A DNA stretch of 64,000 nt from Macrostomum hystrix. Taxonomy: Eukaryota > Animalia > Platyhelminthes. Location of the stretch: contig CATNEN010000014.1 in assembly GCA_950097015.1 (NCBI GenBank), positions 62,001-126,000 of the forward strand. The letters are read 5' to 3'. Of this stretch, positions 1 to 64,000 are shown one piece after another. Within the stretch, counting starts at the first letter, position 1; the number at the start of each line of letters is the position of its first letter. The notes under the pieces were generated by a model. It saw only the letters and a list, made by a program, of their open reading frames with translations, ran no database searches and had not been told where the DNA came from. The position numbers and the translations under genes are program-made.

Positions 1-1534
1 TCGCCGTTTCTGGCCCATTTCGTAGTCCGTGAGCACGCAGAACGACTGAAAGAGCTGCCATCAGCGGCAGACACCGTTCTAAACTCTAAACTCAAACCCT
101 AAACTCTAAACTCTACCTACATGGACGATTGTTTGGACTTGGTTGCGTCGGAAGCTGAGGCTATCCAGCTATTTCAGGAGTTTAATACTCTCTGGGAGCC
201 TGCAGGCATGCATCCACGCGAAGTGGATGTCCAATTCGTTTGAACTGTTGAACAGAGTACCCCCAGCAGATAGGGTAGCCGAAGGGATAACCGTAGCTGG
301 AAGGGACGCCGATGCCATCCATCAAGACATTCGGTGTCGCATGCAGAAGCGACCAAGACGAGTACACCTTTAAGTCCGACCACACCCGGAAAGTAGCGAC
401 AACTAAACGAGAGTTGCTCAAAACTCTAGCATCCGTAGTCGACCCGCTAGGATTTTGCACCAATCACAGTGGAGTCGAAAATCCTGCTGCAAGATCTTTG
501 GTGTAGCGGGCGAGTGGGATGAGGAGCCGGAGCCGGAGTTGTAGGCTAGAATAACGAGATGGTGCGAAGAGCTACGGGAATTGGAACAGATCCGGGTCAA
601 CCGCTGCCTGAAATTGTCATCGGAAACGACATCTGTCGTGCATGTCTTCGTGGAAGCATCGGAAAAAGCGTGCGGTGCTGTCAGTTTCTTCAGATGCGTT
701 GACAACGGGACTGTTAAGTCAGTCAGCCTGGTAGCAGCCAAGTCTCGAGTAGCACCTGTGGCCACTGTCAGCATTCCTCGCCTCGAGCTCAAGGCCGCTG
801 TGCAAGGCCGCTTGGCCGTTAAGATTGCAGCAGTACTGAAGAAAGACATCTGAGAACTTCTATTCTTGTCAGACAGCCTGAACGTTTTGTACTGGGTGAA
901 AGGAAAAGGGCGTTTCTTCAATCCGTTTGTCGCTAACCGCATCGGAGAGATCCAGTCCATCACGGACCCAGACCAGTGGAGATATGTACCGACCGAAGTC
1001 AATCCGGCTAATGCGCTGTACCGAAGAAGTTCAGTGAAGCAGCTGATGGAGACTGAAAGCTGGTGGCATGGACCAAGTTTTTTGCAACTGGAAGAGCGTG
1101 ACTGGCCGGAGAAGGCAGAAGATGTGGAAAAAAAGCGGGCGAGTGTGCGAAGTACGTTCGTCGGCATCCAGTAGGAACCCGCTGCCGCTGTAGGTCGTCT
1201 AGACCCGACAAGATTCTCCAGCTGGATAAGACTAGTCCGGGTCTACGCCAGGGTTGCCCGATTCGCTAACAACTGTCAGCTGTCTCCAGAGGACAGAGTG
1301 CAAGGTGAACTGCTTCCAACTGAGTTTAAAGAAGCTGAGAATCTAATTATCAAGGAAGCTCAGATGGAGGGCTTCAGTGGTAAAATAATATAAGTGCTAA
1401 AGAAATGCAAGCAACTATAGGTCCAAAGTCCGTAGAGCGCGCTTAAGCCTAAATTAGACGAAGATGGCTTGATCAGGGCGGATGGCCGGTTGCAGTTATC
1501 TGAGATTCTGCCGTTTAGTGCACGAGTACCGAGT
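1..1534 (+). mobile_element. BEL/Pao LTR retrotransposon pol, 5' part (RT end, Pao RNase H/peptidase A17 region), degenerate
   Basis: YMDD at about 118-129. VFVEASEKACGAV, LVAAKSRVAP, SIPRLELKAAV, SDSLNVLYWV, FVANRIGEIQ and WRYVPTEVNPA lie in ORFs 581-853 and 866-1174. Stops and frameshifts are present. Confidence 0.9.
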
Positions 1535-2520
1535 CCCGCTGGGACCCAACTCCGACCTTTATCTTTAAACGGTCCGACACAAAGAAACAGAAAATCGGGT
1601 CGATTTATTCCCGATTTTTTAATTCTCAAAACGTCGGTATCGTCGGGTCGATTTTCGTCGGTAGAAAGTAGCAAGAAAAGAAAAAAAACTGTTTAAAATT
1701 CATCATCGTGCGATTTTTAACGGTTTTTGTCCGACAGAAACTAAAAAATCGGCCTGGAAATGTCGACCACTCATCGATTTTGTAAAAAACCTTAACGACA
1801 ACTCCCACTTTAACCCGAAATAACTTGGACTTTCATTTGTGGAGAAATGGGCCGGTGTATACCCCTCCGATTTTCATCGACATTCAACTGTGTCAATCGG
1901 ACCAACTTTTGCACGACCTCCGCACGGAATTTCCAGCCCGACTTTCACCGACATTCATCTGTCGGACCAATATGATGACGACTGTCGCATGGAATTTGAC
2001 AACAGCGAAAGTCATAAGAATGAGCGCGTTAAAAGCCTGCGCGTATTGTGAAAAAAGCAACTAAGTAAAGACCATGGCTACTTAACAGATCCCAGAACAA
2101 AAATTTGACCAAGTGCAGGTCAAATTATTATTATCCCATTAAGAGCGAGAACTGATGAACGTAGAACACAAATTTGTTCACGCGCGAAAAAGTAGATATT
2201 AAAGATATTAAAGCTGTGGGGCAAACAGAACTGAATAGTAAGCAGTAATAGCAAGAATAGAGCAATATAAGTAGAAATCGTAATTCGTAAGGGGTATAGA
2301 ATTGAAATGTACAGAATCGACTCAATAGACAGACACCATTATTCGAGGTGCAAATTTTTCATAATATGTAGATAATTGACAATGTCGCTTGAGTAAAGAG
2401 CAATTTGGAAATATATATGGGCCAATTGTGCTTCAACCATTAAAATAGTCATAGTCCAGTAACTTGTGCACGTCTAATTAAGGTGTAGCCGATCTACCGC
2501 CAGTCATTCGGCGCCACCGC

Positions 2521-3469
2521 CTAGCTCCGATCAGTTATTGGATGGCAAGAATATACATCGTCGGCGTATTCCCTGGCTTCACTAATGGCCACACTGGCTG
2601 CACCAGCGGCACCACTGGCTGCACTAGTTGCGATGCCCGCAGAGCTCCTCTTGTGCTTGCTTGTCTGGGCATTGGAAGTCTTGGTCTTGCGTTTTCGGGC
2701 CTGCGACACGGCATCCACGCAAGCTGCGTAAGCCCGCTGCAGGTCTCTGCGAGCGACTTCCACGCCGTTGTTGCTTAGGTGAACAACGATAGCGTCCAGC
2801 TTATGGGCATCCGCAGGCAGACGCACTGCGTCGCTCGAGCTGCGGCCCGTAAAGATATAATTTTCAAATTCTTCTTTGGAAAAAATCGCTCTAATAAAAG
2901 TGTGTAGCAGCCTTTCAGACAGCTTCGAAGCGATATTCACGTCAGTCGCCGTCTTATACAGTTTAATCAGCTCGCTAATGGAAGATCTGTCGATGGAGCG
3001 CACCTGTAGGAATTTATTATCAGGACAAATTCCGGCTAATATGATTTACTTGCAAGGTCCACTATGAGTCCACTGCAATACATTCATATCAAGTTAGAAA
3101 TACATATAGAGCCGAACGTTCCAACAATTATCTATATAATAATAAGCCCCTGCGTACCAGTGTGTCCGGCTGAGCGGCAGACAGAGGTAAAAGAACTCGG
3201 TCAGTATTACACGACGAGCGAGCGTTATGTCGTATGCTGTCGAGCACTTTCCGTGCCGAGCTGTCTGCTAGAGTGACTTCGTCCAACAACTCAACGTCTT
3301 CGTTGTCAGTCTCGCCAATGTTTTCGTCGGCCGCAGCAGCAATAGCCGCCGAAACAGACAGAAGGGCGCGTCGTTTCAATTGCGCACCATGGACTTTAGC
3401 GTCTGTAATTTCGACTTCCAGCATAGATCGAACGTTTTCCGACGGCCTGGAGCAAGTCAATGCTTTCAT
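2521..3469 (-). CDS. Two-exon BEN-domain protein (~264 aa) inside the TIR element
   Basis: Exon 1 is 3469-3158 (ATG to CTG|gtacgc); the intron is 3157-3004 (ends ttcctacag); exon 2 is 3003-2521; phase 0 and no stops. LSERLLHTFIRAIFSKEEFENYIFTGRSSSDAVRLPADAHKLDAIVVHL fits the BEN pattern (LL..lFs.eE....s.tG......LD..kl..I), followed by a basic RKRKTK tract. Confidence 0.7.
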
Positions 3470-3489
3470 CGCAATTTATTTGAGAATCT

Positions 3490-3716
3490 TGAAAATCGTG
3501 TCAAATTCTGAGAATAAACGACGCGACAACGGACAGACATTCAATCGACTTTCGTTAGACAGGGTAACGATGAAAATCGTGTCAAATTCTGAGAATGAAC
3601 AACGCGACAACGGACAGAAATTCAGTCGTCTTTCGTTAGGCAGGTTAACGATGAAAATCGTGTCAACTTTTGAGAATAAACGACGCGACAACGGACAGAC
3701 ATTCAGTCGACTTTCA
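3490..3716. repeat. 81-bp tandem repeat, ~2.8 copies (subterminal repeat of the TIR element)
   Basis: tgaaaatcgtgtcaa recurs at 3490, 3571 and 3652. Confidence 0.9.
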
Positions 3717-3844
3717 GGTACCAAGCAGTCTGGCGAAATTCGTGTTAAAATGGTTGAAATTCGGTTCGAAACTGCAAGTCTAATGAAATTCGTCTATAAA
3801 ATGAACCAACAACCTTAAAAATGTCGGACTTGGGTCCCAGCGGG

Positions 3845-4852
3845 CTATCTTACCGCGGCAACATCCGGTGACAAGGCCGATCGTCAAGTTCTATCATGAG
3901 CGGGCTCATCATTCAGGCACAAATCAAACGCTGGCGAGTCTTTCGAGTCGGTTCTGGTTCACCAGAGCCCGCGAATCAGAGAATCGGAAAGCTCGTGTTT
4001 TAAGTGCAAACGTAGAAAGGCGACTCAGGTGATGGCACCGCTGCCAGAGAGCCGCTTCAAAGAACCGCTCAAGGCAATTGCCCGCGTGTCCGTGGATTTT
4101 GGCGGACCATTCTTGACCAAGCAAAGGCACGCAGAAGCACTATCTGGCACTTTTTCTATGCACCAATTTTGTCGGCGCTGAGCGCGAGCTCCGAGAGTTA
4201 GTTAACTCCATCGACCAGAGCGAGCTTCAGCGGAGCACAGCTCATGAGCAGGTGCAATGGCATTTTAACCCACCAGCAGCGCCGCACTTTAGAGGAGTCC
4301 ACGAGAGCATGATCAAGCCAGCAAAAAAGGCGATTCAGGCGATTCTAAAGAATGCGGAGGTCAGCGAGTGGCAAAAGTGCAGCTGGCTGGCAATTTGTTC
4401 GTAAGACAAATTTCGAGGCTGTGTCCGCTAGTCACGAAGGGAGGATTGTAGTCGGACTAGTAGGGTGGGTGAAGGAAGTTAACTGAGTTTCTGAGTGTTG
4501 GACATCAATTATGTTACACGCGTAGCTTTGCGTTGATTTGCTCTAATTATAAAGTTTTGGCGGTGCAAATTTCTTATAGTTAGCATGTGCTTATATTTTT
4601 ACATCCATGCGCACAAGATGGTCAGTTGCAATTTGAGTAGTGTGTTTTCTTCGTACGCTGCGCTTTTGGTGAGTCTGTATGCTCGATTGATTCGTTATTA
4701 TTTCGTGCTCCATCACTCCAATTATATTAACCATTGATTTCTAACTCGATGAATTGAAAGTCGTGCTTGTTTACGCGGTTTAGTTTCTTAGTTTCTTGTA
4801 ATAAAAATGTAATATTCGACGTTGCTTATGCAGTTTTCGACTAGTTTTGCAT
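3845..4852 (+). mobile_element. BEL/Pao element, 3' part (integrase remnant and probable 3' LTR)
   Basis: [12 protein letters not shown] (zinc-binding region), VDFGGPF, WHFNPPAAPHFRGVHESMIK and C-terminal RQISRLCPL. A purine run gaagggagga precedes tgtagt at 4447, with aataaa near 4800. LTR end approximate. Confidence 0.75.
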
Positions 4853-6399
4853 TATGTTAAACCTAAAAGTATAATTTTTTTACCCAAAATACTAAAACTA
4901 CTTCGAGCACTGTATATATATAGAAAGTAAAGCATGTAAAGCATGCACGTTTCAGCCGATTCTCTGATGTGTCGGACACTAATGTTTTTGTATGACAAAT
5001 GAAACACTTTATTCGAGCGTAAGCCGATACAAGTGTTGAGGGATGGTAAATGGTTCGGGGCGAGCACTTAGCGAGGATAATGAGAGTTAGGGCCATAGAT
5101 AAGTAGATAGAGCTGCATAAGTGGAAAACGATCAACAGTTAGTAGGGCATTTCCCAAATCGTCAACAGTCAATTTTTTAGTGAATACCGAGAATATCGTG
5201 CTTCTATTTTAGGGCCTATGGATATGGTCTAAAAGCAGCCAGGCATGCGCTGTGATGGCTGCTATATTTGCGCTGCGTTTCCTGCCAGGGTTTTTATGTA
5301 ATTACTTCAATTATACAGGCTGAAGTGTACAGGCTGAGCGCTTTTGCTATGGCGCTAAAGTTCGAGAGAAAACTGCAACAATGCAAATATATATATTCGC
5401 ACTGGAAACTAATATTAGGGCATACGTATATGCCAAAATATTGCGGATGGTGACAGTTAGACCATTAGAAGTAGAAGGACCCAAAACTTTGCGGAAAAAG
5501 TTGGTCTAGCTCAATATATGTTAAAATAATTTTACTCTTAAGTTTATAGACCTTGAAAATTATTTTCTTCCTAAAGACCAAAGACGCCGTATAAGTCATC
5601 TTACATACATTCACTCTTAACATTAAAACGTCGCTACCCTTTGCGCCAGCAAGAAACTTCTCTCGGATCTCCCTTGCAAGGGAAATATCATGTTCCACCC
5701 TCCTAGACCACTGAGCTACAGCAAAAGTACAACACTACAAACTGGCAGAAGTGTAGAACTTGTCCAACAAATTCAGGCAATGGAGACAATCGAAGACTCA
5801 TCTATACAGGAACCATCGAAAAATAGTATTTATGATAATTATAAAAACAATTAAGAATTTATGAAAAACAGTTAGCTTTAAACCTAAAAAATCTGTAGTC
5901 CAAAAAATTTCTGAAAAGGACATCCTCAATTACCAAAAGCTTACAGGCGAATAAGCTTTATACATGGCACGCATATTATCCTCGGTTATTTGTGTAAAAC
6001 TGAAGACACATTAGAAGTTTTAAGCTATTATACCAAAAAAATAAACAGGAAATGTGTTCAAAACTCTGGTCACATAGCGACTTTGACACAAGTTCCGAAT
6101 AAATTGCTTAGAAAGAAACCCCTTCATATGGTTTTATTTGACTTAATCGCTTTTGATATCTTACACATCCACCCTGTTCAATAAACTCAAAGAACTTAGT
6201 TTTCCATCAGATTACATTTTGTCATAAATTCAAGCAACGCATACAATTTTGGACAGCCATCATAGAAAGTATTGTACTGGATGCCTAAGATTTGCCATTA
6301 TATCCCGGAATTTGTGACCAGGCGATGAAAATCTTAAGCTGGAGGGAGCCGCTAACTTCGGAGAACGAAGTGTTCTTCACGCGCTAGTCAGCGCCCTGG

Positions 6400-7190
6400 A
6401 AAATGCTGTTCAAGGGATCGGCCCTCAGCGTCTTCCTGGACATTGATGAGGCCTTTCAAAACATCATCTTCGAAGCTTTCCTTGGGCAGCTGCGCAGGGC
6501 AGTGGGCAATAGCTGGGTCTCACCCCCAGCGTCTACACTGCCATGGTATGATGGTCAGACCGGCTGTCTCGTACGCCGGACTGATCTGGGCATTCTGGTT
6601 TTCCTGCTGACTCCCGACCCACCGGCCCCAATCACCAATAGCGCTATTAATTGCCAGATTACCAACTGGGCCACTAACTTCCATCACACCTGATGGAGGG
6701 ACACCACGAACTGCCGCCAAAAGTGGCAGTCCCAGCTCCAGAAGGCCCTTCTGAACAAAGCACGGAAGGACATCCGGGCCCTCACAGGCCATGGCTGCTA
6801 CGCCAGGCAGTGCTTCCTCTGGAGAAACCTTTGGAACGAGCTGTGCACATATTGTATGCTTAAGAACTAGGATGCCCTGCACTTCGTCTGTCAATACATT
6901 TTCTTTAATCGGGAGAGGCTCAATAATCTTGGACCGAAGCGATTGATGGATGACGTTTGCAGATCCCACAACATCCCCCGGCTTCTCCGGTTCCTCAGGG
7001 CTACCAGACAAACATCTTTCTTCCCTAACTCGGAATGCGCTGTAGAAGGACTGGCCACGGACCTCCTTGACTGGCCTCGCACCATCGGCAAAAGCGGGCT
7101 TTTCAGAGATTAGCGGGATAGGCGACTGCCACCTCCCCACTGGGTATTCGGACCGCCCTGCAGCTAAGTTAAGCACTCGTAAGTCAAGCC
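6400..7190 (+). mobile_element. Internally deleted LOA/R1-like LINE fragment (RT to 3' end)
   Basis: ALSVFLDIDEAF RT motif, similarity to the 3' regions of the copies at 20780-26585 and 45462-50071, and a terminal ccctgcagctaagttaag...taagtcaag. Confidence 0.7.
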
Positions 7191-7495
7191 CCGTATCTCC
7201 TCATACCCAGCTATTCATATGGCTCTGACGGCTGCTTGTATTAATGTAATGTATAAAGCTAATGTACGAGTTATTATTTGTCGTAAAGTTAGTATTTATG
7301 CTTCCAAGCTGTTATTTAATTCAGGGGGATTCAGTTTTTTCTAGAATATAAATTACAAGCATATATATAACGTTCTCTTTTTGCATAACTGATTTGGCGT
7401 ATTATTTAGTGGAAATTAGCTGCTTTTTTCATTAAACGGGACAAAAGTTAAGTTTACTTTTGTGTAAAATATATATTACAACGAATTCAGCTTAC

Positions 7496-7912
7496 CTGGC
7501 ATGCGTTAAACATAACTTGATGTTCGTACTTTCGCACATTCAGCACAGCTTGAAATAAGTCGTACAGATGCTCTTTAGTCAAGAGCTTTTCACTCTGACA
7601 TGCCGTCATGCGCTGCGCTGTTTGAATATCTTCATTTCCCCGAAAGATCTGATCGAATTTGGCCATCCACGAGCTAAGCATCGTCTCTTTGCTCAAACCG
7701 TCCATCTCTGGTAAGAAACGAACACGCTTCTCGATTTTGTTTTGAAACACGTCGCGCAAGTCGTGCACTGAGCAGCCACCCGAGCGAACAAGTGCAGCCA
7801 CCCGCTCGGACTTCAGGAAGACCTCGTAGTAGCTGTACACAGCGTTTTTGAAAGCTTCGTCAGCTAGAATGCCACTTCCACCAGATAAGAAGGTCTCAAA
7901 GCGATCACGTAT
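7496..7912 (-). CDS. CADPS: CAPS / UNC-31 (calcium-dependent secretion activator), coding exon 2
   Basis: [48 protein letters not shown]...[28 protein letters not shown]...[12 protein letters not shown] matches the recalled CAPS N-terminal region. ag acceptor at 7914-7913, gtaag donor after 7496, 417 nt, phase 0. Confidence 0.92.
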
Positions 7913-8457
7913 CTAACGATGAGGTGTTTTAAATAGTTATTATAAAAATCATAGCTAATATGGTATTTGCATATCAACGCAGTCAAGACGATTTCTCGGA
8001 TGAGTTTTTGGAATGACTTTTCAGGAATGACTAACCCAAACCCCACTTGCGCACTAGGCTCACAGTCTCAATTAACGGATGGTACGCCTAGAACGCCACA
8101 GCTTATCAAAATCGTCACCACTGTCTATGAGCACTGTCAACAAACGGCTAATTACATAAACTACTCGTAATATGATCACAGACGGGACAATTTTGATGTT
8201 TTTTTCAGTGAGGCACCACATTTTTTATCGATCAATGGGCCCTTATGCGCATCCCTATCCTGACACTGCCTATGGCAAAAGTCTATCGCTCTTGCTTTTG
8301 TTTTATTGTATTCTGTTTTCAACAACTGGACTTTACCGATTTTTTATCCAGAAGCCTAAGACCATACGAGTGTAAAGAAATATTTCTTTCGTATCTTTAT
8401 GTTACCTTATTACTGTTTTCCTATCCCGATCAATTTAATTACTTCGAGAAAAGTAAC

Positions 8458-9340
8458 ATGGCAAGCAGCTTTTATTAGGATTCCATTGCCATTCTTGACG
8501 ACTCGACAGTTTTGAACAGCGATGACAGCCTCAGCGAGTACGAAAGCATAGATGGCGAGATGAATGAAGAAGATGCTAAGAGTGACGGGGAAAGCTTTTA
8601 AGTGAAAGAAATTTTAAATGAAAATGGATGGACTTTCGTTCAAGAGGGTGAAGAATCGCGTATTCGGGATACTCCAGTATTCCTGGGAGTTCCAGGTCCG
8701 AACCCTGACCCAAGTGCCAGATATTATGATGTCTCCGGTGGAGCTCCGCTTGCAACACTTTATAACCACTGATCTGGTGTCTGCAATTCGAGATTGGACC
8801 AATCCTCGAGCCGATTTTGAGCTGCAAAACTTTACGAGTGAGGCTGAGGGAGCTCTTCCTCCTTTTCTGTCATCTTGGAGGCCGTGCACCAACGAAGAAG
8901 TGAAGAAATGTCTATCGATCATCCTGTACATGGGTCTTCTGAAGAAGCCCGAATGCACATGTATTCGTCAAATGGTAATTTATACGGCAGCGAGTATTTT
9001 AAAAAAGAGCACTGCCTTGGAAGGGATCGGTTTATTCAGCTTATGTCCTTCCTTCGATTTTACGACTGCACCGCAGTAAATCATCGGGACTCCTTGAAGA
9101 AGATAGGGTCGTTTTTAGACCAATCGCGTGACATTTTCCAAGGCAATTACTGCCCGAATTTGAGTAGTTGGGAATGTACCAAGGAATACTCCTTTTCCGA
9201 CAGTTCATACTCAACAAGCGCGCCAAATTCGGCATAAAGGTTTACTGTCTCACAGAGGCTTCAACCGGATTTCTTTAGAACTTTTTTGTGCATGCTGTCA
9301 AGCAGCACAACGAAAGGTTTGGAGATTTTTATCCGGAATT
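8458..9340 (+). pseudogene. Decayed piggyBac transposase (DDE_Tnp_1_7 / PGBD-like)
   Basis: Acidic N-terminus, EVKKCLSIILYMGL, GRDRFIQLMSFLRF and NKRAKFGIKVYCLTEASTGF, spread over several frames with stops. Confidence 0.8.
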
Positions 9341-9399
9341 TATCTTCTAGTGAGAAGATTGCTGTTGAGCTCAGCAAGGACTTGCAGGACGTTTCCAGG

Positions 9400-9655
9400 G
9401 CTGGTCGGCGGACGACTTTCGGTCCGTGTAGGCCGCCAATGCAGACTTCTGCCGTCGGATTCTGGACGCGGCGAGGGGTGCATCCCCCAGGGAAGAGTCA
9501 AGAAGGCCAAGAGCTGGTGGGACGAGCGCTGCAGACGGGCCCATGGCGCCACTCGCGGCGTCTTAGCGGCAGCCAGAGCCGCGCCAGGTGACTTGGAAGC
9601 CGCGGCGAGATACCGCGCTGCCCGCGACCAAGCCGACCGGGTGTACCAGCAGGCA
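9400..9655 (+). mobile_element. ~255-bp fragment of the I-group (Ingi-like) LINE family
   Basis: Near-identical to 34400-34652 (GRVKKAKSWWDERCRRA...DQADRVYQQA). Confidence 0.9.
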
Positions 9656-9779
9656 GCCCCTGGAGGCCTCAAACTAAGCCCCTTTTTCCTCCCGATCTTA
9701 TCATCGCTGTTCGACCATCCATCCCGACTGCGATTTCATGCCGCACTCCAAGCTGCTGCATCTAGAGGACCGCCGGGCC

Positions 9780-10830
9780 GGCCTGGGCTATCGAGTCAGA
9801 CGCGTTTAACTGGGGAGGCTGCTGCATCACCCGAGGCCATCTACGACTGGCAGCGAAAATATCGGGTGCTCCAGTCTCTGCGCATCAGCTTTTAGCACAG
9901 CCTCGCGCCCGCGGTCACCACTCTGCACTTCCCACAACAGCGGCAACCTGGCAGCTACCCAAGGAACTTGTTAGACAGCACGGCCGCTGTTGGCGCCATG
10001 AACAAGGGTGCCTTGCTGAACCCGATTGTCAGCACAATTAAGGTAAAGAAAACTACTAAGTCCAATCTGGAGCTAATCGCCTGGCCCGCGCTAGAACGAT
10101 GCCAAAAGCCGCGCCGACGCATTCCTGCTCGCCCAACTCCGCACGGGTCACTCGGTGCGGATTGCCTATTCTCCGCTCCTACCGCAACCGACTCAGGCTC
10201 AAACCTCCACAGGCGGCAACTGAGCACTGCTCAATTGCCAGTCCTACGCCACCGCCGGGGCCGACACCTAGGCGACTACCCGACTTCGGCCATCTTTTCT
10301 ACTAATGGCCCGCGAGTACTGAGCTTCCCGCACGTGATCATTGTTGAGACCAGTGACGCCTCAGGCCGGAAGTACTATTCCACCACCACTGCAAATGCCT
10401 AAGAACGTAGCCTTTCCGGCGGCATTCCTGGTCGAATTCGGAGGCCTGCTACTCAGCGCAAACCGATTCTGCCCATCCTTAATGCTCTCACCGGAAGAGG
10501 CTATTATCTTTGAAGACCTACGGCTTGGTCTGGCAATTCTCAAGTCCGCCAGTCCAAGACAAATTAGTCCTGTGAGCGACACAAGTAGCCCTGCAACGCA
10601 TTCAGCGTGCGCGCAGCCCAGTTTTTGTATTGAGACACCACCTGCACATCAATTAGCTTGTCCCCGCTACAGCTCGCATCTCTTTGACATGCGCCATGGT
10701 TTGGCCTGGTGCCAATGACTGCCACCCGGTTTTTTTCGTTGTGGGGTTAACCTGCCTGGGAAGGTCTCTCGCTTGCACCGCACAGCCTCCGTCGCGGAGT
10801 CTCTTGAATTCGGGCGCCTTTCGCGAGCCC
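9780..10830 (+). mobile_element. Possible DIRS/Ngaro-type tyrosine-recombinase retroelement remnant
   Basis: IESDAFNWGG, DSTAAVGAMNKG and ADCL resemble DIRS-type RNase H motifs; HSLRRG at 10781-10798 resembles YR box II. Heavily decayed. Confidence 0.35.
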
Positions 10831-11525
10831 TGGTAGTAGAAAAATATTCGCTTTTCGCGAAACTATTGTTTTTGTGTTCTGCACCTCCTACTCCCTCCTT
10901 TTGGATTTCGGGCCATGGACAGTGCCCTCTCCGTGCTCGCCTTTTTCTTGGACGCGCTTGCTGTGACTGTCTTCGTGCTTAGCAGTGAGGTGTTTAGTAT
11001 GAATTAGCGCAAGAGCATGTGATAGACGAGACAGTTAAAATGCGTAAAGTGCAGCTGTAGCTTATAGCCCAGAACTGAATTTGTGCAGAGCACTATCCAA
11101 GCAAACACATTTTCCCAAAGCTCTTCGACTCTCTACATAGATTTGCAAGCCTGGGACTGTGACAGCTGCGACCTGACTTAGTCATAACATTGAATACAAA
11201 AAAACAGAATATCGACTTCAAACAAGAATAATTTTTGTTTAGTTTATATAAAAAGAACTGGGAAAGGGAAAATTACCTTTGAGATCAATATTACCTTTGT
11301 GCCTTTTAGATCTAATGTTCATTTTAAATGTCAGTTTCAAGTTCAAATATTTTTGTTTTTTATTAAAAAACTGTTAAATATTTTGCTTCATTTTATAGCA
11401 CACTTTAGCTTCTGTTACTTTTAGCGCCTATTTTATTTCAAATTATCTCGGTACTCGTTTATAACGCAGAAAAACTAATAAATTAAACTAAAATCAGTGT
11501 GCACGTAGTATAAATAATAATTATA

Positions 11526-13193
11526 TTCATTTTTGCATCCAAATAGACACTGCCAGCATTCAATTTAACACCAAGTGGCAGAACGCATGCGCTGCAGTCG
11601 CTGCTGCCTCATGTCTGTGGCCAAAATTGTGGTGAAGGAGCAGCCAATTTAACACTCGGGGCACCAATTTCGTATTTTTGAATTGCGCTGCTTAAAATCT
11701 CACTGCCATGAGCGATCAGGAGCTTCTGTCTGATGACGAATCAAGCCGCCAAAGCTACGAAACTGCTCCAGATGAACAGGGAGATGGACTGCGCCGAGGA
11801 CCGTACGATAGAATAAGCGATGAGCGGTACAATCTCGTTGTGGGTGCTTTAGAAAGAGGCGAGCGACCGGTAGATATTGCGCGCTGGCTGCAGCTCAACA
11901 AAAACACCGTCTTCTCCATTCAGAAGCGATACGAGACAACAGGACAGCGAAATCGGCGTCCGCGTGGCGGAACTCGCGGCGCAAAGCTGGGCGAGGAACA
12001 TACAGAGTGGCTGGTGCAACAGCTTGACCGGAACCCAATGATGACGCTGGCAGAGATGGCACGATCGGTACAAGGCAGATTTGAAGGTCTTCAAGTCAGC
12101 ACTGCTACAATCAGTCGAGCTTTAGACAAGCAGCTTTTCACCTTAAAATGTCTAAGCCGGGATGCCGACATTCCTGTAGCGCGCAATACTCCGGAGAATC
12201 GACTTCGAAGGCGCGAATTCGCTCAATGGCTGACCGAATTGCCACCCGATCATCACCCTGTCTTCATCGATGAAACGGGTTTCAATTTATGGACTCGAAG
12301 GTCACAAGGGCGCAGCAGACGTGGGCAACGAGTGAGAAGGGTCGTTGTCACTCAGCTAGGGGTGCAGGTGAATCTGGTACAGGCCGTGTCACCAACGGCA
12401 GGTCTTCTGCATCACAAGATTGTAGCAGCCACGATGACCGCAGAAAGATTTCAGACATTTGTGGAGGAGTTACTGGAGGTTGTAAGCAATCGGAACGACA
12501 TCGGAGACGCTGACCAGATGCAGATTGTGATGGACGGTGCTCGATTTCACGGTCGAATGCAGATTCCGGAGCAGTACGCTGCTAACTGGAGGGCCGTAAC
12601 GCTGCCTCCCTACTCGCCCTTCCTCAACCATGTAGAAAATGCGCGTTCCTGCGTGAAAGCGGCGATCAAGCGCGCGCTTTCCCAGCCTGAAGTGCAGAGA
12701 GAGCTGGACCTGCCACCTCTGGACACTCCGCTGTGGCAGTGGCGGATTCTGGTGCTGCACAGGATTGCAGAGGAGGCCACTGGTGAGGTGACTCCTGCCA
12801 AATGCGGCGGCTGGTTCAGGCAGATGCTGCGACGAGTTCCGGCCTGCTTGGCAGAGCAGCCGATTGACGACTGAATGGCGTTACGCTTTTTTTGCGAGTA
12901 ACGCCGGACACTTTCTGTGCTGCGCTGTTCCCTTTAATTGTTTGCATATTGCGTTGCATTCAACTTTTTTAATGTGTTAAACTAACGGTTTAATTAACAG
13001 TTTAATTAGTAAAAGCGTAGCTTAATAAAGAGAGTTAACACAAGGACGAAATTGGTGCCCCGAGTGTTAAATTGGCTGCTCATTCACCACACTTTTGGCC
13101 ACAGACATGAGGCAGCAGCGACTGCAGCGCATGCGTTCTGCCACTTGGTGTTAAATTGAGTGCTCGCAGTGTCTATTTGGATGCAAAAAGGAA
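11526..13193 (+). mobile_element. IS630/Tc1/mariner-superfamily DNA transposon, full length, in CAPS intron 1
   Basis: 148-bp TIRs (11526-11673 and 13046-13193, ~5 mismatches), TA on both flanks (11524-25, 13194-95), internal direct repeat caatttaacac at 11561 and 11645. Confidence 0.93.
11708..12874 (+). CDS. Intact transposase, 388 aa (HTH plus DDE_3-type catalytic domain)
   Basis: HTH DIARWLQLNKNTVFSIQKRY; catalytic motifs VFIDETGF, IVMDGARFH and LPPYSPFLNHVE; 33 residues between the second D and the E. Confidence 0.93.
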   Translation: MSDQELLSDDESSRQSYETAPDEQGDGLRRGPYDRISDERYNLVVGALERGERPVDIARWLQLNKNTVFSIQKRYETTGQRNRRPRGGTRGAKLGEEHTEWLVQQLDRNPMMTLAEMARSVQGRFEGLQVSTATISRALDKQLFTLKCLSRDADIPVARNTPENRLRRREFAQWLTELPPDHHPVFIDETGFNLWTRRSQGRSRRGQRVRRVVVTQLGVQVNLVQAVSPTAGLLHHKIVAATMTAERFQTFVEELLEVVSNRNDIGDADQMQIVMDGARFHGRMQIPEQYAANWRAVTLPPYSPFLNHVENARSCVKAAIKRALSQPEVQRELDLPPLDTPLWQWRILVLHRIAEEATGEVTPAKCGGWFRQMLRRVPACLAEQPIDD

Positions 13194-13328
13194 TATTAAT
13201 GCATGTAGGCACTACATTTACGCATGCTAATCATTTACAAAGTAAAATCTTGGAAAAGCTAAGGCGAAAGCGAAAGCTTGCATAAGCAAACTTCTAAATG
13301 TATACGTAGACGTGTTTTATTGGCATAC

Positions 13329-13769
13329 CTGGTCTAGTTGAGCTGGTAGTACCTTCAACGGCCGCCGAGCTAAGTCAGTGTGCTGCTTGGCACAGAAAGG
13401 ATAAGCTATGCAGCGTATTACTAGTGCATAAAGTAACAATCGCTCTCGCCTGTCAGCATCCTGCTCTGCATCGCTTAGGCCTATTAACGAGACAGACTGT
13501 AGGCTGAGAGACGGGCTGATTGACTTCAGCCCACCAGGAGCCTGCTGAGAATCTGCAAACGAAAAAGCTGACATGCTGGAATTCTTAAAAAAGACAGATT
13601 TTGGTGCCGATAGCTCCAGCAGTGATCGCTGTGGACTAGGCACGTGACTACCGGCTGGTGCGACTGGTGCGATTTCGAAAACGACAGGTCGGGCAAGCGT
13701 AGATTGAACTGTTTTCTGATCTTTGTCATTTTCCATGTCCTCTTGGTCCGATGATGACGAAGAAAGCAT
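13329..13769 (-). CDS. CADPS: CAPS / UNC-31, coding exon 1
   Basis: MLSSSSSDQED start (compare CAPS MLDPSSSEEE) and RLLLYALVIRCIAYPFCAKQHTDLARR. gtatgc donor after 13329; 441 nt, joins exon 2 in phase (LDQ|IRDRF). Confidence 0.92.
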
Positions 13770-16700
13770 ATTTGGCTGATGATATAAAAATGAGTTAAAC
13801 ATAGAGCTTAAAATGCTAATTTAAGTTAGCGGCTCACAAATATACTAATTTACTATACGAGCCGTACAGTTAAAATAGTTAATGACAACCAAAACGAGTA
13901 AATTTGTCCATGTGAGTCTGTAATATTGACCTAGATAAATAAACAATAGCTAGCAAATTGTATCGTACGAACCTCAAGAGTAGAAAGACAATTGGAAGGG
14001 TATTTTAAATGCCCGTATTTTTCTTTTTATTCAATTTCCTAAAATATTCAACCAATTGCCATCCAGAACACGTGCCATCCAGAACATCCAGAACACATGC
14101 AAATCCAGAACACGGGCTGACATTTTCCTCTCTATCCAATGAAAAAACTTCCAGAATCAAATAACATTGGCATCGTCGAGTTATTCAACGATTCTTGACG
14201 GGGTGTCTAGTGGCAAAAAGCGCAAAATAGGCAAATATTTTCCGCTCACAACATCTTGTCGGCTACTATGCATTGCTGACTATATTGAACATGATTGTTA
14301 TGATATAATAGAATTATATGATACAATTTTGAACCTGGTTGGATTCGCCAATAAGGTTCATACAGAGCAGTGTTATTTTTAATTGTCACCAGGTTCTTCG
14401 ACAAGAATTGCTGAATATCACTCGACAATGCTGGCTCGTAGGCTTTGAAAGTTAGTTCATCGTTAAGGGCAGAAAAATTGATTAAGATGGTGGACTTAAA
14501 AATGAAAATTAGTCATTCGGTTTGGGAGCTATTATTAAATAGGCAGTGGGTATTTGAAATACTACCGTGGTCTTTCCCCAGGAGGGAAATAGAGTGATCT
14601 TTCTACTGTTAAATATGCTCTCCCACTGCAAAGATGGCTTTGTGTGACCTGTCAAGCCTATCAGAGCAACTGCTCTATCCGCATTGCTAAGGGAGTGGCC
14701 CGCATCTCTTGGCTTGGTCCACAAAAAAATCCACAATGTCTGGATTGTGGATTGTGAATTCACAAAATCCACAATAGTCAAGCCCCAGTGGTACTAACCC
14801 GAGATACTGTGACAGCCAGCCCAGGCAACCTCAGACCACTGATCTGTTTTTCAACCTAATTGGGCTAGGCTGAGCCTCATTTCTGAGAGGACTTTTAGAT
14901 TCACTTTTAGGAGACATTTAGGAGAATGTCATACCTTATTGGTATACCCGATAGCGTACCCTTGGGGCACAAATATTAAACTTGTGATTTTCTTGCTTGC
15001 CTACAATGCTGCATGACCCAGACATGTTTTAAAAGAAGTTTTTATTTCAGATAAGCTATTTTAAGGCTTGTAACTTTGAGCAGTTTCTTTTGAAGCGCTG
15101 ACAAAGCAAAGTGAGGAAAAGTGAAAAAAAACACAAAGTAAAGCAATTACAAGGCTGCCTAGGAACCAGAGAAGATGGCTGTGTGGTACCTCTCTCCCTT
15201 GGATGCCCATTTCCTTGGTGACAATTCACAGTTCTTGCTCATTCCACTTTATTGACAACAAATTTGTACTTTGCCCTATTTAAATATAATGGAAAGCACT
15301 GCCAGGCCACTCCTCTCATTCCCTCTCCTACTCACCTTGCAGCTCAAAAACTTTGTGGGACTTCATGGTCTTCTAAGCTGACAGGCAAAAAGAAAATAAT
15401 GAAACATCAATTGCTTCACTACAGTGCCACAATAGATTTCAGCAGGTAATTAAAAGAAGTAAAATGCATCTATACCATGACTATATTAAAAAATAACATT
15501 ACAAACAAATTTCTGACCTAAGAAGAGTCACTAGCAATGCAATATAATAAACCTGGTATATTCTTATACTAGCTAGGACCCATACCCTATGATTTAGCTG
15601 GGCCTAAAGCTACTTGAGCTAATCAATAGCTAGTTTTTAGCAAATGGCTTACTAGCTAACTGAATTCTAGACAGGGCAGTATTCACAGTAATTAAGGGAT
15701 GAAATAAAAAAATTAGTTCACTGAAGGTCTCCTGCTTAACAGAGAAATACTAAGCTTGACAGATACTATGATGAAAAAATCTAATATATAACTAATTAAA
15801 GTAACTAATATTATTATTTAGAAATTACAATAAACATCAAATGTGTTGCATATGAAGAATCAAGGCTAAAAGATTATAAAGACAATTTACCAGGCTAAAT
15901 ATGAGTCTAGTTAAAGTAATTTTTTGAAACAAAATAAATCTACACCTTATATCGAAAACTTAATTTTTCTATCATTAATAATAGGATCTATTATTAAGAT
16001 ACTTTAATGTAAGGCAAACCATAAAGGTTATATATTAGAAATAAAAACTTGCTAGAGACTATGATCAGTCATGAGGCCGATTATGTAATAGAGGTGATGT
16101 TTGTGTGAGTGTGTACTAAAAGCCATATTTTCCTATAAAATGTGAACAATTGAAAATGCATGAAAAAAATAGCTAGGCAAAAGCCTAAACATAAAAGCCA
16201 GTCTCCACGAGACTCGAATAAGAACTTTTACTTTACTTGACAGACAATAATATGGGACGAAATGAGAATTTTTTGTTTGCAAGTCTCCAAGAGCATCGCC
16301 TTGCTAAGAGGCAAGGTGATAGCTACTTTATTTAATTCACTAACATATTTAAGACGGACTAGTCCATAGAAAATTAGACGAATAATTTGTTCAGTTGTAA
16401 TTATTAGATTTACTAGAGACAATCTTGGTTTAGGAACTTATGATAGATGATGGACAATAATTAAAAACCTTTGCAGGCGTCGAAAATTTCAAAACCCTTC
16501 ACAGAAAAAATTAAATTACACAGAAATAGATTCAAAACTTAAAAAAAATTCTTCATTTATTCACAATTTGATGCGTGATAAAGTACTTGAAAATCAATAA
16601 AAGCTCGGTTGATAAAATTTGTTTAAATGTAAGAACTGCAGACTTTTTACGCTCTAAGATGTCCAAATATGTTCACAGTGTACTTTTGGCGCAATTCGTT

Positions 16701-17007
16701 CAAAAAAGAAACAATTTGTAGAGCAAAAACTTTAAAATCTGAAACTCTTCGTCTTTCTTCAACGCTTTTAAGCGCGCACTAATGCCAGACATTTCCGCAC
16801 GCAAAAGCGTTGTATTTTCCGTCCAATAATACGTGGAAAAATGGCCATAGACAACTCACGCGAAATTACCGCTCGTTTTTTACAATACGATGCAATTCAC
16901 TGAAGAGAGAGACGATCAGGGGGAGTTGAGACAAACCAAGTAGGACGTATCATAGAGGACGAGTGAATTCTTAAATTTTATTCTTAAATATTAAATTAAA
17001 ATCTTAA

Positions 17008-17824
17008 ATGAGTCCTACGCGACAAATGGATTTGAGCCTTTTCCCAGACGGAATGATCAGTGGTTTAACCATTGACGAAATATCAAACGCGCTGGAATGG
17101 CAGGAGATTGAGAAGCTGGTGACGGAACAATTTACCGTTGATACTGCAGACGGTCCGGAAATTGGAGAGATGGAGGCAATCTTCGCTGAAGCGCAGTCTC
17201 AACTAGAGGAACGTCTGCAGCATCTAGAGACAGTAGTGAAGCCCGATCGGTGGTACAAAAAAAGCACGATGCGCAGTATTTGAAGATGTTTAGCGAGTTT
17301 CGTGAAAAAATATCTGCAGGTGCAACTTGACGAGTCTATTTGCGATAAAAGAACACTAAAAAATACATTGCGGTATTTTTATGCCAGTCTGGAGCGCCGC
17401 GATGGTGGCACTTATTCGCAGTCAACCCTCGTATGTATTCGTGCAGCAATCTTCCGCCATTTCATGAAGCTTCGGGCTATCAATATCATTGAGTTCTACA
17501 CCGCCAACCAAACTCTGAAGTCGTTGTGAAAGAAGTTCTTCCGCGATGGTGGCTCTGTGAAGCACTATGAAGCAATCGACTTCATTGATCTGCGGCAGCT
17601 TGGGGCGTACTTTAACCGTAAGACGCCCACGTGATTTCTCCATGAACTGTTCTACAGCATCGTCTTCTACTTTTGGCACTCGTGGGCGAGAGTGGAGTCG
17701 TGGATTGACAAGCGACAGCTTCGTCATTGAATCTGCTGCCGATGGGTGTGACGTCGTACGGCTTCGTGAATTTTGTATGAAAAACGTTGTCAAGGATCTC
17801 GGGCGCAATGCTTGCGACAAATGA
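17008..17824 (+). pseudogene. Crypton-type tyrosine recombinase (DUF3504-like) remnant 1
   Basis: LRYFYASLERRDGGTYSQSTLVCIRAAIFRHF, KHYEAIDFIDLRQLGAYF and FGTRGRE, with stops and frameshifts. Confidence 0.75.
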
Positions 17825-18947
17825 CGCAGTCATGGGTAGCGTGCGCAGTGCTCCTTAAAAGTGCCCAGTAGAGTGTTTGAAGCTCTATCTTAAGAAAAGG
17901 GCAGAGTCTATACTAAGCACGAGGCTAACTAACTTATTTGGTTCTTTGATAGCTATTAACATTTCCTAGACTATCATAACCATCGATCAATACCATCAAA
18001 ACCATCAAATCGCACGCATTGTTCATTAACCGCACACTTTTCTTGTAACTCTGAATAGTTACACCATAACTATAAAATACAATGAATGAAATTTAAGCAG
18101 GATGATAATGCAAACTTTACTATGCCAGATCTTAAATGATAAATATAGTCTATGCTAGAGCAAGCATTGATTTATCCAGCTGGTAAATTAACAATTTATG
18201 GATGTAAATCACATTTTCGATTGATTTCTGTTTTGCGCTTTATCAACGATCAAATTTTTCCCGAAATTTGTTTTGATTCTGTTGCAAGTGCAAAGTGCAA
18301 AGCAGTACTTATGTAGGTCATATTAGCAATCACTGTACATCCTTTGGTTTAGCTATGCAAAAATCTTGGACCGGTGCTATATCTGATTTTTTGTTTTATT
18401 ATAATGCTGAAACTTTTCCTCAAGTAATATCTATTCGCTCTGCTTAGTTTAAGCGACTGTTTTGCAACGTTTTCTTTTCGCGAAAACTTGTTTTAATGGG
18501 AATGAGAAATAACACTGAGCTGCGGTGCGTGTTCAGCTTTGTCAAGTTTATGCAAGAGTCTGGATCAAAAAAACTTTTGACTGACTGACTCTGTTTTGTA
18601 TGCACAAAAAATTATTAATGGCTTTCAAGTTTCATTTAAGCTTACTCTATTACTCACCATTGAATCATTTCATTAAATTTTCAAGTCGACGACTACGAGT
18701 AATTGTTGCTGCTGCAACTGTTGCTGCTGCTGTATATACCTATATCTTCTGTAACTATTAAGTGCAAGATAAAAAATTTCGTGATAAAGTAAAGTAAAAA
18801 CTGGCACGGTATCGCCAAAATAAATTTCACTAGTTCAATTTTAACGGTTGGATTTTCGTCCCTTTCGCACTTTCACTTCTTTTAATTGCTCGTATGACAA
18901 AAAGCTCAATTATGTCTATAAACTTGGAAATTTAATCAATCTTACAG

Positions 18948-20210
18948 CCTGCGTCTTATGCCCGTGCCAGCTGCCATGTCTGCAAAAAGGGCTTCAGCGG
19001 CCAGGCACATTCGCATGGTGAGTGCTTTTCGCCCGAACAACTATTGATCTCACAGAAAATCCACCAGATTTCTGGATTATTACCTTCCTCGAGGACGCGT
19101 AAACTTTATAGAGTTCGTTTCGACTCACACGCAGTTAAAAAGTGTTGGCAGACTAGCTCTAACTCAGTTAAGCTATTTGATAGCTCAGTTGAGGCTGCCA
19201 ATCTTATTGCCTATTTGAAAAGATTGGCACAGCTTTCCTTTTGTTGAGAACTTGCATTCATCTCAAGGTAAAATTCGCACCAAAAACCAAAAACCGTCAA
19301 TTATGGAACCAGCCATAATGAAGTTACGAAGCTATTTCCGAGGACGACATGCAAACAATCCGCGCATACTTTGACCGAACGTCCCTTCGTAAACTGCAGG
19401 ACGAAAACATTTTCAACGTCCTGCTCCATTTCGCACTGCGAGGCCGAGAAAATCTGAGAGAGTTGATACCTGGATGTTTTGAGATAGTGTCAGAAGGAGG
19501 TACGGAGTTTGTACGCGTCGCTGTCGCCATGCTGTGAAAAAATGTTAAAGCGTCGTTGAACGAGAAGGCATTCAAGGATCTCAAGTTAGCTCGGATGTAC
19601 AGCGTGCAAGACAAAGCTGTTTGTCCCGTCGAAGCCTTTAAAATGTACGTCTCTCAACTACCGAATGGATGTGAGGTGTTGTTCCCAAGGCTCAATAAGT
19701 CTGGCTTCTCAGCCTGCCAACGACTAGGCAAAGATTCACTTGGAGACTTCATGAAGAATATCAGTGCGTGTCTGGCTCTGCAGCGGAAGTACACCAACCA
19801 TTGTGTGCGAGTAACCACGGTGAGTAAAGATTGCATGGCCAACTCACTTCAGTAAAACTGTAAGAATACTGTCTTACCCAACTGCTGAAACTTAGTTGAA
19901 CTGTTTGGCCAAGGCCGGTTTTGATAATCAAGCGATTACACTAATGACGGGACACAAGAATTCGAGCTCAGTGGATGTATACAAGCGGCGAGACATAGAC
20001 TGTGTGGCCCGAATGAGCGCTTGTCTGGCTGCCTATGGGTCCAAAGTCACCAAGATTGACGACGATGCGGAGTCCACCATCGAAAGTGTGACGACTGCGT
20101 CTGATAGAGGCGAGCTGATAAAAGCACCCGAGAGCGGCCAAGTGGACCTGCCGAGAAGCCTCTGTGATGGTCAGTTCCCCAACTGCACGTTCAACTTTTA
20201 CGCAACATAA
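18948..20210 (+). pseudogene. Crypton-type tyrosine recombinase remnant 2, intron-containing
   Basis: FALRGRENLREL (catalytic R), CPVEAFKMY, YTNHCVRVTT (HxxR), a GT-AG intron at 19820-19895, then LAKAGF...TGHK...VYKR (H and Y). In-frame TGA at 19535-19537. A probable upstream exon lies at 18948-19017. Confidence 0.85.
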
Positions 20211-20779
20211 AACAAGTGATTCGATCGGTTTGTTCCTACGAACTTTTTGTGACTATGAAACACTTTCGCCGTGTTGCTATCGTTGTTCCTTGTTTTGATA
20301 GCCAAATACATATTCGTCTGAAATCCGGCAACAATCGAAAAAGCCGGCAAACAATTAAATTGTTACTGCAAGTATGAATGCCGGAAACCATAGACAAAAG
20401 GGTACAATATCGTTTGATGAAGAGACTGCATCTGAGGCAAGTCTCAAACTATAAGCTAAAGAGTTTAATGAGTGGTATGCTCGAATTCTGTCCAACTTGA
20501 TGTCGAAAGTCGACAGATTTCAATCTTTGGGCAGTAATTGGCAATTCTAAGGAATTGACCAGCTTGACTAGATTTTGTGTTTATCGCAAAACAACTTCCA
20601 AGCTCAAGAAATCAGACTGGAGCTCGCGGTGGCGAGGGAGGCGTGGCGGATGCTGTGGGCGGCGGAGGCGGTGGCGCTGGAGCATCCAGGCCCGACCCAA
20701 ACCCTACACGTCCCGCGAGTGTTCAAGGCTGATCCTAGGGCAGTCGGACAGAATGGGCTACAGCGCTGGATGACCCATC

Positions 20780-23700
20780 CAGGGCCTCTGGCCAAACTGG
20801 GTACCTCTAGCTCTGGCTGGAGGGAAAGGTGTCACCCTTTGACTTTAACAGGGAATGCGGCCAGTCCGCAGCGTTCGTGCACCTGTGCGTGATCAGGTAC
20901 CTCTGGCTACGGCTGGTGGAACTGGTGATACCCTTCGACCTCAACAGGGCACGCAGCCAGTCTGCGGGCTTGGCACTGCTCTAGGTTCCTCTTATGCCTA
21001 AGGTCTCACCGCGCTGAGGGGCTGAAAGGTCCAGCGGGGGTATATCCGGCCTTTAGCGGTTTTTATTTTTCATTTACAGTTTTTCTTTCATTCCACCGAC
21101 CTATGGAGTCTAACTTTAGCTCCAGCACGTCCCAGGACCCTGCTGAAACGCTAACCCCGGTCAGCGACACAGATCCTCAGGACCAGCGCCAGGTGTCAGG
21201 AAGACACCAGAGCGGCTGGATCTAAGAGCAAAAGCTCCCCTGCCACGCAGGCCCGCAGCTTCGCCCGCTTCCAGGAATTCTGGCGGCACAAACAGAAAGC
21301 ACGGTTGGCTGCGAAATCCGCGCCAACCACCGCCTCTGAGGAGGGGGCCGGCAACTCTGCGAACATCGCGGAGGAACCGGCACCCACCAAGGAGGCGGAC
21401 TCCTCGCATCGTCCGGGAAACCCGGAAACGCAGAAAAGTGCCGCCCAGGCTTCTGGGGCGTCCGGTTCCTCTCGTGGCGGAACCTCTCACAGTCGTCCGG
21501 AAACTCCGACGACTGCTGGGGGGCCCGTTGCGGGAGGCGCTAGCCAAACCACAAAGCCAAAGCGCACTTACGCTGCTATGGCAAAGAGGCAACCGGCCTT
21601 GGTTATCCGAGGTCAGGAGACGCCCCTCTCGACAGCGCAACTCGACCAGATTTGGCGCAGATTGGATTCCCATCTGGTCATACTGGCACTGAGCGGCACT
21701 GTGCTGCACGTCCTGAAGACCGACATCCAGGACCAATAATAATAAATAATAATACTTGTAATTGCAGGAGGGCTGCGGGCAATGGCACATCATTTAGTGA
21801 CACTAGACCCGCAACCAGCGAGGAGGAAATTCTACCCATTTCGCTGACTCCTGAGCAGACACGCACACAGATACTGTACGCAGGCATACGCTCACACAGG
21901 TGCGTACATCTGCCTGGAGGTTGGCCCACAAGGGCGTAAATTGCACGACAAGCCCTCAAGCCTTCTCTCCGCGGCTGCGCCCCAAATAAATGTGGCCTCG
22001 CCGTGGAATCAAACTTAGGGACCGTGGTGCGAGAGGCAAACGCGTTAACCGCTCTGCCACCGACCCCATCCAGGACCAAGCCCTCATTGTCCAGCCTGCC
22101 GACAACCAGTCCGGACAGCAACTCGTCGTGATCTAGAGATCGAAGGCAACCTGTTTATCTACAGGGAGGACGAGCGCCCCAGACACACCGTCATCGTGTT
22201 TGGATCCCAGCTCGCAGCGCCATCACGAACGCCGGAGAACTGCGCCGCCTGCTGTTGGCAATCCACCCGGATCTTCCAGCTAACGGTGTCGTGGTTCATG
22301 AAACCATCACCAGACCTGGTGGAGATGGTTTCACGGCCATTCTAGGACTGTCGGACAGCTGGATGCTCCGCTGCCCAGACATGTCCTACATCAGTGCAGG
22401 TCTTACGAATTCGGATCTTCAGCTTCGAGTCCGACGCCACTCGCCCGCCGCCCGCCGGAAAAGCGGAAATGGACGAATCAGAGCTCTGCCGGGCCCCTGC
22501 GCCCTGGAACACAGACTCCTGACCGTCACGACCACTCCGAGGATGCGGACCCTATCAGGGGCAAAGCCGCGAGAGCCGCAGCGACAGGCGGACGTGGTAA
22601 GGGCCGGAAACCCGCCCGCAGCACCATCCGCACTGGCCTGACTCAGCGCACCAAACAGCTGCCGGACCCCAACAGAGGACGCCACCGCAGCACCCCCCGG
22701 CCCAATGTCTCATCGGACCCCCCGGCGGAAAACCGGGCTGAGGATACGGACGCCGCTATTGCGGCAGCCCCGGCCTCGGCTCTGGATCCGATTCAGGAGG
22801 AACCGATGGAGCTCGGGCAAAAACCCCGGCGAGGACGAGGAATCTCTCCTGAACAACTCGCCGTAGGTCAGCAGGCAGCCGCACGGACCGCCCTTCTGGG
22901 GTGAGCTTCCTGCAGCTAAACCTGCACCACTGCATCGCGGACTCGACCAACCTGGTGCATGTGGTGGATTTTGTAAAACCGGGCATCATCCTCCTCCAGG
23001 AGCCCTGGACAAAGAAAGGTAAGATTCCGAACATTCCTGCAGGTTTTGACTGTTTTTTCATGCCCCAAAACCCCAGGGCTAAGAAAGGTAAGATTCCGAA
23101 CATTCCTGCAGGTTTTGACTGTTTTTTCAAGCCCCAAAACCCCAGGGCTGCTGTGTTCGCGACTACCGATCTCAAAGCTTGGCATAGACCAGACCTCTCT
23201 GACAAAGACCTCTGTGTTATTCAAATCAACCACATTCTCCCGAACCGCACCGTCATCATCGCCTCTATCTACATTCCTGGTGACGGTCCTGCGGTTCCGC
23301 TCAGTCTCACTTCCCTCGTGGACTACTGCTCAGAACGTGACTTTGAGCTGCTGGTGGCGGGCGACATTAACGCCCACCACACCCACTGGGGCAGTATTAA
23401 TTTCATCTGCAGAGGCAAGGATCTACATGCCTACATCTGCATGCACCACCAAGATTGAGTTCTGCAACTCGGGTGGCACACCCACCTACGACAATGGGCG
23501 ATGGACGGAGGTGCTTGACGCCACCCTCGCCTGATCGCCTGATCCCTCTGATCAGGGACTGGCAGGTGTGGGACGAAGAAGAATCTCTGTCTGACCATCG
23601 CTTCATTCGCTTCCGGTTGCAAAGCTCTTACTCCAAGCATGGTATTCTGTGGAAAAGGAACGCCCGGAATACTGACTGGACGGCCTTTGCGGAATCCGTG

Positions 23701-26585
23701 AAGCGCCAGAGCAATCATTTAGAATCCATCGTTCCTGCCACCTGTCAAGAAGGTAGATCTAGCTGATCTACTCAGTACGACCATCCTGACAGCTCATGAA
23801 ACCTCTTGCCCCCTTAAAGCATACAAAGGCAAAAATACCGCTCCCTGGTGGAACCCAGCGCTTGGAACCCTCCGTTGCAAGGCAAAATCCCTCCAGCGGA
23901 TTGCGCGGAAAAGCAAGGACCCAGCTGACCTGACCGCTTACCAGGATGCGATTCGCGACTTTAAGCGTGACACCAGGAAAGCGAAGTCCGAAAAGTGGCG
24001 CCAATACTGCGCCGAGCTTCAGGGCGCCCGCCCAACCTCTCGCGTTGTAAAAGCGCTCACTCTTGACAAAATATCGAAGCTCTCAGTGATCAAAAGACCG
24101 GACGGCCGGCTTGCTGAGAATCCTGGCGAATCGCTGGACATCATGCTCGCCAGCGCTTTCCCCCCGACCGCGCCGCTTCAGGACCCCCCGGACCACACTC
24201 CGGGTGGACACATCCTTGCGACCACCATTATCACTAGAGAACGGACAGCTCGCGCTGCTAATTCCTTCTCACCTTTTATGTCGCCTTGACCTGACAACAT
24301 TTACCCTGTCTTCCTACATGAAGCGGTGAAAAATGACAGGTTCCTCGGCCTCCTCTGCAACCTGTTCAAGGCCTTTATCACCATCGGGTACGTACCCAGG
24401 TCTTGGCAGGAAGCCACCATCGTCTTCATCCCCAAACCTGGGAAGGGAGACTACCATTCCGCCAAAGTCTTCCGCCCCATCAGCTTAACATCTTTCTTTC
24501 TTAAGCTGCTTGAAAGGCTAGTTCTTTGGCGCCGCCTTCACGTTGAGCTGAGGAACTCCCCGCTCTCCGCCAACCAGCACACCTTTCGTTCCGGACGCTC
24601 TATCGAAAGTGCTCTGCATGTCATTGTCGACAAGCTAGAGCGCGCCGTGCTTGGCACCGGTTTCGCTCTCTCGCTTTTCGGAGCCTTTAGGCGAGCCCTG
24701 GAGCGCCGGGCTGCGCACGAGCACCTCACCCGCTGGATCATGTATATGATCTCTCACCGAACTGCCACCTCGCACCTGCTTGGCCACTCCCGTTCTGTGA
24801 AAGTCCAGAAGGGAGGCCCGCAGGGTGGCGTTCTTAGTCCGATCCTTTGGAACTTTGTCATGGACGAGCTGCTCTGCAGCCCTGACCCGGACCCGCTCCA
24901 AAAAATCGGCTATGCTGACGACGTCACCGCCACTGTGGCCGGACCGTTTCCGGACCGTCTCCGGACCGGTCCTTAGAGACCTTTTGCAAGCTTTCATCCA
25001 CCGTGCCGAGCGCTGGGCTCATAGCTGCGGCCTCAAACTCTCTGAGTCCATGACCATCGCCATTATGTTCACCAGCAAACGAAACTGGAGGATTGAGCAT
25101 CTTCTTCTCTATGACAAACCCATCGCCATGGAGAAGCAAACTAGATGCTTAGGTGTCATCCTCGACCACAGGCTGAGCTGGACACCTCACGTCAAATTCA
25201 AAACTCGCAAAGCTCTCGCGACGCTCGCGCAGATCCACAGAGCCTTCGGTGCTACCTGGGGCCTCACACCCCGCCGTCTCTGGTGGATTTACACTACCAT
25301 TGTAAGAACTTTTTAGATATTTTTATCAAAGGGGAAGCGATGAAGACGGCTCGTCGTCTTCTGGACGCGGGTGTCTCCATCCGGAAGCAACTTGCCTTCA
25401 GCAAGCGGAACCTCCCCATGGCGACCTCAGCCTACGGGACCTGGACGCAGCAGGAGGTCTCAAAATTCTCTCAGACGGAATTCCGCCCATGCTGTGCCCA
25501 CCGCTAAAATTCAAAACCAGCATTCCGCCTCGCCAGGAAGTACGTGACCACGGCCAACCCCGTGAAATTCACTGCTTCACCGACGGTTCGCAAATCAACT
25601 CGGTCTCTGGTTTCGGCTACTGCATTATGTCCGGAGGGAAAACTGTGGCGACCTTCTCCCAGCACACCGGCATAAACTCTACCGTTTTCCATAACGAAGT
25701 TCTCGCCATCAGCTCCTGCACCACGGAGCTTATCAACCAAAATGTCCACGGAGCAGAAATCTTCCTCCACTCGGACAGCCAGGCGGCGATCCATGCCCTT
25801 GGACGCGCGCACACCTGCTCGCGCACAGTCCTTCGCTGCGTCGCGCAACTCAACCGCTTTGGGACCCACAACAAGGTGTCCCTAAGGTGGATTCCAGGGC
25901 ACTCTGGCCACCCTGGTAACGAATTTGCCGACAGCCTCGCCAAGGCCGGTTCGACGGGTTCGCTTTTTGGCCCCGTGCCTGCGGTCTGCACCCCTACCGC
26001 CGTCGTCAACACTCGGATTAACCAGTGGGTGGCCTCAAAGCACAAGGACAGATGGATCAATACCGCCGATTATCGGCAGTCTCGCGCTGCTGTCCCTTGT
26101 CCCTCCACTGCCCTTCGCAAACCCTTGCTTGGACTTAACCGCAGGGACATCAGGGCAGTTACCATGGCCCTCTGTGGCCATGACTGTTTCGCCAGGTACC
26201 GCTTCCTGCAAGGCAAAATCCGCAGTGAGGAGTGCCCCTTCTGCCTCTCCTATGTTGAGGATGCAGAACATTTTATTTGCGACTGCCCCGCCTTCACTCA
26301 GGACAGGTTGACCTATCTCGGCCCAAACCCGGATCTCCCCGACGTTTTCAGGCCTGAGAACATCTGCCAGCTCGTCCGTTACCCAAGGGCCACCGGGCGA
26401 GCAACTCTCCACCTCCTCTCCCGGAGGAGGACCGCGCTGCGGACGCCGGCAACACCGGATCCCCCTGCGCGACACCGCAGCTTTAGTTGCCTGTGGTCGC
26501 CAGGGGCTAGCGGCATGGGCGGCAACGCCTCCCCGCTGCATCCGAAGGATGCCCCCTGCAGCTAAGTCAAGTAAGTCAAAGTAAG
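20780..26585 (+). mobile_element. LOA/R1-like non-LTR retrotransposon (ORF1, APE, RT, RNase H, CCHC), near full length, degenerate
   Basis: FLQLNLHH, LLQEPW, GDINAHH and SDHR (APE); FRPISLTSF, GGPQGGVLSP and YADD (RT); FTDGS, SDSQAAI and WIPGHSG (RNase H); CPFC..HFICDC; tail gctaagtcaagtaagtcaa. 5' boundary approximate. Confidence 0.9.
21737..22066 (-). mobile_element. tRNA-derived SINE, copy 1, inserted in LINE ORF1
   Basis: On the minus strand, A box tggcagagcggttaa, B box gtttgattcc and a (TTA)-rich tail. 13-bp TSD catccaggaccaa at 21724-21736 and 22067-22079. Confidence 0.88.
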
Positions 26586-26599
26586 ACACCTAAAACAGC

Positions 26600-27613
26600 A
26601 CTTTATAGCGACCGGCTACTTGGTGATTTGGAATGTCTTTTTGGCTGGCCAAAGACTTGGTCACCATCAGGTTCCTGCTGAAGATTCGGCCTGGGCCTGA
26701 GACAGTGCGGTGTCGAACGTCAGCTTCCGCTCAGACAGCAGCCTCCGCTGGATGCTGTCGTTATTGATGCCTAGCACCAACCTGTCCGTTGGTGGCTCTC
26801 AACCTGTCCTGGCTGGTGCCAAAGTTGCAGTCCCTGGCCAGTCTGCGCTGGTCGGCAGGGAAGTCAAGTCAGGAATTGCCTCGCCGGCACGGCGACTCCG
26901 AGTGTAGAAGCGGAAGCGCAGAACGATTTCGGGTGGCTCGGGGTCAAAGTGATTCTTTAGCGTTTTGCAGATGTCTGCATAGCTGCTTGCAGCCGGAGTA
27001 CCAGGAGCTAGCAGGCTGGTTATTAGCTCGTAAGTCTTCTTGCCGCAGACGCTGAGGAGTGCGGCACGTTTTTTCTCATCTTTGTCGTTGTCGTATGTCG
27101 TTGGCCTCAAAAAACTGCTACAGTCTTTCCTGGTACTGCTGCCATTCTTCTATCCCCTCTTCAAAGGGTTCATTAAAGCCAACTACGCTCATGTCTAGTA
27201 GCCACTTCAAAGACCTTTCTGTGTACGGCAGCGGCTGAATCATGAAACCCGAATACAATGATTTTGCGTCCAAGCAGGCTAGGTAATGTGTGATGTGTGA
27301 AAAGCACTAACAATGACTGCAAAACGGAAGCAACCAAGCTGCTTGGAAAGATGAGTCTATAAAAATAGTACAGCACCAGGCTTTCGTCCAATTGAATTTG
27401 GAATTTAAAATGGTCTTTTTCGAGTAGACAGTTTAGTCTGAGCGGATAACCCATGGGTCAGCTGAGGGGACAGCGTGGAGGGATTCCTGCACCCGAAGGC
27501 ACAGGTCTCCTTCCTGCCAAGCTTGCTCAAAAAGCGACTGCAGGTGTGAGGCATCGCAGACCTTAGCCTTAGATCTGGATCGTGGGCCTGGACTGACTCA
27601 TACCTCACAGGCG
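26600..27613 (-). mobile_element. Gypsy (K02A2.6-like) LTR, PBS and gag N-terminus, inverted relative to the rest of the element
   Basis: PBS-like aagtggctactag precedes ATG at 27192; MSVVGFNEPFEEGIEEWQQYQERL, KKRAALLSVCGKKTYELI and DRLVLGINNDSIQRRLLSE. Confidence 0.8.
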
Positions 27614-30400
27614 TTGTGTCCCGCTGGTGCGACCTGTTTTAACTGTCTCTCACAGCGGCATGTAGCCGCTAAGTGTCCCTTCGTTGTCAAAAAATGCTTC
27701 AATTGCTCAAGGCTGGGCCACGCGGCTACTGCTTGCAAGTCGCTGGCTGTCACAAATCGTCGTGGCGATCAGGCCGTCAGGGAGGTCGAGCTGGAAGAGG
27801 AAAAGACGCTTTCACAGTACATATTGGCCGAACGGGAAAGGAAGATTCCGCCGATCAAGACAACAGTGCTTATAGAAGGCACGCCGGTTCGCATGGAGAT
27901 CGACACCGGCGCGTCGGTCTCACTCATTTCGTCGGACACCTTCCGCTAAGAGCTTGTGAGGGCGGCCCAAGCAACGCCCACCTGTGCACGTATTCAGAAG
28001 AGCCAGTTCCGCTGCTCGGCAGAATCATTGTCCAAGTGTGGGCGGTGGGATTGGCCAAGGAGCTTCCGCTGCTTGTCGTCAACGGCTCAGGTTCGAACCT
28101 GATCGGCTGTGACTGGCTCGTCGACCTTCCGCTGGACTGGCGCAGCATCAAGCAGGTGACCAAGGACGGTGAGCACCCGAGAATCCGCGCCCTGCTCGAC
28201 CACTACGCCGATGCTTTTTAGCCTAGACTCGGTAAGTACAATGGGCCACCTGTTCGGCTGCACTTGAAAGACGGAGCCCGGCCTCGATTTTTCAAAGCGC
28301 GCACCGTCCCCTTTGCTCTTAAAGCCAAGGTGGAGGCCCAGCTCGACAAATAAATCGAGTAGGGCGTGCTCGTGCCTGTGAACAGCTCCGACAACGCATC
28401 GCCGATCGTGCCGGTCCTTCAGTCCGACAACAACATCGAGCCTGACAAGTACCCGCTGCCACGCATTGACGAGCTTTTTGCCAAGCTGGCCGGCGGCCAA
28501 AGGTTCACCAAGCTCGGCTTGTTGTACGCCTACTCCCAGATGCCACTCGACGAAGCAGCCATCCATCAATATCTCCAAGGGACTGCTACGGTATACCCGG
28601 CTGCCGTTCGGCGTCGCTTCAGCTGCCGGCATCTTCCAGCGGTATATGGACAGCCTGCTGCAGTCCATCCCGGATGTCGCCTGTCGCTACCTAGAGCTTG
28701 TGCCACAGCGACTGCAACAGAGTGGCCTGCGCTGCGGCCTCGGCAAGTGCAACTTCATTCAGGAGAGCGTCTGCTAGCTAGGCTACAGGATAGACGCCGC
28801 AGGCTTCCGTCCGCTTCAGGACAAGGTGCGTGCGATCGAGGTCGCTCCACCACCGCAGAATGTGAGACAGCTCCGCAGCTTCCTCGGCATGGTAAACTAT
28901 TATGGCAAGTTCATGCCGAACTTGCCTGCCGATCTGGCATCGCTGCACCGCCTACTAGACCAGAGCGCCGAGTGGCGTTGGGGCGCCCTGCAAGAAGTCT
29001 ACATTCAACAAGTGCAAGAAGTTCCTCAGTAAGGTGCCGGTCCTGGCGTATTTTGACGACTACAAGCCATTGGTCCTGGAATGCGACGCCACGACGTACG
29101 GCATCGGCGCTGTCATCAGCCACCGGATGTTAACGGCATCGACCAGCCGATCGCTTTCGCTTCGCGCTCACTGCAAGACACCGAAATTCACGCTCGTCAG
29201 CGGCCACAAGCTGCTGGGAATGCTGCACGAAGACAAGCCGATTCCTTCGATGGCATCGGGCAGGATCCAGCGTTGGGCGCTCCTCCTGTCCGCCTACAGT
29301 TACACAATGGAGCACCCGTCCGGCCGATTGCTGCTCGCCGGACGCTCGTCATGGACATACTGTAATGAAGTCAGTGTGGCTTGCAGAGAGAAAATATTTT
29401 TAGAGCAGGCCTGGCCTAGCTCTCTCTATAAATACAAGTTTATTTTCCAGCCTGACCAGGCTTACCAATCAGCCGCTACCTCTGGGCGTGCACGCGCTCC
29501 AGAGTACGCACAGCGCGAGTACATTCCGGGAGAGAGAGAGAAAAATAGTACCCTCAATCCCCCACTCTGCACTGAAAGCGAAACGCAGTCACCACATGCT
29601 GGACGAAGGACCGGTCACAGCTGGAGACATTCGAGTCTGGACCCGGACTGACCCAGTCCTATCCAGAGAGCAGCAATTAACCGAATCCGTCTGCTGGCCG
29701 GAGCGGACGAGCCCTGAACTACAGGCAAGATTCGTTCCCGACGCGACCAGCTCAGCGTGCAGGACGGCTGTCTGCTCTGGGGCACTCGAGTCGTGGTGCC
29801 GCACGCCGGCCGGTCTGCGTTGCTACAGTGTCTGCACCAAGGACACCAGGGTGCGTCTAGAATGACGCACCCAGCTACGAGTGGAGTGACTGCGCGGACT
29901 GTCTAAAGCTGCAGAAGTCACCGGCACGGGTTCTGCTGCCCCCGTGGGCGTGGCCGGACAGGCCGTGGTCGCGCCTCCATATTGATTATGCACGCCCAGT
30001 CGAGGGCAAGATGCTGCTAATGGTCGTCGATGCCCACTCCAAGTGGATGGACGTGCACGTAGTGACGTCCACAACTTCGGCTGCGACGATCCAGATCCTG
30101 AGGCAGAGCTTCAGCACTTATGGGCTGCAGATGTAAGCGGCTGCGGTCCCTCGACTGCGGCGGGATCTTCCGGCGAGGGTGGCTCCCCAGCAAGCGATGC
30201 AGAAACAGCAGCACGAAGCCAACGCCTGTGATCGCCACATCGAGGTCGGCGATGCTGTGGTGGCGAGCGATTTCCCAACCGATGGCAGATGGAAGCCGGC
30301 CGTGTTGACTGCCAGCTCCGGAGCGGCGTCTTTCTCGTGTCAGTTCGACGACGGCTGACATGATCAGCGCCACATCGATCAGCTGTACAAACCGCTGCCA
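27614..30400 (+). mobile_element. Gypsy (K02A2.6-like) zinc knuckles, protease, RT, RNase H, integrase; degenerate
   Basis: CFNC..H..AKC..CFNC..GH...C, MEIDTGASVS, YPLPRIDELFAKLAGG, RLPFGVASAAGIFQR, FLGMVNYYGKF, RIQRWALLLSAY and DAHSKW. Confidence 0.88.
29361..29594 (+). mobile_element. Solo LTR (234 bp) inserted in the Gypsy pol
   Basis: TG...CA termini, internal tataaata and a 5-bp TSD catac/catgc. Removal restores VMDMLDEGPVTAGDI. Confidence 0.7.
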
Positions 30401-30479
30401 ACCGCGCCAGCCGCTGCGGCCCTGGAGTCGGAAGCCGAGCCGGTCGGGGAACCGTTTGGCTATTGAATCCTGCATGCTG

Positions 30480-30830
30480 CATCTTGCTGCCGCCGCCGCC
30501 GCCGCCGCCGCCGCGGCTGCTGTTGAATCCGGATCTTCTCTGCCAGCTTGCCATCGACGTTAAGGGCAGATTTGAGGGCGGCAGAGCTATTGTTGCAGCT
30601 AAGGGAGCGGATGACTCTCCAGGTTTTTTGAGGTCAGGGGACGTCTCAAGTTCACTGAGGAACTCAGCCCAGTAACAACGCTCCTTGGCTTCGCAGGAGA
30701 GGCAGCAGGCTTCCTGGCGATCTATTCCTTGCGCATTGGGGAGACAGCATGGCGCAGCCGATTGCGGCACGCAGCGTCGGGTTGCTATTTTGTTTCGTGA
30801 CGGTTTTCCCAAATGACTTCCTACACGACT
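30480..30830 (-). mobile_element. Old I-group LINE fragment (APE-RT linker)
   Basis: KERCYWAEFLSELETSPDLKK then WRVIRSL parallels WQGFVAELSARSPDNKVWNTIRAL in the Ingi-like ORF. Confidence 0.5.
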
Positions 30831-30844
30831 TGCTGTTGCTGTTG

Positions 30845-31100
30845 TTGTTGTTGTTGTGTACGGACTAGGCTCCAAACCCAGCAGCCACCCCGCGAGGCCC
30901 AGCCTCCCAGAGGAAGAAGGACCCACGAGGCCGCCGCCAGGTGGAGCCCCAACCACCGCCCCCTGGAGAGGAGCGGTGACCGAGTCCCGGTACTCTTAGC
31001 CGCCCGGTGGGAGCCGGGCGTTGCCTCCCCTCCGCGACGAAGACGCGGTGCCGGATAGGAGCCACGGCAAAGCCGTGGGCCGAGCGTAAAGCCCGACGGG
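30845..31100 (-). mobile_element. 256-bp non-autonomous retroelement with ribozyme-like 5' end and (CAA)n tail
   Basis: 14-bp TSD with 1 mismatch: tgctgttgctgttg at 30831-30844 and tgctgttactgttg at 31101-31114. (CAA)n tail on the minus strand at about 30857-30845. Confidence 0.65.
30987..31100 (-). ncRNA. HDV-like self-cleaving ribozyme candidate
   Basis: Minus-strand order: P1a cccgtcg, J1/2 hairpins, P2a ccggcacc, P3 gcg, L3 tcttcgt, cgc, P1b ggagggg, ag, gcaa, P4 cgcccgg/ccgggcg, g-C-taa, P2b gagtaccgg. P1 has only 5 of 7 pairs and P2 is imperfect. Confidence 0.6.
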
Positions 31101-33628
31101 TGCTGTTACTGTTGCCGCAGCTGACCAACGCGAGATTACTAATCTTTTGAAATGGTTGATTGTTCGTTGACTCAACTTGTAGGTATGATTACAACCCAGG
31201 GTGTCTATTATCCTAGCAGGCGTGTTCATTGTCATGCCCTAAATGATGATTCTCTTGCCGCTGCGGGTCCTTCGGATCCTCCAGGTGGCGCACTCTAACG
31301 TCTGCTTAAAGTAGCCAATTAAACATTTTAACAATTGGCGGGAATGAATAATAAATTGACGAAATTCCAACATGAGTTAAAACGGCCCTAGATCCACATT
31401 CAAGGACAACGTCACTGCGTAAAATTTCAAAATCATTTTGCTACTTTTTTAACACTATGTCAGCGGAGATACCAGCAAAGCTGCTGAGGCAACGGGGGGT
31501 AACCAAAAATAGGCGCGGGAGGCTAGTGGTTAAAGCCTTGGTCTGGTCATTTATCTTGCTTAGACACAAGCGCCAAAACCAAGCAATGTTGAATACTCGA
31601 ATGTTGAAGGCAAAAAATATGCATTATTTATTTATTTTTTTATTTTCAAGTCATTCTTGATTATTTTGAAAACTCTAAATCGCATTCGCTTCAAAGAAGG
31701 AAAAGCAATTTGTTTTAAAAACGAACTTTAACTTTTGAAGCATGTACGTTAAAACCGACTTGGACCTAAATATCCTCTTTCTGGCATCGCAAAACTGGTA
31801 TTACAATACAAGCACGTCAGAATGTGCTTTTTGTATACGAGCGTATTCTCGGATGTCAAAAAACTGAACTTCACTTAACGGCCGGATTAACTAGCTCCGC
31901 ATGAAATCGCAGACTTGATCGATTGTTACAGCAATTTGAGATTAACGAGCTCGTATACGATTTGAAGCATATATCATTGGTAGTAGCAGCTATTTGACAT
32001 CAATTGACTATGACCAGACAGACCAGATTACTTATTAGCTGACTTAGTGCGTCGCTGGCGATCCAGACAGTTTCTGAAAGGAAATTTAATTCCAATGATT
32101 ATATTAAACTCGTTCTAGCATATTATAAGCTCGAATAAACCTTCGCTTCACTCGCTTCCACGTGGCTTCTGCTGGGTTCAAAAAGAATCCATGGGGATTT
32201 AATTAGGCTTAAGAGCGTCCTTTCTGACTCGCACATGCTAAATTGTTAACTTACTTCTCCCAAAGCTCCTTTGGCCAGTTGACAAAGTAGGAGAATTCGA
32301 AGGCAGGCGAAATGCTCTGACTGAACCGCAGCTCCATAACCTCTCGACGTACATGTAGTAGCTCTGTGTGTTCATGCCTACCCATGTTTGACCGCTCAGT
32401 TCGAGACCGTCGCGCGCGCTGGGAATTCGCAGTACTTTGGCAGCCATTGGTAGACCTCCTCCCACCGTCTTCCCATCTGCCAGTTATTTCAGCTGTATCG
32501 TTGACAGAAAGGCCATCGGTCTGCAAAGCTAGACTGCTGTGATATGTTTTCGCATTCGAATTCGTTAAGCATGGCCCAGTCGTACTCTCAAAACGTTTCG
32601 AACCAAGTGGCTTGATATTATAGTGAGATAGCTGCTCAGATTTATCAAGCTCATTATGGGCCTCACTCTCTGCATCTTGAGCAGAAGCTTGAACACTTAA
32701 AGTTGAGGAACCCTCGAGCTCGGCCCTGTGTCTCCTGCGGCTCTAAAATTATTGGATAAGAGACTTGCTACATCTCCACCTATATATCGAAATACACCAA
32801 AAAGTTGAAATAAAGATAGATATAAATCGTAGCTTATTGAGAACTTTTGATTTCTACGCGCTCTTACTTGAAGCATACTAGAATCTTTTAGATGTATTCT
32901 ACTTGTATATTAGCTTGTATATTAGTAGACGATGAGCAAATTCGGGTAAATTTGCTTTTCACTCTTCACTGTCTGTTTCTCATCTCACCTCGATCTAATT
33001 CTATCTGGTTCTCTACCTCTGCCCTCGTTCTCACACCTTTATGTCGTCTTGTGATTCGTCCGCCTCTCACATTTTCGCCTCTTTCTTACCCCCAGTCGCG
33101 TACTCTGCTGTTATTGCAACGCCAACCTCCCTCCAGTCAGTCCAGTGCTGAAATACAAATATATACTCCAGGGCCCTACATAAATACATCCTACGCTCTT
33201 TACAGTTTCTCTGTAACTTAATCTCGACTACCTGCAGGCCAGCCAAAAATAAATTCCTTGTTTTTTTCTCGACAGGCTTAGCTAAATGTTTGAATAAAGA
33301 GGGTCAATCACAAACGTTGATTAGGAGGTGTACAATCTACTGCCACACTCACGACTGAGGTTAGAGAGATAAGTTTTCTTCCTTCGCTACAGGCACTTTT
33401 TTACTGTTGCTGAGTATATAAACTTAGGTTAAGGCCTATATCCCCTGGGAACAGCGCAGGCGCCGGACTACAGCACAATTAGCTCAGCCATCACCACTGC
33501 CGCTGCCAAGACTCTGCCGCTTATGGAACCTGCGTCACGGCAACTTCCAGTTTGGGCGAGCGACCCGGAGGTCCGTGAGGCCCGCCGCACTGTCAAGCAG
33601 CTGGGGCGAGCCAGGCGACCGACATCCG

Positions 33629-36600
33629 CAGTGGAACCTCAACGGGCTACAGGCGCGTCGACCGGCACTTGAACGGCTGCTGGAGGAAAACAAAATAGAC
33701 ATCGCCCTTCTGCAGGAATCTAACCTCACCGAGAGAGAGCCCACACCCAAGCTCCGCGGTTACACCGTCCACCGCCGCGACCGGGTCGTCCACCGGGGGG
33801 GTGGCGGTCACCATGGAGGCCTGCTCACTCTGGTCAAACAAGGCCTGGCCCATGAAGAGGTGGAGGCGGGTCTGCGGACCCCCGTCAACGCGGCCCTGGA
33901 GCAGCTGACCATCCGTCTGTTCGGAGACAAGTCCAAGCCGCTGCACCTCACCAACCTCTACCGCCCACCTGTACGGCACTCCGACGCGGACGACCGAGAC
34001 GGGGCCCTACACACCAACGGCTGGCCCACCGATGGGCACTGGCTGCTGATGGGCGACCTCAACGCTCACGGTAGCTGGGACCCGAATGCTGATCCGGACC
34101 CCCCTGGAAGCGAGCTCGACGATTGGCTGAGCGACCACGGCTGGATGGCGCTCAACGACGGCAGTGCCACTAGAGTGAGCCCGGGGGGGGGTGAGTCGGC
34201 GCCCGACGTGTCGCTCTGCAGTGCTGTCTGGTCCAGCCGGATCAGCTGGCGCGTGGGGGACGCCATGGGGTCGGACCACCTCCCTCTGCTGCTGACCATC
34301 GCCTTCACCCAAACCCATGAGCGACGCCGCCCAGCTGGCTTCAACCTGCGACGGGCGGACTGGCCGACCTACGCGACGCGGGCGGGTGATTTTTTCCTGG
34401 GCTGGTCGGCGGACGGCTTTCGGTCCGTGGAGGCCGCCAATGCAGACTTCTGCCGCAGGATCCTGGACGCGGCGAGCTGCATCCCCAAGGGCAGAGTTAA
34501 GAAGGCCAAGAGCTGGTGGGACGAGCGATGCAGACGGGCCCAGGGCGCCACTCGCGGCGCCTTAGCGGCAGCCAGAGCCGCGCCAGGGGACTTGGAAGCC
34601 GCGGCGAGGTACCGCGCTGCCCGCGACCAAGCCGACCGAGTGTACCAACAGGCGAAGACCGAGTCCTGGCAAGGTTTCGTCGCGGAGCTGTCGGCCAGGT
34701 CCCCAGACAACAAGGTCTGGAACACCATCAGGGCCCTCGATGGCCGAGCGCATGAGCCGCTCCCTGACACCCCGCTCCGCAAGGGCAACAAGACCGCGAC
34801 CTCTGACCGGGAGAAGGCAGACATGGCGATGGCGACCTATGCGGAGGCAAGCCGACTCCGCGTTCCGAAGACAGATCAGCAGGCTGCCAGGAGGGAGGTC
34901 CGCCGCGCTCTGCAGAACGAGACGGACGACCTGCGGTCCACCCCGTTCCACCTGGCAGAGCTGGACGTCGTTCTGAGGGAGGTCGAGGGGAAGGCGCCGG
35001 GTCAAGACGGAGTTCTCCCGGCTTTTCTTCAAAACCTCCCGTCGATCGGACGGGTCGCCCTGCTCTCCCTGCTCAACCGGAGCTGGTTGGAGGGCAAGGT
35101 TCCATCGGGCTGGCGCACGGCCATCATCACGCCCATTGCCAAGAAGGGCAAGCCCAAGAGCGACCCGGCATCCTTCCGACCTGTCTCGCTGCTCAGCTGT
35201 GTCGGGAAGACGTTAGAAGCGATGGTGCAGCGCAGGCTGGCGGCCTGGGCGGAGGAGATCGGCCTGCTCCCGGACGCGCAGTCCGGGTTTCGCGCCAGCC
35301 GCAGCACGGTTGACGCCCTAGCGCAGCTGGCCCAGCCGGCCTTTGACGACCTGCAGACGCGGCCGATGACGAGGACCCTGGTGGCAGCGATCGACTTCTT
35401 CGCTGCTTTTGACCGAACCTGGCGCCTCGGGGTGCTGCGGCAACTGGCTCGAGCGAGCGCCCCGGGACGGTGGCTGCGCTGGATCCGCGCGTTTCTGGCT
35501 GACCGGAGAGCTCGAGTGCGCTGGGTTGATAGCATGAGCCGGCCCAAGATCCTGAAGGAGGGAGTCCCGCAAGGCAGTCCGTTGTCCCCGCTGCTATTCA
35601 ACATTGCGACCTGTACCCTGCCAGACGCCATCCAGTCCGCCGCCCCGCTCTGTAAGCCGCTGCAATACGCCGATGACCTGTCCATCAAGACGTCGGCGGG
35701 CACTGCGGCGGCAGCGGCGGAGAACATGCAACAAGCGCTGGAAGCGGCAGAAACCTGGTGCCAGCAGCATCACTTCGAACTGGCCCCAAACAAGACCGAG
35801 GCCCTGCTGGTGAGTACCCATCCCGTGGAGAATACCGAGGCCTTCCGCAACTCTGTTCAGCTCCAGGTCGGTGGGCAGACGATCAGCTGCCGGAAGGAGG
35901 CGCGCATCCTGGGGGTGTTCGTGGACTCCCAGGTCACCTTCGCCGAGCAGGCCCGTCGCGCGCTGGCTGCCATGCGGAGCCGGCTCAACGCCCTGCGGGC
36001 TGTGGCTTCCCGCCGGTGGGGAGCTGACGCTGATACGCTTCGTCGGCTCTACTGCGGCTACGTTCGCCCGGCGGGGCTGTACGCGGCGGAGGTGTGGTGG
36101 CCTTTTCTGGCTCGTACCCACCGGGAGCGGTTGGAGTCGATGAATTACGCCGCGGCCCGGGCCATCACCGGTGTCAGTCCCGGTGCCCGGGCTGCTGCGC
36201 TGATCGCGGACGCCGGGCTACAGCCCCTGGACATCATTTGCCGGATTCGGGCGGCTGAGCTCTACCTGCGATGCCGCCAGTTCAGCGAGGGCCACCCGCT
36301 GCGGAAGCTAACCGACGCCCCGCCGAACACGACGAGACTGCGGTCGAGAGGGGGCGGGACCCGCGGGTGCTGGAGAGAGACGGCGCTTGCGGCCCTGGAG
36401 GAGGCGGGATGTCACGCTCGGAACATTGAGGGGTGCGTTCCGCTCTCCTGCCTGCACCGGCCGTGGACCCCTCATCACTCGGCCCGCTTCGCTGCGGCGG
36501 ATGCTGGGCGCGAGGAGCCCCCGGAGGTCCGACGCGCGAGGGCCTTAGAACTGCTGGACTCCCTTCGCCGGAGCGACCCGCCGTACCTCGAAGTCTGGAC

Positions 36601-37447
36601 AGACGGGGCGGCGGAAGAAGGCTTCAGAAATGGCGGTGGAGGCTACATCATCCGGCGTAATGCTATCGGCCCCGACGTCAAGGGCAGTATCCCGACCGGA
36701 CGGTGGACCAGTTCGACCACTTCAGAAGCGGCCGCGGCGGCGGCGGGGCTCGAGGCAGCCCTCGGTCTCCTTCGGGGGAAGCCGAGCTCGGCGATCTGGC
36801 TGCTGTTCGACTCACGAGCCCTGTTCCAGCGGCTGCAGTCCTCGACCAAGTGCCTGCAAGACCACGCCACCGCGCAAGCCGCGATCCTGCTCCAACAGCT
36901 GGCCAGCGAGCACAGGCCAACGGTCATCTGGATCCCAGGGCATGCAGGCCTTGCGCTTAACGAGGCCGCCGATGAGCTGGCCCGGAGAGGGTCCGCCATG
37001 CAGCAAGACCCCCAGCCTGTCCCCGTGTCGGCCGCCAGGGCCGCCCTCCGTCGCCAGGGACGAACGGCCGAATTGGCTGAGTATAATCAGCTAGTTCCGG
37101 CGGACCACCCCCACAGGCTCTGCGGCGGAGCGCAGTTCATCCACCGGCCAGGCTGGCCGCGGACGGCCGAGGTGGCGCTGTACCAGCTTCGGGCCAACCG
37201 GGCGCCCTTCCTGCAGGCCACCCGGCATCGTTGGGGCCGCGACCCAACCGCTGCCTGCCCGCACTGCAATGCCCCCGAAGAAGACACCCGGCATTTCCTG
37301 TTAGACTGCCCCAGGTGGGCGGAGGAGCGCCGGCTTCACATCCCAGAGGCTATCAACGGCTCTATGTCCCCACTGCAGAACGACCCAGAAGGGGTGCGGG
37401 CCTTCGTCGAGGCGTCGGGCGCGCTGGCGCGCCCCCCGTATGCCTAG
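33629..37447 (+). CDS. Uninterrupted APE-RT-RNase H-CCHC polyprotein (~1272 aa, native start missing)
   Basis: QWNLNG, LLQES, GDLNAH and GSDH; FRPVSLLSCVGK, GVPQGSPLSP and YADD; WTDGA and WIPGHAGLALNEAADELAR; CPHC...HFLLDCP. No stop from 33629 to 37447. Confidence 0.92.
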   Translation, partial: QWNLNGLQARRPALERLLEENKIDIALLQESNLTEREPTPKLRGYTVHRRDRVVHRGGGGHHGGLLTLVKQGLAHEEVEAGLRTPVNAALEQLTIRLFGDKSKPLHLTNLYRPPVRHSDADDRDGALHTNGWPTDGHWLLMGDLNAHGSWDPNADPDPPGSELDDWLSDHGWMALNDGSATRVSPGGGESAPDVSLCSAVWSSRISWRVGDAMGSDHLPLLLTIAFTQTHERRRPAGFNLRRADWPTYATRAGDFFLGWSADGFRSVEAANADFCRRILDAASCIPKGRVKKAKSWWDERCRRAQGATRGALAAARAAPGDLEAAARYRAARDQADRVYQQAKTESWQGFVAELSARSPDNKVWNTIRALDGRAHEPLPDTPLRKGNKTATSDREKADMAMATYAEASRLRVPKTDQQAARREVRRALQNETDDLRSTPFHLAELDVVLREVEGKAPGQDGVLPAFLQNLPSIGRVALLSLLNRSWLEGKVPSGWRTAIITPIAKKGKPKSDPASFRPVSLLSCVGKTLEAMVQRRLAAWAEEIGLLPDAQSGFRASRSTVDALAQLAQPAFDDLQTRPMTRTLVAAIDFFAAFDRTWRLGVLRQLARASAPGRWLRWIRAFLADRRARVRWVDSMSRPKILKEGVPQGSPLSPLLFNIATCTLPDAIQSAAPLCKPLQYADDLSIKTSAGTAAAAAENMQQALEAAETWCQQHHFELAPNKTEALLVSTHPVENTEAFRNSVQLQVGGQTISCRKEARILGVFVDSQVTFAEQARRALAAMRSRLNALRAVASRRWGADADTLRRLYCGYVRPAGLYAAEVWWPFLARTHRERLESMNYAAARAITGVSPGARAAALIADAGLQPLDIICRIRAAELYLRCRQFSEGHPLRKLTDAPPNTTRLRSRGGGTRGCWRETALAALEEAGCHARNIEGCVPLSCLHRPWTPHHSARFAAADAGREEPPEVRRARALELLDSLRRSDPPYLEVWTDGAAEEGFRNGGGGYIIRRNAIGPDVKGSIPTGRWTSSTTSEAAAAAAGLEAALGLLRGKPSSAIWLLFDSRALFQRLQSSTKCLQDHATAQAAILLQQLASEHRPTVIWIPGHAGLALNEAADELARRGSAMQQDPQPVPVSAARAALRRQGRTAELAEYNQLVPADHPHRLCGGAQFIHRPGWPRTAEVALYQLRANRAPFLQATRHRWGRDPTAACPHCNAPEEDTRHFLLDCPRWAEERRLHIPEAINGSMSPLQNDPEGVRAFVEASGALARPPYA

Positions 37448-37473
37448 CGAGGGATCTGAACCAACACACACAC
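33629..37473 (+). mobile_element. I-group (Ingi/Nimb-like) LINE, 5'-truncated, young
   Basis: 11-bp TSD accgacatccg at 33618-33628 and 37474-37484; (AC)n tail at about 37463-37473. Confidence 0.9.
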
Positions 37474-40400
37474 ACCGACATCCGATGCCGAGAAGGCCCT
37501 GGCAGACGCCTACGCAAGTCGACAGAAAGCCGCTGTCACCTCTGTCGGGCCTGAACGGCAGAACAGGGTCGTCTGGTCGGTCGTGAACGCCCTCACCGGT
37601 CACAAAAAGAAGGCGGCGCTCAACCTGGCTGGCGACACTGCCGAGGAGCGCAGAAACAAGCTGCGCACCTTCTTCGCCGCCATTGTCAACGCGCCGCCGA
37701 CTCTGCCGAACGACATGCCGCTGCCCCCCGAGGTGGTGCTACCGCGGCAGGAGAACTTCGACACCAGTCCAGTGACCAGCACCGACATCGTGGAGTTCGC
37801 CCGCAGGGCCCCAGGAGGCCGCGCCCCCCGGTCCGGATGAGGTCCCCGTCGAGGCGCTGCGAGTCACAAGGGTTGCCACCGAGGTGGCCCGCGTGATGAA
37901 CGGCGTCCTAGCGGAAGGCCATGCGCCCCGCGAGTGGACCCAGGCCACCATCGTCGGCATCCCGAAGAAGCCGGGCACTACGGGGAAGGAGGAGCATCGC
38001 GGAATCTCGCTCATGTCCTGTGCCGCGAAGCTGTTCAACGGGTGCTGCGGTACGAGCTTAACGGGTTCCGGCCCCGTCGCGGCAAGATGACTCAGATCCT
38101 GGCCCTCCGCCGCATCGCCGCCTCGGGGAGGCGCGCATCCACCAGTCAAGCCTTGTCGTCATCTTTGTTGACTTCCTCAAGGCTTTCGACTCGGTGGCCC
38201 ACGGCGCGCTGCTCACGTACTCCGTGCCTACAACATACCGCAGCAGCTGATCTCCGCCATCATGGCGCTGTATCAGGACACCGCCGCTGTGGTAGCGGAC
38301 TGTCGGACCGTCGGACCTGTTCAGCACTACCTCCGGAGTGCTGCAGGGTGACACTCTGGCGCCCTTTCTCTTCGTGCTGGTGATGGACTGGGTGCTCAGG
38401 ACCATCCTGCCGACTGCAAAGGACGGTTTTCGGCTTCAAAGGCGCACTAGTCGACGGCGCCCTGAGAAGAAGCTGTCTGTCCTCGGCTACGCGGACGACC
38501 TCACCCTGCTGTCTACGACGGCTTAAGGCGCCCAATGGCTGCTAGATGGCCTGACAGCGGCGGAGGTGAGGGTCGGCCTCGCTATCAACGCCATGAAGAC
38601 CGAGGTGCTGACGGTGCCGCATAACCTACCTGTCGAGATTCGACTACGAGACGGTGACGGCCCCGGGACCGCGCTCCCGAAGTGCCGTCAGTTCGTCTAC
38701 CTCGGCAGACTGGTGCCTGACGTGGGCGACGACCTGGCGAGACGGCGCGGCAAGGCCTGAGCCGCCTTCCGTTCTGTGCGGGCGGTGCTGCTCTCCGAGG
38801 CCCTGTCGAACGGCGCCAGGTCCCAGCTGTTCCAGGCGGTTGTCGAGACCGCCCTATTGTACAATGCTGAGACCTGGATGATGACCGGGGCGCTCGAGGC
38901 GCAGCTCGACATGGCGCATGCGCCCTAGTTCGCGCCGCTTTCGGTGCCCGCAGCGGCGCTGGCAGCGAGACAACCGAGTCCCTCTACCAGCGTGCGTGCC
39001 TAGCGCGGCCTTCTGTCCTGCTGAGTCAGCGGCGCCTGCCGCTGGCCGGGCATGTCATCCGTGCCGAAGCCTACTTGCCCAGAGCCGCTGCAGGATGTCC
39101 TGCATGATTGTGGACCTCGCAGGGACCGCGCTGGCGCGGCCAGGGACGATCAGCTCGCTATGTCGACCGTCTTTTTGAACACGCCCGAGCACCCAGCCAG
39201 GTGGCCGGAGTGAAGCATGTCAGAGACCTGGCTCTGAAACGCGCGATTTGAGCTCCCCCCTCTTGGCCACTTATGTGGTCGGCGTAAGGCATAACTATTA
39301 TTATTATTATTATGGGCCATAATTACACGCAAATTAGATTATAAGCGCTTAAAAAATCAGCAAGCTGAGCAGTTTACATTAAGTCTCATTAAGTCTCACT
39401 TTGCGATTTCTACGCTTTCGCCTTCCAGAGCTGTCAGTGTAGTCCTTAGCTTCATTAAGACTCGCTTGCTTGATTGGAGCGAGCTCTTTCCGTGTGGTGT
39501 GAGTATTCTTGCTTAGGTTTAGCATTTAAGGTACAGATCTTAGAGATTTAGTATAGTTTGATTGGATGACAATACTTGCTTGCAACAGCGAGGCGGCATG
39601 CCGCTGCTCAAGCCACTGTTTTCTTGGACCGGCAACTTAAGTAATGTCGTCTAAATACATAGAAACTCACCAGGATTGAATGCATAGATACGAGCGAATT
39701 CCATAACAATACATATCTAGATATGTGCCTTCGTGGCGACAGCCTCCTGTGAAAAGTCAACCAAGAATGACAGAATAATTTATTAGTGATTCCAAACTGC
39801 ACTCACGCAGATATTATTCCGCTTTCTGCATCGATGAACTCAGCCATTGTTATTCATTTATCACTTTGACAGTAGTAATACAGAAATACTTCTGTGTTGG
39901 TAAAACACTCATGCAAGTCACCTTACAATTCTCAATAAGATTACACACTGATAATACCAGGCTTGAGTTGTCCAATATTCTATTGGACTATTATTAACAC
40001 AATAAAATGAACGCTATCTGATTAAAAAATTCCACAGTTCCACTATTCATTGCGACATGCTTTAGACAGGGAGTTTGACAGAAGTCCACCATAAGTCTGC
40101 CGGTCGTGCTTTTTCTTTCGTTTGTTCGTTCAGGCTACGTATCTTGAAGCCGTATGGCTTCAAGAGGAAAGTCAGTTGCGCCAAAAACTATAAATAAATG
40201 ACGACACTACTGTAAGGAGCAAGAGGGCCGTCGCCCCACCTCCGGAATCGTCAAAACCCTCATGCTGGTCAAAATTCACGCTCTCGACGGTTATTTGCTT
40301 GTCCGTGGGCCGAAGTAATCGTCAAAGAGCTCCAGAAGCTCATGGGTTTTTCGCTCGCTGAACAGAGGCAGCTGAACCGTCAAGCACCGACACTTCAGTT

Positions 40401-40855
40401 TTAAAGGTGTTGACATGTCCAAAGCAACTTTCAGTGATAAGATGCAGAAACAAGTTCACGCTGCGCTTTTCTTCAGTTAATTATTCTAGTTGCCTTGAGG
40501 TAAATAAAAAATCTCTGCTGCCAGCGTTTCCAAGACTCATTGGAGTCCGCCTCCAATTCTTCATGCACGTCGGCCTCAGGTCCATGTAGAATTTAGCTTC
40601 TTTAACTTCAACTTAGCTAACTTTAACTTGTAACTTGCATTTTAACTATAGCTGTAAATTAATGCATGTAGCTACATTAAATGGGTGCTCCACTTGAGGT
40701 GCTCTCGTCTTACACGGTTTTTTATATTGTTGTACCTAGCAGCTCGGTTCACTTATGCGAGACCTGCTTGTCATAGTTTCTCCCACAGATATAATTATAT
40801 AGATGTATAATATTTCTCTCGATTTGAAAGTTTAACTGAGGCTGAGACTGAGGCA

Positions 40856-41760
40856 TTGATATCCGGCACGGTACCTCCAAAGACCATTAAGAAGTGCGAG
40901 TGGATGTTGTCTATTTTCAAGGACTGGCACGCATTCGAAAAGCAAGAATGGGCGACAAATGGTGGACCATCTCTCATGGACATGGAGGAATTTGAAAAGG
41001 GTGAATTGAAATTTCTATTGAAGCTGTTCGTCCTGGAATCCGGACAAAACGAAACGATACTCGGCTGGTACGCTGAAATACTTTTTCTCCATGCTACAGT
41101 GCCACATGCGCAACGTGTACCATTGTCGGAATTATATTCCTCCAATTCTTAGTCTTGCGTTCATAATGTAATTTTAGTCCCTTCAGCACCTTAGTTGCAG
41201 CTAGCCTTATTTATTGTCTATGACCTCATCATTTGCGTTTACCACCTTTATATCTATGTACCAGACCTCCTCTCCGATACAGGTTGCTCTTAGCTTGCTC
41301 CCCTCTAGAAATTAACCTTGACGGCGCTGACGAGTGCAATGTCTATACGGAGTCGAGGAGAACGAATTCCAATCAGGGTGGCCTGAAGGCGCGCAGAAAC
41401 AACAAAAAGTTGTCAAGGCGTTCCACTCTGCGGACTGTGAGAAATGTGTAGTCTGCCTGTACCTAAAATAATGTTAGTGTTCGTCCTGCCAAGTGCGCAT
41501 CTGCTCTGTTTCTATCCGCCAATGAAAACTGGATTCCAACCAATGAAAAGGCTTGGTACACAGTGCAACCGGTTGGCAAAAAATGTGCCTTCCAACCTCG
41601 TGACAGACACCGTTTCTGAATTTCGTCCGAACAGCACCGCACGGTATACAAATCAGAGTCAATTCGCAAGGCTTGTGAGGCGGGCATCGAACGCGGTGAT
41701 ATCGCCCGGGTCACCGGTCACTCTGATGCCTAGGAGTTGGAACAGTATATCAACCAGTGT
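40856..41760 (+). pseudogene. Crypton-type tyrosine recombinase remnant 3
   Basis: VPPKTIKKCEWMLSIFKDW...LKLFVLE, YTESRRTNSNQGGLK, WYTVQPVGK, YTNQS and AGIERGDIARVTGH...LEQY, across broken frames. Confidence 0.7.
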
Positions 41761-41879
41761 GGCGGCCGCTCTCTCCAGCGCCCTGCATGGTGCTAGGGCG
41801 GCCACCCCAACCTTAGGTTTTGACTTGCACTTGCGCTTGGCCGGGCAGTGTGCATAGGGCTTAAGCTCATGTACACGCG

Positions 41880-43010
41880 CCGGCCTATAAATCACTCTCT
41901 TTTGAAACGCGCTTCACTTAACCTAAGGGGAGCCAGCCTGGTCAAGCGAGCTGCCTTCTTTGGCGAGGGCGTCCGCTGCCCCGCCTTAGCGAGGGGAGTC
42001 CGCAGTGCCCTGGGACCCACACCAGGCTTATCTTGCCGCCAATGTTGTTTCAGCTGCGGGCAATGCTGGTCGCGAGCGAGTCGTTCCAGCACCCTTGCCG
42101 TCTGGCGATCGATACCAGGGCTGATGCGCTATCGTAGGCGATGGCTGCGGTGTTCCAGCCTGTCGTTCTGATCAGCTGAAGCTTATAATCTACGGTAAGC
42201 TCTGCGTACCATTCCGACCGGAACGGATATGTTGCACAAACTGGATCAGATCTGAAGAAGAAGTTAAGAGCGTCGTCAAAGGCGACCAGTTTGGCTTGCG
42301 TGGAGGAGCATTCGAGGCCAGCGGGATGGCTGCTACTCCCGATTTCGCCGTTTTCGCGGTCGAATGTGATCCAACCCGCATCTCCGCGTCTGTCGGCAGT
42401 CGTGGAGCCGTCCGTGAACAGGGTGATATCAGCTGGCTTGTCATTGAGCCTGTTCTCGGCTTCCTGCCGGTTGGCTTGGGCAGTGTCCAGCTTGTGGATG
42501 GAGTTGTGATCGAGCTCAAGCGTCTGGTTTGTATGACAATGCAGGGGACAGAAAGTCGATGGTGCTCTTTATAGCTTTGGCTTTGGCTGGGTTTGGTAGG
42601 TTGGCAGGCCAGTTGCTATAATGGCACCATTCTCGCGAACACGGGCGCTGGAGACGTGCCTGAAGTGTGTTACTGGCTGCTTTGCTGCGGTTGATGTCAA
42701 GTCCGAGCCTGCAGCGCTTGTCGAAGCGAGTGAGCGCTTGTCGAAGCGAGTGAGCGAGTCAAGCTTTCCACGGCTCGCGATAGTTGTCAGGCCGGTTTTG
42801 GCGAGGAGAGCTTCGGCTGAAGTGCTGTTGAGCGCACTGGTGATGAGGCGGACCGCGGCGCCTGGCAGCGCTCGAGCTTTTCGACTTGGATGGTGCTGCC
42901 CAGGGCATCCAGACTGCTGCGGCGTACTCGAGCACCGGTCTAATAAGGGCGAGGTAGGCGACACCGATTGTGCTGTCGTCCATTCCCCATTCCCGGCCAC
43001 CTATGCGCCT
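41880..43010 (-). mobile_element. Second I-group (Ingi-like) LINE, 3' half, degenerate
   Basis: YLALIRPVLEYAAAVW, AVRLITSALNSTSAEALLAKTGL and RNase H ITLFTDGS...CSSTQAKLVAF. Confidence 0.75.
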
Positions 43011-43025
43011 GAGCAGGTGCCGTCT

Positions 43026-45455
43026 TTGCCTGGCTTTTTGGATATGTAATGTAATCGTCTGTGTACGCTATGTACATTCTCGCATGTGCAACGTGCTGGG
43101 GTGCGAGTGCGCGCCACGCCAAAACTTTCAAATAAAATACTGCTTAGGCCGTCTCTCATTGTCTCAGTAGACCAGTAAATCTTCAGTAAGTCCAACTTCA
43201 GTAAGTCCAACAAAGAAAATGCTCTTTTACCGCCTAAGTTTTCCGACTCTGCAGATATTGATGTGAACATGTGGCTGCAGATGTTCAAGCTGGACTTCGC
43301 TGCTGATTCCGACTGGGACGACAGGAAATTGGCGTCCAAAATCAAGTTGCTAATGAACGGAGAAGCTCTTGTGTTCATCTGGGACCTGAAGGACGACCAG
43401 AAGACGAGCTACAAAAGCATCAAGGAGCAGCTGACGATTTTCTACAGCAGCAAGGAGAATGCATTCCGCGCCATGACTGAGCTGGAGTAAGCGACAGCCA
43501 GTAGAGCCTCTTAGAGTGCTTCGCGCTCAAACCTGCTGTACCGCAAATCCCACCGAAACCACAGCCAAGAAATCAGAAATAAGGAGGGGAGACACCGACT
43601 GCTGACGCTGTTACAAGGGAACATCCGAGAGTCGTTGCTGAAGCAGTCCGACTGCGATGGAATCAGTCCTGAGGCGCTGGCGGACCGCGCCACAGCGCTG
43701 GAGAGCATCGGCTGCAACAAAGGCGCCTCCACGACGTAGCGGCAACTACAGCGGCCAATTCGATGACAGATCAGCTGGCGCGCATGCAGGAGAAACTGAC
43801 GGAGCTGGCCGCCACATGTTGCGACCATCGGCATGCGAGGAGAACAGCGCGGTGGAGGAAACCGCTGGTCAGCCCTGCCGCTGGCTGTTTGACACCGGCG
43901 AGCCGGTGACCCTCGTATCCAATGCAAATCCCCGAGCTCTCGGGGTTGAGGCGCAGCTCCACCCGCCCGTCAGCTTGCCTGTCGGCATCGACGGCTGGCA
44001 CCTAGAGTCACGAGCGTGTGCGTCTCTGACTGCCCAACTCGATGGCTTGCCATATGTCCTACATCAAGTGGTGAGCCCGAGTCCAGCCCGAGTGCGTCCT
44101 ATGCATGGATACCATAAGCGGATGAGCATGGAATTCAGTGCGGACCTTCCAACGGGCTACATCCATTTGGGACCTGCCTGCATTCAAATCCTGCCCGACT
44201 GTGGCTCTAAGCATGCGTGTCGCGTGGTGCTAACTGCTGTGATCGCCAGGGTTGCTAACACCTTGTTGATTCCGGCCCGCAGCTGCATCATCATCCATGT
44301 GAAGGTCCCTTCGACCATAGAGCAAGGCCGGCTATTCGAGCCACGACGAGAGATCGCTGAAAAGACAGGGCTGCTTTCCAACAGGGTGCTGGCTGTCTCA
44401 TACTCAGACTCTGCCAGTGGGCATCTGCAACCTCGGAGCGCACCCGGTGGGGCTGTACGAGAACCAGACGATCGGCAGTTTTGATTCGGTCGAGCCAGTG
44501 GAGCCAGGAAGCTCCTATCTCTGCGAGGAGTCCGACTTCAACATTAACCCGGCGCTGAGTGAGTCACAGCGCGAGTGCGTGGAGCACTGCTTCGAGGACG
44601 CGAGCAGATATTCGCCAGCCACGAGTTCGATCACAACGCACAACGCACCTGCTGTAGCACGAGATTAACCTGGAGCCCGGAAGACACATGGTTAAGCAGC
44701 GTCAGCGAAATTTCCCACTCAACTTTCGGCAGCAGGTCGACGACAAGATCAGCGAGGTGAGGTATCACGGCATCATTGAGCGTCGTGTAGCCCGCAGGCC
44801 AGCAACCTGCTCGTTGTACGCAAGAAAAACAATGACATTCACATCTGCACAGACTGGCGAGCCCTCAACTCGTGAACTGTCAAGGATACGTACCAGCTGC
44901 CTCCGCTGTCTGTCGGGCTGGATGTGCTGGCGGGTAGCAGTTGGTTTAGCCCGCTGGATATTCGGCAAAACTTCCTCCAGGTCTAGATCAGAGAGCAGGA
45001 TCGATACAAGACGGCCTTCTACAACACCCTAGACCTGATGCAGTACAAGAAGCTCGGGTTCGGCCTGTGCAATGCGCCTGCAACCTTCCAGCGGATCATG
45101 GACCTGACGATGTGCGGCCTGAACTGGTCAGAGGTGCTAACCTACATTGACGACCTGATCCTATTCAGGGCTGAGGACGTGCGCCGACTCGTCGGCATGC
45201 TGGGATTCTACCGGCGATTTTTTTCGCACTTAACAAACGTCAGCCAGCTCCACCTGGTGACGCAGAAGGGTCATCAGTTCGATTGGACAGCAGAGTGCGA
45301 GCTGGCCCTGCAGAAGCTGAAGACGGCGCTGTCATCCCTGCCAGTTCTGCGACTACCCGACTTATCTAGGGAGTTTCAGATGAGCTGACAGCAGTGGCGT
45401 GGTCATCACCGGTGTCCTAAGCCAGTTTCAAGCGGCTCTACAGACCTGGCCAAGA
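43026..45455 (+). mobile_element. Gypsy LTR retrotransposon remnant (gag, protease, RT, start of RNase H)
   Basis: gag-like WLQMFKL...KIKLLMNGEALVF, protease LFDTG, GFGLCNAPATFQRIMD, LTYIDDL and LPVLRLPDLSREF. 5' boundary approximate. Confidence 0.78.
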
Positions 45456-45461
45456 CAACAT

Positions 45462-48400
45462 TGACTTACTTGACTTAGCGGCAGGGAGCCTCCATGACGG
45501 ACGCAGCGAGGAGGCGGCCGGTGCCGCCCATATCGCTAACCCCTGGCAGCCGGACGGCCTCCAGCGAGGCGGTGCCGCTCAGGGTGGTCCGTCGGTCGGT
45601 TCCGCCGCGCGATCCCCCTCGCCATAGGCTGGGAAGAAATCAGCTCGGCCGGTGTCCCGAAGGAAGTGGGCGAGCTGTGGAATGTTCTCGGACAAGCAGG
45701 CTTCGACAAGGGTCGGCGCCGGCCCGAGATGTTTTAGCCTTGCCCGGGTGAAGGCCGGGCAGTGGCAGATGAAATGCTCGGCGTTTTCGCGTCCGGAGCA
45801 GCAGAAGGGACACGGTTCCTCCGGCACGTGGCCTTGGAGGTAGCGGTGTCTGGTGAAGCAGCCATGTCCCGAGAGGCCATGGTGGCTGCTCTCAGGTCTC
45901 TGCGATTTAGCCTAAGTAAGGCTTTACGCAGGTTACTAGAGGGGGTTGGCACCGCAGCCCTGGACTGGCGACAGTTCAGGGTGCAAGACCACCTCCTCCG
46001 GTGTTGGGTCTCCATCCAGCGGTTGATGTTGGAGTTGACCACAGAAACGGGGATCGGGGCCTCCGGGCCCGGGCCCAACAGGGAGCTGGCTGCGCCAGCC
46101 TTTGCAAGCTGGTCCGCCATCTCATTCCCTGTGAGCCCGGCGTGCCCAGGGATCCACATCAGCTCCACCTTGTTAGACTGTGCCAATCCGTTTAACTGGG
46201 TGTGGCAGTCTAAGGTGGTTCTGGAGCGAGAGGTGCAGCGGCTGAGGGCCTTGAGAGCTGCTTGACTGTCGGAGTGAAAGAAGATCCTTCGTCCAGTCAG
46301 CTGCCTCTGGCGCAGTTCAGCCGCACAGAGACTGATGGCGAGCATTTCGTTTTGGAAAACGCTAGAGCTCTTGCCACAGTGTTGGGAGTGGGTCCAGAGG
46401 ACCTCACCACCCGAGGCGACGCACACTCCGAATCCCGATTTGCCGTTCATCAGAGAGCCGCCAGTGTAGCAGTGGACCGCTGGGTCATCATAGTAGTCCT
46501 TGACCTCATTGCGAGGGAGGATGCTAACCTTGTACCTGTGGCTCCGTAGTAAAGTGGCCGGGGCCCCGTCCGAGAGGATGGTGAGCCCTCCACACTCGCC
46601 CAGAGTTTTCAGGCAAAGGTCTGAGTGAGGCAGAAGGGAGCGCTTCGGGAGGGCTCGCACGTTCTGGAAGGAGATCCCCGCATCTAGAAGACGCCGGATG
46701 GACTTGATAAAAATGTCAATGGGTGTAGCGTTGAGGAAGGCATTCATGCCTTCGAAGGGAGTGGAAGGTGGGGCGCCCAGCGTCATACGACAAGCTCTGC
46801 CCTGCACCCTATAGAGCGCCTCCAGGTTTTTCTGGATGCCCATGGCACCGGCCGGATGAGGCCAGCGTACGCAACGGACGGTCTGATGATCGCCGTGTAA
46901 ATCCACCAAAGGTTCTTGGGGGCTAGCCCCCAAGTGGTGCCCACTGCACGCCTGACTTGCGCCAGTATGGCCAGGGCCCTCTTGGCCTTTGTGGTGATGT
47001 GCGGGGTCCAGTTAAGCCTATGGTCTAGCAGGAGACCAAGGCATCTGACCTGCTTTTCCATGGCAATATTCTTGCCATAGAGAGTCAGAGGCTTAATGGT
47101 CCAGAGCAGTCTGCTGGTAAACATAACCGCAACGGTCTTGGACTCAGAGAGTCGGAGCCCGCATTGGTCCGCCCAGCGCACCGCCCTGTTGATAAAGCCC
47201 TGAATGAGGTCCCTGGTGGTTTCCGCCGAGGGGCCCGCGCAGATGGCGGTCACATCGTTGGCATATCCCACCTTCAGGACCGGGTCAGGACGAGTGCTTT
47301 TCAGCAGCTCATCCATGACAAGGTTCCACAGCAGCGGAGTAAGGACGCCGCCTTGGGGCCCTCCTTTTTGGACAGGTACAGAGAGCGACCTGCCATCGAG
47401 GTGGGCCACCACGTGGCGATGCCGGATCATGTACATGACCCAGCGAATGAGGTGGGGATGAGTGGCCCTGGAAATTAGGGCCCTCTCAAAGGCTTCGAAG
47501 ACAACGTTATCGAAGGCCCCCTCGATGTCAAGGAAGACGGCCAGCGAAACCACTGCCCAGCACTGCCTTCTCGAGAGTCTCCACGATGTGGTGGAGGGCG
47601 CTCTCCGTGGACCGGCCCGCCCGGAAGGCGTGCTGGTTTGGGGAGAGCGGAGCCCACCCTAGCTCTACAGTAAGAAGGCGCCAGAGCACCAGTCTTTCCA
47701 TGAGCTTGAGGCAGGTGGAAGTCAGGCTTATCGGGCGATAAGACTTGACCGATCGATAATCGCCTTTGGCGGGCTTCGGGATAAAGACGACCCGGGCTTC
47801 ATGCCACAGCGCTGGCACATAGCCCAGCACGATGCAGGCCCGTAGAAGTATGCAGAGGAGATGGAGGAAGCGGCCATTTTTAACCGCTTCATGCAGAAAG
47901 GCCGGATAGATACCATCTGGCCCAGGTGTTTTATAAGGGTTGAATGATTTTGCCGCGCGAGCGATGCGGTCATTCGTAACAAGTGACTGAGCCAGGCCCT
48001 GACCACCACGCGAGTGGTCGTCTGGGCCAAAGTGCGCCGGTACACTCGGGAAGAAATGCCCTAGCATGAGCTCGAGCGCTTCGATCGAGCCATCAGGCTT
48101 TTTGATCGACGAGAGCTTTGAGAAGCGGTCGTTGGTGAGCGCCTTTACCACGCGTGCCGTGGGCCGCGAGCCCTCGAGCCCTTCGCAGTATTGACGCCAC
48201 TTGTCCGCTTTTGCCCTTCTGACCCGGCCTTTAAACTCGTGGATAGCGCGAGTATAGGCCTCTTTGTCGTCGGGGTCGTGCGAGATTTTCAGCTTCCTCT
48301 GGAGAGCCTTAGCTCGACGTCTTAGGATTCCGAGCTCGGGGTTCCACCAGGGGCCGATTTTTTGCCTTTGCAGGCTTTTAGCGGGCAAGCCGTTTCATAG

Positions 48401-50071
48401 GCCTCAGTGATGACGCCGCCCAGCAGGGCAGCCACTTCATCCAGGTCCTGCGTGGTTGCCATGGCCATGGAGGGGTCGGAGTCCCGAAGGCCCTCATGCA
48501 GCTTTTGGCTGAACGTGGGCCAGTCGGTGTTTCTGACATTACGCCTCCAAATAGGCTTTTGCTTCTTATCGGGAGTACCGATGTTGAAGCGGATGAAACG
48601 GTGGTCCGAGAGTGAGCTTTCGGTCTCCCACACCTCCCACCCCAGCACCCTTGGGAGGATGCCGGGTGAGGCCAGGGTGACGTCCAGCACCTCGGCCCAC
48701 CGCCCATTGTCGAACGTGGGCGTGTTGCCCACATTGCAGAAGTTAAGAGGCGTGCGGCTAACGAAGGCCAGGAGCTCTTCGCCACGGGCATTAATTTTAG
48801 AGCTACCCCAATGGGTGTGATGTGAGTTCACATCTCCCGCGAGGAGCAGCTCAAAGTTACGTGCCCTGGCGAAATCGCAAAGGGTGACGAGGGTTGACAA
48901 CGGGGGCATCGCCTGCCAGGTAGGCGGATGCCACGAGGGTCAGCTTGTTGGGCACAATATGTGCAGATTGAATGACGCAGATGTCCCCGTTAGAAAGATC
49001 GGGTCTCATCCACGCATTTAAGGCTTTTGCAGCATAGATGAGATCTGGGGCGGACAGAGTCTTCCATGCAAAAGCAGTCATAGCCAGCAGGAATGTTACT
49101 TGGCTTGTTTTTCGATAACCAGGGCTCCTGCACAAGTACAAGGCCTGGCATCATGCGCTCTGTCGTGCGCATCAGATTGACTGACGCTGCCACGCAGTGC
49201 TGGGTGTTAACTTGCAGACATGATATCCCGGGGATCATCATGCAGGCAGAGGTCTACTTGGAGGGGACTCAGCCAGAAGGCGGTCCTCCTCCTCCGGGTC
49301 GACGTCGGTAGCCATGGGCTCCTCAGTGCCCCGGCCCCGAGCCAGAGGCGGGAACTCGACGGGGGTCAGCCGCCCAGTCCCCACCCCCGGCCCCGAGCCC
49401 AGGCCCAGAGTCTCCCTCAACCGATGCTAACAGCGCTCCCTGGGCCGTGGGAGGGGCGCTCGAAGGGCCCTGCTCGTTAGAGCTGGGCACCATAGAGGCC
49501 TCCCCCATAGCCCTTGGTTGCGGCGCCTGCCCCGGTGGGCCACCGCGCATCTCACCTCGGAGGTTCGCACCACCTCGGAGGCCCGCTGGAGAAGGCCCCG
49601 GCGCTTGATGGCGCGCGCGGAGCGATGCTCAGAGCTGCCGGCAATGGCGCGCTCTGGCCTTTTTTGGCGAGACGACTGGGCCCTGCCCCCGGTTCCAGCC
49701 TCGGGGTCCGAGGACCCTTCAGTGGCCGAAATGGTGGTGGGCCCGGTCTGACCCCGGGTTTTGTCGGCCTCGAAGGCGAAGATTTTGGTCTTCCACAGAC
49801 CGATGCAGATGTTTGCGCCATCTGGGTAACGGCGTGTCCATTGCTCGGACAGGGCCAGAATGGCGGTGAAGCCGGTGCCGTCGGGGCGCAGGATCGTGCG
49901 GTGCACGATTAGGCCCGCTGTCGGGAGCTCCCGGTTCATCGCGATGAGGCCCATGCGGAGGTCCTCAGCGCTAGTGACGACGCTTTTCGGTCGAAAATAC
50001 GGTGTCGTTTTGTCTGCGGCGGCTCGTTCTCCCGGAGGAAAGCGAGGTCGGCCGCCCAGCTCTGCGTGGGC
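45462..50071 (-). mobile_element. LOA/R1-like LINE (second subfamily), 5'-truncated in ORF1, frameshifted
   Basis: CLQVNTQH and GDVNSHH (APE); YRPISLTS, GGPQGGVLTP and YAND (RT); HSDSQAAL and WIPGHAG (RNase H); CPFC..HFICHC; tail ttgacttacttgacttagc at 45461. Confidence 0.92.
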
Positions 50072-50173
50072 TTGACTTACTTGACTTAGCGGCAGGGAGC
50101 CTCCATGACGGACGCAGCGAGGAGGCGGCCGGTGCCGCCCATATCGCTAAACCCTGGCAGCCGGACGGCCGCT
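50072..50173 (-). mobile_element. 99-bp second copy of the same LINE 3' end, fused head-to-tail
   Basis: 50072-50170 matches 45461-45559 with one mismatch. Confidence 0.92.
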
Positions 50174-50382
50174 CAACATGTTCAACAACCCATGCCAGCA
50201 AGTTCAAAGATTCTTACCGAAACTGAAAGTATTCTCGAGGTCTTCAAAGGAAAAGGAAGATAGATTAACACCGTAGACATTACTGTAGCAGCTTGAGCTT
50301 GTAGGAGAACTTTGACAGTTGAAAATTCTGTGGTTGAAACCACAGCAAACGAACTTATGGAGAAAAATACAACAGAGAGGGA

Positions 50383-50741
50383 TTGCCTCTCGCACCACGG
50401 CCCCTAAGTTCGATTCCACGGCGAGGCCACACCTATTTGGGGCGGAGCTGCGGAGAGAAGGCTTTGGGGCTTGTCGTGTAATTTACGCCCTTGAAGGCCA
50501 ACCTCAAAGACACAGTGAAATGTACGAGTACACTGCCTGACGATGAGAAAGTCATGGTGGATGTACACATCGATGCAGTGAGCGTATGCCCGCGTACAGT
50601 ATCTGTGTGCGTGTGTGCTCGTGCAGGAGTCAGCGAAATGGGCAGAATTGCCTCTCCTCGATGGCTACGGGTCTAAGTAGTGTCACCATGTGCCATGTGT
50701 GATGTACTATTGCCCACAGCCCTCCTGCAATTATTATTATA
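50383..50741 (+). mobile_element. tRNA-derived SINE, copy 2 (A box truncated)
   Basis: B box gttcgattcc at 50408, same body as copies 1 and 3, (ATT)n tail. Confidence 0.88.
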
Positions 50742-52180
50742 ATTGCCTGTGCAATAAAAAAATAAAGAAAGTTGAGACAAAACGATTTTTCCAGATCTCA
50801 GTTTTTAGCTTCATCTGACCTGCACAGATTTAGTGGGGTGACGAAAATTAATTTTAAATTCGAGTATCTGAGAGTGGACTCGCGAGTCTACAACTCCGAG
50901 ATGCGACTTGACAGAGCTCTGGAATCTGAGCTCTTGCTGGATATTGTTTCCTTCCAGGTCTGTTTTCTGCTTTATACAATAAAATTGAACTTAAGCGAAT
51001 AAATATTTCGATTTTTTGCTGGTAGATTTCAATTAAATCTAGATAAACGAAAAAATATTTTGCCAGCTCGTTTGAATGATATTACGAGCGTACATGCATG
51101 AATAGAATTTTTACTTGCTAATTGAATTAGAATTATGGATTAGATTCAGTAAACAAAATTATGAAAAATGGACGAGTTGGTTTAAATACAAGGATATAAA
51201 TTCACATTTCGCATTTCGCATTTCGATTTCACATTTTGGTAAGCTGATTGTTGGCCTATCTCAATTTTAATGGAAACGAAGTAAAGGAAAACTTTCGGCT
51301 AACGCTACTACGGCTACTGTAAATATAATATGAGAACTACACAACTTCAAGACCAGATTATTTAGCATAATTATTCGTTTATTCTATTCATTCATTTAGC
51401 TTTCATTTTTCTTCAATTTTCGACATTTAGTCTGTTTAGCTTTTGTTTTAGTAGAGAGTTTAAAATGAACTTAAACTGCAGTTTAACTTCAATTTAAGTT
51501 ATACTCGTACGCACCCATAGTTACTAACTATGTTCACAATTTTAATTCCCAGTAAAAAATGGTGTACAGAATTATATCAAGCCTTGCGACTAGTAATAGT
51601 ATAGTAATAGTATAGTAATATACTATTGTAATAGTATAGGGCCTAGCCTTATATATATAGACATATAGCTAGTCATTGACTCTAAATTATTAATCCTCTA
51701 AATAGTTAATCAATCCTCTCTTAATTTTCAAATGTTTTGTCTTTGTGAATCTGCATGTCTGTCTGTTATCTCAATATATTTTCCTAGAGTTCTCAGTTCT
51801 AGTAACTCAGCATTCATCATCAAAAGGAAATCAAAAATTATATTCCAAGAATGGCTAGGCCTAGGCCTATAGGGCCTAGCCTTATAGGCCTATTTTAATT
51901 ATGAAATTTATAACTTTAAGATCCCCAAAAGGCAGAAGTGTCACTCTGTCAGTTAAAATGAGTAGCTGCCATGTCCCTTCTATTGGCAAAAATTATTGAT
52001 TGAGTAAAATACTGACAACTTATCTATTTAGTATAGTTTCTGGTTGTTAGTAGTGTTCTAGGGGTAATTTAATATTCTAACAATCTAACATTTTATTTTC
52101 TTAATGCCACCAAAGTTGTCCTTGTGTTCTCTCTGTAATTATTAGTCCAAGGATATGATGTCACCAAAGTTGCTACAAGG

Positions 52181-52866
52181 CCATAGTCATAAAAGTGTGA
52201 GTGTGCGCCGGAACAATTTTTTGCCTCTCCCAAAATTGTGTAGGGCCTACTGTGTGCACAAAAACCCTTGTGTGTACCATGTACAAACACAAAAACCCTT
52301 ATGTGTGCCAATGTGCCCCCATCAATACCTGTCTTATGACAATAAAAGATTTTTTATAGCATAACAACAATTTTGTGCAACGTATTCTTTTCACTAAGCC
52401 CTACCCCTAAAATGTTTTTAATATTACTATCTGGTATAGACATTTAAAGAATACAGGCATACACAAGACAAGAGTCACAAGATGTCAATGAGATAAGATT
52501 ATTACGGCTGATATTGGTTATCTTATAAGAAATGTTGATCATTAAACTGGAAATAAAAATTTACAAGTTTTAAATTAAAAAATTATTTAAAAAACACAAA
52601 AAACCAAGCAAATGGCAAAAGAAAGTACAAAAAAGAAAATGAAAATATTAATTTTTTTTTGTAATTTTACAAGAAAAGAGTGTTATACCAGATAAAACAA
52701 GAAATAATGTATTTTAAAAAGTAGCCACTTACATCATTACATGGGTAATGCTATATGTGGTGCCTACGGCCATGCGCTAGTGTCCTCTGGTGTGTGCCAT
52801 ATGCACCAGAAATTTGTTAATTGGTGCCAGAAAATTCAGCACAAACTGCCACTTTCCTGACTACGG
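52181..52866. mobile_element. MITE, 686 bp, 8-bp TSD (hAT-like)
   Basis: TSD ctacaagg at 52173-52180 and 52867-52874; imperfect TIRs ccatagtcataaaagtg and cactttcctgactacgg; AT-rich non-coding interior. Confidence 0.65.
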
Positions 52867-53463
52867 CTACAAGGGTATTTTAATATAATGTCTAAGAAAT
52901 TTGAATAAAAATTCCACTAAGGTTATTATAAGCTTTCTTAGAATTAGTCTCTGTAAATGTAGTTTATGTTTGAGCAATAAAATCTGGGTAGTGTATTTAG
53001 TTAGTCTGGTTGCATATTTAGTTAGCTTGGGTATTGTATTTAGTTATTCTTGTAGCAAATTTAGTTAGTCAACATGTCATGTTTAGGTATTCTAGGTAGC
53101 GTGTTTAGTAATTCTGGCTGATTACTTTATCACTGTATGTTTCTGTATATTTATCAATACAGAAAATTTATAAAGACTAAAAGAACACTTCTGAGTATTG
53201 TATTCGAAGTTTGAATCAAACAAGGTAAATCAACCTTTCCTCATTCTAAGTCATCTATATTTATATTAAATTTTAGTCAAGATAGCAGAAAATCAATAAA
53301 AATGTGATTCTTGTAGTAAAGTAAATTGAATGGATTAATTCTTCAGAAACATTGGTTTTTAGTTGGTCAACTAGCATGTTTTGCCCCCCTTCGGGGAGCA
53401 GAAATATTTTAAATTCGTATTGTATATACTTTTTAGCAGCTGTATTTTCAGCTTTTTAATCCT

Positions 53464-55021
53464 ACAATGATCCCCCAGTTGACAATGTTCCCCCAGTTGA
53501 CAATAATCCTCCAGTTGACAATGATCCCCAGTTGACAATATTCCGCAAGTTGACGATGATCCCCCAGTTGACAATGATCCCCAAGTTAACAATGATCCCC
53601 AAGTTTAAAATGATCCCCCAGTTGACAATGATTCACCAGTTGATGATGATCCCCCAGTTGACAATGATCCCCAGTTTAAAATGATCCCCCAGTTGAGAAA
53701 GATCCACCAGTTGATGATGATCCCCCAGTTGATGATGATCCCCCAGTTGACAATGATCCACCAGTCGACAATAATTCCCCAGTTGACAATGATCCCCCAA
53801 TTGATGATGATCACCCAGTTGACAATGATCCCCCAGTTGATGATGACTCCCCATTGATGAAGATCCCCAGTTGACAATGTTCCCCCAGTTGACAATGATC
53901 CCCCAGTTGATGATGATCACCCAGTTGACAAAGATCCCCCAGTTGATGATGTTCCGACAGGTGACAATGATCCCCCAGTTGACAATGATTCCCCAGTTGA
54001 CAATGTTCCCCCAGTTGACAATGATCCCCCAGTTGATGATGATCCCCCAGTTGACAATGATCCACCAGTCGACAATGATTCCCCAGTTGACATTGATCCC
54101 CCGATTGATGATGATCACCCAGTTGACAATGATCCCCCAGTTGATGATGACTCCCCATTGATGAAGATCCCCAGTTGACAATGTTCCCCCAGTTGACAAT
54201 GATCCCCCAGTTGACAATATTCCCCAGTTTACAATGATTCCCCTAGTTGATAATGATCACCCAGTTGACAATCATCCCCCAGTTGACAATGATCCCCCAG
54301 TTCAAATTGATCCCCCAGTTGACAATTATCCCCCAGTTGACAATGATCCCCCAGTTGACAATGATTCCCCAGTTGATAATGATCACCCAGTTGACAATGA
54401 TCCCCCAGTTGACAATGATCCCCCAGTTCACAGTGATCCCCCAGATGATAATGAACCCCCAGTTGACAATGATCCCCCAGTTGACAATGATCCCCCAGTT
54501 TACCATGATCCCCCAGTTGACAATGATCCCACAGTCAACTGGGGCCATGATCCCCCAGTTGACAATGATACCCCAGTTGACAATGATACCCCAGTTTGCA
54601 ATGATCCCCCAGTTGACAATGATCCCCCAGTTGACAATGATCCCCCAGTTGACAATGATCCCCAGTTGACAATGATCCCCCAGTTGACAATTTTCCCCCA
54701 GTTGACAATGAAGCCCCAGTTGACAATGATCCCCCAGTTGACAATTTTCCCCCAGTTGACAATGATACCCCAGTTGACAATGATACCCCAGTTTGCAATG
54801 ATCCCCCAGTTGACAATGATCCCCCAGTTGACAATGATCACCCAGTTGACAATGATCACTCAGTTGACAATGATCCCCCAGTTGACAATGATCACCCAGT
54901 TGACAATCATTCCCCAGTTGACAATGATCACCCAGTTGACAATGATCACTCAGTTGACAATGATCCCCCAGTTGACAATGATCCCCCAGTTCACAACGAT
55001 CCCCCAGTTGGGCATGATCCC
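53464..55021. repeat. 18-bp minisatellite (cccccagttgacaatgat), roughly 85 units with 17-bp variants
   Basis: Direct reading. It explains the PVDNDP, QLTMIP, WGIIVN and GDHCQL ORFs. Confidence 0.97.
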
Positions 55022-56196
55022 CTAGTTTAGCCATGATTCAAACTCTGGTTTAGCCATGATTCAGACTCTGGTTTAGCCATGATTCAAACTCTGGTTGGCC
55101 ATGATTCAAACTCTGGTTTAGCCATGATTCAAACTCTGGTTTAGCCATGATTCAAACTCTGGTTGGCCATGATTCAGACTCTAGTTTAGCCATGATTCAG
55201 ACTCTGGTTTAGCCATGATTCAAACTCTAGTATAACCATGATTCAAACTCTGGTTTAGCCATGATTCAAACGCTGGTTTAGCCATGATTCTAACTCTAGT
55301 TTAGCCATGCTGATGATGATGTTTTTGCCATGATTCAGACTCTGGTTTAGCCATGATTCAAACCCTGGTGTAGCCATGATTTAGTCTCTGGTTTAGCCAT
55401 GATTCAAACTCTGGTTTAGCCATGATTCAGACTCTGGTTTAGCCATGATTCAAACCCTGGTATAGCCATGATTTAGTCTCTGGTTTAGCCATGATTCAAA
55501 CTCTGGTTTAGCCATGATTCAGACTCTGGTTTAGCCATGATTCAGACTCTGGTTTAGCCATGATTCAAACCCTGGTGTAGCCATGATTTAGTCTCTGGTT
55601 TAGCCATGATTCAAACTCTGGTTTAGCCATGATTCAGACAGTAGTTTAGCCATGGTTCAAACTCTGGTTTAGCCATGATTTAAACTCTGGTTTAGCCATG
55701 ATTCAAACTCTGGTTTAGCCATGATTTAAACTCTGGTTTAGCCATGATTCAAGCTCTGGTTTAGCCATGATTCAAACTCTGGTTTAGCCATGATTCAAAC
55801 TCTGGTTTAGCCATGATTCAAGCTCTGGTTTAGCCATGATTCAAGCTCTGGTTTAGCCATGATTCAAGCTCTGGTTTAGCCATGATTCAAACTCTGGTTT
55901 AGCCATGATTCAAACTCTGGTTTAGCCATGATTCAAGCTCTGGTTTAGCCATGATTTAGTCTCTGGTTTAGCCATGATTCAAACTCTGGTTTAGCCATGA
56001 TTCAGACTCTGGTTTAGCCATGATTCAAACCCTGGTATAGCCATGATTTAGTCTCTGGTTTAGCCATGATTCAAGCTCTGGTTAGCAATGATTCAAACTC
56101 TGGTTTAGCCATGATTCAGACTCTAGTTTAGCCATGATTCAGACTCTAGTTTAGCCATGATTCAAACTCTATTTTTGCAATGATTCAAACTCTGGT
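55022..56196. repeat. 23-bp minisatellite (ctctggtttagccatgattcaaa), roughly 50 units
   Basis: Direct reading. The variant aaccctgg recurs at 55361, 55453, 55568 and 56028, with spacings of 92, 115 and 460 bp (all multiples of 23). Confidence 0.97.
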
Positions 56197-56294
56197 GTGC
56201 TAAGATTTATGATATTTTATTTACGAAATTAAAAAAATAAATTAAAATAGTCTTCAATCACTACTGACTGACAATTAGTTTAAATGATTTTACG

Positions 56295-56373
56295 CAGTGC
56301 AGAGTCGAACCAGGGACACTTCGCCTTGCCTAGCCTAACCTATTCCTAGTGCCTACACATCGGCTATTCCGAC
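56295..56373 (-). pseudogene. Decayed tRNA-like sequence or tRNA-derived SINE head
   Basis: Minus strand gtcggaatagccgatgtg (A-box-like) and ggttcgactc (B box); no convincing cloverleaf. Confidence 0.3.
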
Positions 56374-57056
56374 TGTTGGTTAGTGGGTGCAGAAATCAGC
56401 CTTATAAAATGAATTCTCAAAGTTCTGGCTTTGTACAATGAAGTAAGAAAATAAAGTACACTCAGTCTCGCGGTTGGTTGTGTACATTTATTTCCAATTT
56501 GTCTCCAGAGTGCAGGCTTTAAATTCAATCAGCTAGGGGTTGTTGCGCAATTTGACGATGCAATTCTGATTCAGTGGCAGTGAGTAAAATTCTCAATAGG
56601 CCAAGATGTTTGACCTTTGAAAAGTCATGTTTTTCGAATATTTAATCCCTTTAGAAATAAAGTTAAGCTTAATAAAAATACGTGTATAATTGTCCCTATA
56701 TTTGGCATCTTTTGGTGAAGAAATGGTGAAAATCGGTTGAGCCGTTCGGGAGAAAATCAATTACAACCAAGCAACCATTTCATTTTTAGTATAGTGGAGG
56801 ATCTCAGTAGTCTGTTTGAAAACAGGACAGAGAGCTATGAAGGCTATGGAGGCTGTTTGTACATTCTAACTGCTGTCTGTTTTATAATATATTGTAAGAG
56901 GTTTACCACCATACTAGCTTCTTATGAGTATATTCTATAAATAGATAAGATGTGCACTGAGGTGTGTGGTGGGTTTGTTTAATTAGACTCAGTTAGTGAG
57001 CCTTTAGAACTAACTCTTACATTGTTCATTATTCAGAAAGTCACATGGTGGCAGCA

Positions 57057-57422
57057 AGGGGAGTCAATAGCAGAGTGGTTAATGCATTTGCCTCTTGCAC
57101 CACAGTCCCTAAGTTCAATTCCATGGCAAGGCCTTATTCATTTGGGGCTCAGCTGTGGAGAGAAGGCTTGGGTGCTTGTCATGCAATTTCCTCACTTGAG
57201 GCCCAACCTCCAAGGCACAGTGAAAGTGTACACTGCCTGACAATGAGAAAGTCAGGGCAGATGTACACACCTGTGTGAGCGTATGCCTACGTACAGGTAT
57301 CTGTGTGCGTGTGTGCTCAGGAGTCAGCGAAACGGGCAGAATTGCCTCCTCACTGGCTGCGGGTCTAGTGTCACCAAATAGTGTGCCATTGCCTGCAGCC
57401 CTCCTGCAGTTATTTATTATAT
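57057..57422 (+). mobile_element. tRNA-derived SINE, copy 3, inserted at the PBS of the Gmr1-like element
   Basis: A box tagcagagtggttaa, B box gttcaattcc and a TTA-rich tail. 10-bp duplication atggtggcag at 57045-57054 and 57423-57432. Confidence 0.85.
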
Positions 57423-59490
57423 ATGGTGGCAGGCAGCAGTGTGGGCTCTAACTACCCATACAACCTGTGCTCTAAAGATAAAACGAATGGTGAAGACTTG
57501 GAAAAGATTGAGGAAAGAGCCAGCGCAGTCCAGGATCCAATGTCGCTGGAAGGCTCGAATCTAATAGAAACGATCAAGTTGCTTCTGACGCTCGACAACT
57601 CGGAAATGACTCGCGCACAAAAACGACAGTCAGCATTCTACCTGGATCAACTGGCGCGTCAGCAAACGGAGTTCACGAGACTCCTGGCTGAGTCCAAGCC
57701 ACGGCTTCCAGCAGTGGAGCCCAAGCTGTTTAAGCAGACAGACTCCGATGACACCAAGGCGTTCCTGATGACCTTCGTGAGAACAGCAGCATCGTGTGGA
57801 AGGCAGAAGTCGGAGTGGACAATACGGCTAGCACCACTCCTAACAGGCATCGCAAAGAGTGCATTTCACACTCTGACGGCAGCAGCGAGCGCGGACTACG
57901 ACCTGGCGAAGGTGACTATCCTAGCTAGGTACAACATCAGCGAGGAGACCCACAGACAGCGATTTCCGTGTTTGCATAAGGCGGCTCAAGAGACCTTCCA
58001 GGTGTTCGCAACGAAACTGGAGGACCTGTTTAACCGGTGGATGACAGCTGGGCTGGACGAAAACCAGAGAGAGGCGCTACTAGGCGATGACTCCATTTCC
58101 AGGCAGAAGGTACTCCTTGAGCAGTTTACGGAGTCTGGCAAGAGGACTGCAAGTATGGATGCGTGAGAGAAAGCCGAAGAACATCAAGGGGGCTGCGAAC
58201 CTAGCTGATGACTACGCAATGGCAAGGAATAGCGACAAGACCAGTGAAACACCTGGATACACGAATCTAGAGACAGTAGAAGGGGCTATCGCCCGACAAA
58301 GGACAATTCAACGACTGCAAATTCTGAGGCCTCAGATAAGCTGCTTCAATTGCAGGGACCCTCACAAACGGTTCCAGTGTCCCAACAAGCATTACCATGT
58401 CAATTTGGCCTCAGAAGAAAGAGCTACAGATGGGTTATCACTGGTCACGCGGACGGCTTCGAGCTGCGATTCCTGATGGATACAGGAGCAGATTGAACTA
58501 CGATTCGGCGCTGCTGCCTGCCTGAGCACATCATGGGTCGGGCCACCAACGTTCCATATCAACCTGCTCAAGAAGTACAACGCGCGAGAGACGATTTTTG
58601 CGGCAACAACGACGGCTGGTCCTGCGCTATCTGACCATATGACATCAGCCGAGAAAGACTGTCTCCAGCAGCTGGTGCTGGACTTCGCGGACGTCTTCAG
58701 CGAGACACCTGGAAGGACCAACCTGGTGGAGCACCGTATCCGGACGACGTTTGACCGTGTAGTGCGCATGCAGCCGCGGCAGGAACCGCAGGCGCAATCG
58801 ACAGGTGCTCCAGGAGGAGATTCTACGCATACTGGGCCTCGGAGTGATCGAACAGTCCGACAGCGACTACTGCTCTCCCCTTTGTCTTGTGTCCAAAAAG
58901 GACGACTCGGCTCGGTTCACGGTCAATTTCAAGGCGCTGAATGAGCTGCTGGCCTTCGACTCCTATCCGATGAATAACATCGAGGATTTGCTAGAGCAGG
59001 TCGCCAAGGCCAAGTTCATATCTAAGCTAGACTGCGGCAAGGGCTGTTGGCAGATTCCGCTGTCCGAGGAATCGAAGCGGCTGTGAGCATTCGCAGCCGG
59101 CGGCAAGCTCTACCAATTCACCGTGATGCCCATTGGCTTGAACTGCAGTGTGCGACGTACCAGAGGCTCATGGACAAGCTGTTCCAAGGGCTGGACAACG
59201 CGGACTCGTATGTCGATGACATCGCTGTGTTCAGTGAGACATTCGAGCAGCATGTCCTAGACGAGGGAGGTATTCGGTCGCCTCCACGCTGCCGGTCTGA
59301 CGGTGCAGCCACGCAAATGCTACCTGCGTGGAAACTCGGCGGACTACCTGGGCTTCAAGCTTAGCGGAGGCGAGATCAGCACGAGCGAGGATTTAGTGCG
59401 GACTATCATGACGCTGGCCCAACCCAAGACCAAGGCCCAGCTGCGATCGGTGCTCGGGGTACTGAGCCACTACTGTCGTTTCGTGGGAGC
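57423..59490 (+). mobile_element. Gmr1-like Gypsy retrotransposon remnant (SCAN-type gag, integrase C-terminus before RT)
   Basis: gag DDTKAFLMTF...WTIRLAPLLTG.A...ILARYNISEETHRQRF...VLLEQF then LQVWMRERKPKNIKGAANLADDY. FHINLLKKY at about 58550-58580 precedes RT (PGRTNLVEHRI, DSYPMNNIEDLL, SYVDDI). Confidence 0.82.
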
Positions 59491-61250
59491 CAACCAGGAC
59501 AGCTCTACGGGGTCTGCAAGGTTCATAAGCCTGATAAACCACTTAGACCAATCGTCTCTATGACTGGTCTATCAACACCGCTGAATATGAGCTGGCCAAG
59601 TATCTGGACTCGCTCATCAAGCCTTGCATTCCTTCTGAGTTCACTTCCAAGTCTAACTGCAACTTCCTTAATGACCTTCAAAGCTCGTATCCTGTGATTA
59701 AGAGATCTGACACTCTCTGTAGCTTCGACGTTGTCTCTCTTTTCACTAATATCCCTTTTGGGCTGGCTATTGACCTAGCCACTGAGCTTGTGTACAAAAA
59801 GAATCCCCCTACCCTGCCCAAGGCTTCTTTTAAGAAACTCCTTGGCTTTGCCACCTCTGGCATTTTCATGTTTGACAATAAGTACTACCGTCAAATTGAA
59901 GGTTGTGCCATGGGAAGCCTCTTGGCCCCCACCCTCGCTGATGTCTGCATGTCTCACTGGGAAACCAACAACTGGATGACCCTTGACTGTGCACCCAAAT
60001 TCTACAGGCGTTATGTTGATGACACTTGCCATCTTTGATAGCAAGAACAAAATTGACCGTTTTTTCGATGCTCTCAACTCCACGCATACCAACATCAAGT
60101 TCACTACTGAGATTGCTTCCGACCAGAGGCCCCCGTTCCTTGACCTCGACATTGATTTCAATTGCGGAACCCTCTCAACCAAAGTTTTTCGGAAAAGCTC
60201 GTTTACCAATCTCATCCTCAACTTTAATGCTTTGTGTCCAAGGCAGTGGAAATCCGGTCTCATCAGATGTCTGCTCCACAGAGCTTTCACTGTCTGCAAC
60301 ACCTGGACTAACTTTGACCAAGAAGTGAATTTTCTGACCAAAATGTTTCAACAAAATGGTTACCCTCGTGCGTTTATTCACACTCACATTCACAAATTTG
60401 TCTCTGAGAAAATTGCCAAACAGCCTAACGCTAAAACCGATCTCATTGATCTCAACGAACCAATTCTTGTCCTCCCTTTCTTTGGCTATCCTTCTCAATT
60501 CTTCAAAAATCGCATCTGCAAATTATTTCGCAACTTCCTTAATTGCGACATCCGCGTCATCTTTCGTTCTGCTAAAGTTGGTAACTTTGTCGGTCGGTTG
60601 AAGTCACGTGTTCCCTGTGCTCTTCGTGCTGGTGTAGTTTACCAATTCAACTGCTCTGATGACCAGAGCGTCTCCTACGTGGGGAAGACTAAAAGGCACC
60701 TGCACACTAGAATCAGGGAGCACTGGCTGAAACCGTCGGCTATTCAAAACCATCTCTTAGAATGTAATAGCTGCTCCAGCTGCAAACCCGAAGAGCGCTT
60801 CAAAGTCATTGACCAATGCTCATTTGACTCCAAACTGCAGATACTTGAAGCGTTGTACATTAAAGCTCATTCGCCCAACTTCAACACTCAACTCCAACAC
60901 AGTGGCGCGGGCCATGTTCTCCGTGTGTTCTGAGGGAGGGGGCACTGGCTGTACTTTCTGCACTGCTGGCTGCAATGCTAACAATCCGCCCCTGGACTTG
61001 CCTCTTGACTTACGGAATATCAAATATGAACTCGAAAAATTTTCAAAAATTTTAAATTATTGCTTTAAAAATATTGATTAAAGTTACACCCAAAATCTCA
61101 TATTTATTCGCTTTTCTACTTGCTATATTCGTTTTAATAAACCTGAAGATGCACGAAACGTGCGAAACGCGTCGTTAAACGTTAAATGTTGATTCTCGCC
61201 TTTTTATTCATCTTATTTGCCAAGCGAGCAACTTTACCTGAACATATTTT
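59490..61250 (+). mobile_element. Penelope-like element (RT plus GIY-YIG endonuclease), 5'-truncated, at least one frameshift
   Basis: LYGVCKVHKPDKPLRPIVS, SFDVVSLFTNIP, GCAMGSLLAP, RYVDD and PFLDL; GVVYQFNC...YVGKTKRHLHTRIREH...LEALYI. Frameshift near 60030; stop at 60933. Confidence 0.93.
61140..61176 (+). ncRNA. Minimal type I hammerhead ribozyme in the Penelope terminal region
   Basis: aac CTGAAGA t gcacg-aaa-cgtgc GAAA c-gc-g TC gtt: full catalytic core, 5-bp stem II, 3-bp stem I, palindromic acgcgt stem III. Predicted cleavage after C61173. Confidence 0.85.
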
Positions 61251-61946
61251 TTTGTTTTAAGAATAACTCAAATGCTCTTTTGTGCCATTTTTACTTGATT
61301 AGTCATAGAGGCCAAAGACAAATGAACTGTTCTCTGTAGCAAACAATAGCAATGGACCAGCTGTTTAAAATGCTGCAGGAAATGCAAAAAACTTCTACTA
61401 TTTTGCCCCATTCCCAACATTCCTCACTTTATTGCCTATTGGGTGTGCAACCGGAGAAGATTTAGTTCTTAAAGTAACTTTTGGTTTGTTAGGTTGATAA
61501 TGGACCCAGTGATTTTCTCGATAATTGTAAATTAGCAAGACTTAAATGTGAGCCTGTAGCCAATTCGGTTATTCACTCGTTTTATCAGCTTTTTTGTTAA
61601 AAAAGTGAAACTTTTGCATTTTTGCTTATTTTTGAACTTCTAAGCCAAACGCACACATTTCTTTTAGAGTACAGTGTTAATAAAAATTACCATTTCATGG
61701 TGAGAAACAGCTATCAATAGCAAATTAGCTTGTCGCAGTTTTCAGCTGTCACAGAATTGCATTATTTTTTACATTTTTTCGTGAACATTGAATAGTAATT
61801 GTATATACAGAAATAAGAACAAACCTTGCTTTCATCATTTTTTCCAGCTGTGAAATCCATTCTCTGACAGCCAGAGAAATCCATTCTCTTCGGCATTTGC
61901 ATCTCCAGTCCTTTGTTTTCGATTGGCTCATTTAAGATCCATTGTC

Positions 61947-64000
61947 ATGGAAGCACACAGTGATACAACAGAAAATGAAGCAGGGCTGCCACACCACCTT
62001 CTCTCCAGTATTCGTGTGCTTGATCAAATTGGTTCGCTTTATTTTTTGTTTTATTTAGAAAAACTACAAATTTATACTCACATTCAGGCATACTACACAT
62101 AATTTGTAATACTTTTAAAATTGCATGCTTGTTAAAATAGACTACAGATAAGTAACCCCTGAATATTCTACAGGCCGTGGATCCTTTGGCTCCGTGCACA
62201 AGTGTTTCTTTAATGGACATACTCGGGCACTAAAGAAACTAAACCTTGCTAATACCAGCGTGCGTGCAGGATGGTAAGTTGGGAGTCGTGATGGATTTCT
62301 AAAGCCAACATTATGCTAGTTTGCTGCCTCTGAGAAATAGCACAGCAGGAATCGCGACCCTGCGAGAATTACAACCCTAAATGTTCTGCTAACAATTGTC
62401 AAGACTAACTTCATTCAATTTCCGCCGTTATACGAGTACTATCAAATTTTACTAGGTTCTCGCTTTAACTCTATAGCATACCCTAAAGTTGTAACAGCTG
62501 CACATTGTGCTTTTCTCTTGGAATAAAAGGTACTTAATAAGAATTATTCTAATTAAGTACCTTTACTTCTTAGTTGGTCTATACGTACTCTTAGACAAAT
62601 ATTTGGTTTTGGTATTTTTCTATTTTTATGAGTTTTTTTCTCTGTACGAATGCCTAATACTTATTTCCTTGTAATACCGTTGAGAAGTTTTCGTATATTT
62701 ATTTTCATGCTCGTAAATTTAAACAAAAAACATATAATTTTAAATAATAAGCTACAGTAACTCGTACACTGGTCAACTCTGTGTACGCCTAACAAGTTGG
62801 GCAAAGAAGCCAAAGATTTGCCGAGATTTACAAGTAAACAATTTTATAGTAATTTTAACATTGTTTTACACTATTTTCTTACAGGATTCGAGAGAGATTA
62901 GTCAATGAGATTGAACTGCTTCATAAAGTTGGGTCAGAAAGTGAAGCTTTCGTAAGAATCTATTCCGTTTGCACTGAAAACGGCGGAGGAGTAATCGGTT
63001 ACGTGATGGAGTACTTTAAATTCGGCAATCTGCGATCTGTGTTTAATAAGATGAAAAGCTACGTAAGAATCGCGATATGTTTTATTTGCATATGCGTTTG
63101 CTCATAATACTCGTACTTCCAAGATATTTAGTAAAAACTAATTACCAACAATGAAGGTGAATTCGCTTTTTCAGAGACTTGACTGCCAAAACTTCCCCTG
63201 GCTAGCGGCGTACCTTTTGCATCAGATTTCTGTTGGACTGCGGTACCTTCAAGAGGGTCGACAGGAGATTCTAATGCATAGAGATGTAGCCATCGACAAT
63301 ATTTTTGTTAATGGAAATATGCAAGCTAAGGTGAGCTTTCTTTTTTAAAATGTGCTTAAGTCTCGTAATGCATTTTCGACCCTATTGTCGGTTTAATTTA
63401 CCGCGGAATTTTTTTAAGTCTGGAAAATAAATACTCGTAGATCTTCGTGTTGGTTCATTTTTATAATTCATGATCCACTAAGAGAGAGCATTAACTGTTG
63501 CGCAGGGTTCATTTTACGATTTTTTTTCTTGTCGCAGTCCATGTACACCAGCGCTCAAACAGTTCACAGTACTGAAAGCTGCTTGAACTGATATGTGCAC
63601 CTTTCCATGCTTTGCAGAAGTCTCTTAAACCAGTTTCCTGATTATCAATCCTAACGATCTGTTCACACTGCTGCTAGATTTCAGTTGATCAGATATGTCT
63701 TGTGCCTCTTATTTTTATACCTTTTTACACTATTTAAGTGACTTACTGGCTCAGCTAATGGGGGTGCTATTGAGACACGAGCCTGTCATACTGCCTAACC
63801 CTCTCTTCTCACAGCTGGGCGATTTTGGCCTGTCTCGACGCCTAAATGAGCTACTTGGTCAGGACACTCTTCACTTTGAAAGCCTAGTGGGCATCGAGCG
63901 CCGACCTCCAGAGCTGCTGCTTGACCCGCTGCGCCCACCAAGCATTTATATTGATCGCTACCTGTTCGGCATTTGCCTATTCGAGGCGCTGACTTGCAGT
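61947..64000 (+). CDS. Spliced protein kinase (TKL/RIPK-like fold, family unassigned), runs off the window
   Basis: Exons 61947-62031, 62174-62273, 62885-63062, 63175-63330 and 63815 onward, all GT-AG with consistent phases. Motifs IGRGSFGSV, ALKK, NEIELL, VMEYFKFGNL, HRDVAIDN, LGDFG, RPPE and DRYLFG. Confidence 0.9.

Follow-up and report, generated by a model that had tools for sequence, protein, structure and literature searches.

A (CAG/CAA)n-targeted retroposon of Macrostomum hystrix with an HDV-like ribozyme head and a putatively split P1 helix

Analysis of the window (the whole stretch of 64,000 nucleotides of Macrostomum hystrix DNA that was analysed) suggests that its minus strand carries, from position 31100 to 30845, a non-autonomous non-LTR retroposon which has an HDV-type ribozyme as its head and is mobilised by the machinery of a CAG-targeting LINE. 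We give this reading a probability of about 0.7. The element is 256 bp in length, starts with CCCGUCGGGC and ends in (CAA)4 (30845–30856, minus strand, as are all coordinates of the element given below). As expected of a retroposon of this class, it is short and non-coding, is flanked by target site duplications (TSDs), has a repeat as its 3′ tail and occurs in dispersed copies, some of them 5′-truncated. Its composition is best explained as a LINE-derived head of ~128 nt joined to a body of ~115 nt of other or untraced origin, followed by the (CAA)n tail.

The TSD is 14 bp long. Its 5′ copy (31114–31101) is part of a CAA/CAG-type repeat and is identical at 13 of 14 positions to the 3′ copy (30844–30831), directly beyond which the unique flank begins again. 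The element's 5′ end, as set by the TSD, coincides with the first nucleotide of the HDV-like fold. An earlier note on this DNA had described a short mobile retroelement with such a TSD, a (CAA)n tail, a ribozyme fold at the exact 5′ boundary and no Pol III boxes. The TSD, the tail and the register of the fold are all as described on the minus strand; the mobile nature is borne out by multiple copies with TSDs, varied flanks and truncations; and ARAGORN finds no tRNA-like head in the element, while matches to a B-box pattern occur at chance level only. With the ribozyme of a LINE as its head, the element is not a classical Pol III-driven SINE.

The HDV-like core is located in the first 116 nt of the element and consists of P3, L3, P1.1, P4, J4/2 with C30999, and P2. 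In the alignment to the Rfam HDV-type ribozyme family RF02682, P3 (GCG/CGC) and its 7-nt loop L3 occupy nt 55–67 (31034–31046), and L3 reads UCUUCGU with the conserved U and G. The next segment (31025–31033) holds the P1 3′ strand GGAGGGG (nt 68–74) and the P1.1 3′ strand AG (nt 75–76), which pairs with CU. It is followed by J1.1/4 (GCAA) and the 7-bp P4 (31001–31024, P4 being nt 81–100) and by J4/2 (30994–31000), where the candidate catalytic C lies at 30999 (C102) within GGCUAAG. P2 is formed by a 5′ strand at 31048–31055 (nt 46–53) and a 3′ strand at 30986–30993. Thus P1, P1.1, P2, P3 and P4 of the double pseudoknot are present in canonical order, all of them covary, and the 5′ strand of P1 is in two pieces. 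The individual elements of the core named in the earlier note, namely the P3, the L3, the GCAAC and GGCUAAG strings, the 7-bp P4, the compensated P1.1 and the candidate catalytic C, are accordingly all found on the minus strand.

On sequence criteria the HDV-like core exceeds chance. In an E-value scan of an 801-bp segment against 4227 Rfam families, RF02682 was the top match (30988–31059, 33.9 bits, E=2e-4), so that the proposed search with an HDV-like descriptor gives a match, though a sub-threshold one, since the gathering score of this family is 44. The Rfam scan of the whole window at the gathering threshold is blank because 33.9 bits falls below that score. A similar E-value scan of five LINE heads detected no HDV model at E<=1 and returned low-complexity artefacts only.

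P1 pairs perfectly in the window copy because it is made of nt 1–3 together with nt 40–43. The first part (P1a, CCC, 31098–31100) pairs with 31027–31029 and the second (P1b, CUCC, 31058–31061) with 31030–31033, the two together being the exact complement of the P1 3′ strand (7/7 pairs). Between base pairs 3 and 4, the gap of 36 nt is occupied without any unpaired nucleotide by two adjoining hairpins of 7 bp each, hairpin A (nt 4–22, 31079–31097) and hairpin B (nt 23–39, 31062–31078), both of which also appear in the MFE fold. In the proposed fold the split P1 thus forms a perfect four-way junction, with predicted cleavage directly 5′ of 31100. Instead of a continuous P1 of 6–7 bp, the element therefore has 3 + 4 bp with 36 nt in between, whereas P1 of the sister LINE L059 is continuous. 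The first P1 pair is C-G in the short element in place of the usual G-U wobble.

P2 pairs at 8/8 positions in the sister copy L002 and at 7/8 in the window copy, where a C-A mismatch results from a private G-to-A change at 30991; the other young copies have G here. Of the two helices whose imperfection led the earlier note to suggest that the window copy may be inactive, P2 is indeed imperfect, the single C-A mismatch being the sole visible defect of this ribozyme, and P1 is intact in the split register.

Heads homologous to that of the short element are present in LINEs of the same genome. L010 (contig C1) matches nt 1–76 of the element (80% identity over 91 nt); the 3′ half of its ribozyme, which differs in sequence, then leads to ACC-ATG and on to a leader, a 2A peptide and a PHD finger. 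A block of 12 nt directly after the ribozyme (30974–30985) is common, by direct reading, to the heads of L010 and L059, and in L010 the ATG follows this block immediately. Relative to the short element, L010 has a compensated change in P2 (nt 47, C-G to A-U), an entirely different P4 which is nevertheless perfectly paired over 7 bp, and compensated changes in both 5′ hairpins; its J4/2 has C at the position of 30999. L049, L051 and L058 are decayed heads of the L010 type, with U in place of the catalytic C in L051 and L058. Use of the PHD-endonuclease portion of the L010-type LINE as protein query revealed the more distant L075 and L077 (L079 has the sequence of L077), whose LINE open frames of 1562–1643 aa are ~28% identical to the query protein. 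Their heads each begin directly after (CAG)n and read CCG, hairpin A, hairpin B, GGUC.

In L075 and L077, CCG plus GGUC are perfectly complementary to GACCCGG. Compared with the short element, four of the seven P1 pairs have both partners replaced, and all still pair; the compensated ones include three of the four pairs of P1b, and the third pair of P1a is G-C. The sequences of the hairpins, P2 and P4 also differ from those of the short element and are all perfectly paired, so that P4 is wholly different yet paired in L010, L075 and L077 alike. J4/2 has C followed by AA in L059, L075 and L077 as well. With filters off, the covariance model places the L075 and L077 heads in the same register (E=0.008–0.03). 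In L059 and L076 the P1 of this ribozyme is uninterrupted, CCCGGUC with GACCGGG, and is in effect the split form minus the hairpins.

Every helix of the fold covaries. Across the family, both sides are altered in six of the seven pairs of hairpin A and in all seven of hairpin B, and P1.1 changes from CU with AG in the window copy to UU with AA in L051. In an alignment of 11 heads, 86.9% of the cells of the full model are paired as against 38–47% when the partners are slid, 16 pairs are altered on both sides, and none of 500 shuffles attains the observed values; P2 and P1.1 were absent from the covariance model that made this alignment. In a set of nine heads which includes two distant LINEs, 97% of the cells are paired as against 40–56% in slid controls, with compensation in 19 of 26 pairs. 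For the nested helices such alignments are fitted to the model, and the direct reading of the L075 and L077 heads is the cleaner evidence. The covariation in P1, P1.1 and P2 for which the earlier note had proposed to look is hence present in all three.

It could be argued that the head is a relic of the parent LINE and that the RNA's 5′ end is set by an internal promoter, as by Pr77 of L1Tc, and not by cleavage. A single stretch of 77 nt serves L1Tc and NARTc both as promoter and as ribozyme (PMC3383444), and both the P2 mismatch of the window copy and the U in place of the catalytic C in the old LINE heads L051 and L058 are in line with such a possibility. However, all helices of the double pseudoknot, including P2 and P1.1, have been kept by compensated changes across lineages, which points to selection on the RNA fold. 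Moreover, promoter and ribozyme roles can coexist, so that this explanation does not fully exclude cleavage. We regard a promoter acting in place of the ribozyme as unlikely, although it is the strongest competitor of the self-cleaving head.

An ordinary, uninterrupted P1 is a much less probable alternative to the split form. Such a helix would use either nt 42–48, as in the Rfam alignment, where six of seven positions pair and the cut would fall 41 nt inside the element, or nt 1–7, where five of seven pair; the split register gives 7/7. However, nt 46–48 belong to P2, and L010 alters nt 47 and its partner together from C-G to A-U. The first 41 nt, which a cut at nt 42 would remove, are kept in all full-length copies. 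As for nt 1–7, hairpin A uses nt 4–7 and covaries, and in L075 and L077, where this register was compared with the split one, nt 1–7 are not complementary to GACCCGG while the split form pairs at 7/7. The best fit to the sequences would therefore be a split P1, with the hairpins inside its 5′ strand rather than in J1/2. The earlier placement of P1a at nt 1–7 with two hairpins in J1/2 was right in its count of five pairs out of seven but is superseded as a helix assignment.

We found no description of an interrupted P1 in the papers on HDV-like ribozymes that were consulted, nor did our literature search find any paper on HDV-like ribozymes in flatworms. Because an interrupted P1 is undescribed there, activity cannot be assumed. 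That the ribozyme is active and the two-hairpin insertion in P1 contributes to its function is a tentative proposal, for which we put the chances a little short of even. If true, the retention of the insertion by a non-autonomous element would suggest that the head is needed in cis for something beyond cutting, possibly to bind the LINE protein or, through its fold, to time cleavage.

The genome searched comprises 220 Mb in 42 contigs. It contains at least 11 matches to the element, and a pattern search adds two short copies, giving about a dozen; the sequence is thus not single-copy. These counts are lower bounds, the best 150 of ~9,000–11,000 candidates having been scored in the pre-filtered genome search, and the covariance models R1 and R2 each recover at least 12 heads among those best 150. 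Two subfamilies of different age can be recognised by identity (94–100% and 71–82%). The young one includes the window copy (L001), L002 (99%), L003 and L004 (94%) and L005. L003 and L004, local duplicates of each other at a distance of 11 kb, have a 12-nt duplication in P4; L005 is 5′-truncated, with nt 99 as its first position and a CAG TSD of its own. L006–L011 are old and decayed. The pattern search added L027, an old copy, and L031, an extreme 5′ truncation of which only the last ~20 nt and the tail are left.

The flanks vary between copies, and a CAA/CAG repeat precedes every insertion. The 3′ flanks of L002, L005 and the LINE 3′ end L060 are 90% identical over more than 500 bp and belong to a repeated unit (unit X), of which at least 36 copies exist, almost all of them on contig C1. 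The start of unit X is exon-like, an ATG followed by (CAG)n, and its intact copies L063–L073 represent paralogous empty sites for L002 and L005. The TSDs, the empty sites and the flanks therefore demonstrate directly that the element is mobile and that it prefers (CAG/CAA)n. The view that it is no mobile unit of its own, and is instead a LINE 5′ fragment joined by deletion or rearrangement and then spread by segmental duplication, can draw on the L003/L004 pair and on a body without LINE homologue, but is hardly tenable in the face of independent insertions that differ in their flanks and have a TSD and a (CAA)n tail each, 5′-truncated and extreme 5′-truncated copies, empty paralogous sites and two subfamilies of different age.

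In contrast to the head, the body of the retroposon (nt 128–244, 30857–30973) has no match in any LINE sampled. Its consensus fold, from eight copies, has a conserved 11-bp stem-loop and a larger, long-range domain with a few compensated pairs. A DNA search of the genome with 128 nt of the 3′ half returned copies of the short element only and no LINE sharing it, and a genome pattern search with the conserved 3′ end plus tail returned short-element copies and one unrelated site only. Shuffle-controlled local alignments of the body with six LINE 3′ ends and four LINE leaders stayed within noise, whereas several of the LINE 3′ ends do match one another in the same alignments. A LINE homologous at both ends, which the earlier note had proposed to look for, was thus found for the 5′ end only. 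The peptide SFFLWEAG, taken there as a possible LINE C-terminal remnant, is indeed present in one open frame, but it has no homologue among the six LINE 3′ ends sampled, and tblastn of this frame against ten LINE loci and the LINE region of the window gave nothing outside the head. An open frame of this kind is unremarkable because the sequence is so G+C-rich. Of a SINE-like parasite of a LINE, what stands is a short, non-coding, mobile element with a LINE-derived head; a LINE-derived 3′ end is unsupported, though a parent LINE with this 3′ end may lie outside the sample or have been lost. As no LINE shares the 3′ body, the case for a partnership is therefore made from the head, the tail and the target only.

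The tail and the target are the same in the short element and in the LINEs with related heads. In L059, L060, L062, L081 and L082 the stop codon is followed after 7–30 nt by a (CAA)n tail, which passes into a CAG repeat; L081 is the 3′ end of an L075-type LINE and L082 that of an L077-type LINE. These LINEs thus have the (CAA)n end and the (CAG/CAA)n target of the short element, which has the 12-nt block in common with L010 and L059 and therefore most likely uses their machinery, as far as can be judged from the sequences. L059 and L076 represent an intact LINE with an open frame of 1429 aa containing PHD, APE, RT and RNase H domains. The order of domains in the partner LINEs (2A, PHD, APE, RT, RNase H in one long open frame) appears compatible with the Ingi/L1Tc group. 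Other candidate partners were rejected. L055, a LINE 9 kb upstream of the window, and the LINE inside the window at 33575–37447 do not have a (CAA)n tail, their tails being a TAAGTCAAG-type repeat and (CA)n; L012 is a head fragment broken by an unrelated LINE of the 33575–37447 type. For the closest LINE, neither L056 nor L057 provided a 3′ end that was intact.

The following life cycle is proposed for the ribozyme-headed retroposon. It would be contained in a longer transcript, either of the host or from read-through, and the first 116 nt of the element would fold into an HDV-type double pseudoknot, with nt 1–3 and nt 40–43 pairing to one continuous 3′ strand as P1. Self-cleavage 5′ of nt 1 would then release an RNA starting at the first base of the element. 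This RNA would be copied into (CAG/CAA)n by the endonuclease and reverse transcriptase of the 2A/PHD/APE/RT/RNase H LINE clade, with the (CAA)n tail probably priming on the nicked repeat. We infer read-through transcription, cleavage and trans-mobilisation by these LINEs from the structure of the element and, by analogy, from known systems: the mechanism of R2 SIDEs and NARTc (PMC3414825, PMC4035085) would be the best reading for the present element.

The R2 SIDEs and R2/R1 hybrid SIDEs of Drosophila are short non-coding elements with the HDV-like ribozyme of a LINE at their 5′ end (Eickbush and Eickbush 2012, PMC3414825). R2 SIDEs propagate by target-primed reverse transcription from a site-specific LINE (PMC3414825), as may also be the case here, and in the hybrid SIDEs the ribozyme head is joined to a 3′ end of other origin (PMC3414825), which is seemingly so in the flatworm element too. 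The 5′ end of the latter is homologous to LINE heads, as in a SIDE, and its 3′ body matches none of the six LINE 3′ ends. Unlike the Drosophila SIDEs, it resides in a flatworm and is targeted to a (CAG/CAA)n microsatellite instead of rDNA, and unlike R2 SIDEs it has a 3′ part without a match in any sampled LINE and a P1 broken by two hairpins.

In trypanosomatids, the non-autonomous NARTc, RIME and SIDER elements of the L1Tc/ingi clade share the ribozyme head of a LINE (PMC4035085, PMC3185411), and ribozyme cleavage has been mapped to C at +1 (PMC4035085). L1Tc encodes APE, RT and RNase H (PMC4035085), as do the partner LINEs described here. We detected no sequence relationship between the flatworm element and the trypanosomatid ones, and P1 of the trypanosomatid ribozymes is continuous whereas that of our element is split. 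L1Tc also has a single ORF with an N-terminal 2A. The 3′ end of the trypanosomatid elements is poly(A), and they are not known to be specific for microsatellites.

Helices outside an HDV-type core are a feature that the element has in common with the large HDV-like ribozymes. The ribozyme drz-Agam-2 has a structured peripheral domain, P1.2, in J1/2 (PMC4908430), J1/2 loops of R2 ribozymes reach about 700 nt (PMC3774820), and peripheral helices have been reported to stimulate folding and cleavage in such ribozymes (PMC4908430, PMC3774820). However, in these ribozymes the insertion is located in J1/2, past the last nucleotide of the P1 5′ strand (PMC3774820, PMC4908430), while in the element it is inside P1. 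Dong, a (TAA)n-specific LINE, also has a 5′ HDV-like ribozyme (PMC3774820), so that a microsatellite target is combined in both elements with an RNA 5′ end cut by an HDV-like ribozyme (as predicted for ours). Dong differs in its repeat target and its clade, and in being autonomous rather than a short derivative.

Short, ribozyme-headed LINE derivatives have been described in flies and trypanosomes, and the element extends them to a flatworm and to a CAG-targeting LINE clade. The type of element is a known one, here represented by a new member whose host and target are also new; the split architecture of the ribozyme is new as far as the literature was searched. The new contributions are the non-autonomous derivative, the covariation of P1 between lineages, the pair of canonical and split ribozymes and the CAG target with its empty sites. 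The element can alter coding sequence, since the CAG repeats in which it inserts include polyglutamine-coding ones in a gene-like unit of multiple copies. The genome also offers a matched set, consisting of a canonical ribozyme (L059), LINEs with the hairpin-inserted form (L075 and L077) and a stripped-down parasite with the inserted form. The head of L010 is likewise of the hairpin-inserted type, although this LINE copy is broken, being interrupted by an unrelated LINE.

The unit X, into which the CAG-targeting ribozyme-headed LINEs and the short element have repeatedly inserted, is a multi-copy sequence (at least 36 copies, 86–94% identity), with nearly every copy on contig C1 of genome G000; L002:1391-1984 and the intact loci L063-L073 are examples. 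The start of the unit is exon-like and is located 3' of a splice-acceptor-like TTTTCAG; it comprises, in order, an ATG, a (CAG)n stretch for polyglutamine and a conserved stretch of about 60 codons. In L002, the 197-codon frame runs uninterrupted across the short-element insertion.

P4 of the ribozyme contains a 12-nt duplication in L003:1640-1768 and at the same positions of L004, which are a locally duplicated pair of short-element copies, 11 kb apart. The heads at L059:190-275 and L076:203-290, belonging to two copies of one intact LINE, show an HDV-like fold of textbook shape with a continuous P1; their P1.1 has one good pair only, and their longer J4/2 reads GCCUACCAA.

The region L054:168-890 is an internally deleted derivative, about 720 bp in length, of a LINE of the L058 type (a decayed split-P1 head). 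Its own head is a decayed split-P1 form with U at the catalytic position, and a TAC/CAA microsatellite is present at its end. It may represent a second, independent short derivative.

Transposons are abundant around the short element in the window. An open frame with LTR-retrotransposon RNase H domain fragments is located at 29034-29651 (+). A LINE whose open frame of 1290 aa contains APE, RT, RNase H and zf-RVT domains occupies 33575-37447 (+); its 3' end, near 37465, is a (CA)n tail. No head matching R1, a covariance model of ribozyme heads, is present at this LINE, which is unrelated to the short element.

A second LINE family, an unrelated one (APE, RT, RNase H; L012:501-7240 and L055:2875-8905), has a TAAGTCAAG-type repeat as its tail. 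One copy of this family breaks the L010 head fragment, from a LINE head 80% identical over 91 nt to that of the short element. Another copy, located 9 kb upstream of the window with a TSD of 10-11 bp, begins at the same internal point as the head-interrupting copy.
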